DNA of 64,000 nucleotides from Anolis carolinensis (taxonomy: Eukaryota). The notes below the pieces were generated by a model. It saw only the letters and a program-made list of their open reading frames with translations. It did not search any database and was not told where the DNA came from. This document shows positions 1 to 64,000 of the stretch, one piece after another. The translations under genes were made by a program, and so were the position numbers. Numbering within the stretch: position 1 is the stretch's first letter; every line of letters begins with the position of its first letter. The stretch is from assembly GCF_035594765.1 (NCBI RefSeq), contig NC_085844.1, positions 34,549,923-34,613,922 of the forward strand, written 5' to 3'.

Positions 1-492
1 AGTACTGCTCAGTTATAATCAATATAATTGCTACCCATAATGTCATACCAGAAGAAACCTGTGGTGCTTCAAACTCTTACACTGTAATTAGAAACAACAG
101 CACACTGGGTGGGATTTCTAGATTTGTCTGTGAGACAGCAGATCTGTATGCCTATGTACGTTGCAGAAGTACAATTGGTAATATGTTTCATTGAATCCAA
201 TTGACTTTATACGCAGATAAGAGTATATAGGACTACAGATTGTGTTTTACTAGTTAGACAAATACTTTGGACACAATGTAATATGGAGGCCAATTGATTA
301 AATTGTTAATCTCTATTAAAGCAGTGCTTTTTAAACTACCTGATGTGGGGGATCAGTAGTTTTTCCTCCATGTGTCAGGGACTGATAGCACATTTGTGCT
401 AATTTCCTACAATTATTTCTTTCTTTCCTGGAAACTCTCCAAAGGCCAGCATCAGCCCATAGACTTCCCTTTTCAGTAGCACTGAACTAGAG

Positions 493-628
493 CAATGGTT
501 TTCAACCTGTGGATCCCCCATATGTTTTGGCCTTCAACTCCCAGAAATCCTAACAGCTGGTAAACTGGCTGGGATTTCTGGGAGTTGTAGGCCAAAATAC
601 CTGGAGACCCACAGGTTGAGAACCACTA
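493..628. mobile_element. Short palindromic hAT MITE with SPIN-like TIRs
   Basis: Whole element folds back on itself. 8-bp TSD aactagag/aactacag. Confidence 0.8.
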
Positions 629-1446
629 AACTACAGTTTACCAACTGAATAAATGACATGGACACTTATGTAATTTTTTTTAAAAATCAATGAGTCTACC
701 CTGGTTGAGACATAACAACTTGATTGAACCCAATGAGTAATAGCAGAGAATGTCCCCCCTCCCCCCAGAATTGGGCAGAAAGAAGGAAAGATAACTAAAA
801 ATGTTCATAGCTATATCAAAAAACAGATTAAATTTTGAGTCCGGGTTATCTGAAAAGACAAGATTCTCCCATACAAATTGTGCTGAGGCTTCAAAATCTG
901 TGGAGAGAGAACATTCTCTTTATCTCATCTTTGTCTCTTTAAACTTCTGAGGGATTTGAGAAGATAACACCTTTCTATTCCAGCAGGCTTTGGGCAATTA
1001 TCTAGACATAAAAGACATTTGCTTGCACTGAACATTACCATTGGTGTTACTGATGTAGTTGTTTCGAATAACTTAATTTGTGGAGTAACTTTATAATTGG
1101 TTTAATTGCATTTTCATATTGGTAAGTTAGCTTGCCTTTTAATTAGTTTGTAAGTTGCTTTGGATCTCGGTTCTGAGAGAAAAGAAGAATACAAATCAAA
1201 TCAGCTTACCTTCAAAAACATTGCCAAAATGGCCGCACCATCATTTTTTCTACAAGCATCGAGATAATTGCTATATTTGGAACACCAGTGTACCAACTGA
1301 ATCTGAAACAAGGAAAATACAAATGCTGTCACTTGGCAGGAATGCTAATAATGCATTACTAACATCACACGATAATGTCCTAAGTGGGGAGAAACATTAA
1401 GATAATAAGTGCGTATATAAGTAAATAAATACCTAAATGGACTCAC

Positions 1447-1565
1447 CTCTCCCGCATGCCTTTGCAAATCCACAACATGTTCCGAGCCTTTGTCATCTGT
1501 AGAACCCCAGTGTATGAGCAGCTGACGCAGCCTATAAATATTTGGAAGTGGTCCTCCTCTCAGTA
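1447..1565 (-). CDS. CA3: Carbonic anhydrase 3-like, exon 3 (VLRGGPLPNIYRLRQLLIHWGSTDDKGSEHVVDLQRHAGE); His94 replaced by Leu
   Basis: 119 nt, canonical size. ttgcag acceptor and gtgagt donor, phase-compatible with exon 2. LRGGPL, HWG, GSEH and AGE motifs. Confidence 0.93.
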
Positions 1566-2711
1566 CTGCAATAAAGAGTTTAAATTAGAATCCAAACATC
1601 TCAAAGGATTGTGTGTGTCAAAATAAAAGGCACAACCAGGTGCTTCTTTATTTTATTTATTGGTTACATTATATCCTTCCCTGAGCTCTATGAAAGCCAG
1701 CATGGCATAGGAGTTTGGGTGTTGGACTATGACTCAAGACCAGGGTTCAATTCCCCATTTAGCCATGGAAAACTATTGCGTGACATCTGGAATGTCACAC
1801 AATCTCAGCCCTAGAAAACCCTGTAATAGGTTCATGTTAGAGTGACCATAATAGGTTCACATTAGAGTCACCGTCGGTCATATATGACTTGAAGACACAC
1901 AAGAACAACCTGAGCAATATGGATTTACACATCTCCACATTTATCCATACAGAAAGCTTGTGAGGTAGATGGGGCTGAGTGCAACAGGAACCTAGATCTC
2001 CCAGATTCCAGGCTAACATTACCCCTTCACCACACTTGCACATAGTATAAACACCTTTATTTAAGAGGCAATTATTATTTAAGAGTAAATATGGCTGCTA
2101 TCCACTGCCTTTCATAAAGAAATTATCAGCCAGTATCTGGGTTCTCTAATAGATGACAAGACAAAAGAATCAGGATAGCTGATAGCTCCCATAATAATCC
2201 AGCCTCCATGACCACTACCAAGCCAGCAGGAAGTATATCTTTTCAAAACTCTGCCTGGTAGGCTGCTCAGATAATACTTTGATCGTCTATTCATCTCTTC
2301 TCTTCCCAGGCCTGATACTCCAAGAAGGATTAGATGGCTGGGTCTAGTAATCTCTTCAATGTTCTACAACAATACACTATAAAAATTCAAAATGCTGGCT
2401 CAACTGATCCACCGACAGTCCTACCAGGACATGCTGATGGGCAAGGTAGTCTATCGGTAGTCCTTCAGAGGGTGTTTTGCTGAGCAGCAATTCAAACAGT
2501 GGACTACAAGCAAATAAATCTCCAAAGTAAATAAACTACAGATTATAGGGTTACTTTGCTTCAGGATAAAATAGAACCAGCTATTTGTATATCAGTTGAT
2601 GTTAGTGAAAAGGCAGAGGTATAAGGATAAAGATGAGTGGGAGAAAGAGGCAATGGTATGTGAAAAAGAAGACAAATATAGCCAGGATAACTTGGATGAG
2701 AGAAGAAGATA

Positions 2712-3028
2712 CAGTAGAGTCTCACTTATCCAACACTCGCTTATCCAATGTTCTGGATTATCCAACGCTTTTTTGATGTTTTCAATACATCGTGATATTT
2801 TCGTGCCAAGTTCGTAAATACAGTAATTTCTACATAGAATTACTATGTATTGAACTACTTTTTCTGTCAAATTTGTGGTATAACATCATGTTTTGGTGCT
2901 TAATTTGTAAAAGCATAACCTAATTTGATGTTTAATAGGCTTTTCCTTAATCCCTCCCTATTATCCAACATATTCGCTTATCCAACGTTCTGCCAGCTCG
3001 TTTATGTTGGATAAGTGAGACTCTACTG
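2712..3028. mobile_element. Tc1/mariner-type MITE, copy 1
   Basis: TIR CAGTAGAGTCTCACTTATCCAA, TA TSD. Confidence 0.9.
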
Positions 3029-3391
3029 TAAAAAATTACAAAAGAAAGGGAGGGTGAAAAAGATGAATCCAAATAAATAGGATGAAAAGTAGTGAAAGCA
3101 ACAAGGAAGGAGACAATGGGCAGAGCTACACAGTGGTACAACCTACAAGCATTTCACACCAAGAAAGGAAGCTGTATACAACTGCAACAATTTAGGAGAG
3201 GAGGGAGAAAGCAGCAATCCTACAGCATTCAATCACTCTCAAGGGAGAACTTCTGTTAGAATTTTCACACTTTTTGCTGAGTCCGGGTCTGAAACTTTGA
3301 GGAAAGTTTGGGGAGGGGGGAGTGTGCATGATAAGCCAACAAGTGGGTGCTATGAAGAAATTACAACAGCCCCTTCAATATCATCTGCAGC

Positions 3392-3668
3392 CAGGGCTGT
3401 AGCCAGAAAAAAATTTTGGGAGGGATTTTGAAAATTTGGGGGGGGGGGGTTGAACCTCTGACCCACCCGCCCCACCAGGTTCAGACCTGTCAATATCTGC
3501 TTGAGATAGTGCCTGGAGGGACTCTTAATATTTTACATCTTATAGACTTAGCATGGGGATTTGGTTAACCAGTTAAAATTCATGAGTAAACCAGGTTTTT
3601 TTTTAACCTGAAAATTTGGGGGGGGGGGTTTGAACCCCCTAACCCCCCCCCCCCTCGCTACAGGCCTG
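3392..3668. mobile_element. hAT MITE
   Basis: CAGGGCTGTAGC..GCTACAGGCCTG TIRs, perfect 8-bp TSD tctgcagc. Confidence 0.9.
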
Positions 3669-5591
3669 TCTGCAGCAGCAATGACTGGCAACACACATGA
3701 CATGAACACACTTGTCAGGTCACTTCATTTGCTCTAAGATTCTCTCTTGCCTTGAAAATCAGAGAAACCCTGAGATTTGAGAACCCTAGTTAAAACAGTG
3801 AAAGAGTAATGTTTCTGCAATCTAGATATGGTCCTGGGGAATAACTAGCCAATCAGCTTGATGTCAGTACCAGGAAACATTTGACAAGTGTTAACTAAAA
3901 ATCTGCTTGTGTTTCTCATGATCAAATTCTTTGATCATTATTTCAATCAGATTTCATTTTTTTCTTAGTTCAATTAGTAAAGGGAGAACCTAGATATAAA
4001 ATGTCAAGCATATTTCTAACTATATCCTTTGGATATGTTAAGAACAATTTATGGAGATTGCTGGTAACATGATGGACCTGAAATACAGTTTCTTTTGTCT
4101 TTCTAAAGTGCAAAGATACCAAAATCAGTAAATTTGGGGGAGATGGAGTGTTTCTGAGCTAGGAGAAGATGTATGGATATAAATGCAAGGGATTTCATTT
4201 TGATGTATTGAAAATTAACATGAAAACAATTCAGAGCATTGTATTTATCTTCTAACACACACACACACAGTCCCAAACATCTGGTCCTCTTACAGCTTCT
4301 ATCACTTTGGCCAATGGTCAGAGAATCACTGTTCTAAAGAAACCTACATTTTCTAAACTGACATTCACTTGACATTAAATTTCAGTATTTCTAGGATTAG
4401 GTTGAATCTTTCTCATTGGCGAGTTAAGCTGTGATTCAAATAATTAAAACAGAATCCTTCAGAGAAGTCTAAAATCTTATCAGCTCTGCTGTGAGGTAGG
4501 TTAGACAAAGAAATTGTGACTGACATAAAATAACACATAACTCTTCTGTCATAGGGAAAAACGTTAGCTGTTAAGGCACACAAAGCACCTAACCAGTGGC
4601 ACTGTAGATGTCATTGAAGTGACACAATCCTGCGTTAGAACAATAATAGCTCAAGCTTGTCATCTATGAGTAAATTATATGTCACTATGTGGGTATCAAG
4701 TGAGACTGGGCACTTGCCCAATCTTCACACTCTGCTTATCTATTAATAGAGTCTGCTTCCTAACCTAATGAAGAATCAAAGATAATGACAAGAAAAACAC
4801 TTGTAAAATACAAGTAGACATTTCACAGCACAGGAAAGGGCTTTGACATTTTGCTTTGTTTTCCTTTTCAAAGACCATGAGTACAAAACATAAGCCAACA
4901 CCACAACAGATTAGCTACATACTACTGTTCTTCTCACTAATCGGATGCAAAGAGGGCAAAATGGTTGCCTCTGGAAATGAATCAGAGCCATTACAAAGCA
5001 GAAGTGGAGCATGATACAGAGCTTCCTTCTTTTGTTCTGTATTGAATCACATTGGTCATTGGATCAACACCAGTCACAGGAGACTCTCGCTTACTCTCAG
5101 GATAGCAAGGTTACCTAAGAGGCACAGAGCAATACATGTGGCCCACACAGCTCTGACCCACTTCCAACACCACATCTCTCTTGGGAGATCTTGGGATCTA
5201 GGTTCCTCCTCAACACATTGCAAAACCCCTCCCTCTGTAAAACAGACCTATCATCCTCTTGATAAACAGTAGGTTCAGAGGGATGGTTGATACAGAAAAC
5301 ACTCATTTTGGATCTCTAATTCCACCAAAAGTACAGGTAGATATGACATCTGGGGATCCACCATTAAATAACACTGCCTTTTTAAAAAAAGTTTGGTCAG
5401 TTCTTCAAGGTGGTACAGCTTCTTATACATCACCTGAAAAGAATGCGCTTATCTCCTTTAAATATGCCTTATGTAAATTTAGGAAAAAAAATACTGTATT
5501 AATAAAACAAAAAAGAAATATACATTTAGCTTCCAACCATCTCCATAACCATAACACATAACCCAGAAGTCAACATATTATTCATATCACT

Positions 5592-5864
5592 AGGAGCCCC
5601 CGGTGTCGCAGTAAGTTAAAGCCTTGTGACTTGAAGGTTGGGTTGCTGACCTGAAGGCTGCCAGGTACAAATCCAACCCAGGGAGAGCGTGGATGAGCTC
5701 TATCAGATCCAGCTCCATGCAGGAACATGAGAGAAGCCTTCCACAAGGATGGTAAAAACATCAAAAACATCTGGGCATCCCTGGGCAACATCCTTGCAGA
5801 CGGCCAATTCTCTCACACCAGAAGCGACTTGCCATTCCTTAAGTCGCTCCTAACACACAACAAA
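5592..5864 (+). mobile_element. tRNA-derived SINE (AnolisSINE2/Vingi-partner type), full length
   Basis: A/B-box head. 12-bp TSD attcatatcact at 5580-5591 and 5865-5876. Confidence 0.85.
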
Positions 5865-6973
5865 ATTCATATCACTTTGCAGAAATCTAATTTAAAAAAT
5901 CCAATAACAAAAGTCACCAATGATTTCTCCCTAATCAAAGTTGTTAGTTTGTCCATTTTTGCTATGTCCATCGATTCCAAAAATAAAGCAATGCCACTTT
6001 TTCTAAGCACAAACAACTAGCAATACTGATCAGGCTTTTAGTGCCTGAGAATTTGGAGAGCTGACAGAACAGGCTTGACAAAGATGAAGCTACTGAGAAA
6101 TGTCCTGGCATAGCATTTTACCAGTGAACCTCATTCTTGACCTACAATACCCTGGTTCCACTGTTCTAACCCTAGGTCTCCTGAGATACTAAACCGATCT
6201 TTTATTTGCAGCCTAAAAAGGTAAAGGAGCCCACGTCTCCTGGGATGGAAAGCTAATATAACCCATTGTCCTGTGGCAATCCCAGATGGCCTTTTCTTTG
6301 AACAACATTCAAGTTCTTTGACCTCCAGCAACAGCATGGAATTTCAAAGTTAATGCTACCACACAACTTAAATCCTTCTGTGCTGGAACATGTCAAGTCT
6401 ACTGTCAGTGATTGATATCCAATGTGCTGGAACACCCAAGGATAAAACATGTGTTAAGCACAGGGCAAAAGGCTTAGCTTCGCCTTTCCTTTTGTTGGCA
6501 CAGAGATGCTTGCTCACGCAAAGCACTCTCTCCCTTTGGACTGTGTAATTCTTCTCATTCCAATTGGTATATAGATGCACTCATACAAAAATAAATCACC
6601 ATCACCAGAAAACAATTATGTAAAGATCTCAAAGTCCCATATGAAGAGTGCATACATTCTTGCACATGACAAATAAGGACATGAACACAGAACAAAACAA
6701 AAGGCAAGAGAGGCCCAGCAGCAAAGAGCTAGAATAAAGAATAAAATTCCCACTAGACTAAGTGTTATAACCCAATAAGTATGTTCTGGTGGTTTGTCTT
6801 TTAGCACATATGCCGAAGCTAGGGCACAACAATGATTACAGGTTGACTCTCCCTTTCGCAAAATCCTTGGGATCCAAAGTTTTTCAAACTGTTTTTTCTT
6901 CATATTTTGGAAAACTTCAATTTGCATAAAGTGAATAAGGCGTGGTGGGGAATGGGCTAGTCACACATCTAGC

Positions 6974-7244
6974 CAGGGCTGTAACCAAGGGGGGGGGGGA
7001 GTTAGCGGTTCAACCCCCCCCCCCCCCCAAAAATCAGTTTTTTTAACTTGGTTTACTCATGAATTTTAACTGGTTAACCAAAATCCCCATGAGTGTCAAC
7101 TGAAGTTTATCAATGGATCCTGATTTCTAAATTATTTTGCGTTATGGAACTACTCTTCATGATTCGCTAAAAAAAAGTTTCAACCATCACCACCACCACC
7201 ATCACCACCCCACCCCCCGAATTTTTTTTCTGGCTTTGGCCCTG
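6974..7244. mobile_element. hAT MITE, relative of 3392-3668 in opposite orientation
   Basis: CAGGGC..GCCCTG ends, perfect 8-bp TSD catctagc. Confidence 0.88.
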
Positions 7245-8194
7245 CATCTAGCATCCACTGAGTTTAAGTCAAAGAGCCATGATGCAGAGAGGAGGAGAAC
7301 TCCACTTAAAAGTTATATAAAAAGCAGATGTCTGTGATCCTTTCTCAATTGTCAACTTACATTTCTCCTTTTTAGAAAAGTAGCCAAGAAGTAAAAGGAC
7401 CCTCCAACCCCCCCCCCCCCAAAAAAAACCTTTTTAATTCTGTCTGGGCTGGATACAAGCGACCAATACTTTTACTCCCACTCTGTTTGTAAGGCTCCCG
7501 CCTTGCCCCAACATTTGCAGACACTGGGTGTTTGACTAGCCCCCTTTCCCAGAGGAGGAAATTTGAATATGGCAGCACAACTTTCAGGTTTTGGAGGATT
7601 TAAGATTTCCAGATAAGGGAGAATCAATCTGCCGTAGCACAACAAGAAGAAACATAAATGTAGCCACAGCATTTCAACAACTTCACAAGTAATACCACAA
7701 GGAGATATGCTGTTACAACTATTTAGGATCTGTATACAAAGTCCTAATACTTAAATATTTGAAGCACTTTCAGGAAAATCTGGAAGCAGCTGCATATGAG
7801 AACTCCCTTGAGAACTGCAGCTTCAGAGTGCAATTGAAATGAACAAACAAACATAAAACCCACTTAATTTATGGCTGAGATCAAAGGGACTGAAACTAGA
7901 CATATTCTTCTGAAAAGTCATGTTGCAAACTCTTGTCAAAATTCTAGCCTTCCCTGTCTCTACAGCCATAATGCATTTTGGTGCCTTCCAAAAAAGATTT
8001 TTTTTTCTTATCTGATCCAACTCTGTATATTTTACTATACAAAAGTATTATCCTTATTTATAGGCTAAAAATTGCTAAGTATTCACTTCAGTATCTTTTC
8101 TTCTCAGGGAGAAAAATCAGTTTGAAGGAAAATTACATTGACCAATAAGAATGACTTTAATGTGTATTTTCAGAAACATGTCCTTAGTATTATA

Positions 8195-8502
8195 CAGTAG
8201 AGTCTCACTTATCCAACATAAATGGGCCGGCAGAATGTTGGATAAGCGAATATGTTGGATAAAAAGGAGGGATTAAGGAAAAGCCTATTAAACATCAAAT
8301 TAGGTTACGATTTTACAAATTAAGCACCAAAACATCATGTTATACAACAAATTTGACAGAAAAAGTAGTTCAATACGCAGTAATGTTACGTAGTAATTAC
8401 TGTATTTACGAATTTAGCACCAAAATATCACGATGTATTGAAAACATTTGACTACAACAATGGTTGGATAATCCAGAACGTTGGATAAGTGAGACTCTAC
8501 TG
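8195..8502. mobile_element. Tc1/mariner-type MITE, copy 2 (inverted relative to copy 1)
   Basis: Same TIRs and internal sequence, TA TSD. Confidence 0.9.
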
Positions 8503-9664
8503 TATTAGCAAAATCAAGGAGGTGGAAATAATCTGATGGATTTGCTAGACTGCAAACATACAGCTGAGAATATAATGAGTAAGACGTGACTTTGGCATGT
8601 CTTTTCTCATGCTTATTAATTAGAATATTATGTTTTTTTCTTGAACTCCCACAAAGTACTGTAGGTAAATCCCGCCACATAAAAAGGTAAGATTAAAACC
8701 CCTTCTGTCAATGCATAGTGGTCCTCATCTACCCAACGAGTACAAATAAAAAAAAGTTAATGTATCACAGGGTTTAAGCGTAAAATACTTCAACAATCCA
8801 TCTGTTGGATTGCAGCCTTAAACAACAAATTTCCATAGGAATATGCCTCATTGAACAAAGGGATACTTCTACTGCATCCTAGGGTCTTCTGTGAACAGGA
8901 GTCCTTCCTCTCTATGTTTTAGTATGCAAAAATATTACCAGTCTAATTATATAGTTCTTCATCTCTTAGAAACAACAACCATATACCTGACCAATTTGAG
9001 ATCTACTAACATTAGATCAGCATCACATGCCTATCTGGTGACATTCAAGCTTTAAATAACAAAGACCTTTGTCTGGAAAGTACCCTGTTGGAAACTGTTA
9101 TTATTTACTACATTTCTTGAATGCCTTTTAAAACAAACAAAGAAAAATAAAAAAAAAACCAAAGCAAGTGTTAAAATAAAATACATGACCATAACACAGA
9201 GCAACATCTCCCCTAGCCTAGAACAAATAATAGGTATTAATACTTGGCCCAAAGCACATCTTTTAAAATCAGCATCTTGCCACAAACTCTTCATATCTCC
9301 ACCATTGTGGGAGCTTGATTATAAAATATATGAGCATGTAAATAAAATGTGGAGCTAGTAGATGAGTAAAATATAGCTCCACAAAGGACAATGGGGAGCA
9401 CGAGCAATTTGCTCCTTCATAACACAATAAGAGCCAAATGTTTCTCTCAGTCCTCTAAAAATGGATGAACTGATTTGTAGATATTTTGCACTTGCTGTCA
9501 GTCTTTCATTTTCTTAGAGAAATGCAAAACAGTAACATCACAGACTGTAAAACAGGGACTGTACTAATGGAATAACCATATATAAAGAAAAAGAGGGGAT
9601 TTTAACAACTCGGTGATGTGCTTTTTTACATGGAACCAGGTCACATCCAGATCAATCATGGTTG

Positions 9665-9885
9665 CTCTCAGATGTATGTCTTCAGGTCACCTGTTGACAT
9701 AATGATCCCATGAATTTCCTAGGTTTTTCTTAGGCTAGTAATATTCAGAGTGGGTTTTCCAGTTCCTTCCTATGAAATATAGCCTACAGTACTGCACATT
9801 TATTAGCTGTCTCTTATCCAATTACTAAACAGGGCTGAATGTGCTTAGCACCTAAGATCAGATAGGGTCTGGTGCCTTTACAGTA
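9665..9885 (-). mobile_element. 5S rRNA-derived SINE (5S-Sauria type)
   Basis: 9780-9875 aligns by eye to the reverse complement of 5S rRNA, degenerate. Related copies at ~33125-33285 and the split copy 23190-23253/25691-25820. Confidence 0.75.
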
Positions 9886-10386
9886 TTTATGCATGGGCAC
9901 ACATACATAATTGCCACCCCAAACAATTATATTTTGAGCATCCAACAAATACCGAGTTGAAAACTTTGGTAGCCTTTCCTTCTTCCATTTCTCCTTAGAG
10001 CAGAGGTGGGCAGAGTGCGGCCCTGGAGTTGTACACATCCTACAAAGGTCGTTCTTGACCCTTCAGACTCCCCAAATCAACCTGCTTGGAGAGATGGATG
10101 AGGTAGAGCTTACAAACGATAGTTTTTTTGGTATCTGAAGGCTAGAGCGTTGGTAGGGAAACATTCCAAAGGTCCCTCTCATAGGCCCTACCCACAATAC
10201 TTGAAGGTTACAGCACCAGGACATAGACATTTTAGGAGTCCTTCTCAGAGGGCATGCACATCAAATTTTGACCATTCATAAAATCCTAAAGCTAACAATG
10301 AGTATTTTTTAATAAATGGCATTAGAAAATCTATACCCAGGCTATGCTGGGTCCATGAGCCAGGAATAGATAAAACAGGAACTTAC

Positions 10387-10584
10387 CTGAGCGATCAAAT
10401 GTGTCATCAAATGCAATCCGGCAACCTTTCCCCGTGTTCTTTATGGTCTTAGATGCACCTGGATCATAACCAGTAAACCAAGGCAACAGAATAGGGTCAC
10501 TGTGGACATGCTTGGTAAGGATTGCTACAGGTGATTGATTACTCCCTCCAGCAAACGGATAAGCTTCACGCCAGCGATCCGGAC
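10387..10584 (-). CDS. CA3: Carbonic anhydrase 3-like, exon 2 (GPDRWREAYPFAGGSNQSPVAILTKHVHSDPILLPWFTGYDPGASKTIKNTGKGCRIAFDDTFDRS)
   Basis: 198 nt, the canonical size of this exon in CA1/2/3. tag acceptor and gtaagt donor. QSP motif, plus GK.CR with the CA3-diagnostic K64 and R67. Confidence 0.93.
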
Positions 10585-11847
10585 CTAGGAGGAGGAGCAG
10601 ATCCACAAGGCATGATCTCACAATTCCCTTCACTCTGTTCTTGTAAATAGCTAAGCATATAATTGCTTGCATTAATAGAAAAGCAATTAATATATTATAA
10701 AGGATTACAGTTGTTAAAGGGATCAAGCCCTTTGGTTTGATAACAAAAGGAAAAAAAAACACACGTCTTCAAAGCTCAAGTGCCAGATAACTAAAATCCA
10801 GCTGCTCGTTTTACTCACTGGAAAGGCATTTTATTATTACATTTGTTGTTCCAGGCAACTTAGTTTAGGTTGGGATTTTATCCACAGCCAGTGCAGTGCA
10901 ATACAATGATGAACTGGTTTAACTGCACAAGACACTCAAGGAACAAGGACACTCCAGTATGTTAGAGTGGACCTGTGTCTGCATATCTTTCTGAGATTAG
11001 CACAAGATGGCAGACAACCCAGACAAACACTTGCACAATGAGATTTTGGAGTCTTCCTTACACAACCCAATAAAAAGTGCACGAGTTTCCATAACTAGCC
11101 AAATATGCAAGTGGAAGTCACCAATAAAGTAGTACCATTGCCTTCACAATAACCCTATGGGACAGATTAAATAAGCAGGTTTGGAACCTGGGTCTTCCAC
11201 AAGCTAATCTAACACCAACGCCCCACGCTTGCACTCAGCACATGAGTGTAACATTTAGGTTATCAAGTGAAATTGGGGGACAGGGTTTGATTGAGTAGTA
11301 GAGGGGATTTCAGCAGTACTGCTGTCATGAAATCATTCAGAAAATTCCTCTTCTACATAACCATTCAAAGTACAGCCCTATCCCTTATTTCACCTGAATC
11401 CACTGGGAAAAGAGGATCTTGAAAGCACATACATACCCACATTTTCAAGTGCTCGTTAAATGGCTGGTTTTTTTTGAAAAAAAATATTTTGGGAAAAGCC
11501 CAATCTATTTTAGCCAATGTATATATTCCAATGGCCTCCTTCAGGGATTACATAAAAAGCAAATAAAATAAAAATGAAAAACGATGCCATATAAAGGGGC
11601 AAGGGATCCTAAGAAGTGGGATGAATTTTATGATGCAAAAGAGGGACACCCCCCCCCAAATGAGAGCAGAGAGGACTTCACTCCATAAATGGGAAATTCT
11701 GAGCCTAAATCAAGGGTTTCCCCCCCCCCCCCCCTAATATTTGCCCTGGCAATATGTAAGTGGCAAGTATTAAAAAATATTAGTACTGTATTACTATAAT
11801 AGTATATAGAGTATATATAGTATACAGTGTAGCACCAAAATATGCCT

Positions 11848-11966
11848 ACACACACACACACACACACACGTGTACATACATATATATGAACATTATGCAT
11901 GTACATGTTTTGTGTATGCATGTATGTATGTGTGTGCATCTATCTATCTATCTATCTACACACACA
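11848..11966. repeat. Compound (CA)n/(TA)n/(TATC)n microsatellite
   Basis: Seen directly. Confidence 0.9.
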
Positions 11967-12496
11967 TAAATTATTTGGAAATGTTGCCTTTTTTGAATTG
12001 ATGTTTCCAGAACAGTATCAGCTTTATCTCAGGAAAGTTCTGGGAGCTGCATATATATACATGCTCTGTGTATTCATGCATGGTGGGGTGTTGTGGCCTC
12101 TTCCAGTTCTATGATTCCATGATAGTACATGCCAAAGAAGTGTGACAGCAGGCATTGTTTCACTGCTGTGAATTCTATGTACACCACTCTGAGTCTTGTT
12201 CAAGAAAGATTGCCAGTACTGTAATTAAAATATCTGTCATATCTGCTGTAATGAGTAAAATACAGGTGAAGGCAAGGAAAATTTTGGAACTCTGTAGTAG
12301 TAAACACACACACTTTGCAAGCAGACTATCCCAGTTTCAACACTGTTCAGGAAACCAGCAAGTGGAAGAGATGGAGAAAGAGCCAGACCCTGAAGAGCTG
12401 CTTGACATAGGGAGCTCATCGGCCTGTAGACGTTGGACTCCAATTCACATCAGCCCTGACCAGCCTGGCCTTTAGTAAAGGATGGTAGTAGTTCAA

Positions 12497-12735
12497 TGTG
12501 TTCTCGAAGGCTTTCATGGACAGAATCACAGGGTTGTTGTGTGTTTTTCAGGCTGCATGGCCATGTTCCAGAAGCATTCTCTACTGAGAATGCTCCTCAC
12601 AACCTCAGAGGTATATATACATACCTCACAACCTCTCACAACCTCTGAGGATGCCTGCCATAGATGTGGGCAAAACATCAGGAGAGAATGCTTTTGGAAC
12701 ATGGCCATACAGCCCGGAAAACACACAATAACCCG
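12497..12735. mobile_element. Palindromic Penelope pLTR remnant in intron 1
   Basis: Inverted arms ~12530-12581 and ~12683-12734. Same sequence family as 13655-13750 and 17030-17160. Confidence 0.8.
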
Positions 12736-12999
12736 ATGGTAGTAATTGTTGCTCATCAACATTTGAAGGGAAACATGATAATCAATGAGGAAAAATAGCA
12801 GGCCAGAAGTTGGGAGTTGAAGTCCTAAACACTTGGAGGGCCGAAGTTTGCCCATGCCTGGTCTGGAAACACTCAAGATGCATGAGCCCAGATAAAAAAT
12901 CCAAATCTCTGCCTGCCTCATTTTCCCATCCCAAGCCTTAATTCGCCTTCTCTCCACTCTGGGAGGTCTTGGGAAAGAGGTCCTTTCCGGAGTTCCTTT

Positions 13000-13360
13000 T
13001 GAAGAGGAGCACCGTGCGTTTTAATGCACTGCCTCCTTTTCTCCCCACAGATCTCGAGAGGGAGCTGCAGGTCTGTCCCTGCGACTCACCTTTATCCTTC
13101 CCGTATCCCCACGGCGCGTGGGTCATGGTCTCAGCTCGGGGGCCTTTGGGCTCGGGCTCCTTTCGCCAGCGGGTCGGCACCAGGCTGGCAGCGGACCCGC
13201 GCTGCCCCGGCCATTTATATGGGCGCCCACCCCAGACGCCTTGGGCAGGAACCGGGCGGCAGAGGGGAGGGGGATCGCCCTGTTCCGAGGGGAGGAGCCC
13301 TGCCACGGAGCCCCTCGACGGCCCCGAAACCTCCAAGGTTTCCTCGCAGGTTGCAAAGAG
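13000..13360 (-). promoter_or_regulatory. CpG-island promoter of the CA3-like gene with TATA box (TATAAA 13214-13219), CACCC box (~13228) and GC box (13254-13259)
   Basis: Strongest GC/CpG-rich stretch in the window. TATAAA lies about 90 bp upstream of the ATG. Confidence 0.8.
13090..13126 (-). CDS. CA3: Carbonic anhydrase 3-like, coding exon 1 (MTHAPWGYGKDK-G)
   Basis: gaccATG start. WGY motif typical of the cytosolic CA N-terminus. 37 nt ending in phase 1 at a G|gtgagt donor, inside a CpG island with a TATA box. Confidence 0.9.
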
Positions 13361-13710
13361 CGATCAGAGCCCTTGGGTTGTGCAGAAGGGAAAAGGGGCT
13401 CCCAATGCCTGCTCAGTCACGCTACACAATTCCTCTTTAATTATTTGGCCACTCCTCGTGGGAATGAAACCACTGGGGCTTGTGGTTCCAGGAAGCACTA
13501 GAGGGGCTTTGAGCTGAGAATTCCAAGTGCCGAAAACTACACATCCCAAGATTCCAAAGGATGGAACTACAAAAGCTCAAGCACTATAGTTGCATGGTGT
13601 GGAAATGCCCCTCACTTCTACGCTGTAGAAGTTTGACACCACTTTACCATTACAAAATGGATTGCTGTGAGTTTTCTGGACTGTATGGCCATGTTTCAGA
13701 AACATTCTCT

Positions 13711-13752
13711 CCTGACGTTTCACTCACATTTATGGCAGGCATCCTCAGAGGT
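13711..13752 (-). ncRNA. Minimal type I hammerhead ribozyme motif in a Penelope pLTR
   Basis: Minus strand reads cct-CUGAGGA-U-GCCUGC..GUGAGU-GAAAC-GUC-agg. Core is intact; stem II has one mismatch. Confidence 0.6.
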
Positions 13753-13969
13753 TGTGAGGTCTGTGAGAAACTCAGCAAGGGAGGTTTATATACCGTATAT
13801 CTGTGGAAGGTCCAGGGTGGAAGAAAGAACTCCTGTCTGCTGGAGGCAAGTGTGAATGTTGTAATTAATCTCCTTGATAAATTACAATACTAATTGCAGA
13901 CTAACTCAGGCAGAGAAGTCAGCCATAGCAGAGCACTTGATGAAGCAACCTGGACAACGCATATCATTT

Positions 13970-16585
13970 TTTTTTATTATTATATCATCTTTATTGACGT
14001 TTAATAGGTACATTATTTAAAACAATATGGTGGGTATCGGGGGGGGGGGGATAGGGGAAGGGGGGGAGAGAGAGTGGAAAAGTAGGGATAGGAAGGAAAA
14101 GCAAGGAAGGTAGGGGATCTTGGGGATGGGGATGGGAGAGATAACAAAAAGGGGTTCTGGGGGTAAGGAAAGGGGGCAACGGGGATGATGGTCTTCCTTT
14201 ATCTTCCATATCGGGTATTAAAGTCATCTGTTTAACATTGTTTTTTCTGTCTTCATTGTGAGATATAATTTCTAAGCTTCTCCCAATTTGTTTGATCAGT
14301 TCCCTTTCCTCTGGACTCTTTCAACAAAAAAGTCAGTTTGTCCATTTCCTGTATTTCCATCAGTTTTTGAAGCCATGCTTCCTTCGATGGTAGTTCAGCC
14401 ATTTTCCAATTTCTTGCGAAAACTATTCTTGCCGCTGTGGAGCTATACATAAATAAAATATCGTCATTTTTATCAAACTGTAAGTCTGTGTTTGTTATTC
14501 CCAAAAGGTAATATTCTGGTTTAATTGGAAATTTTTTCTTTAAGATACTTTGTGTCTCTTCATGGATCATCTTCCAAAACCTTTTAGTTTTCTCGCAAGA
14601 CCACCAGACATGGTAGAATGAGCCTTCATGTGTTTTACATTTCCAGCAGGTGCTGTTATAGGACTTGTACATCTGTCCGAGTTTTTTGGGAGACATGTAC
14701 CATCGATGGAAATTTTTTAGCCAATTCTCTTTTAATTCCGTGGCATAGGTATATTTTAGTTTTTTGTTCCATAACCGTTCCCAGTCTTCTAACATGATAG
14801 GGTGTCCGATGTTTCTAGCCCAGGTAATCATACAGCTTTTAATTGTTGTCGTTTCTGTTGACCATTCTAATAATATATCATAGATTTTAGAGATGACCTT
14901 CTTTTCAGTTAACATAATTCTGTCCCACCCGGAGTTGGAATCGTTGAAGCCTATACGAGCATCCTTGGTATATTGTTCCTTGATGACAGCATATTGGAAC
15001 CAGGATATATTTTTAAATTTTTCTTTTAACCTTTCTTGTGGTATCAAGTCATAAGTCCCGTTGTTTTTTACCAGTAGATCTTTATACCGAGGCCAGACGG
15101 GCCATTGTAAGATATGGCTTTGAGATGATTCGAGTGAAGAGATCCATAAGGGGATTTTATTATAGAACCTCTTTTTGTACTTTTCCCACACTTTTATTAG
15201 AGCGGCTCTAATAAAGTGGTTGCCAAAGTTCTTTTCAACCTTTCTTTTGTCGTAGCCCACGTACGCGTGCCATCCTCGTCGGAGATCAAAGCCTTCTAAG
15301 ATCAGTATATTATTATCTTTTAGTGCTATCCAATCTCTCACCCAGTTTAAAACACAGGCTTCATAATAGAGTTTTATATTTGGTAATCCAAAACCCCCTC
15401 TTTTTATTGCATCAGTCATAGTATTATATTTTATTCTCGGCCTTTTGCCTTTCCATACAAATTTTGTAATATCTTTATTCCAATCCTGAAATACTTTTTG
15501 TGTTCTTAAGATGGGTAAATTTTGAAATAGATACATTAATTTCGGGAGTACATTCATTTTAATGACCGCTATTCTTCCTAGGAGGGAGATGTTTAAACTT
15601 TGCCAATTTTGTAAGTCGGTTTTTATTTCCTTCCATTTACTTTGATAATTGTTTTTTAATAACTGGGCGTTTTTGGCAGTTATCCAAATTCCGAGATATT
15701 TAACTTTCGCGACCGTCTTAAATCCTGTGGCTTCTTCCAATTTCCCTTGATTTTCCTGTACTATATTTTTGGTCAGAATTTTTGTTTTTTCCTTATTTAT
15801 GAAAAAACCCGCTACTTTGCCGAATTTTTCCATGTTGTTAATCCATTTTTTTATGTGTCTACGGGGGTCTTCAATAAAACAAACAATGTCATCAGCAAAG
15901 GCACGGATTTTGTATTCTTGGTTTCTAATTTTAGTGCCTTTTAATTGGTCGTCATTCCGTATATTTCTGATCAAAATTTCTAAAGCAAATATAAAGATAA
16001 GGGGGGAAAGGGGGCATCCCTGCCTTGTTCCTTTTTCAATTTGGATAGTTTCTGAATGTTGCCCATTAATTAACAATTTTGCTTCTTGATTAGTGTAGAT
16101 CGCCTCGATTGCATTTATAAAGTAGTAGCCCATATCCAATTCTCTTAGCAGCAATTTAAAAAATTCCCAATTTAAATTATCAAAGGCTTTTTCAGCATCA
16201 ATTGTTATCAAGGCCAATTCTTTTTGATGGAATGTTTCATAATATTCTATAATATCTAATACGCACCTGACATTATCTTTCATATATCTATTTGGCAGGA
16301 AGCCTTTTTGTTCAATCCCTATCCAATTATTCAGAAATATTTTGAATCTATTTGCAAGGATTGTTGAAAAGATTTTGTAGTCTGTATTCAGTAATGATAT
16401 TGGCCTAAAATTCCTTACATTTGCAGTGTTTGTATCGCTTTTTGGGATCACTATAATGTCCGCTTGTCTCCAAGAGTTCGGTATTATCTTGTCTTTCAGT
16501 GCCATGTTCATTATTTCTTTTAGGTAGGGCATAATGTCATCTGCCAAAGTTTTATAAAAGTTCAGTGTGAATCCATCAGGACCTG
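13970..16585 (-). mobile_element. 5'-truncated young L1 LINE (ORF2 RT and C-terminal CCHC, 3'UTR, poly-A), 31-bp TSD
   Basis: Uninterrupted ORF from PGPDGF through RPISLLN, QGCPLSP, FADD and CWKC..H..WSC. T-run at ~13967-13975. TSD gatgaagcaacctggacaacgcatatcattt at 13939-13969 and 16586-16616. Confidence 0.95.
14253..16585 (-). CDS. L1 ORF2 reverse transcriptase fragment (no endonuclease domain)
   Basis: 783-aa ORF in the track; its first residues derive from the TSD. Complete set of RT motifs. Confidence 0.85.
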
Positions 16586-18095
16586 GATGAAGCAACCTGG
16601 ACAACGCATATCATTTGAGAACACAGAAATGCTGGACCACACAAACAACCACCATGTCTGACTACACAGAGAAGCCATTGAAATCCACAAGCATGTGGAC
16701 AACTTCAACAGAAAGGAGGAAACCATGACAATGAACAAAATCTGGCTCCCAGTATTTAAAAAAACTCTAAAATCAGGACAGTAAATAAGGAACAACACTA
16801 AAAAACAGGGGGATTTCAGACAAGAAAAAATCAGGGCCAACTAATCACCTCCTAACAAAGGAGTCCCCTAGGCAGGAAGCAGCCAAGCTTTGAAGCTGCA
16901 AGGCTATTCAATGCTAATCAAGGTGATTGATTGCAACATTCACACTTGCTTCAAACAGACAAGAGTTCTTTCTCCCATCCTGGACCTTTCAAAGATATAT
17001 AAACCCCACTTGCTTAGTTTCCAACAGACCTCACAATCTCTGAGGATGCCTGCCAAAGATATTGGTGAAAGGTCAGGAGAGACTGTTTCTGGAACATGTC
17101 TATACAGTCCAGAAAACTCACAGCAACCCAGTGATTTGGGCCATGAAAGCCTTCGACAACTCATTAAAGCACTATAGTTGTATGGTGTGGAAATGCCCCA
17201 GAGGGTACATCTATGCTATAGAAGTTTCACATCACTTTAACATTACTCAGTGCTTTGTAGTCATGGCAGCTGTAGTTTTGCAGGATCTTTACCCTTCTCT
17301 GCCAAAGAAGGCTGGTGCCTTGTCAAACCACAATTCCCAGGATTCCATGGCAATGAGCCACCACAGGTAAAAGTAGTGTCAAACTGTTCTTTCTGTTGTG
17401 TGAATGCACCCCTGGAGAATAGGGCTCCAAGAGGTACTAGCAGTCTTTCATTGAGAACTCTAAGTGCCCCTCCCTAAATTAGAAATTGCATAATTCCATA
17501 GGATGGACCTACAAAAGTTCAACGTGAAATCATAGTGCTCTGTTCGTGTAGTGTGGACATGCCCTAAGGATCCCTCCTGCTAGGTTTACCATCTTGATTC
17601 AAAAATAGTTGGGATTTTAGAAAGCAACACTTTCTCCCTCCCTTCCTTCCTTCTTCTCCCTTTTTTCTTTTCATTCCCACTTCCATTTCTCAACCAAGTT
17701 CAGGAAATGCTACTTTCTGGACTGTGACTTCCAGCATCCCTGGACAAAGTACTCACAAGTGAAGATGGTGGGAGTTATCATTCGGAAAGTAACATTGCCC
17801 AGCTATGTTCTGTGAACACTAGATGCCCATGAACATATGGAGGTTTGGTCAGCTGAGAGCAAACCATGTGAGCCAAGTTCATTTGCAGACATCTGCATGG
17901 GGTTATAGAGAAGTGTTTACAACAGTTCTGAGAGCTGGAGGTTTACATTTGACTATACAATTGTCAGGAGTTGCCTGAAGTCATTTTGTGCCATAAGGCA
18001 GCAGACAAGATGTCACTTTCATCAATGCCATGTACAAAAAACAAGCAGACGGGCAGAGAAATATTACTTCAGTACTTGGTATTACTTCAGCACAT

Positions 18096-18933
18096 GAGCA
18101 GAATTCAAAATGATCTTAACAGATTAGAGAGATGGGCCAAAACTAACAAAATGAAGTTCAACAGGGACAAATGCAAGATACTCCACTTAGGTAGAAAAAA
18201 AATGAAATTCAAAGATTCAAAATGGGGGACGCCTGGCTCGACAGCAGTATGTGTGGGAAAGATCTTGGAGTCCTTATGGACAACAAGTTAAACATGAGCC
18301 AACAATGTGATGCAGCAGCTTTAAAAGCCAAGGGATTTTGGCCTGCATCAACAGGAGTATAGTGTCTAGATTCAGGGAAGTCATGCCCCCCCCCCCCCTC
18401 TATTCTGCCTTAGTCCACACCTGGAATAGTGTGTTCAATTCTGGTTTCCGCAGTTTATGGGAAAAGTTGACAAGCTGGAATGTGTCCAGACGAGGGCGAT
18501 TAAAATGATCAACGGTCTGGAAAACAAGCCCTATGAGGAGCAGCTTAAAGAGCTGTGCATGTTTAGCCTGCAGATGAGAAGGCTGAATGGAGACATGATG
18601 TCTATGCATGAATATGTGAGGAGATGCCATAGGGAAGAGGAAGCAAGCTTGTTTTCTGCTGCCCTGGAGACTAGGACGCGGAACAGTGGCTTCAAACTAC
18701 AGGAAATGAGATTCCACCTGAACATTAGGAAGAACTTCCTGACTGCGAGAGCTGTTCAGCAGTGGAACTTTCTGCCCTGGAGTATGGTGGAGTCTCCTTC
18801 TTTGGAAGCTTTTAAACAGAGGCTGGATGTCCATCTGTCGGGGTGCTTTGAATGTGATTTACCTGCTTCTTGGCAGAGGGTTGGATTGGATGGCCCACGA
18901 GGTCTCTTCCAACTCTATGATTCTATGATTCTA
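18096..18933 (+). mobile_element. CR1 LINE 3' fragment
   Basis: MKFNRDKCKILHLG, LECVQTRA and RFHLNIRKNFLT motifs, frameshifted. (ATTCTATG)n tail. Confidence 0.92.
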
Positions 18934-19711
18934 AGACCCATTGCAGTTATCTCATGTGACATTTCCTGTGCTACAACATCTAGTCTACAAATTTCTCATT
19001 CTGTTCAGTGGTGGGTCTCCTCTTTGCATCACATTCAAGTGTTTTTCTTTAAACATTGTGGTTTAAGGAATGGCCCTGAGCACAGAATTCAATTCACCAA
19101 AAAACAGATACAGCACTACATACTAGTAAGTTGAAGGGCAAAACACACAAACTAATTCCCACGCCTTCCTCATGTCACAGATTTTATAAATTCTCAGACT
19201 ATTATAACAAAATCTCATTCTATTAAACTATTCTCATATCCATCAACACGACACAAGGAATCTAGTTCTCCCATTTTTCCTTCAAAAAAGATGACATATA
19301 TAGTTGACCCTTGGTATCCATTAGGATTTGGCTCTACAGGTGCCAAAAATCTCTTTACACCATGCTATAGTAAAATGGGGTTCCTTATATAAAATGGCAA
19401 AAAGCAAAGTTAGTTTTAGGGGATTTTTTTTAAATCATTGATGGTTGAATCTATGGGTGCAGAATCCAAGGATAGAGAGCCAACTGTACATAGGATTTCA
19501 TAAACATTGTTCCTTACAATAAATAGCACAGCTAAGTAAGTTGGAAGAAAGAACACATCCATCTGTATACGTCTTGGTGGGTGATGCAAGTTTCAGTAAT
19601 TAAGACTCCAATTCTAAACTCATTCAGTAGAAAATAACCATAACGGTCACAGTGGAATGTAATTGGAGTGAGCATATATAATTATACTGTACTTTCCTTT
19701 ACTGAGCCTAA

Positions 19712-20844
19712 TCTATATATATAAAATGATAAAGTTGTTTGCGCAGTGACTATAACAACAAAACTAAACATCCCAGAAATACGAAATTTGGCAACACAAT
19801 GCAAAAGGCTTGCCTCCAGGTTACAACAACACAACCACACCACAAAACCACAATCCAGACCCACAAAAATCACAACAACGCATCATGCGATAACAACACA
19901 ACTAAATGCCCCAGAAATACAAAATTTGACAACACGACTCAAAAGCCTTGCCTCCCAGTTGTAAGAACACAACCATAACACAAAACCACAATCTGGACCC
20001 ACAAAACTCACAACCACGCATCATGACTATAACAACACAACTAAACGCCCCAGAAATACGAAACTTGGCAAAACAATGCAAAAGCCTTGCCTCCCGATTG
20101 TAACAACACAACCACACCACAAAACCACAATCCGGACCCACAAAACTCACAACAGTGCATCGTGACTATAACAACACAACTAAACGCCCCAGAAATACAA
20201 AACTTGGCAACACAACACAAAAGCCTTGCCTCTCAGTTGTAACAACACAACCACACCACAAAACCACATTCTGGACCCACAAAACTCACAACAATGCATT
20301 GTGACTATAACAAATACAAAATTTGACAACACAACTCATCCACCTCCCCAATCCCTACATTCACACTTGGCCTCCAAAAAAACAATTACAATAATAACAA
20401 TAACAATAACAACAACAACAATAAGAATCAACACCATCACAGGCAAGAAACAGCCAGGCACTGAGGCTGAGAGGCCAGTCAGTGCTACACTGGGCCTCCA
20501 AAAAACAATACAGTAGCATCTAACTTATCCAACCTTCATGACCACTACAACAACAATAATAATAAACACCTACACAGGCAAAAAAAAAAAAAGACTATTG
20601 TACCACAATAAAAATATAAACCGCACTCAGCAGAATCAGACATTACAACTAACAACAAACCAAAGACAACAGGGATCTCAAGCAATTATCAATCAACACA
20701 AAAATTGAAGAAGGTAACAGACTTCAAATACTACTACTAATGTGAGTACAAAGAAGGTGGAGGTCACAGCATAAATACAACCTAATATAGACTGACCAAC
20801 ACCACCAGACTAAGCCACAGCAACGCGTGGCCGGGCACAGCTAG
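19712..20844 (+). mobile_element. Non-autonomous Helitron with an internal ~139-bp tandem array
   Basis: Inserted between A and T. 5' TC, 3' GC-rich hairpin followed by CTAG. Repeat units start at 19747, 19886, 20024, 20163 and 20302. Confidence 0.85.
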
Positions 20845-23253
20845 TGCTATATATAATGCAATACGATTATAAAACAGCTTATTTAGAACGTGCATTTTTA
20901 TATATCATAAAATCACAGAGTTAGAAGGGTCACCATGGACCATCTGAACTCAGAGGGATTTACTCTTCATAAAATGTATTTAGAATTGCAAGCCTGAACA
21001 GACCTTTAAACCCAGAACGCCTACAGCTAAGTTCAGCATTATACTTGCCATTACATTGTTTCCATCACACTTTTTTCATGCTGTCTCCACACTTTTGTAT
21101 TTATGTTGCTTGTGTACTGTACTCTATACAGCTGGCCCTCCATATCCAAAGGTTCTGTATCAACAAATTCTCTGTCCATGAATGCAGAATCTAGGCCTGC
21201 TGTAATTTGATTTCAAATCAGAATAAGGAAAAAATAGCTTTCTTGTCTACATTTTACAAAATCTTCCAGGTCTGAAAATGTTCAGGGAAACAACAAGTAA
21301 TGTTACTACAACTATTTTTTTATACTGAGTATGTAACAAAATTAAGTGTACCACGAATTTACAAGCAAAGTAACAAGTAGGAGGAAAGTCACTTTAATGA
21401 TATCGTTTCCATCGTATTTTCAACATTAGATTAACAGGCTTATTAGAGACACTTTGAAAGATACTTTTCAAATTTTAGACCATTCTCATAATTTCTAAGA
21501 GATGAAGTTTCCCTAAAAAGTGTCATTTTTGTGGGGTGGGGCTTTTCAAAAAGAAAGTATGTGGATATAACTTTTTAAAGCAAGCTGTGGAATGAGTAAT
21601 ATAACAAGTTGCCTTTTAAATTAATTGTCATGCATATTAGCAACTGGTTAATTTTAAAGCCTTGTGTAAAGGGTAACAATACAAACTTTTGAAAAGCAAA
21701 AGTTGAACACCAATTCAATACCTATGTGAAAGTGAAAGTAGGACAAGAGTTGAATAACATCCTCCCTTTGGTATTCCCCAGCAACTGGCATTCAGATTTA
21801 TTCAAGTTGCCTCACATCAGTTTCATTTAAAAGTCCTGTTGAAATCTGAAATACTCATTCTGATCTCAAGTTTGTTTTTTCAGGACTGCACCACACATAA
21901 ATTAAATTAAACTGGTACTTATTTCAGTTTCTTAAATGGCTACTTATACTGATGTTTTAGTATTAAAGTAATATATATGCCCCCAGAGCCTATCAGGTAT
22001 AGTGGTTTGAGAGTTGGATGGTGACTCTGGAGACCAGGGCTGAATTCCCTACTCAGCTGTGGAAACCCACTGGATGAGACTGGGCAAGTCATATACTCCT
22101 AAACTTAGAAGAAAAGCAAAGGAAATCCCTCAGAAAAAAACATTACCAAGAAAATCCTATGATTGTTACACCTTAGGGATGCCATAAGTTGAAAACCATT
22201 TAAGTGGGATTGGTTAAATATAAAGCAAGCTTCAGCTGTTGGTCATTAAATCTGAGATCTTCATGACCACAAGAAATTTGGAAATTCTTCTCTGAGCACC
22301 TTGTTAAATGAGGTGGTAAATGGCAATGAGATATGTGCCAGTGACTTTAAAATAGACTGTGGTCAATGCACAGATCTGTGTCAGATATAAGTAAACTTGG
22401 CCTGTGTGATTTCAATTATATTTTTCACAGGTCTGTGCATTCCTCACAAAAATTACTGTATATTTAAAAATAATATGTCTAAATCTAACTACTTGTTACT
22501 GTGATATTGAGTCATCAGGTTATAGTGAATTAAGCACTAAACTATAACTCTGGAACCCTATCTGAAAAACTACAAAGTGCGAATAGAGAGAGGAGAAATA
22601 AAAGAGAATCTTTGAGGCTATAGGAAAATCATTTGTTAGCTATTATGTACCAAAGTAGAGGCAAATTCAAACCACCCTCACATCAAGTGAGCTTTTGGTT
22701 ACTTGGTTAGTGTAAGAAAATTAAGTAGTAGTCTAGAGCAGGCCTGTAGAATCTGTGACCCTCCAGGTGTTTTGGAGTTCAGCTTCCAGAATTCCTGATC
22801 ATTGGATAAGCTGGTTAGAGCTTCTGGCAAAAAGTTATGCAAACCTGGTCTAGAGAATAATTTACTAGTTAGAGGACAGAGAGGAAAGCAGTCTGTAAAT
22901 GAGGGAAGGAATGGGATGGGAAAGGGGGGGGGGGGGAACTATACCTCTGGAGGCCAGGGTTCAAATTCCCATTCAACAGTGGAAATCCACTTGGTAACCT
23001 TGGGCAAATCACGCTCTTTCAGCCTCAGAGGAAGCCAAAGGCAAACCGCTTCTGAACAAACCTTGCCAAGAAAATCCTGTGATGGGTTCTCCTTAGGGTC
23101 ACCAGAAGCTGGAAATTACTTTAACAAAATTGCTGCTTTGGGACAGAAGCATTGGGGAAATGTGAAGTGGACTCTTCCCTCTATTCACTCTACTACATGT
23201 GTCTTCAATTTAAGGTGACTCTATTGATTTCATAGGGTTTTTGTTAGACAAGG

Positions 23254-25690
23254 TGAAACATGCATGCACTTCACGATCCGGCAGGGGGGAAATCTTGTTA
23301 TCCCAAGATCCCATCCACTGCTTCAATTGACACTTGTGATTTTATCACTTCTAATCCCGGCACTTTATATAAATGGATTTTAATATTTTTCGTATCCCGA
23401 TGCTGCCATAATTAAACATGCAACACGCACACACTTCACGATCAGGCAGGGGGTGATCTTTATTACAAGAGCCCAGCTGCTGCTTCTGTGTGAAGGGGCA
23501 AATGTGTAAAAATACTCCTTTTTAATCCACAGTCAAAAGCAGGAGGCCCCTTTTCAGTGGAGAGGGCAAGGAAGGACACCACGAAAGTTGGATCTTCAAA
23601 CTGCAAAAAAGCTATTTATTGTGAGCTTAGCAATAACGACAAAACATGCATACATCAATGCAATAAAAGGATTTGTCGCACCTTCAAAATGGTTGCAAGG
23701 GTTTTTATCACGTCTACAGAAAATAGTAAACATATTCTTATTGGCTTACAAAGATCATTTACCTCATTCGTCTAATGTCAGCTACATCACAAGCATCTTA
23801 ACCATCATGCAATTCCATTGGTTTTCTTTGTTGTAACAACATGTGACTCTTTAGACAATGGTGCTTTTCATGTTATTGACCCTGATTTCAGTACTGGCTT
23901 ATCTTCCTCTTGTTGCAAGTATAGATTCGAAACCTGCTGGGAATCCTAGGGAGTAATGGTTAACCGGTTCTGACTTGATGTATTGTTATTATTGAAAGTA
24001 ACTTCTTTTTCTCTGGAACAACTCTTTTTCCCAAACATCAGCATTTTCTCTCAAACATAGGCCTCTCTCAAACATAGGCCTTTGCAACTTAGGTCAATCA
24101 AAACATATGGAACTTATAGTCATTAGAAGTATCTTTGAATATTTTTTTTAAACCCATGTCCCCCTCACATGGACACTTATGCGAGTGTGTACGCACATCC
24201 AAGGTAAAGAGACACTGAGGGGAGGCTTTATTTCTGTGAGGCTTATAAAAGAGAGTGAAGTGCTGTGTGTAATGAAACTGTAGCGGAAGCCAGACTTCCC
24301 CTCTTCTCGGCTTCTCGTGTGTCTGTGCGGACGCAGTGGAAGTAGGAGACAGACAACTGGAGTTTTTTCCAAAGAAAGCAGTTTACTAAAATTCATGCAG
24401 CTGCAGAGGTTCATCCCACGCACAACTAGGTGCTGAAAAGGGAGAACCCCGCCGACAGGGTCAAGTGTCTATTTATACAATTCAATGGATTCGGTTTACG
24501 ACTGCCCACATATCAAACCATTGGTGCATATTTGTGGTGCAGTATTACATTTCATTATTACTTTCGTTTCTCTCAAAACACATGATTTCGGGGAAATCAT
24601 GTGATAACCCATTGGCTGTGTACCTGGCCTGCTCGTACCTCCTTATATGGCCATTTCCTCCTACCCCTTCACTCCTGCCTTAAAACAACAACTATTTGAA
24701 GGGGCAAAGATGTAAAAATACTCCTCTTAAAGCAAAAGGCCCCTTTTCTGTGAAGAGGGTGAGGAAAAACACCACAAAAAGTTGGATCTTCAAACTGCAA
24801 AAGAACTATTTATTGCGTGGCCATAGCAATGTGACAAATACATGCATACATGCAATCAAAGGATTTGTCCGAATTTCCAAAATGGTTGCCAGGGTTTTAT
24901 CACCTCCACAGAAATTAGCAAGCATATCCGTATTGGTTTACAAAGATCATTTACCCCATTTGTCTAATGTTGTCTAAGCATCTTAACCATCATGCAATCC
25001 CATTGGTTTTCTATGCTGTAACAACATGTGATTCTTTAGACAATGGTGCTTTCATGTTATTGACCCTGACTTGTTACAAGTATATGCTCAAAATCCTATG
25101 GGAACCAGTTCTGACTTGATGTATTGTTATTATTTGAAAGTAACTTCTCTGTTGATGGGTTACAGATTACCTCTGAATACTTTCCTAAGAGGTTATCACT
25201 TCAACACATTTCTGTGAGGCTTTCCTATCATGAAATTCCTTAGCCTTTCCTTCCCAAAAGGCTTTAATACAATTACTTCCAAAACTGACTTTTAAACTTA
25301 AACTAGGACACCTTGTCCTTCCCGAGCTCCTATCTACCAGCTATCACCAATAACTGTCTCAGTTATCGCAATATTTGAACTCCAGGGAACCAGCTCATCC
25401 TTCTCTGTTCCCAACTCAACTCTCAACTGACTGGAATGTTCAGGCATAACAGCTCTAACGGACGTTTTAGCTCCGCCCCTCTCTTTGGTCTTAGCATCTG
25501 CTTATTTGCATCTCGCCAATCAGGCTGCTTCATGCAAATATCTGTTACCTAACTCCTCCCCCTAGCTTCTGTTAGAAAGGAACCATAAGATGTCTGCCTG
25601 TCTCTCTCTTCACAAAATGGCTGCTTGCAAACCAACCTCCCAAGATAGGCCACACACTAACTTTTACTTAAGCAAAACAAATCTGTTACA
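23254..25690 (-). mobile_element. Composite solo-LTR-like insertion (TG...CA, 5-bp TSD caagg) inside a 5S-derived SINE
   Basis: TSD at 23249-23253 and 25691-25695. Internal duplications and several minus-strand polyA signals. The flanks rejoin into one SINE. Confidence 0.75.
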
Positions 25691-25828
25691 CAAGGGATAC
25701 TCAGAGATGCTTTTGTCAGTTCCTTCCTCTGAAAAATAAATAGCCTACAGCGCCCAGGATTCATTGGTCGTATCTCATCCAGAACTGTTGATCCTGCTTA
25801 GATCAGATAGCATCTGGTTCATTTAGTG

Positions 25829-26641
25829 CAGCGTTTCTCAACCTGGGGGTCGGGACCTTGGGGGGTCACGAGGGGGTGTCAGATGGGTCGCCAAAGACCA
25901 TCAGAAAACACATATTTCTGATGATCTTAGGAATCCTTCGGCAGAGAAGGCTGAATATCTCTTTGTCCTTCTCTTCCGTTTTGGAAACAGACAGAAAATC
26001 CTCCCAACAAAAGCCCAATATGCCCAATTCTATCGTTGGTGGGGTTCAAGGGGCTCTTCGATTGTAGGTGAACTATAAATCCTAGCAACTACAACTCCCA
26101 AATGTCAAGCTCTATTTTCCCCAAACTCCACCAGTGTTCACATTTTGGCATATTGAGTATTCGTGCCAAGTTTGGTCCTGATCAATCATTGTTTGAGTCC
26201 ACAGTGCTCTCTGGATGTAGTTGAACTACAACTCCAAAACTCAAAGTCAATGTCCCACCAAACCCTTCCAATATTTTCTGTTGGTCATGGGAGTTCTGTG
26301 TGCCAAGTTTGGTTCAATTCCATCATTGGTGGAGTTCAGAATGCTCTTTGATTGTAGGTGAACTATAAATCCAAGCAACTACAACTCCTAAATGACAAAT
26401 CAATCACCATCCCACAACCCCACCAATATTCAAATTTGAGTATATTGGATATTTGTGCCAAATTTGGTCCAGTGAATGAAAATACATCCTGCATATCTGA
26501 TGTTTGTTTACTTTACGATTCATAGAAGTAGCAAAATTACAGTTATGGAATAGCAACGAAAATAATTTTATGGTTGAGAGTCAACACAACATGAGGAACT
26601 GTATAAAGGGGTCACGGCATTAAGAAGGTTGAGAACCACTG
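25829..26641 (+). mobile_element. SPIN/URR1-type non-autonomous hAT transposon
   Basis: TIRs CAGCGTTTCTCAACCT and AGGTTGAGAACCACTG. SPIN-like subterminal sequence, recognised from memory. Degenerate 8-bp TSD atttagtg/attcagta. Confidence 0.85.
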
Positions 26642-28521
26642 ATTCAGTATATTCAGGCCTTCTGACCTTAGAAGGCTAAAAAACCCAAAGGTGGTGGGAG
26701 AAACACATTCCTTTAACCTTCTGTATTAAAGCAAATGCATTTTTATAGGCAAGTGATACACAAGTGTTTCAGATCATAATGAAATGATTTTTATTTGAAT
26801 TTTAATGCATCAGAGCATTCATTTCTACTCCCAGATCAAAGCAATTGTATCTTTATTAGCATAGCCATGTGCTTAGACTCGCACAATATACCACAAGAAG
26901 ATACTGACACATGGCACTCCCCTGGCCTTGTTTGACCACTTCACTTCCCACAAACCAGCAGCTGCTTGTCAAAAGCTTCCTTGTAGAGAATGGTGCTGCT
27001 CCTGGCATTGTCCCTGGCTTGAGGACAGCTGTCTTTTCCATTTGTCTTGTAGTAGCAAGGGACAGATGGACAATGCGGGGGTAGCTTGAAACATGGCACC
27101 ACCAAACATCTGAAATGCCTTTATGTTAAAGCAAGGAGTGTGGGAGGACAAGCATGTTAAGCCTTGTTACATGGAGGGAGATGCGATTAACAGCTCTGTC
27201 CTATATTTACTCAGCGGTACATCTGCCTTTGTTCAGTGCAGTTCTTCTCAGGTGAGTGGGTATTGTCTTAACTGGCAGAAGGGATTCAAAAGAACAGATC
27301 AAGTGGGACAAGGAACAGCAAATACAGTCACAAATGTAGTCACAGCAGGGAATTACTGACATCAATCACTTACCATAAATAGTTATGTAATATTGTGTGC
27401 ATGGGTGCACACATGTAGTATTTCTAGATGTAAATTAATATCTATTAAAATACACATTGGTGGAAATCCTACACAAGCATTGTGTAGTGTAAATATGATA
27501 TACCATGGAACCCATATTTGTGATTCCATTTACCTATGCTGGTCCTCTGTGTGATTTTATCTTATATTTCCCAGAAGTTACCATAGGATTGCATTAGAGA
27601 ACCTAGTAAATTCCTATAAAAGATACCTCCCTGGGAATCACTAGGTCCTCCAATACAACTCTATAGTAAACTGGGACCACAAGTGAAGTAAATCAATGGC
27701 ATTAGGTCCATGTACCTCCGATCCAACCAGGAACATATCCCCTGTGGGTTTTTTTGTTGTTGTTGTTTTTTTTGGGGGGGGGGGGAGGGGAGGTTCTGGC
27801 TGTATTGTGATACATGATATATCATGATATAATGATGAAAGCCTAAGCTCAAGGCAATACTAATAAAATTCCACTACTTTCCACATGTAATATACAATGA
27901 TTATGTAAATAGCAATATTGCATGGCCATATGCACAAGTACACATAGTACATTGTGACTAGATGTGCAACTTGGTGTATATCCAGCACACAATGGAATGA
28001 CAACCAAAGGAGTACTTTCAGCAACTGCAGCAGGGGCAGATGGATACACATCATCAAATAATGCCAATAAACAGTGGCACCACATGTGAAACTCCACTTC
28101 TACCACCATAAATTGAAAGTGGACATTACATGTCCGAGAAAAAATGTCCAGCTGCTTTCATAGAGGAGCATAACGTGTGCAGAATTAACCAACAGGATAC
28201 TGTCTGCAGTATGAAAACATCCCAAAGACTGGGGCCCCCTGGTATATCAAGAATGTTCATTCAACACTTCAGGGACCCACAAAGTATATTATAATTTTGC
28301 CAGTCTCGATGATGATCCCTGCTAGTTCCAACAGTAGTTCTGAAACTGTCAGGACTGTGAATGGCAGTAAAATTCAAAAGAGCAGCTGTTGCATAAAATC
28401 CTTGTCTTGTGTGTTTCTGCCAGGACGTCTCAAGGCTGTAGAACACATTACACAATAGCAATAAACCAGGGTTGCCATCAAATAATCTGATGTATTATGC
28501 CAAATTTCATAGAGACAGCCT

Positions 28522-28760
28522 TAGTTTATTTTATTTATTTATTTACAGCATCTATATTCCGCCCTTCTCACCCCGAAGGGGACTCAGGGCGGATCACATT
28601 ACACATATAGGCAAACATTCAATGCCTTTTAACATAGAACAAAGACAAGACAAACATAGGCTCCGAGCAGGCCTTGAACTCATGACCTCCTGGTCAGAGT
28701 GATTCATTGCAGATGGTTACAGCTGGCTTCCTCTCCAGCCTGCGCCACAGCCCGAGCCCG
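28522..28760 (-). mobile_element. tRNA-derived SINE with L2-type tail ending in (TAAA)n
   Basis: Reverse-complement A/B boxes. Tail shared with fragments at ~51745-51810 and ~58965-59050. Confidence 0.7.
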
Positions 28761-31700
28761 TAAAGTAAAGCTGTGGCTGCCATTTTACTCAGTACCATGG
28801 GTCTCTCTCCCCAAGCACCAACCAGCAACAGTTTGTGGGTCTCTCTCACCTCCCACAAACACCAGGAAAGCTGCTGCTTCCCAGCACTGACCAGCAACAA
28901 TCTGTGGGTCTCTCTCACCCCACACAAACACCAGAGGATAGGATAAAGGCTTCAGCAAGCAATCTGCTACTGAGCCCAGAGAGATCATCCCATAAATGCA
29001 GATTGTTGTACCATACTTAATAAAAATATGATATACTCTGAAAATAAACCATAGTGTGTCTTCTTGAGGAAAAATAAATATAAGACAGCATCTTATTTTT
29101 GGAGAACCACGGTATATGTATCTCTACAATCATGACAAAGTTGTACTGCTCTAACTGATTTCTATTTTGCCACTGTTCTTATTGCAGATCCTGAACTTGG
29201 AAAAATGAACTCTTTTGAATGATCACTCCCAGAGTCTCCTGTTTGGCATGACATTATAATCAAAGAAAGTAATTTTTCCAAGTTCTGCTTACAAGTGAAC
29301 CTGTTCAAGGATGCTTCAGTGAGTGAATCATAAAGCTTGGTTAGGAAAGGTAGGTTATGGGATTGGATGTCATAAGTGATAAAAAGCAATTTGTACCACT
29401 TCCATAGTTAAGATTGATTGTACTTATCAGCCGCCAATAAAAACAATAACATAAACATTATGTTCTTTTGACATCCCTAATCCTTTCAAACAAAATTATG
29501 TCATCAGCTGATATTAAAATAAACCTTAATCTTCTTTATCAGTTTAGCATTCAAATTGTAGTCAAAGATACATACCTGAGTATATTGCTAATTAAAATAA
29601 AAGACAGCACATGTTAGTTCTCTAACAGTATACCTGTGTGATGTATACTGTTTTTGATATTTTATGAAAATTGGAGATATACTATACAAACCATCAGCCA
29701 TGAGCAATAATGATTTGAATGCAAGACAGTTGTTACTGTGATGTTAAACTACGTGCCTACAGTTCAAAATGTTGTGAATTCAATAAAATTAGATTACACA
29801 GAGACACACAATCATTTCAGCCGTTGCATGTATTTTCTTGGAAACATTTATCCACACGATGTGCATAGATAAGTCTAAAATCTGTTTCAGGAATGAAAAT
29901 CTGAGCTGAACAATCTGTTTTTACAAACTCTGGCACAGTCTGTCTCAAAATAATCCAGGACTGAAAGTCTGACCTAAGCCTCTTGCTTTTTTAAACTTCA
30001 GGCGTGTCTGCCTGAAGTTCCAGAAGATTGGCAACTCATTCCTGTTGTCACACAGCCTTCTACCATGACTGACCTTGAACTGTTAAAGCTAAGGTATATT
30101 TTCAGAGAATGGAGATCAGATAAGGTCACAAGAGAAATAAATGGTTGTTTTAGAGGGTCTTAGGTGGCTCCTCAAAATGCTGTTTTGCAGAGAAAAGGCA
30201 AATTTTGTTCAAAGAGCAGAAATAACTGGTTGCATTATTAGTTCATTCTCCCCATTCCTTTACTAGCAGTGAAGATTGATTTCGATCCAGGAATTTATCT
30301 TGCTGTATGCAATTCATAGACTCAGGACTTCATCCCACGGGATAAGTTAAAGGTTTGAGATCATTGGTTTTCCCTTAAGCTTCACCACACCCTGTTTTGA
30401 AATTAAATGGAAGATTTTTCTATCTCCATCATATCTAATCCTTTTCTCCGCTTACTTTAAGATTTATGTATTTGATTTGCCGCCACACAGGAGACAGATG
30501 AGGATGAAAAAATAATCCCCTGAAGTATAAGGCATATTTTATTTACTATATAAGTACAGATATCTCTCAGTTAAAAAGCAAAATCTATTTTACCTTTGAA
30601 AAGAGATTTATTACCATTCCTTCCTCCTCGGTCCCAAAACAGTAATAGCGTAAGAAAGGAAATAATGCTGCCCATCTCAACTCCTCCCTCCATGATGACA
30701 TCATCGTTTTATTTACAAATGGGCAAGGTGGGATTCCTATTCCATGTTAAATTGAGAATTTTTACACATCTCTACACAGGAATTGAAAAAGAAGTCCATT
30801 GCCAATTGACTTGGGAATTGTGGGGAAAACCCCACACTTTAGAAATGGTGAAATACCTAGAACCCATAGTTGAACCTTGCATCATATAATAGGCTCCATG
30901 GGTTGCTGATTCTTAAATGTGTAGAAGTACTGATTTTATTGTGTGTGATGAAGGCTTCAGATGTGAAGAACTATCCACACATCAATAGCTGCGACCAAAT
31001 GGTTACACAAGGTCCAGATATATGTGAACTGTAAGTCTTGATCTTCTTTGCTGGAGAATCAGGGAATTTATATATAGAGTCCAATTGCCATATCCATAGG
31101 GGATACATTTCAAGACCCAGGCAGATAATAGCAAAACCTAATTTTGACTATACTTGTGTTGGAAGCATACCATAGTATTGCACTGACAGACCTAGGACTT
31201 CATCACATTAAAGTCACAAGTGCTCATTACCCCGCGCCCTGCATCACCCGCATTGCCTTTCACTTCATTTCATGGAGAGAAGCTTCACCATCTAGCTTCT
31301 CCCCGTTTTTCTCTATGCAAGACAGGAAGCCTAGGGCAGTTTGACCTCACTTCAGGCAAGGAGCCCTGGCTGAAGTAGATCTGTCATATGATGGGAATCT
31401 AGTGGGCTTCATGCCTGAATTGAGGTTGAACTGTCCTAGGACGGACAATTTTGCCTGTGTGATGACGTCGCTAGACAGGGCCATAAACACTTCCGAGGGG
31501 GGGAGGGGGTATTTTTTGGAGTATGGATAAGTGAGGCTGTGGATAAAGAAGTTGTACTGTAGTAATGCACTAAAATTGTACATTGTGGGACTACTTTATG
31601 ATTTTAAATGTTTATCGGGGGAGGGGCAATGTTATGTGTTCATAAACCCACATTCTTTTAAACTTTTTACATGAAAAATGAAAACTGAAGCAATCTCATT

Positions 31701-32261
31701 GACTTCTATAAAGCTTAAAGTAATATTTTCGAGTGAAAGGCCACTGTGCAGCTGGTGGGAATCAGATTTTGCTTTTGCATGCTGCCTGTTATATTAGAAG
31801 TACACCAGATGCAGTGTCATATCACTTCTGGTCACCATTTTAAAATAGTTTTGTTTCCTCTTTTGAGAGATGGGAAGTTGTGCAGTGGCAAAGCGAAATT
31901 GCTGCATTTTCTTGCAAATTGGAAAAAAAATTGAGGGACTTCAAGGGGCATCGGGATGCTACCATGGAGATTAATGGGTCTCAAAAACGAATTTCAGAGC
32001 TGCACTCAGCACTCAGCATGCATTTTCCCCATTCGTTGTTGTTGTTGTTGTTGTGTGTCTTTTAAAGACATTTTCTGCAGTAACAATGGATTTCAAAGAG
32101 GCAGTTATTTTTTCAATCCATAGACATTCCCCCTCTTGTGGTATGTGAAACATCTATTTCCTCGATAGTATTCAAGGCAGCTAAAGATAAAATACAAATT
32201 ATAGTTAAATCAAAAAGATAAAAAATTACAACCACCAGCTGAACTACCAGATGAAATAATG

Positions 32262-32466
32262 TATTCAAATTGCAAGAAAAGATATTCCATCTGAATATTA
32301 GGAGGAACTTTCTGGCATTAAGAGATGTTCAACACCTTCTGAAGATTTTTAAACAGAGACTGGGTGGCCATCTGATGGAATTGCTTTGCTTGTTATTCCT
32401 GCATGTCATCCATTTGGACTCGATGGCTCTTGTGGTCTCTTCCAAGTCTATGGTTCTATGATTCTA
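32262..32466 (+). mobile_element. Degraded CR1 3' end
   Basis: FHLNIRRNFL motif and tctatg-repeat tail. Confidence 0.75.
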
Positions 32467-34991
32467 CCAATTTCAGCCATGAAGCCAGGTTGAAATGGCT
32501 TAGCAAATGTTATCATATACTCTTATTCATTTTAATTACCACAGTGTAAAGATACATTCAGTTTCCCTGATGTTTATAAGACAAGGTGTCTGCTTGAAGA
32601 AACTTACATCAACTTTGTACAAATGCCTATTCATGAACAGCGCCAGGAGGCGAGGAGAAGAATGGTGTTGGCAAAGACATCAAAGCTGGGTTCATATAAT
32701 GGGCATGGTGCTTAATACCACGTATTGTCATTAGATATGCTTCTCACATTACTAATTATTGTTCCAAAATGAGAGGTGTGCGGAACAAAGACATGGCTTA
32801 AAAGGTAACATGAGGTTGGCCAGTTACAAATATATTCTCAATGTATAATGCTTTTATAAATGTCTTCTTTTCACATACACAATAGTAATATTAATCAATT
32901 AATAACATATTACAATTAGGCAGAATTTTTCTTCTTTGTTAGTCACTATTTTTCTGCTTGAACACTTTCCTCAGATAAATAACGTGAATCAAATGAATAT
33001 CAGTAATATATTTTTGTGTCTATTAAAAATACATGCAAATTAAATTAATACTTGTTTTAGCTATTAGCACTCATATTAACCCTTCAGTAAATGTTTCTTC
33101 TGTATTGTATTAGGAAGTGTATCTATGCATGTACCTTCAAGTCACCATTGCCTTAAGGAAACCCCCTGAATTTCATAGTGTTTTCTCAGGCAAGGAATAC
33201 TCGTTTTGCCAGTTCCTGCCTCTATAGCACCTGGTGTTCATTGACAGTCTCCTATCCAAGTAGTAACCAGTACTGATCCTGCTTACATTGTGAGGAAACT
33301 AGAAATAGTTAAATTGCATTGTGTCAGGTACAAGTATATTGCTGCATAGAATATCCACAAAGAAAGTTATGATCAAAACAAGACTGGCACACTTTACAAT
33401 TCAGAGGACAGCAGCACCTGATTTTTAGCTTTTCTATAGCTCTGGAGAGTTGAAGGACATCATGGCTGTCATTTTAGGTGGGAATGGACATCATTCATTG
33501 TAGCTTTTCAGGAGATGGGACGTATTTAAAGTGTAAAGATTTCAGGGTGATCCCCCCTTCCCCATAACATGCAATAGTTGCACAGACATGATAGTATAGT
33601 CCTAATCATAACTGATTTATCTGTATACAGCATTTTACAGAAACACATTATGCTCATGTAGATTCATACAACAGACAATATAATACAGTAACCAAAATCA
33701 TGGCTTGTGACAACCCAGTAATTGCATTTCACTTAAAATAGAGCTACACAGGCAGCAGCCTAGGGTTAAAATGCTGGTCCAGGTGTTAATCCAGGGCATT
33801 AAATGTCTCAGATAGACCATTTATCAAGGGCTTCCCCAGCACCAATCCCTCCCAATGACTGATTTCCTGATGACTTCATACATATTGCTTTTTCCTGTAT
33901 CAGGTTGTTAGGAAAGATGGTCGAGAGAAGGCTTTTCATTATCTCTCGGTGAGCAAAGAGGATGATTGGGGTATGTGCGTAGGCATTCATGCATATGGCT
34001 GATTTCTGAAAAATCCCATCATGTGCAGACCAAAATGTTTCAGTTCCTTGATTTAAAACTAGTAAACTTTTAACACTATATATTTATAGTACCAAGTGGC
34101 ACTTTAATTACCTTGATAACATCCTATAGGATTTGTAGTGTACTGAAAGCTATTTGGAATTTGTAGCCAGAGAGTTCTAGTGTCACACCAAACTGCAAAA
34201 CCCAGGATCCCATAGCAGTTGAACAGCCAAGTTCAATTCCAACCAACTGGCCGGAACCCTGTCTCATTTAATTCCATGTAGAAATGACTGAGGTTGGTCT
34301 AAGCATCACATTTGGGCCTAATTCCAATTTGTATTCATACCAACAGAAGAGCCATTGAATCAGTGGGATGTACATTACTAATTCCACAGTTCTATTCCTA
34401 TTAGAACAAGTGAATGAATAGATCTAGTCTTCCTCCAACCCCACCCCCTTCCAGCACAGAAACCAATGAATATATGTGGTTTCATCTTTCAGAACTCAGT
34501 GTCTATATTGCCCTCACTTGTCTACAAGACAGGATCAAGTCTTGCGTCCACATACACAACCTGTGCTCTCTTCCTGTGAAGATGCACCTGGTATAACTCC
34601 TAAAGCTTTGCTGCCAAAGGCAGACATGACAATGATGGAGCCAACATCTTGGCTCATGATGCAGCGCTCTGGTGAGAGGTGCATTTTTTTTTCTGAAATG
34701 CCTTTTAAGCTTTTAATTTATTATTGAACCTTTTTAATGTGTTTGAGCTATCTTACTATTCAGACACTTATCATGGACCATTTTGATAATGCCAACATTA
34801 TCAATATTATTAATTATGGTGATTTTTATGTTTTAGACTCATGCCTGTCTTCATACCAGGTGCATTTTCAAAGTAAATGAAACCACATATATTAATTGGT
34901 TTCTGCACTGGAAGGTGGCGGGGTTGGTGGAAGACTAGATCTATTCATTCACTTGTCAAAGTAAATAAATATGCTGTATATTTTCCAATTA

Positions 34992-35314
34992 CAGTAGAGT
35001 CTCACTAATCCAAGCCTCGCTTATCCAAGCCTCTGGATAATCCAAGCCATTTTTGTAGTCAATGTTTTCAATATATCGTGATATTTTGGTGCTAAATTCG
35101 TAAATACAGTAATTACAACATAACATTACTGCGTATTGAACTACTTTTTCTGTCAAATGTGTTGTATAACATGAAGTTTTGGTGCTTAATTTGTAAAATC
35201 ATAACCTAATTTGATGTTTAATAGGCTTTTCCTTAATCCCTCCTTATTATCCAAGATATTCGCTTATCCAAGCTTCTGCTGGCCCGTTTAGCTTGGGTAA
35301 GTGAGACTCTACTG
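34992..35314. mobile_element. Tc1/mariner-type MITE, copy 3
   Basis: Same TIRs and internal sequence, TA TSD. Confidence 0.9.
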
Positions 35315-35762
35315 TACTTATATCAGTACTTTGAGCACTAGCTGTGCTGGTATCCTCTTTGGCTATTGTGACTTAAAGACCTCTGCTTTTGCCTTCACCC
35401 CCACCTGTGTTTCTCACTGCTTAGCACACTGAGCTTCTGAACTCCACAATTTAGGGGAGCTGAAGTCACTTAACAGTGATATTAAAATTTTACTGTGCTG
35501 CTCTGTGTCAGCCCAGACTGAGAGGAGGAAAAGTGGCACCATGCCAGCTGCAATTTCAGCATATGGACCTCCTGGCATTTTGGTATGTAAAGCCTGATTG
35601 CTACATCCATACCAGGTGCTTGGGGGTTGGTCTGGTGGGAGTGCAGCTGGTTTCAAGGAGCATATGGTAGTTGGGGTGACCTGTTATGACCCTAAAATGG
35701 AACTTAAATTTGTAACTCCAAGTATGGGATGCCTCCTATAGAATGGGGCTCCTAGGAGTCCT

Positions 35763-36233
35763 TGTTGTTGTTTATTCATTCAGTCATTTCCAACTCTTCG
35801 TGACCTCATGGACCAGCCCACCCCAGAGCTTCATGTCGGCCGTCGCCGCTCCCAGTTCCTTCAAGGTCAAGCCAGTCACTTTAAGGATACCATCCATCCA
35901 TCTTGCCTTTGGTCAGCCTCTCTTCCTTTTTCCTTCCATTTTCCCCAGCATCACGATCTTTTCCAAGTTCTTCCATGTCTTCTCATGATGTGGCCAAAAT
36001 ACTTCATCTTTGCCTCTAATATCCTTCCCTCCAGTGAGCAGCCAGGCATTATTTCCTGGAGGATGGACTGGCTGGATCTTCTTGCGGTCCAAGGCACTCT
36101 CAGAATTTTCCTCCAACACCAAAGTTCAAAAGCATCTATCTTCCTTCGCTCGGCCTTTCTAATGGTCCAGCTCTCGCATCCATAGGTTACTATGGAGAAT
36201 ACCATTGCTTTAACTATGTGGATCTTCATTGCC
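35763..36233 (-). mobile_element. Bov-B (RTE) LINE 3' fragment
   Basis: YGCESWTIRKAERRKIDAFELWCWR motif, (CAA)n tail, 9-bp TSD aggagtcct at 35754-35762 and 36234-36242. Confidence 0.92.
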
Positions 36234-37541
36234 AGGAGTCCTAATTATATATTATTAAACATGTTGGGGTATGTTTCCACCTGAACAATGCATTTCAGTG
36301 GTCCTCTTGGGCTTTTCACCATGGAGATTGGTAATTGTGTAAAAGCTATTTGTTATGGAACTTTGCACACCTCGTTTGGTTAACTCAGTCTGGAGAATTT
36401 TTCATAAACTTATAAAGACCCCTAGACTTTCCGAAATACAATTTGAAAAGGAATTAGAAGAAATTGGGAAAGTTATTTTTTGTTGAACTGCAACTCTAAG
36501 ATATTCCCATGACTGTGCTAGCTGAGGCACTCTGTGAGTTGTAGTTCAATAAAAATGAGTTCTTTCAAACTCTGGGAACCAAGCTGTCAAGAGTAAATGG
36601 CAAAACTACAGTAGAGCATCTAAATGCAGTCTCCGTTATCCATCCAAAAGGGGATTCTGTACAGCTGTCATTTCAATGAGAGTTGCAAGCAGAAGAGCCA
36701 ACTCTAATCATCACTTCATATCATAAAGAATGCTTTCTGGTGGATTTAAAGCCAGGGAAAGGCTCTTCTGGATGGATCTGATTATGGAAAGAGAGAGAAT
36801 GGTGCCAATTTAACCTCGCTTAAATTTACACCTTGCATATGGAGCCATTGAGACAGGCAAAGCAAACACATTAAACAGAAAAGGCCCTGACATAATGAAA
36901 TAATGTCTTAGGCCAGTCCCCTAGGATGAATTAGGATAACATGTTTCATTTTTATCTAGGAGGAAATAAATACCCATTAAAAAGAATTCAGAAAGATTGT
37001 GACAGCTGGGATAAAATGAATTGCACTATTAGATATAAACTGAAGATGGCTATAGCATAAAAAAAGGTGAGATACATTCACTTCTAGAGCTTTTCTAGAC
37101 ATCAATCTTTTCTGTGATGTGGAAGAATTGATGTTCATATAGGCGGTCTCCTATGTGTCACTTCTTTTACAAAATCTTTCTGCATGAGCCTGGAACATTT
37201 AAAAAAAATCATCCTAAGGAATAGCGCAATTGTAAAATATCACCACTTTGCTTTGGCTGCATTTTTTCCTTCATAAGTAATCTAGGCTTTCAAATTTGCA
37301 TGATAAATAGCGTTAAAACTTTTTGTTCCTTTTTATACCAACTATAAAAAGTTAGAAGAGTGCCTTGGATCTCCTCTAGAGTAAGGGGATTGAGAGGGAA
37401 AGTAAAGGAACCCATAGAAGTGGTGACTGTCTTAAGAATAGTTTCTTGGGTTTCCTTTATGGATGGTTGAGCTAGAGGTGGACAGAGGCAATCCTCTGTG
37501 ATATGGGTAAGTAAATTCTATGTCTTCTTTAAAGACAAAAT

Positions 37542-37900
37542 CTGTCACACTCCGAGGCAGGATCCCTTTGACTGTAAACAGCACACCAATTTGGTTAAAT
37601 CAGCAAGCAGTTTATTGTAGACTATCTAAAGGCAAAGCAATACAAATAGTAAAAAAAGAATCAATCCAAAAATTTAGAGTTTCAGCAGAAAATCCAATCC
37701 ACAGTTCCATAACAATTCCATGGACCAGGGCACAAGAAACCAGGAATCAAAACAGCAAAGTCCCATAGGCAAAGAAGACAATTCTACACACAAAGACAAC
37801 TATTTCCCTCACTTTCCACAGCTCCGTCTGATGAAGACCTTTGTCTTGAAAAACTGCAAGGCTGAAATGTCCCACCATTTCGAATTGTGTTTTTATTTGG
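37542..37900 (-). mobile_element. Probable LTR fragment
   Basis: tgtcacac terminus with a minus-strand AATAAA about 70 bp inside. Other end unclear. Confidence 0.35.
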
Positions 37901-38094
37901 GATGAGAAGACTTGTGTGCCCCAAGTCAGTAGTAGGTGGATGGATATCGATGCCTAGACTTCCAGGATTTGCTCATCCTTGTATAAGACTTGTACTGACT
38001 CAGGGTGCATCTATGCTGGAGAATGCAATTTGGCACCTGTTTAACTGCCATGGCTAAATCCTCAGAGGAAAGTCCAAAGCTGCACAATACATAT

Positions 38095-39270
38095 TATAGG
38101 AACATGGAATGTCAGAAGCATGAATTAGAGAACACTAGGCAATTAAATAGGACATGGGATGTATAAACGTTGCAATACTTGAGGTGAATGAGCTAAAGTG
38201 AACAAGAAAGAACACTTTGAGTAAGATAATTAAGCAGCATTTTACTCAGGAAGTGAAAATCTTAGAAGAAATAAGGTGGCATTTATAGTGAGGAGAGATA
38301 TAGCAAAACAGTACAAGGATAAAATTTAAAGTTGACTGAACTTATCATTGAAAATGATTAAGCTGAGAAGAAGAAAACATGAATACGGAGGAAGGAACAA
38401 TTTAAGACATGCAGATAACAAGACTTGGAATGATTACTGAAGAAATTGCAAAGACAGATATACTGTTGAACATTAAGAAAACAATGACCACAAATGATTT
38501 ACATAACTTTAAACTGCACAATGAAGACTTCGAAATAGTTTGGGTATTTCCATGCCTTGTCTCTGTCATTAATCAGAATGGAGACTGCAGTCAGGATTAG
38601 GATTTAGAAAAGCAATATAAAACTTTATCATTAAATACTAAAGTTAAGACTGTCAATGCCATGTTATTTACCATTTGTGATGAAAACTGTTTATAAGAAA
38701 ATCAACTCATTTTAGTGCTCTTTAAAAAATCTAAAAAGAGAAAGAAATATTTATTTACTTCGTTTTATGTCCCACTATCTCTCCCTTACTGAGGGATTCA
38801 GAGCAGCCAACACTCGGCAGCAATTCGATGCCATTCAAACATAGTATAATACTAATAGAAAATACATAAAAATCAGAAAATTGGAAAACACAAAAGTTAA
38901 AACAACAATTTATGAAAAACATGATAAACAGTATTATGACAATATTAAAACCAATTAAAACCACTCTAAGTCCCTCCGGGGAGTTAAAGCAGAATATAAA
39001 TAAAGTGTATTATAATAGGTCCAAGAGCAATTCAAGTCTGAATTTTTATCAGACCCAAAAAGGTTAAATTAAGACTCTTGTACTTTGGAAATATCACGAG
39101 AAGACATGAAGCACTAAGAAAAGACAAGGATATCTGGTAAGATAGAAAACAGTAGGAAAAGAGGAAGACCATATTCTGGATAGATAGACTAAATCAAGGA
39201 AACCACAGCCCTAAGTTTGCGTAACATGAGCAGATTGTTAGGGTCTCATTCACAGGGTTACCATAAATTA
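38095..39270 (+). mobile_element. Old, degraded RTE/Bov-B-like LINE fragments interrupted by L2-type tail pieces (~38750-39005)
   Basis: GTWNVRSMN-like endonuclease start and YFG..RR..GKIE..RKRGRP..W-like 3' end, with many stops. Confidence 0.6.
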
Positions 39271-41620
39271 AAGGCAGTAAGTATGTTGATCAGTCTATTA
39301 CAGATTGCAGCATTAGTTATTGTCTGAATGTGGTGGCTGCAGATTATTGTAAGCTACCTGCCCAAAAGAAAGAAAATGCCTGTGATTTTTATTTGTTAAA
39401 AAGGTATGAAACTCTTATGAGTAGAAGCTGATTTTTCAAAGTGTGTGTGAGGTGGGAAAGGGGTTCATCCGACATTTGGTGGCATTTGACATGTAACATG
39501 TCTCGGTACAGTTGAAAACATGTCACACTCTTCTTTGATTGGGGTATGTCAAGATCTTGGTGGCATGTTGCAGCCAACAAGCCAGACTCTCATATCCCTT
39601 TCATTTCACTGTGTGACATGCCACAATATGGAAAACACGATAGGTATGAATGGAAAACCCCACAAGAGCCAGATCGATGCTGGAAGTGCTGCCAAAGCTA
39701 TAAGAGCAAAACACGATGGTGGTCATTGCTGTCCTTTTCAGAAACAGGGAGATGCATTTGTCATTCTGCCATTTTCACACAATCACACAGTCGTAATAAT
39801 CTAATCCAATCTATAACCAATGCAGGAACAGGTTAATGTTTTTGCTTGAAAATAAATAGGAAAAAATCTGATGCAATATCACACATATAGAAGCAGACTA
39901 TCAGTTACACACTTACTTATGCATTACTTTGTCACTGATGCTATACAATCATTTTCCTTCCACCACGTGTAAAATTATATATCTGTGACTATGATGATGA
40001 CTACTTAAATGAAATATTTGAGGAGGCAAAACGAATTCATTTTTCACCACAAGATTATTTATGTTAAAAAATATATCATTATATGAGAGAACATCCATCT
40101 GTCTCTTGTGTACTCAGGCAATTGGTTAATATGCACATCAGAGGTTTATGCAACACAAATCTTTCATCTATTTAAGGCACAGCTTCCAGATTCGACACAC
40201 TGAAAGTAACTAATCTCTGTAAGTAGGTGATTTGTCATAGGCATTCATATGCATGACATGTGTGTTGAAATCCAAATCTCGAACTGAATGAAAATCTGAG
40301 ATGAGCTATCTACATTTATACGTGCTGGCAAGCCTGGCTCAGAATAATCCAAGAATGACAATCTGACTTAAGCTGTTTGCTTTTATAAATCCTGGACGTG
40401 TCTGCTTTGAAATTCCAGAAGACTGGCATCTCCTCTCTACCAAGGTACAGAGTTTTTGTCTCATGTTGACCTTGAAAGCTACATTCGGATGGGAATCTTG
40501 AATGATCTAGAACATTTACCACCTCACAAATCAAAGTAGGTGAGATCAGGGAAGAAGAAAATGATGTCAATTGATGAGAGGCTGATGCAGAAATAAATCA
40601 CTACCCACGCTGGCTGGGAGTTTCTGGGAGTTGTAGTTCAAAAAAGGAAATATCCCAAGTTCTGCCAAGCATTTATTAAAAGCTTTAAGAAAAAGAAAAT
40701 GTGTCCACTAATTGTCAGTAAAAGAAACCAAACAATAGAGAAGACCCTCCAAGTAGCATCCTAACACTTGCAAAAATTAAGTTTTTGAACTCCAAAGCAG
40801 TGTAATGAACTATTTAAAAGGGTAGCATATCCCTTTCACTGTAATTTTTATAACAGAAGTTGAATTGCCATTTCTCGGGGTTAGTGTCTTGAGAAATGAC
40901 TCCTGCATAACAAGAGGCTGGAACTTTGGGTTTCCATCCAACTCTATAATATTTAATCATATGTCATCAGATGTACAACATGCATTAAGTCCTCCTACCA
41001 GTGGAGACCTTCCACAATTTATTTCAAGGGTTGGTTTCTTATTATCTTATCTCCTAAACCATGTTCCTTATTAAACAGTTATTGCATACTTGCACACCCA
41101 CACACAAATATGTAAAACATTGTGTTCTTCTTGTACCCTTGTTCTTAACTTCCCATAGCCACAAAGGCTATCCATGAAATCTCTCCTTTTAAAATGATCC
41201 CTTAGGAACTCGTGACCTTTTGATAAATTATCCCTTAGGAGAACATAACCTTTACCTCCAACGAAGGTTCTCTTTTCCTCCTGGAGGAACTTGGTGACCT
41301 TTCCAGGAACATGCCGTTTTGAAACAACTAGTTTGCCCCCAAGACATACTTGCCCTCATCTTCTTCCACATGATGTGCTTCTCTTGCATGCTGCTGAGAA
41401 CTAGACAACATTCTTAGATTTGTTCTCTAAGCATTTTCAGCTCTCTCCCAGCAGGAATTTTATGCATCCATTAAAAAAAAAAAAAAACAGCAATAGCCAC
41501 TTTTAGAAAATGGCTGCATAAATGTCTATAGTAAGATTTAGATTGTTCATATTTTGATGAGATGTTTTTTTATTGTGTGGCATTGCATTTTTGCCAGATC
41601 TGTAAGCTGCTTTGAGTCCC

Positions 41621-42010
41621 CAACTCTTTGTGACCTCATGGACCATTCCACGCCAGAGCTCCCTGTCGGCCATCGCTGCCCCCAGTTCCTTCAAGGTCAA
41701 GCCAGTCACTTCAAGGATACCATCCATCCATCTCGCCCTTGGTCGGCCTCTCTTCCTTTCTCCTTCCACTTTCCCCAGCATCATGATCTTTTCCAAACGT
41801 TCCTGTCTTCTCATGATGTGGCCAAAATACTTAAACTTTTCTTCAAATATCCTTCCCTCCAGTGAGCAACCCGGCATTATTTCCTGGAGGATGGACTGGT
41901 TGGATCTTCTTGCGGTCCAAGGCACTCTCAGGATTTTCCTCCAGCACCAGAGTTCAAAAGCATCTATCTTCCTTCCCTCAGCCTTCCTTATAGTCCAGCT
42001 CTCACATCCC
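41621..42010 (-). mobile_element. Bov-B (RTE) LINE 3' fragment
   Basis: GCESWTIRKAE..RKRGRPRARWMD; closely similar to the 35763 copy. Confidence 0.9.
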
Positions 42011-42484
42011 AAACATTGCACAGAACATTTTTTCAACAATTGAAGTACTATTTTTAAAAAGCCCTTTTTGTCAGACACCAAACGCCAACTCTTCAGAACT
42101 CTGAAGGTTTTAACTGGCAGGTTCATGCAGAAATTAGCTCTGTTATTCTTTTTCAGTTTGTTTTTCAGAGTTTTCTCTCTTAAGGATGTCACTGGAAAGA
42201 TTAGAAAAAAAGAGGATAAATAAAACTATGTGCTGTCATTTCCAAAGTTGTTGATGTGTTGCTTCAAGATGTTTCTGACTAAACAATAATCCTAAGGCAA
42301 AGCTATCGGAGTGTTTGCTATGCAAATTTTTCAAAGGGGACTTGGCTTTATCTTCTGAGGCTGAAATAGTGGGACTTGCCCAGGTTCACACAGTGCATTT
42401 CCATGGCTGAGTGGGTCTCCAGAATTGGTCTCCAGAATTGAAGTTCAATGCTTTTTAATTCTATTCTGTTCTATTAGTCATAGA

Positions 42485-42945
42485 TCAACTCCTTTGGGCT
42501 TCATGCAAATCTACCATTTGCCAAAATATACAATCCTGTGCTTTTCTTTTCCAGTTCTGGCCAAATAGCTTAACCATTTGTTCATCCCATTGAGTACGAG
42601 GCCTGCCCAAAAGCCACTTGTGGTCTCTTGGTATCCAGTTCGGTAGTTGCCATGTCCACTGGTTGTCTTTTGTCCATGTTATATGCCCTGTCCATCTTCT
42701 TTTTGCTTCATAGAGCTCATTGACCATGTAGCGTACCCTGAATCTTTGATGCAGCTCTTTGTTGCTGATTTTATCTTTTTATTGTCATATCACACATCCT
42801 TCTTTCCATTGCTCTCTGAGTTACTGCCAATTTACCTCCTCTAACTTTGTTGTTGTCCAAGTTTCAGATGCGTATAACATTGCCGGTAGAACTGCAGTGT
42901 TGAAGATATCTGTTCAGACCTTCATTGGCAGTTTAGCATCTGTTA
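42485..42945 (-). mobile_element. Old RTE-clade LINE 3' fragment
   Basis: WTGH..W..WIPRD...GRPRTQW motif. Confidence 0.7.
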
Positions 42946-45259
42946 GCACTGTCTGGTTTTGATTAAATTTTATTAAATGCTTTTTAATAGCAAGAGTAAA
43001 TTGAAATGTATTCACTCTTATATTTGCGGTGCAACTTATTTGGATTGGTTTGATTCTGAATGGGAAATTGAGTTGCATTAGCTTTACAAAATTTTTCATA
43101 CCCTGAAAAGCAGTAAAACTTCAAAGAATGGGTCTCAGAAAAAAAACTTTGTATCCGAAGAAAGAAACAATGGGAAGAAGTGCTGAGTGGTGGGTTTATG
43201 ATCTTTAGAGACTGTATGTATTGCTTTGTAATGTAGTCTCAGGTCTCTCCAGCTAATGTCTGATATAGTAACCCCTACATTTTGATAATACACATAAAAC
43301 ACAAACATCAAGGGAAAGAAATAGAGATATATTGCAACCTGTGTTTTTGTGCCCTCCTAAGTAGCATAGACCTAAAATACATACCACACCACTGTATGAA
43401 AGGCATATTATGGAACAGGCAATTTCTACCCAGTGGATAGTACTTGACATATAAACCTCAATTGGTGAAAGGTGCTTGATGCCACAGATACCATCCAGCC
43501 ATCTAAAATTAGGAGTGGATTTAACACACATGTGTAAGTGTAAATAGCGTAAGGGGCTAAATTCCCTTACAAAACGATCTGGTGTGTCAAGTAATTGGAG
43601 ATCAAGTCTTTGCCCATTCCACTCCCCACCAGCACCATTGTGCATTTAAAAAGAGTACCTATGTGCACACATGGAACAAGTAAATGTAGTAACTGTGCAA
43701 TATGTATTAATTATCGTTGGCATCAGGTTCAGAAGAACAGTTATTTTGGAGGCAGTCACATTAAATCCATGCTCCTGATCCTTTACTGATTACCCTCTGG
43801 CATGGTTCTTGCTCAATAGGCCATTTTCTTCAGCTGTACAAGCTAATATTTTATGAGCATTCTCTTTGCCCTCTATTTCCCAAAACTGTGACTAAGACAG
43901 ATCCAAGGATTGCTTAATATCTGTGCAACCATACTTTAAGACCATAAGCATGGAAAGTATTCTCTCTGAACTAACACCCATGTACCTTTTCCTACAGCTG
44001 TGTGAACTCAGTGTTTCAATTATAGAACTTACACAAATTGTTGGGCAACAAGTCAACAACTTGCATGCCTTGATGCCTGGACCAGCAGCATTTGTTTAGC
44101 CATAAATTTAGAGGTGCTCTAGCTACTGAAGACCATTCACACATCTCTGTTGCCTTAAAAAAAAAGATATGATAACAATGCTCTCTTTTTAGTGTAGATC
44201 CTTTTTAATGGAGAGGTATAATTCCACACAAAAAGCTTGTGTCTCATGAAAGAGTATATGTCACTTTGTAGAATATCTCACTTTGATTTTCTATGTTGTT
44301 CTGCAAAAAGTGAAACTTCAGTATGCCCAATGGAGAACTTCTCTTTTCTCATAGGACATAACTGGAAACTGTACTAGGAAGAATCAATGGAGCCTTTAGC
44401 ATTTAACCTGAAAATATTATTCTTGCAACTACATTCTATAACAGAAATTGATTAGCTAGGTTTGTGTGTGAGTTTTGCATATTGCTATGATGTGTAGCAC
44501 ATGGTATAGTCTTATTGGAATTGACATTTCTTTGGCTTATTCTAGGTTGCTTGAGTACAAAAGGAAGACTGTGATATTCATTGAGCTCTCCTTACTTATC
44601 ACTATTCAAGGACACTTGATTTATAGTTGTGTCACATTTTCTAATGGATCTGCCAGTAATTCTCTGGGGTTCCTAACTGGATTATCACAGTTTATATCCA
44701 ACAGTGAACGAAGATGTACAAGAATTCACAGGAGGGAAAACATCTTTGTTATGCTGCATAAATACAATCATAAAAGATCTTGCATATTTGAAAAATCCAA
44801 CCAGTATCTCTTCACAAGCCAATATGTCCCCAAATCTATCTGATTTCTTATTTTGGTTATAAGTATCAATGCATTATTTTGCTATTTTTTTTTTAAAGAA
44901 TAGCTTGCATAGATTTCAAGATTAAGAGCCTAATGTTACAAGGATCTTGATATGAATGAATCACTACAAGTCAAGTGTAGCTTCCTATTCCTTTTTTAAA
45001 AAACAGTCAATTTTGGTTCTGAATGAGATCAAACACTCAATCCATCAAGGAGTATGCAGTATGTTGCATGGAAAAGCATGCATCTCACTATAGAGAACAC
45101 AATGACATGACTGATGTTTCCATATAAGACATACATTTGAACATGCATTTATTCCATGAATACATGTGGCATTGTATGCTGAATGTGCTAAGGTGCATAT
45201 AAGTTACATACTTTGAATGAACATGTGGCTGTGCTAATTGTGACTGGCACACATATGTA

Positions 45260-45671
45260 CCGTTTCCCCGAAAATAAGACATCCCCTGAAAATAAGACCT
45301 ACTAGAGGTTTTGCTGAATTGCTAAATATAAGGCTGCCCCCAATAGAAAGACCTAGCAAAGTTTTTGTTTGGAAGCATGCCCACTGAACAGAACACCAGA
45401 GCATGCAAGATTGGTAGATGTATGTACCATAGATTGTTGTGTATGGAAATAATGGTAGTAACAAGAAATTCTTGATAGGATTCACAGTTTGTCTGGTTAT
45501 GCTGGTTTGTGATGACAACTCCTGTACAATATATGATTTTTTTTTTTTTGTTCAGCAATAAATGTGAATTCTTCTTCATGGAAAAATAAGACATCCCCTG
45601 AAAATAAGACCTAGCACAACTTTGGGAGCAAAACTTAATATAAGACACTGTCTTATTTTCGGGGAACACAG
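45260..45671. mobile_element. pogo/Tigger-like MITE
   Basis: TIR CCGTTTCCCCGAAAATAAGAC, repeated subterminal AAAATAAGAC motifs, TA TSD. Confidence 0.85.
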
Positions 45672-45978
45672 TATGTCAGTCTGATGGGCTGAACCTAGGA
45701 TGTCAAAGGAGAAAGTACTAAAGCAAAGTCAAAAGTAAGAAATGGATTCTTCAATTGAATCCTTTTGTGCACTATCGACGGAGTCGCTTTGCATCACGCT
45801 TTGCGTGGGGAGCCAGGTGCCCTATGCACCGCATTACCTGGCACCAATAAAGGGCAGTCCCATGGAAGGAAACACTGATTGTGCAGCATCCCCCCATGGC
45901 TTCATATGGCAACACAGGAAGCTTACTGTGTTGCTGCGGCGGCAGCAGTCAAAGTGTGCTTTGACTGTTTGAATTATT

Positions 45979-45994
45979 AGCTCCACCTTGTGGC
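45979..45994 (-). promoter_or_regulatory. CTCF-like motif (CCACAAGGTGGAGCT)
   Basis: Close match to the CTCF core consensus by eye; motif only. Confidence 0.45.
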
Positions 45995-46439
45995 TGAGGA
46001 ACTCTAGATGTCAGAAAATGAAACATTCTGTGCAGAGAATCACTAAATGTAACTTGAACACTCTGGAGTGCTTTTGATATACATAATATGTAACATTGCC
46101 CATGACATGAGGGTATCTTCCATCTAGCCAAATATTTCTGCTTTCATATTAAGTTAGATGGATACTTTTAGGAAGCTCAGAGGAACCAAAAGAGCTGCCT
46201 TAACTCTTATAATTAGGGTCTTTCTCTATTTCGACTGGTATTACCTACTCCAACTTGCATATTTCAGCCAGAGACCACTTCCATCAGCTGCTATCTATAG
46301 AAAAGCTGGGCTAGATATCAGTATCCAAATGGTATATTTTGGAAATTTCTATGCTGCCTTTCTCAGAATGTATATAAAATATACATACAAATATTAAAAC
46401 CATTTATTAAAACCCATGTCTAATATTCAATTATGCTTA

Positions 46440-47175
46440 ACACTGTCCATGGTTTAAACATTGAAGATAACCCAGTCAAAAATTCCCATATTTCAATAAC
46501 CATAAAGTGCCTGACTTCAGTTAAAAGCTGCTTCAAAGAGGAAAGTCTTCACCCATTTCCTAAATGTCATGAGGGAGGGAGCTGATCTAATTTCCTCCGG
46601 AAGCGAGTTCCACAGCTTAGGAGTCATACCCAAGAATATGCCCTCTCAAGTGATCTTTAGGTGTATGTTGACCTGGGGCTGTGTAGAGATGATGGTCTTC
46701 TTGCTAGACCTTAAAGGTCTACCCAACCTGTATAAGGGGATGTGGTGTCTCAGGTAACCTGGACCGAAGCTTTATAGGTTGAATTGGGCCCGGAAAGAAA
46801 GAACAGCCAATGGAGCTGTTTCAGCAGGGGAGTGGTGTTCTCCCTGATGTTAGTTCTGGTTAGTAACTTGGCTGCTGTTCTCTGGATAAATTTTGCAAGG
46901 GCAGTCCCATGTAGAGCGTATTACAGTAGTCCAAACAGGATGTAACCAATGCGTGTACCACTGTGTACCACTGTGGTCAAGTGAGACTTCTCCAGAAACG
47001 GACACAGTTGGCACACAAGTTATAGTTTTGTAAAGGCAGACCTGGTCTCCGCCACCACCCGAGCTTTCAGATTTAAGGTGGAATCCTGAATCACCCCCAA
47101 ACTGAGAACCTGGGATTTCAGGGAAAGTGTAACCCCATCCAGCTCAAGTTGTGACCCTATTTCCAGATCGGTCTT
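46440..47175 (-). mobile_element. L2-type LINE fragment
   Basis: Minus strand reads LDYCNTLYMGLP-like and AP.LWNSLP-like motifs, degraded. Confidence 0.7.
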
Positions 47176-47565
47176 GCGTAAGACTTATGGTAACCTTGTG
47201 AATGAAACAAGAGCCTGGTCATTGTTTTTAGATTATGCAGCAATAGTTCTTAACGTATTGTTAATGGAAGCTGCCTTGGGTCCCACACTAAATAAAATAA
47301 AAAAAATATGTTCCATTTTCAACACATTAGTCAATATGGAGCAGTTACATATTCATAACTCTAGGATACCAATCAGTAACTGCAATAAAGATGCAACCAT
47401 TATACAGTTGCTTTATACTTTTGGAGCAAGGTACACTAATAAAAAACTTTTTAAAACTGCATTTACATATGTACTATTGGAATGATTGCCTTAATGTATA
47501 TTTGAGGAACTTGAAAACCTCAAAAATATTTCAGTTTCATTTAAATTTAATTTTCTTCCTAAGAG

Positions 47566-47581
47566 ACAGCAGAGGGCAGCA
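47566..47581 (+). promoter_or_regulatory. CTCF-like motif (ACAGCAGAGGGCAGCA)
   Basis: Close match to the CTCF core consensus by eye; motif only. Confidence 0.4.
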
Positions 47582-50095
47582 CTTACTTCTGAAATTGTAC
47601 CAAGTCTTCATATCTTCTGTTTTAGTGCTTAACTGTTTTAAACATCTGGGCTAAGATGTGGTTCATCATGATTGCTTATGTGCATCAATCAAACATGGTA
47701 GTTTGCTGTTTTCTCTGCCACTGTCTTTATTGGAAGGTAGCACTGGCATTAATTAAAACTGTTTTTTTGCAATCCTGAAAAATAAAATATTATCAATATT
47801 TAACATGTAGGGTATCCAAATTCAGTTTAGGTTTACAAAGGAAGAGCTGAGCTATAATATATTTCCAGTAGCTGGGGAAAAAACAGCATTAGTCGTGCGC
47901 ATGGGCACAATGCTGTTATTCAAGACAAACACGGAATAGTACAATCAATGCAAAATGTATGTTGAACTGCTCCCATGTAGAATCTCCCCTTAAACATGCT
48001 CAGACAAGCAATACATTGATTTATACATTAATGTACATCATGAGTGATGTGGCTATAATGTCCACCATCATTGTTATCATCATCATAATCAATTTGTGCA
48101 TTTTCCTCCTTCTTCCCAGACCATACAGAGACTCTATGAATGAGGGACTAACACGTCATTTTCGTATCAACAGTTCAGTTCATATCTTCCAAATTTATGG
48201 CTTTCTAGATTTAGTCTTGGTTGCTGTTGTTATGTGCCTTCAGGTCATTTACAACTTATGGCAATCCTAAGAAAAATGCATCCCAGAGTTTTCTTGGCAA
48301 GATTTGTTCAGGGGGGAGGTTTACCTTTGCCTTCCTCTGAGGCTGAGGCTGTGTGATGTGACCAACATCACCAATGGATTTTCATGGCCATATAAAGATT
48401 CAAACCCTGGTCACCAGAGTTGTATTACAACACTCAAGTCTGTAGATCATACTGGCTCTCAATGGATCCACCTGTAACATGGTTCTCTTTTCCTAGTCAC
48501 TTCAACCTTGTTCAGCATTGTTGTCTTTTCTTCTAAATGATGCCTTCGAAATGAAACAAAATGACATGTTTGATAGCCTTTCATATAGAGAAGCAGCTCA
48601 GAATGATGGGGCAGGAGATGATAATTAAGTCAGCTCTCCACATTCACTGGGGTTAGGTGTATAGGTGTTCAAATGAATAAACATGCATAAAGAAATTGCT
48701 GAAATTCTCTCTAAGAATAATGACTCTAAGATCGATATTGGCTGGAAGCTGAACATAAATATATATTGGAGGACTTAGAGATTCCTACAGAGTTGTTCCT
48801 CTTGAAATCTCTAGGTCTCCAGCATGAATGGAGAAAACTGATTAGATGACTGATCTTTGCAAAGTAAACTACTTTGATCTGTCACTGTTACAAAGATTCA
48901 GTGTGAACTCTTCTCCCCCTATTTCTCAATCAAGGCAATGAACCTGCTCCAAGTTTTTGTCTGAACTTTAAAGGACTTGTTCAAGACACTCATTTGAAGC
49001 ATTTCAGACAGCTGCTTTGAAGCCTGGACTAAAGCCTAGCGTAAATTCACTACTCCACTAATGTCAAAGCTTCCCACTGCCTTTGCCTTGAATGCTATTG
49101 GGTTTTATTTTTCAGATGTCTGACCAGGACGCAAGCAAAAATATCTCTGAGTACAAAATGTGGAAAGGATGCCTCAAAGGAGAGTATGAAGTTGTTGTTT
49201 TGCATTTGAACAGGCTGACCAGTTGTCCTGTCACTCACAAGTGGCTCACAACATTAAAGGAGAGGAGGAGAGAATCTAGGATTACCTAAAGGATTGGCAG
49301 AGAAAACAGGGAAAGGTCACTTCTCTTCCAGCCAGTTACACCACCAAGATCTCAGCTGTTACCATGCTCACTCACACTGAACAAATATTTTTCACACCCA
49401 GAAAACTGACATCAATTAACCGATACAGTAAAAGATATGGCAACATACTTATCTGATAGAGTAAAGCATACTGTAACATGCTTTTACAGATTAGATCCCC
49501 ATCTGTCAATTAGGATAAGATTTATGTTTGTCTTGGCTCTTATTTGCAGACATTTGTTTATGATAGAATTACAGGTGATCTGGTTCAAACCTTTCTGATC
49601 TCAATGATGTCATTTCTTAAGAATATGTTGGTTAGTCTCTTAATAGAGAAGAACCCCTTCTTTCAATAATTGGGATAAAATAGGAATGCAATAAAAAATA
49701 AATCCAGAATTTAGGTAGAATTACCTGATCAGCAGCAAAAGCAGCATATTCACTTATTATTATTATTTTTTAAAAGATTAAAACTTCAGATTGAAAGCAG
49801 GGTCTTATGATGTCCTGAGGGAGGTAGACCAGAATTGTAACTGCGGAACTGCTGAAAGATTGAGATATTCTTGTGATTGTGAAACAGGGATGTAATTCTT
49901 CCCTAATGTCCTTTTCAAAGGAAGTCATGAGAAATTTTAGCATTATTCCTCTAGCAAGATTCTTCAAAAAAATGCTGCACAATTTCTAAAGACTATTCAT
50001 AGTTTGAGACTTATTCATACATGTTTGCTTTGCACATGAGACATATTCATACATGTTTGCTTTGCACATGAGACATATTCATACATGTTTACTTT

Positions 50096-50295
50096 GGAGC
50101 CCCGGGTGACGCAATGGGTTAAACCCTTGTGCCAGCAGGACTGCTGACTGAAGGTTGGGTTGCTGACCTGAAGGTTGCCGGTTCGAATCCGTGGAGAGCG
50201 CAGATGAGTTCCCTCTGTCAGCTCCAGCTCCCGATGCCTGGACATGAGAGGAGCATCCCACAAGAATGGTAAAAACATCAAACATCTGGGTATCT
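50096..50295 (+). mobile_element. tRNA-derived SINE, same family as 5592-5864, 3'-truncated
   Basis: GGTTCGAATCC B box and body shared with the 5592 copy. Confidence 0.8.
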
Positions 50296-52149
50296 CCTTT
50301 GCACATTTCTGTCAGAAATACTATTAAAAATACTATTTTTCTACACAGAAAAATGCTGCTTTCCGTAAAAAAAAAAAAAACCTTCAGCAATTTTTGCAAA
50401 AGACCCAAAGTACAAAGATGCTCATCAATCCAAGATTCTTCTCATCAAAGTTTCTTAACACCAGAGAAATGCATTAGCCGTTGTTGGTGTCTGTAAATCT
50501 TTTTCACGTTTTTAGGAAAGAAGCATGAAGAGAGTTCAGGTTTTGTTAGTTGTGTGTGACTTATGGCGACTCTAAGGCAAACCTATCACGGAGTTTTCTG
50601 GGGCTGAGGGTGTGTGTCACTTAATGAATTTCCCCATGGCTGTGTGTGGAATTGAACCCTGCTCTCCCCCATAGATTTCCTAACACAAAAGTTATTGAAG
50701 AAGGAGAGAAACGTAAAAAAAGGTGGGGCGCATGAAAAGGAACATGGAGCTTTTAGAGTAGTGGAAGTGTATTATAAATTAAATTCTGCAAAACTAAAAG
50801 TCAATCTGTTTTGATTGGGGTGACTAGAATTCTTCCTATTGCCAAATTTTAAATTTGACCACTGTACATTCTACAGTCAGCTCTCCACATTTACTGAAGT
50901 AAGGAATGCAGGAGCCCCACAAATTGGAAAACCAATGAATTAAAAATGCTATTTACCTATAGAAACTCCTCTCTGGGAATCTCTGTTTGACCAGGGAGTT
51001 GTCCTTTCAGAACAACTCCCTGGTCAACTTCCAACAGAAGATTCCAAGAAAGGCCATATTTATGAAATCCACAAATAATCAAATTAGCAATGGGTAAACC
51101 AGCAGGTGTAGAGGTTCAATTGTACTCAAACATCTCAGGCAGAGCCACTGGAATCCACTATATCTGAGGCAGCTGAATAATTAGGAAAGCAGATCGTGTG
51201 GCATCCACAACTCTGACATGTAAAGGAGGCCACTAGCTGAGGGACTGCAACTGCCTTCCTGACATCTCATGCCTAAGGCAACTACATAAATATCAATATA
51301 TTGTGTTCTTTGGATCAGTATATCTATCTCCCATTCTGCCTCCATTAATGGTACTCAAAACTACCTCATCTGGTTGCAATACTTTGACTCATCCCAGTCA
51401 GTTTGGCCATATCATACTTGGGAAGAATCTGTTTGAACATATTCTGTGAATGTAATAGAGCAAACGTAACTTCTGGTTTTAAAAACAGGAGATTAAATGA
51501 TTGAAATGATTTCAACCTACATATTTAAAAGATAAATCGACTCTCCTGGAAGTCACTGGAAGAAGCGATTCATCTTTTGGAGGATTGAAGCCCCTTCTAC
51601 ACCACTATATAATCCAGATTATCAAAGCAGATAATCCAGATTATTTACTTCGAACTGGATTATATGAGTGTACACTGCTATATAATCCAGTTCAATCTGG
51701 ATTTTATATGGCAGTGTAAAAGGAGCCTGAGTTAGTAATGATAATAATAATTATTTTATTTTTATACCCCGCCCCATCTCCCCAAGGGGACTCAGGGCGG
51801 CTTACATGGGTCCAAGCCCAGGCAAAACAGTCAATATAAAACACAACAATAAAACAAATCAATCAACAATAAAACAAACCCTTCTAAAGGGCTGGGTGTG
51901 ATCAAAGGCTGCACTTTACCCATCTTTGCCTGACATGATGGTGTACGAGTGTGATGACCAATTCAGCATGGGCAATGATGCAAATGAAATATCCAGGGCG
52001 GTATCTACAGTTGCTCACGTCTTTCAGGGACATCTGCACAAAACTGATACCAGAGTGAAGTTTATGAACTAGAGATCATAAATAGCAATAACAAGTTATA
52101 GTTATTACAGCGGTGTTAACCCTTTCCTAGGCTATCCAAAGCTTATAGG

Positions 52150-52195
52150 TAGATGATAGATAGATAGAAAGATAGAGATAGACAGACAGACAGAT
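52150..52195. repeat. (GATA)n/(GACA)n microsatellite
   Basis: Seen directly. Confidence 0.9.
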
Positions 52196-54489
52196 ATTAG
52201 GCTGGAATTACAGTTTGGTTCTCACACAGAATGCCAAAAATGCTAAAACATTTAAATCCACCCAAAAAGTAGTTGCAAAATATTCATTTATATCTCCTTA
52301 AACTCTGATAGTTTTTAAAATGTTAAATAATACAAATATATATCAATGTCCATTGTTGGAATTGGCAATCATTCCCTTTTTAGGGAGGGGCAGAAAAGGG
52401 TGACCCAAAGAAATCTAGTAATTCAACACTGAATGAAATTTTAAAGCTACCACATAAGACCTATAAGAGCATGGAGTGGTCCACTGGGAAATTAAGATAT
52501 TAGGAGGATCACCTGGGTGGTCTTGGAGGCTAGTTTTTCCATGGTGTCTCTGGCAATGGGGATAATCACCATTTTGCCCTACTACTCATCACTCAAGAAA
52601 CAGGTGAGTGTTGTAGGAAGAGAGGAGGAAACACTGTGTTGTTCCATTCAGGCTGAATTTTATGTTTTGGCTTTTCATATGTGATCTCCACCATTTTGTC
52701 TAAATAAACAAGTGGGTATAATATTTGAATGCATTTCCTTCCATTACTAGAAGTAACAAGCCTAGAGGCTTATTTTTTCCATTGAAAGCTGGCCATTTCT
52801 GGAGTAGCCAGATCTCCTCTGCCATCGCTCCTACAGCAAACCTTCATAACCTGTGGCCATTCAGGTGTTTGGGATTCCAACTCCCAGAAGCCCTACCCAG
52901 CTTGTCCAACATTAGGAACCTGGACTTAATGTTTTGGATTATGTGATTTTAATGTTTAAATTAATATGTTTTAACTCTATGTTTTAATGTTAATGTTATT
53001 GCATTTTTATGATTCAATTGATAGTTGTATTTTATTATTGTTGTGTGGGTATTGAATTTTGTCATATAATGTTTGGAAACCACTTTGAGTCCCCTATCTG
53101 GGGTAAGAAAAGTGGTATACAGGTGAAGTAAATAAATAATAAATAAATAAATTCTGGGAGCAGAAATCCAAAACATCTGGAGGGCCAGAGGGTGTGCATG
53201 CCCGCCCTGTTGTCATAGCAGGAAATTGAATGGGGTTCTAATATTGTAGGTTCAAGTTCCAACACAACCAACAAAACCTCAGGTTTGACACATCTTGCCA
53301 TTGAGTTTGACACTTTAAGATGCTCTATTAGACCAGAAGAATGTTGGGGATGATAAGGAAAAAGAAGGCAGGAAAAACTGATGGCTCCCAGCAGCCTCTT
53401 TCTCCAATGTCTTTCTTCCTTCAATGTGTATGGCCTTTCCCCTTCTCCTAAAACTATCAGCTATGATGGCATTGCATACATTCAGGGTTCCCATCTTAGT
53501 CTATAGTGTTTTCAAATGAGAGCTAGATAATGACATCATGAGTTTGGGGGGCCCTCCAGACAGGCCTTTAATGCAATACCTGTCTCGCTTTTACCGGAAG
53601 CGTCCAAATGATGCATCCAGTAAAAGCGAATAAATGTGGAGTGAAATTGGTTTTACCAGTTTACTCTGCATTACGTAAACATTTCAATAAATCCGGGCCT
53701 TACCGAAAGGTCTGGGTTTGTTGAGGTGTTGGGCCAGCAGGGACTGACTTTTGAGATGGCTTCTGCAGTCACAGGGGTCAGTTCCCACAGCCATACTGCT
53801 TCTTCAGAGTCCAAAAAGCCTGTGGGGACACAATGGAGCCCACTCTCTCCCCTCCAGCCCCCCCCCCCCCACACACACATACAATTTGGGCCCCAAAAGT
53901 TACCAGAGAGGTTGCTGGCAGCACAGGCCTCACCCTACAGTACTCTTGGCATGAGAAAATGCTGCATCAGGAGGTTGGGGAGAGGAGTGATTTCCCCCTC
54001 TCCTGATGCATCATTTTCTTACTCCAGGAATACTGTAGGGAGAGGCCTGTACTCTCAGGTAGGGTAACCACTCCCCCCCCCCCCCCGGGGAAAACCCGGG
54101 GTTTGGGTTGGAGGTAGAGACTCAAATCCAGGAGGAAGCGGGGTTTAACCCGCTTTCTCCTGGATTGTAGTATAGTGTAGAAGGGCCCTGAGGGTGCATC
54201 CACACAGGATGGAAAATGCACACCCTCCTGGACTTTTACATGGGACGTCCAAACAATGCCTCATGTAAAAATGCATTAATTTGAAACAAAGCAGGAAAAC
54301 CCTGCTTTGTAGTGAATTAATTTGATGCTGGATTAGACCCAAGTCTTCCTGAAAGACTAGGGTGTAATCAAGTATGGCCGGTGTCTAGACTGCCCCCTCA
54401 GAAGTCCTGGGCTTCTGAGGGGGCAGTCCAGACAGTCCTCTTAGGGTTTCTGGGCTGATTCAGTGTATGCTTCACTAAATGTTATAATA

Positions 54490-55000
54490 ATACATGTCAG
54501 CATGCTGGAAGAAGCAAAAATGACTAGCATTGAAGCACTGTTCCTACTCCATCAACTCCACTGGACTGGCCACTAGACTGGCCATGGTGTCCGAGTGCTC
54601 GATCACTGTCTCCCAAAGCAGTTACTATAGTCCCAACACAAAAACAGAAAACGGGATGTTGGTGGACAGGAAAAGAGAATTAAAGATGGGCTTAAAGCTA
54701 ACCTTAAAAACTGTAGCATAGATACCGAGAACTGGAAAGCCCTGGCCCTTGAGTGCTCTAGCTGGAAGTCAGCTGTGACCAGCAGTGCTGTGGAATTTGA
54801 AGAGGCATGAATGGAGGGCGAAAGGGAGAAATGTGCCAAGAGGAAGGCACATCAAGCCAAACCTGATTGGGACTGCTTTCCACCTGGAAACCGATCTCCT
54901 CACTGTGGAAGAACATGCGGGTCACCTACGTATCCACCGCCAAGACACTGCACTTGGAAGACCATCATACTTGGACAATGAGGAAGTGCCTAAGAAGATA
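54490..55000 (+). mobile_element. RTE-1-type LINE 3' fragment
   Basis: WTGH..LPKQLLYS..GGQEKR.KDGLKANLK motif. Confidence 0.8.
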
Positions 55001-57689
55001 ACAATACAGTAAGACAGAGCTCTTATGGAGTGTTCAGTTATGACAACAAAGCTACCAAAGGAAAAGAAACACTCCACACTCTTGTTGCATTGCAAAAGCT
55101 ATTGTAATCACAGGCAGCAGAACTACTTATTGGTTCAATTAGGAATTAGAGGTGCTCAGTGTCTTTTAGGAGGTGAACACCCCCCCCCCTAAAAAAGAAC
55201 CTGTTAAGTATAAATGAATGCATCTCAAATAGCAAGCATGTTCAGACAATGCAGAACCTTGAAAGAACACAGGGTGCTAATGACATTTAGAGATTGGTGG
55301 CAGCCAGAACACTTTCCATGCTTGTAATCTGAAACAGGCCTCCCAGTGTCACTGCTAAACTATCTGGGGCTGACCTCCTTTTTAGACTTATTAGATTTAT
55401 TTCCTATTATATCTGTGTAAAGCCCTGCATTTGCAGCCCTTAATTTTTGAATAAACTGAGATAATTAGAATGCTGCCCAGCAATTCCATCCCTATATTTA
55501 CAGCTGGGCAGATAATCCAATTACTTTCACATATAAATAAGCCTATACAGACAGACCACTGTGGAAATATGAGAGCAAAAGGAGACAATTCTTCTAATGA
55601 ATTAGTCTGTTATCTCTATGGGAAAAGGTAATATATCTTGGTACAAGACATTTTTCGTATGACCTTTTGAAAACTCAGTGGAAGCAAGGTCTGTTACTTC
55701 TCAGATCTCTTCAGAGTGCTTATAACTTACTGTTACTCTTTTCAGGGTTGGGGACAGCATTTCTTTCCAGAAATTGTTGGACCAAAGTTTCCATCCTTCA
55801 GTATTATCTGATAGGAGTTGCGGGGCAACTCTTTATGTAGTTATTCTTGCTCATGTCACATTACACATCTTCACATTTCAGTAAAGGGGTTTCCGAGCAC
55901 CCTACTACATATTTCGGTATATGTAATATTATGTAATAAAATAGCACATAGTATTCCAATAGTGCTTTATTTCAGAAATAAAGTACAGCTCATGGGATGC
56001 ATTTTTATGGCTCTACAACTCACTTTGACACCAATGATTCCTACAGTCTCCCTAATTATTTTCTTCAGAAAATAACCTCCCAATGGTAAATCATTTCTCC
56101 ATGTATGACATTTTACCAGTATGTCAATTCAATACTGTCCACCAATATCCAGAGAATAAATGTTTCCCTAATTAAAGTGACTGAATAATATATAGAGGGG
56201 GGAAAAGGTCTTTGGGAAGAATTTTCAAAATCATTTGCATTATGAAACCCAAACCAGGATCTGACTTAGTTCTTGGAAAACTTAAGAGAGCAACTTGAGT
56301 TAAGCCTGATAGGGGCTATCATCACGATTCATAAAACATATGCTTTTATAATAATTACTTCAGTTTTTAGGAACCCTAACTTTGGTTCTCTGTCAGGTAG
56401 CTGAGTGTGATTGGTTAACATTGTTAATGGGAGCTCCGGACAAGTCGAGCCTTGAGTCAAGCCTCAAAACTAGTTAAGCTGCAGGAGTGACAAAGCTCTT
56501 CACCTTTGGCATACAGGCAAGGGTGGAGACCCCCCTAAGCCATATCAGTCCTTCACTATGTTTACTGCATATATTGGATACTGGGGCGGAAAACAAGGAC
56601 TGGGACTTGGTGTTCTCATCAGACATTTCACGGCTTGCTGTATCATGAACTTGCACGCACAACTGTGCCTCCTGCTGCGGGGATATGGACAATGTATGAC
56701 GTTAATTGTCACTTGATGACTGCAAATCCCTTAACTTCTGAAGCATCTGCTCTACCTGCTAACATTTAAAGCAGATTGTTTCCTTCTTTTTTCAACTTCC
56801 TTTTGACAGATCACATGAAGCCTTTCTTTAATTACTTTCTAAATCAGACCAATCATCTTCCCAATTTTCTCCTTACAGGTTCATCCCATTGAAATACAGA
56901 CAACCTCTTTTACTTAGTAATGGAATCTACTGGAAAATTTACAGGAAACTTCTCTTGCATAAATCTGACTGATCTTTGGAAACTTGTTTCTCCTGATGGA
57001 ATTGTTTTCTAGAAGAGTTGCTGCTAATAGTTGCCAGAAAGTGTTTGATCTCAATAACTCTGTGCCTTTAAACATCCCAATTACATTTCCATATCAGCAG
57101 AGAGATGAAAGTTCAAAACATTAGAAAAGAAGATGAATGCAAAACCTGTCCCTACCTATTGCACCCCCCCCCCCCCGAAAGTGCATTTGCACTGGATTTG
57201 CACTCTGTGCCCCTGGTGATATACACACATACCTTATTACATCTGACAGGAATAGATCTGCAATTTAAAAACACATATCTGCCATCATCTCACATAGTTT
57301 GGCTCTTGCTCAGAATTTTTAGAATGGCTGCATGGGACAAGTTTTGCAAAGAAAGCCAATGTTAATACAACACCACAAGGCTCCATACCACACAACCCCA
57401 TAGAAGATGCTGCTGTCTGGAAATGTCGCCTGGCAGACGGCCTACTTCCATACTAAATGTATTATTATGGACTACAGGGTGAGACAGAGAGACATTGGTG
57501 GAACAGCCATTTGCTGCTTGTAGATGTGATATAAAGCAATTCAGATTTTTTCCCCAAACCATTTTGTATTGGAGGGTTGGAATGCACAAGCAACATATTC
57601 CTTCCAAATCAAGATTATAAACCAGTTTGGTAAGATTTTTTTAACCACAGTTGAAAAGTTTGGATATAATAGCAAATTATGGTCAGATT

Positions 57690-58830
57690 GTTTAAAAAGG
57701 AAGTAATGAGTAAAGAACATCGGTTGGCTGCAATATATGCAATTAAATGAACAATTCAAAATAGACAGAAAATTAGGCTTTGAGAAGAAAGAAACGTATT
57801 GGGATAAAGTAATGAAGTTGGAAAACAAAATTATAACAAAAATATACAAGAAACTATTAGAATGGGCTACAGAAAAGGAACTAGTGACATAATGCATGAT
57901 TAAATGGGCTAAAAATTTGGAAAAACCAATAAAATTAGACAAATGGGAGAAGGCATGGAACTACAGATTAAAATTAACTTATGCAACAGACATGAAAGAA
58001 AACTGGATAAAAATGTTTTATAGGTGGTACTTAATCCCCCAGAAATTGTCTAAATTCTCCAAAAACTCTTCCAATAGATGTTGGAAATGTGGGATTCATG
58101 AAGGAACTTTTTACCATAGTTGGTGGTCCTGCGAGAAAGCTAAACTGTTTTGGAAAGGTATACATTCAAAAATACAAAAAATGCTACAAATTAAAATTGA
58201 ATTAAATCCAAAATACTTCCTTCTGGGCATGTTAGACATAGAAAAGGACAGGAACAAGGAGGTTCTGTTTAACTATTTAATAGCAGTGGCTAGGATGACC
58301 TATGCGAAGCAATGGAGAGAAGAAGGAATACCGAAAACTAATGTATGGATTAATAAAATCCTAGAGATTAGGAACATGGATAGGCTTTCCTACCTACTTA
58401 CAAACAATCCAAACTAACGAAGCAAACAGACAAATTGGGAATCAATATTAAATTACTTAGAAAAAGAGAAATTTAAAATAGTAACTTGAAAATAGTAAGG
58501 AAGGAAAGCGAGGAGAAGAACTATTCAACTCCAAAAAATGGCAAAACCCGAGACAACAAGAAAACGAAGGAATATTGGACTGAAAAATGGACTTTATTAA
58601 ATACACCACGCAAAGAAATGGAAGTCTTTTCTTTTAACAATGTATTTTTATTTTCATTCCTTTTTTCTCTTCCTTTTTTTTAATTTATTCGGTTATTGTT
58701 TGTGATTATTTCCTTTCCCCCATCCTGTCACATCCCACTCTTATGTATGCACATTTTTGGTTCTTCAGGTGTCTGTTTTTCACTATTTTATTCAAAATGC
58801 TTAATAAATATATTTAAAAACCAAAAAAAG
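57690..58830 (+). mobile_element. Older L1 3' fragment (C-terminal CCHC region, 3'UTR, A-rich tail)
   Basis: CWKCGIHEGTFYHSWWSC, homologous to the 14253 ORF. In-frame stop upstream. AATAAA and A-rich end. 5' boundary approximate. Confidence 0.85.
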
Positions 58831-61284
58831 AAGTAATGTATTAAATCCAAAGCATGGAATTGTTTCCTACATTACATTTCCCAGAATCCCCCAGTCAACA
58901 TAGTCCTTTTGGGTTGTTGCCAATAAGTTTCATGTTGGAGTTGGTTGGAAATGAGGTAAAAATTTTTTATTTATTTATTTATTTCCAGCATTTATACCCC
59001 GCCCTTCTCACCCCGGGGGTGGGGGGTGGGGGGACTCAGGGCGGCTTACAACATAATTCTTAAAATCCGAATTGGTTGGGCTATCCAAATTGTTCTTTGT
59101 CATATTAAGCATTTGCTTGTCTCTTTGATCACTATGAACCATTTTACATTGCACATTTAAGGAACTACAATTCCATGTTCACTTTCATGGTTAGATTCTG
59201 TGAAATCCTGGGATTTAAAGTTTGGTGAGCCACTACAGCAATCTACAGGAAAATTCTAAGTAACTCTCTCTAACCCATAAATTCCTGGATTTTGTTGGAT
59301 GCTATCATTATAATTAAAATGGAATCACCATTCTCTAAAGTACAACTCCCATATTCAAAGTGGATGAGTTCCTGGACTTCGTGTTGATGTAATAAAGCCA
59401 CAGAAAATGCGAAACCTATTAAAGTGAAAGTCTTCTGGTCCAAGGATGCCATAGAACCATGTTGGAGAAACTTGAAAATGCCTAAGATGACATATTTTGT
59501 CAGACATGGATAAACAGAATCATTGATACCATCCCATAGATATGGAGGCTGCACTGTATATAGTGTGATGGAACCCTACAACTTTCAGATGCTGTCTCTT
59601 TTCAAAGGAACACAAACTGGGAGAACTGTTCCAGGACAGTGTTCTTGCTAAAAATGCCAAAGAAGAACAAGTGTTAAAAGCCTGGGAAGATTGTGAAACA
59701 ACTGCTTTTGAAGGGAAAGAGTACAGCATTGGGGACAATACAGCTGGGAGTTACTGCTAGAATATCTTGCACTAAAGCAATTAAAATTATGGTGAAAGGA
59801 TATCGTTATCTGGTGGTTTTAGTCTGCCAACACATGTGCTTTCTCTCATTCTGGTTTATCAATGTGTGTGGCCTTTGGGGGGGGCGGGGGGAGAGCGTTT
59901 TGTGGTTGAACCACTCTGAGGCCCTTCTACACTGCCATATAATCCAGATTATCAAAGCAGATAATCCACATTATCTACTTTGAACTGGATTATATGAGTC
60001 TATACTGCCAGAAATGCCAAAGGCAGAATAGAGTGAGAGGCTGCTGAATTACAATCCACTATGAATTTCCAATTTATAACTAGGAATAAAAATAAAAGCA
60101 GCCTGTTAATCATAATCCAAGTGTTAAGTAGCTCCCCTAATGCCAAGGAATGTATATTATTACAAAAATTGAAATTGAGAATCACTGGACATAATACATA
60201 CCCCCCAACTGTCCCAGTTTGGAATCGGGAACCCCAATGAATATTCTGCCATCTCGCTTTTTTAGCTGCCTTTAAAATGTCCCAATTTCTCTGTTCTCCG
60301 GGCTTTTCTACACAGCTATATAACCCAAAATATCAAGCCTGATAATCCACAATATCTGCTTTGAACTGGGTTATCTGAGTCCACACTGCCATATAGCCTA
60401 GTTCAAAGCAGATAATGTGGGATTTATACAGCTATGTGGAAGGAGACTCACATTTTCCTCATTTGTCCAGTTGGTGCAAAATGGGTTAAAATACTTATTT
60501 AACTTGATAAGAGGGAGAGGAGGGGGAGAATTGTTGCCCTTCCCAGTAGGTTCAGGCAAAAGCAAAGTAACGCAGACTTTCCTGGCTTTCTTTTTTCTTC
60601 ATTAATAATACTCTAATACACTTTGATGATGTTTTGCCACATATCTTCCAGGTTTTATTTGTGAAATACTGCAGCACATGATCATTTTTCACTGTCAATG
60701 CTTCTGTATCTTTATCTGTAGAAACACTGCTACAGCCCCACCCAGCTACTCCCATGCACTCAAAACCTACTCCAGACAAAGGGGAATCTTTTGAGCATGT
60801 TTTCAAGAAGACAGAAGGCTGGGGCAGGAGAAATATCCAAATATGCTGGTGGTTGAGTATCATCAGCATGATAGGCTTTCATTGTTTCTGCTTTCTCCAG
60901 TACACTAAGGGTCAAACTAGAAGTTAAGAGAATGACATTATCTGCTATAACTATAAACACTTTTTCAAAATATATATTTTTCTTCCTGCACCAGAAAAAT
61001 ATGGACCTCAGCTATCAGATATGCAAATTTAGCCCATGTTCATACTGAATGACTTACCACAAAACATCCTAAATGCAGGATGTATAGCACAGGAGAAATG
61101 GGTATAGTAACAACTAGATCTTTCGCCACTTTAAACAGAATCTCCTCTAAAATATAGAAATGCAGAATAAATATATAGTCTTGGTTAGTCTTAAAGTAGA
61201 ACCATTCAATAGGTAGAATTTATAGAATTTTGCCTTACCAAGTTACCCACTGGTTCAATTTTAATAGGGCCTAAGCTGTATCCA

Positions 61285-61616
61285 AGGCCCCTGGTGGCAC
61301 AGTGTGTTAAAACGCTGAGCTGCTGAACTTGCTGACCAAAAGGTCCCAGGTTCAAATCCCGGGAGTGGAATGAGCGCCCGCTGTTAGCCCCAGCTCCTGC
61401 CAACCTAGCAGTTCGAAAACATGTAAATGTGAGTAGATCAATAGGTACCACTCCGGAGGGAAGGTAACGGCACTCCATGCAGTCATGCCGGCCACATGAC
61501 CTTGGAGGTGTCTATGGACAACGCCAGCTCTTCAGCTTAGAAATGGAGATGAGCACCAACCCCCAGAGTCGGTCACGACTGGACTTAACGTCAGGGGAAA
61601 CCTTTACCTTTACCTT
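61285..61616 (+). mobile_element. Sauria SINE, full length
   Basis: tRNA-like head, (ACCTTT)n tail, 13-bp TSD taagctgtatcca at 61272-61284 and 61617-61629. Confidence 0.9.
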
Positions 61617-62520
61617 TAAGCTGTATCCACACTGTAGAATTATAGCAGTTTGACACCACATTAACTACCATTGCACAATGATATGGAATTCTGGAATGTG
61701 TAGTTTTGTGAGGTATTCACTATTCTGTCAGAAAGCTCTGTTGTCACAACAAACCACACATTTCAGAATTCCATAGTTATGAGCCATGACAGTTAATGTG
61801 ATGTCAAACGGCTATAATTCTGCAATGTAGATGGTCTCATAGTCTGGACTGATCCTAAATAATATAATCTTATGTTTTCATTGAATAGTATATTCCACTG
61901 TGTGGCTTACCTTTGGGAAAGTGAACATATAATTACAGCTTTCTGCTTTGGTCTCAATAATTTGTAAAGTACAAGTTATACCAGGGGCACATATCATAAG
62001 TTCTTTACTATTTGTATAACAAAAAATGATGCAGGGTTTTGCTGTGTCATTACAGAAAAATCAAGGAACTTGCCAGGTTTAATCCATGTCTGTGTCACAC
62101 TCACAATCATGTTTAAGTAGTAGCCCAAAGATAATCTGAAAACCATTTTAGCAGCCCCAGCTATGATAGCATATATCTTTTAAACATTACTTTGCTTATA
62201 GTGACATCTATTGGTTGGAAAAGAATAAAATCAAATTATGTGTTTTTGTAGCTCAGTGCACGTCCTACTTTTTCCACCTCAAAAACCTTTGAAATTTCTA
62301 TATACTGTTAGTTAACAAAGATCAAATAAATAAGGTATATGGACTATCACATGTTCATATGCAATCCCTTTGTATCCTTTTTGCCAAATAATTGTGTATA
62401 CATTTGTACCACTAACCTATGTATCAATTCATCATTCACAAGTGACTGAAGAAGTCTACATTGTTTTGGACCAACCAATATGATGCCAGGTATTGTATTT
62501 GCTCTGTCACTTGTAACTTA

Positions 62521-63088
62521 GGGCCTTTTTATACTGACCATATAATGTTGTTCAAAATGAACGCAGGGCCACAGTGGCTACAAAATGCATAATCCTGATT
62601 CGCGGTGCAGCACAGATCAAATGAGAAACAGCATGTCTTAAAAAGCCACAAAAATCTAATGTGAGCCATATAATCTGTTGCAGTTGATCCAAGTACAGTA
62701 TCCCGGATCTAGAACAAAATCAGCTCTGTAGAAGGTGGAGCATCTTGTAGACACCTGTCCCTGCTGAAGAGCAATAAAGAATCCCGAAAGGGGTTTGCCA
62801 AAAAAATACCCCAAGGGCATCGCTGGGCAGCAGGGAAATTGACCCACCTGGAGTAGTAATTGGTTATCTCTTCTGCTGTTATTTTTCCTTTTCACCCAGT
62901 ACACTTTGGGTGAGCTGATGTGCATTTCTCCAGGAAATGAGCAAAACCTCCAAAGCAGTTTGAGGCGAGGTTCGATTTTCAATGTAACCACTGCTTTGGC
63001 CTCACAATATTTCCAGACCTGTCAATCTGATCACCAGTTCCTCCCAAACTGGTTCCAAGCTATATTATAGTGTCAGTGTAGAAGCACT
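62521..63088. mobile_element. PIF/Harbinger-like non-autonomous element; related short palindromic copies at ~51590-51728, 59919-60010 and 60300-60443
   Basis: Degenerate TIRs of the GGGCC..TACACTG..ATATAAT type. Confidence 0.55.
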
Positions 63089-63280
63089 GTAGTATAGCGA
63101 GTAAATAAATAATTGACACTTGTGTGACACTTAAACTGAAGTTCGTGGCATCTGTTGTTAGGATTGCCAGTCCCCTGTTATTATTGAGAAAAACCCATTA
63201 ATAGTTTGCACTCCTGCAATGTTCAGATCACCTACCTTGGTGTAATGGATACACTCCACTACTGTGCCACAATTGCTGAG

Positions 63281-63282
<2 letters not shown>

Positions 63283-63314
<32 letters not shown>
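63283..63314. repeat. (CA)n microsatellite
   Basis: Seen directly. Confidence 0.95.
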
Positions 63315-63320
<6 letters not shown>

Positions 63321-64000
63321 GCAGAGTTGTGGAAAGGCAGTTAAAAGGATGTGTAGGACCACAGGTTGGCAAATCAGCACAACTGTGTGATTGTAGAGAG
63401 GTGTGATAACAAAATTGCTCATGTATATTTTATTTGATAGTTCAAACTGCCATGGAATACAGTAAACTGAATTTGTAGCATATAATATTAACACACGGCG
63501 ATGAGAAAAATCAAAGGTTCGTGTGTCTGTGTTTTTAGTGATGTCTTCAGTCAGGAAATTTAGTCAGTAAGCTTCCAGTTAATATGTGTGCGTTTGAAAA
63601 ATAAATTACATAACAGCGATAATAATTTAAAGAATGATTTTGGCATGAGATGCTATTAAGCGTGGCAATCTATATTATCCCTCATTAGCTTCAATGGGAT
63701 TTATTTCTAGGGAAATGTATCATAGGGTCACAGTGTTGGTTTCTGATAAGTGGATTCATTCCTGACGTGCTTCCATTTATTGCAAAAAGGGAAACTTTCC
63801 AAACTAACAAACCTGTCTGATCCATGTTTTCAAAGAAACAACAAAAACACTATCTGAAAGATATAGATTATAACTTGTTTTTATTTTATATAATTCATAA
63901 ATAAGAAACCAGAGGCAAAATATCAGTTTATTGCTTATTACATTAGAAATGTTGGGGTCTATTCTCCCTACTCCATTACCATCAAACATGAAAAGATATA

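What the first reader, a model, noticed from the sequence alone, without database searches (positions are those of the whole stretch)
1447..13126. CA3-type carbonic anhydrase lacking zinc ligand His94 (H94L): candidate independently evolved acatalytic CA
Seen: exon 3 reads RLRQ-L-L-I-H-W-G where active alpha-CAs read Q-F-H-x-H-W-G. The His94 codon is CTC at 1516-1518, one base from CAC. The ORF, six splice-site and start signals, and the promoter look intact, and H96, E106-H107 and E117 are retained. Other nearby positions also differ from human CA3 (N62T, T65G, F93L, VDLQRH for VDGVKY). Known: H94, H96 and H119 bind the catalytic Zn, and the recognised acatalytic CARPs (CA8/10/11) have Arg at 94 and form separate clades. 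Inference: this is a CA3 paralog that lost or strongly reduced CO2 hydration but is maintained for another role (binding, scaffold, redox). H119 lies outside the window.
Basis: partly seen in the sequence, partly recalled or inferred. Interest (0 to 1): 0.85.

Follow-up and report, generated by a model that had tools for sequence, protein, structure and literature searches.

The report
Lizard CA3 lacking two zinc ligands
The only carbonic anhydrase 3 gene I could find in the green anole is intact, spliced and under purifying selection but has lost two of its three zinc-binding histidines, and the first of them has been lost repeatedly across lizards and snakes and in every frog and salamander checked, which suggests this protein is kept for something other than hydrating CO2.

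Summary
Confirmed and stronger than reported. The gene is Anolis carolinensis CA3 (exons 1-4 identical to XP_003219614.1). Codon 94 is CTC (Leu) in four runs from four studies. The zinc triad is therefore L-H-Q. It is no pseudogene: seven intact exons in ten squamates, dN/dS 0.18 overall and 0.11 on the Anolis tips. It is not a spare beside an active copy: it is the only CA3 found in squamates, ortholog of one of two turtle/crocodile/bird CA3 genes. His94 is replaced in 16 of 31 squamates (Leu, Gln, Asn, Arg; 10 parsimony steps), while H96, E106, E117, T199, R67, R91 and F198 never change. All 27 frogs and salamanders have Gln94, 11 also Gln119; 95 mammal, bird, turtle and crocodile CA3 proteins keep all three histidines. 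Best reading: an acatalytic CA3 kept for a binding role. Loss of activity is inferred, not measured. Ten literature searches found no report of this. The scan noted it only on this stretch.

The parts
13213..13220 (-). TATA-like box, 94 nt before the ATG, in a GC- and CpG-rich promoter
   Evidence: a similar box lies 59-118 nt before the ATG in 9 of 10 squamate loci; CpG o/e 0.71 at 13100-13400 against 0.23 for the window
13090..13126 (-). exon 1 coding part (37 nt), with W5 and Y7
10387..10584 (-). exon 2 (198 nt), with the CA3 marks K64 and R67; N62T
   Evidence: best PDB match CA III E 5e-23, CA13 3e-11
6120..6630 (.). conserved non-coding element in intron 2, probable enhancer (function untested)
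   Evidence: 70-81% identity over 470-630 bp in 8 non-Anolis squamates, indels, no shared ORF, no Rfam match
1447..1565 (-). exon 3 (119 nt): R91, Q92, L94, H96, E106, H107, E117
1516..1518 (-). codon 94, CTC = Leu in place of the zinc ligand His94
   Evidence: no other letter in four runs
1510..1512 (-). codon 96, CAC = His, the one retained zinc ligand
   Evidence: (joint 1302/1447)
1297..1299 (-). codon 119, CAG = Gln in place of the zinc ligand His119
   Evidence: also Gln in Anolis sagrei

Best explanation
This is the squamate CA3 ortholog turned pseudoenzyme. Shown: intact, spliced gene under purifying selection, CA III fold, triad L94-H96-Q119. Inferred (about 0.85): one His and one Gln cannot hold a catalytic zinc in the cell, so CO2 hydration is absent or negligible. 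Inferred (about 0.8): constraint on catalysis was already relaxed in the squamate ancestor; His94 was then replaced many times, and in Anolis His119 went first (shared by both species), followed by two separate His94 changes (CTC, CAA). Most likely retained function (about 0.45, least certain step): a cytosolic binding protein whose basic cleft (K64, R67, R91, Y131, F198, T199, W209) and surface hold an anionic ligand or a protein partner without needing the metal.
For: L94 and Q119 in genome, reads and a spliced contig. Seven intact exons in 10 species. Codon model: omega 0.18; Anolis tips 0.11, p 3e-10 against 1; branches that lost His94 0.18 vs 0.19 elsewhere, p 0.85. Model pLDDT 94, TM 0.96-0.97 to CA III. 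His94 needs 10 parsimony steps, the most among 58 columns invariant in 27 reference CA2/CA3; 40 of them need none. Site 94 best omega about 3, rejects 0.2 (p 8e-6), does not reject 1 (p 0.06). R67, R91, F198, T199, W209 invariant in 31 squamates, K64 in 30. All 27 batrachians have Q94, 11 also Q119. H94A gives the largest zinc-affinity loss among CA II mutants (PMC10175565). CARPs lack one or more of the histidines and are inactive, often R-H-Q (PMC4981384). Mammalian CA III has 0.16% of CA II activity and no known function (PMC5402959) and binds SQLE directly (PMC13113631).
Against: No activity or zinc measurement exists here. Cleft residues may be conserved for folding rather than binding. 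15 of 31 squamates keep H-H-H and may be weakly active. Gln94 is fixed in all batrachians, which could mean a weak carboxamide metal site is selected there. No partner, ligand or tissue of expression was identified. The exon 1-2-3 joints were not seen in my reads.
Confidence: 0.72

Rival explanations
1. Acatalytic, but kept as an abundant thiol/redox sink rather than a specific binder.
For: Mammalian CA III is S-glutathionylated at Cys183 and Cys188 (PMC6098850). Squamates keep C203 and C206 (31/31), C239 (29/31) and C260 (28/31); A. carolinensis has 7 Cys.
Against: Cys183 and Cys188 are Ile and Asn here and occur almost only in mammals. A thiol sink does not explain an invariant cleft. Exposure of the squamate cysteines was not computed.
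Confidence: 0.13
2. A weak enzyme remains: H96, Q119, E106/T199 and water hold zinc loosely enough for residual CO2 hydration or another low-level reaction.
For: H96, E106, E117 and T199 are invariant. Replacements at 94 are mostly Gln or Asn. From my own knowledge, the single CA II mutants H94N, H119N and H119Q (structures 1H4N, 1H9N, 1H9Q appear) still bind zinc and keep some activity.
Against: Leu cannot ligate, and here it is combined with H119Q. Leu94 arose three times (A. carolinensis, lacertids, Varanus). Lineages with and without His94 show the same omega. Plausible for N/Q-H-H species, much less for L-H-Q.
Confidence: 0.11
3. A decaying gene or a redundant duplicate on its way to pseudogenisation.
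For: Two catalytic residues lost; the Anolis branch is among the longer ones (0.17); one RNA-like contig runs from exon 3 into intron 2.
Against: omega 0.11 on the Anolis tips, no stops or frameshifts in 10 loci, conserved promoter and intronic element, no second CA3 to be redundant with. The run search favoured runs that hold intron words.
Confidence: 0.03
4. CTC is an assembly error or a rare allele.
For: CTC is one base from CAC; contigs drop rare variants.
Against: Same letters in four runs of four studies; 17 runs hold all sampled words; the RefSeq/UniProt protein is identical; non-His residues in 15 other squamates.
Confidence: 0.01

Closest known systems
Mammalian carbonic anhydrase III (CA3/Car3; PDB 1FLJ, 1Z93)
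   Same: Same clade (100/99), exon structure and fold (TM 0.96-0.97, 55-56% identity); K64, R67, R91, F198 marks.
   Different: Mammalian CA III keeps H94/H96/H119 and weak activity; this protein has L-H-Q and lacks Cys183/Cys188.
Sauropsid CA3, second copy ('B' type: tuatara, and one of two CA3 genes of turtles, crocodilians and birds)
   Same: Ortholog: squamates plus tuatara group with it at 100/99.
   Different: All sampled non-squamate members keep three histidines; the other ('A') copy was not found in squamates.
Carbonic anhydrase-related proteins CARP VIII, X, XI and the R-H-Q CARPs of invertebrates
   Same: Works like them: alpha-CA fold lacking zinc histidines, 94 replaced, 119 to Gln, 96 kept (PMC4981384, PMC2873310).
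   Different: Separate origin inside the CA3 clade; residue 94 is variable (L/Q/N/R/H) instead of a fixed Arg; the anole has its own CA8, CA10 and CA11 (PMC2873310).
Frog and salamander CA3 (e.g. Xenopus tropicalis XP_002939197, Ambystoma XP_069477394)
   Same: Independent loss of His94, then H119Q in several neobatrachians; N62 lost and L118 mostly Ile as in squamates.
   Different: Gln94 is fixed there; K64 is not kept. I found no paper describing these as acatalytic either.

Membership tests
alpha-carbonic anhydrase fold (PF00194) | Pfam domain and fold | tested here: met
   (265 bits, cut-off 27)
CA3 orthology group | Groups with CA3 apart from CA2/CA7 in a tree | tested here: met
   100/99; CA8/10/11 were not in the tree
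CA3 orthology group | Lys64, Arg67, Arg91, Phe198 | tested here: met
CA3 orthology group | Seven coding exons with conserved boundaries | tested here: met
CA3 orthology group | Position in the CA13-CA1-CA3-CA2 cluster | tested here: inconclusive
   no neighbouring gene within 10 kb flanks or 50 kb upstream
Active alpha-CA | Zinc triad His94/His96/His119 | tested here: not met
   L-H-Q
Active alpha-CA | Gatekeepers Glu106 and Thr199 | tested here: met
Active alpha-CA | Bound zinc and CO2 hydration | not testable with these tools
   needs recombinant protein
CARP as a functional class | Lacks one or more zinc histidines in an intact, maintained gene | tested here: met
CARP VIII/X/XI clades | Descent from CA8, CA10 or CA11 | tested here: not met
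   nested in CA3
Mammalian redox-active CA III | Surface Cys183 and Cys188 | tested here: not met
   Ile183, Asn188
Pseudogene | Disabling changes or dN/dS near 1 | tested here: not met

The most novel reading that the evidence does not exclude
CA3 is a further, unrecognised vertebrate pseudoenzyme lineage caught in transition: its selected function needs no zinc, it has shed the catalytic site once in the frog-salamander ancestor and many times in squamates, and loss of His94 may even be favoured (site omega about 3). These proteins would be natural catalytic knock-outs that expose the real role of CA3, possibly in mammals too.
Probability: 0.55. Interest if true: 0.82.

Novelty: new variant of a known kind. 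Interest (0 to 1): 0.72.

Why it matters
The papers I read list three acatalytic vertebrate CAs (VIII, X, XI) and count CA III as active. Why CA III, a very poor enzyme that makes up 8-30% of soluble protein in slow muscle and fat and whose knock-out is nearly normal, is kept at all is an open question (PMC5402959). Sister species that differ at His94 (Pogona/Phrynocephalus, lacertids/Rhineura, vipers and elapids/pythons and colubrids, Gekko/other geckos) and the double loss in Anolis and several frogs give a natural series in which catalysis can be separated from the selected function. It also means that CA3 in Anolis, Xenopus and axolotl, all model animals, is probably misread as an active enzyme.

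Tried and rejected
Assembly error and pseudogene: rejected. A His94 CA3 paralog in squamates: none in three protein searches, none by profile search of the window, the flanks of 10 CA3 loci or an Elgaria CA2 locus; the full stretch between CA3 and CA2 was not covered, and the Varanus CA2 look-up failed, so an unannotated or decayed copy is not excluded. Relaxed selection after His94 loss: not seen (p 0.85). Pure neutrality at 94: doubtful, as ten changes avoid Tyr, Asp and Pro (about 0.006 by chance). Positive selection at 94: not shown (p 0.06, site chosen beforehand, 10 species only). Wider convergence between squamates and batrachians: weak (6 shared of 21 and 18 sites, p 0.04). The intron-2 element as coding exon or known RNA: rejected. 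Single-sequence fold failed (pLDDT 29). NCBIfam gave nothing. Ten paper searches found no report on reptile or amphibian CA3 lacking zinc ligands; the library lacks most subscription papers, and two papers I wanted were not held.

Full report
Observation. The minus strand carries a carbonic anhydrase gene with exon 1 coding part 13126-13090, exon 2 10584-10387 and exon 3 1565-1447, with canonical splice sites. Exon 3 aligns without gaps to CA III residues 79-117 and has Leu where His94 stands. Exon 2 matches CA III far better than CA13 (E 5e-23 against 3e-11). Four runs from four studies show no other letter in exon 3; 17 listed runs hold all sampled words (some may be the source of the assembly). 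So CTC is real.

A correction. One RNA-like contig joins 1447 to 1302 across a 144-nt GT-AG intron and continues past 1207 into sequence outside the window. This reveals exon 4 at 1302-1210. It aligns to CA III 118-148 with Gln at 119. Two of three zinc ligands are thus gone: L94-H96-Q119. The contig carries both codons, so they are transcribed and spliced, if the run is RNA (the tool's guess; the spliced joint supports it). The same contig runs from exon 3 into intron 2; my run search used intron words and so favoured such runs.

Identity. The four window exons are identical to XP_003219614.1, carbonic anhydrase 3 of Anolis carolinensis, and the window is 100% identical to GCA_035594765.1 over 23,126 bases. 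Exons 5-7 of that locus are intact and keep F198, T199, T200. As the operators required, I searched the window exon by exon by reference and did not join the exons for any search; the full-length protein used for the tree, fold and later searches is the database record P0159 that a tool returned. Codon statistics were computed in scripts from exon codons. N runs in L002 and L007 were left alone. Human CA2 and CA3 protein records returned by the protein search served for numbering and as tree rows; no human contig was met.

Orthology. In a maximum-likelihood tree the gene falls in the CA3 clade (100/99). Turtles, crocodilians and birds have two CA3 types; squamates and tuatara group with one of them (100/99; same in the quick 74-row tree). 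A search with the other type found no squamate member, nor did searches with squamate queries, and a profile search found no other CA exon in the window or the flanks of the fetched loci. The simplest reading is that squamates have one CA3; absence of the other copy is not proven.

Selection. Ten squamate loci all have seven intact exons. Pairwise dN/dS is 0.10-0.28. A codon model gives 0.18 overall, 0.11 for the two Anolis tips (p 3e-10 against 1), and no difference for branches that lost His94 (0.18 vs 0.19). The promoter box and a 500-bp non-coding element in intron 2 are conserved. The AlphaFold model with an 88-row alignment has pLDDT 94 and TM 0.96-0.97 to CA III; that shows compatibility with the fold, not metal binding.

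The wider pattern. Residue 94 in 31 squamates is His in 15, Asn in 6, Leu in 5, Gln in 4 and Arg in 1. In the ten loci read at DNA level every replaced codon is one base from CAC: CTC, CAA, CAG, AAC, CGC. On a species tree written from my own knowledge this needs 10 amino-acid steps, the most among 58 columns that are invariant in 27 reference CA2/CA3 proteins, 40 of which need none; counted by hand as His versus not-His, the minimum is about 7. It is the most changed codon in the 10-species set, with best site omega about 3, which rejects 0.2 but not 1. Tyr, Asp and Pro never appear, so the strand still limits what is tolerated. H119Q is shared by both Anolis, whose codon 94 differs (CTC, CAA), so 119 probably changed first there. 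All 27 frog and salamander CA3 proteins have Gln94, 11 also Gln119; the one caecilian keeps His. All 95 mammal, bird, turtle and crocodilian CA3 records checked keep H-H-H (some are isoforms of one gene).

How it most likely works. His94, His96 and His119 bind the catalytic zinc, and proteins lacking one or more are the acatalytic CARPs, often with R-H-Q (PMC4981384). H94A causes the largest loss of zinc affinity among the CA II mutants compiled in PMC10175565. A Leu at 94 combined with Gln at 119 should leave no usable site; this is inference. What stays fixed is the basic cleft of CA3 (R67, R91, F198, T199, W209 in 31/31; K64 in 30/31; Y131 in 30/31) and 117 of 260 columns overall. I therefore favour a zinc-independent binding role, for an anionic ligand or a partner; mammalian CA III has a reported direct partner, SQLE (PMC13113631). 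The mammalian redox cysteines 183 and 188 (PMC6098850) are absent, though four other cysteines are conserved. A residual-activity reading stays open mainly for the Asn/Gln-His-His species.

Comparison and novelty. By descent it is a CA3; by active site it fails the test for an active alpha-CA and works like a CARP, but is not CA8, CA10 or CA11, which the anole has separately (PMC2873310). Independent origins of acatalytic alpha-CAs are known in invertebrates, so this is a new variant of a known kind. What I did not find described is an acatalytic CA3, its repeated origin in squamates, or its fixation in batrachians (ten searches; the library is incomplete, and the sequences are public and automatically named CA3). 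The scan's own notes hold only this same stretch.

Verdict. Real, stronger and broader than first reported; interest 0.72, limited by the lack of any biochemical or expression evidence and by the incomplete literature check.

Noticed in passing
window 6120-6630 (intron 2): Non-coding element 70-81% identical across gecko, lacertid, monitor, agamids and snakes, about as conserved as the exons; probable CA3 enhancer. A weaker conserved patch lies at 4637-4846.
   Followed up: partly
amphibian CA3 proteins, e.g. P0318 (Xenopus tropicalis), P0328 (axolotl), P0278 (Rana): All 27 frogs and salamanders have Gln94; 11 neobatrachians also Gln119; the caecilian Rhinatrema keeps His94. A second, older, independent loss.
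   Followed up: partly
window 1566-1690 and beyond, run X18: A contig spliced across exons 3-4-5 continues unspliced into intron 2; partly spliced RNA or a start inside intron 2. No in-frame ATG upstream of exon 3 before the first stop.
   Followed up: partly
P0183, P0186, P0194, P0112, P0188: Vipers (Q92H, H94N) and elapids (H94Q) also share T200M; skinks have Q92S with H94N: second-shell residues change together with His94.
   Followed up: no
P0223, P0226: Some turtle B-type CA3 have L198 and E200 while keeping all three histidines.
   Followed up: no
window 14253-16604 (-): 783-codon ORF with a reverse transcriptase domain (PF00078), probably a LINE-type element, about 1 kb upstream of the promoter.
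   Followed up: partly
tree: Turtles, crocodilians and birds have two CA3 types; lepidosaurs appear to keep only one.
   Followed up: partly
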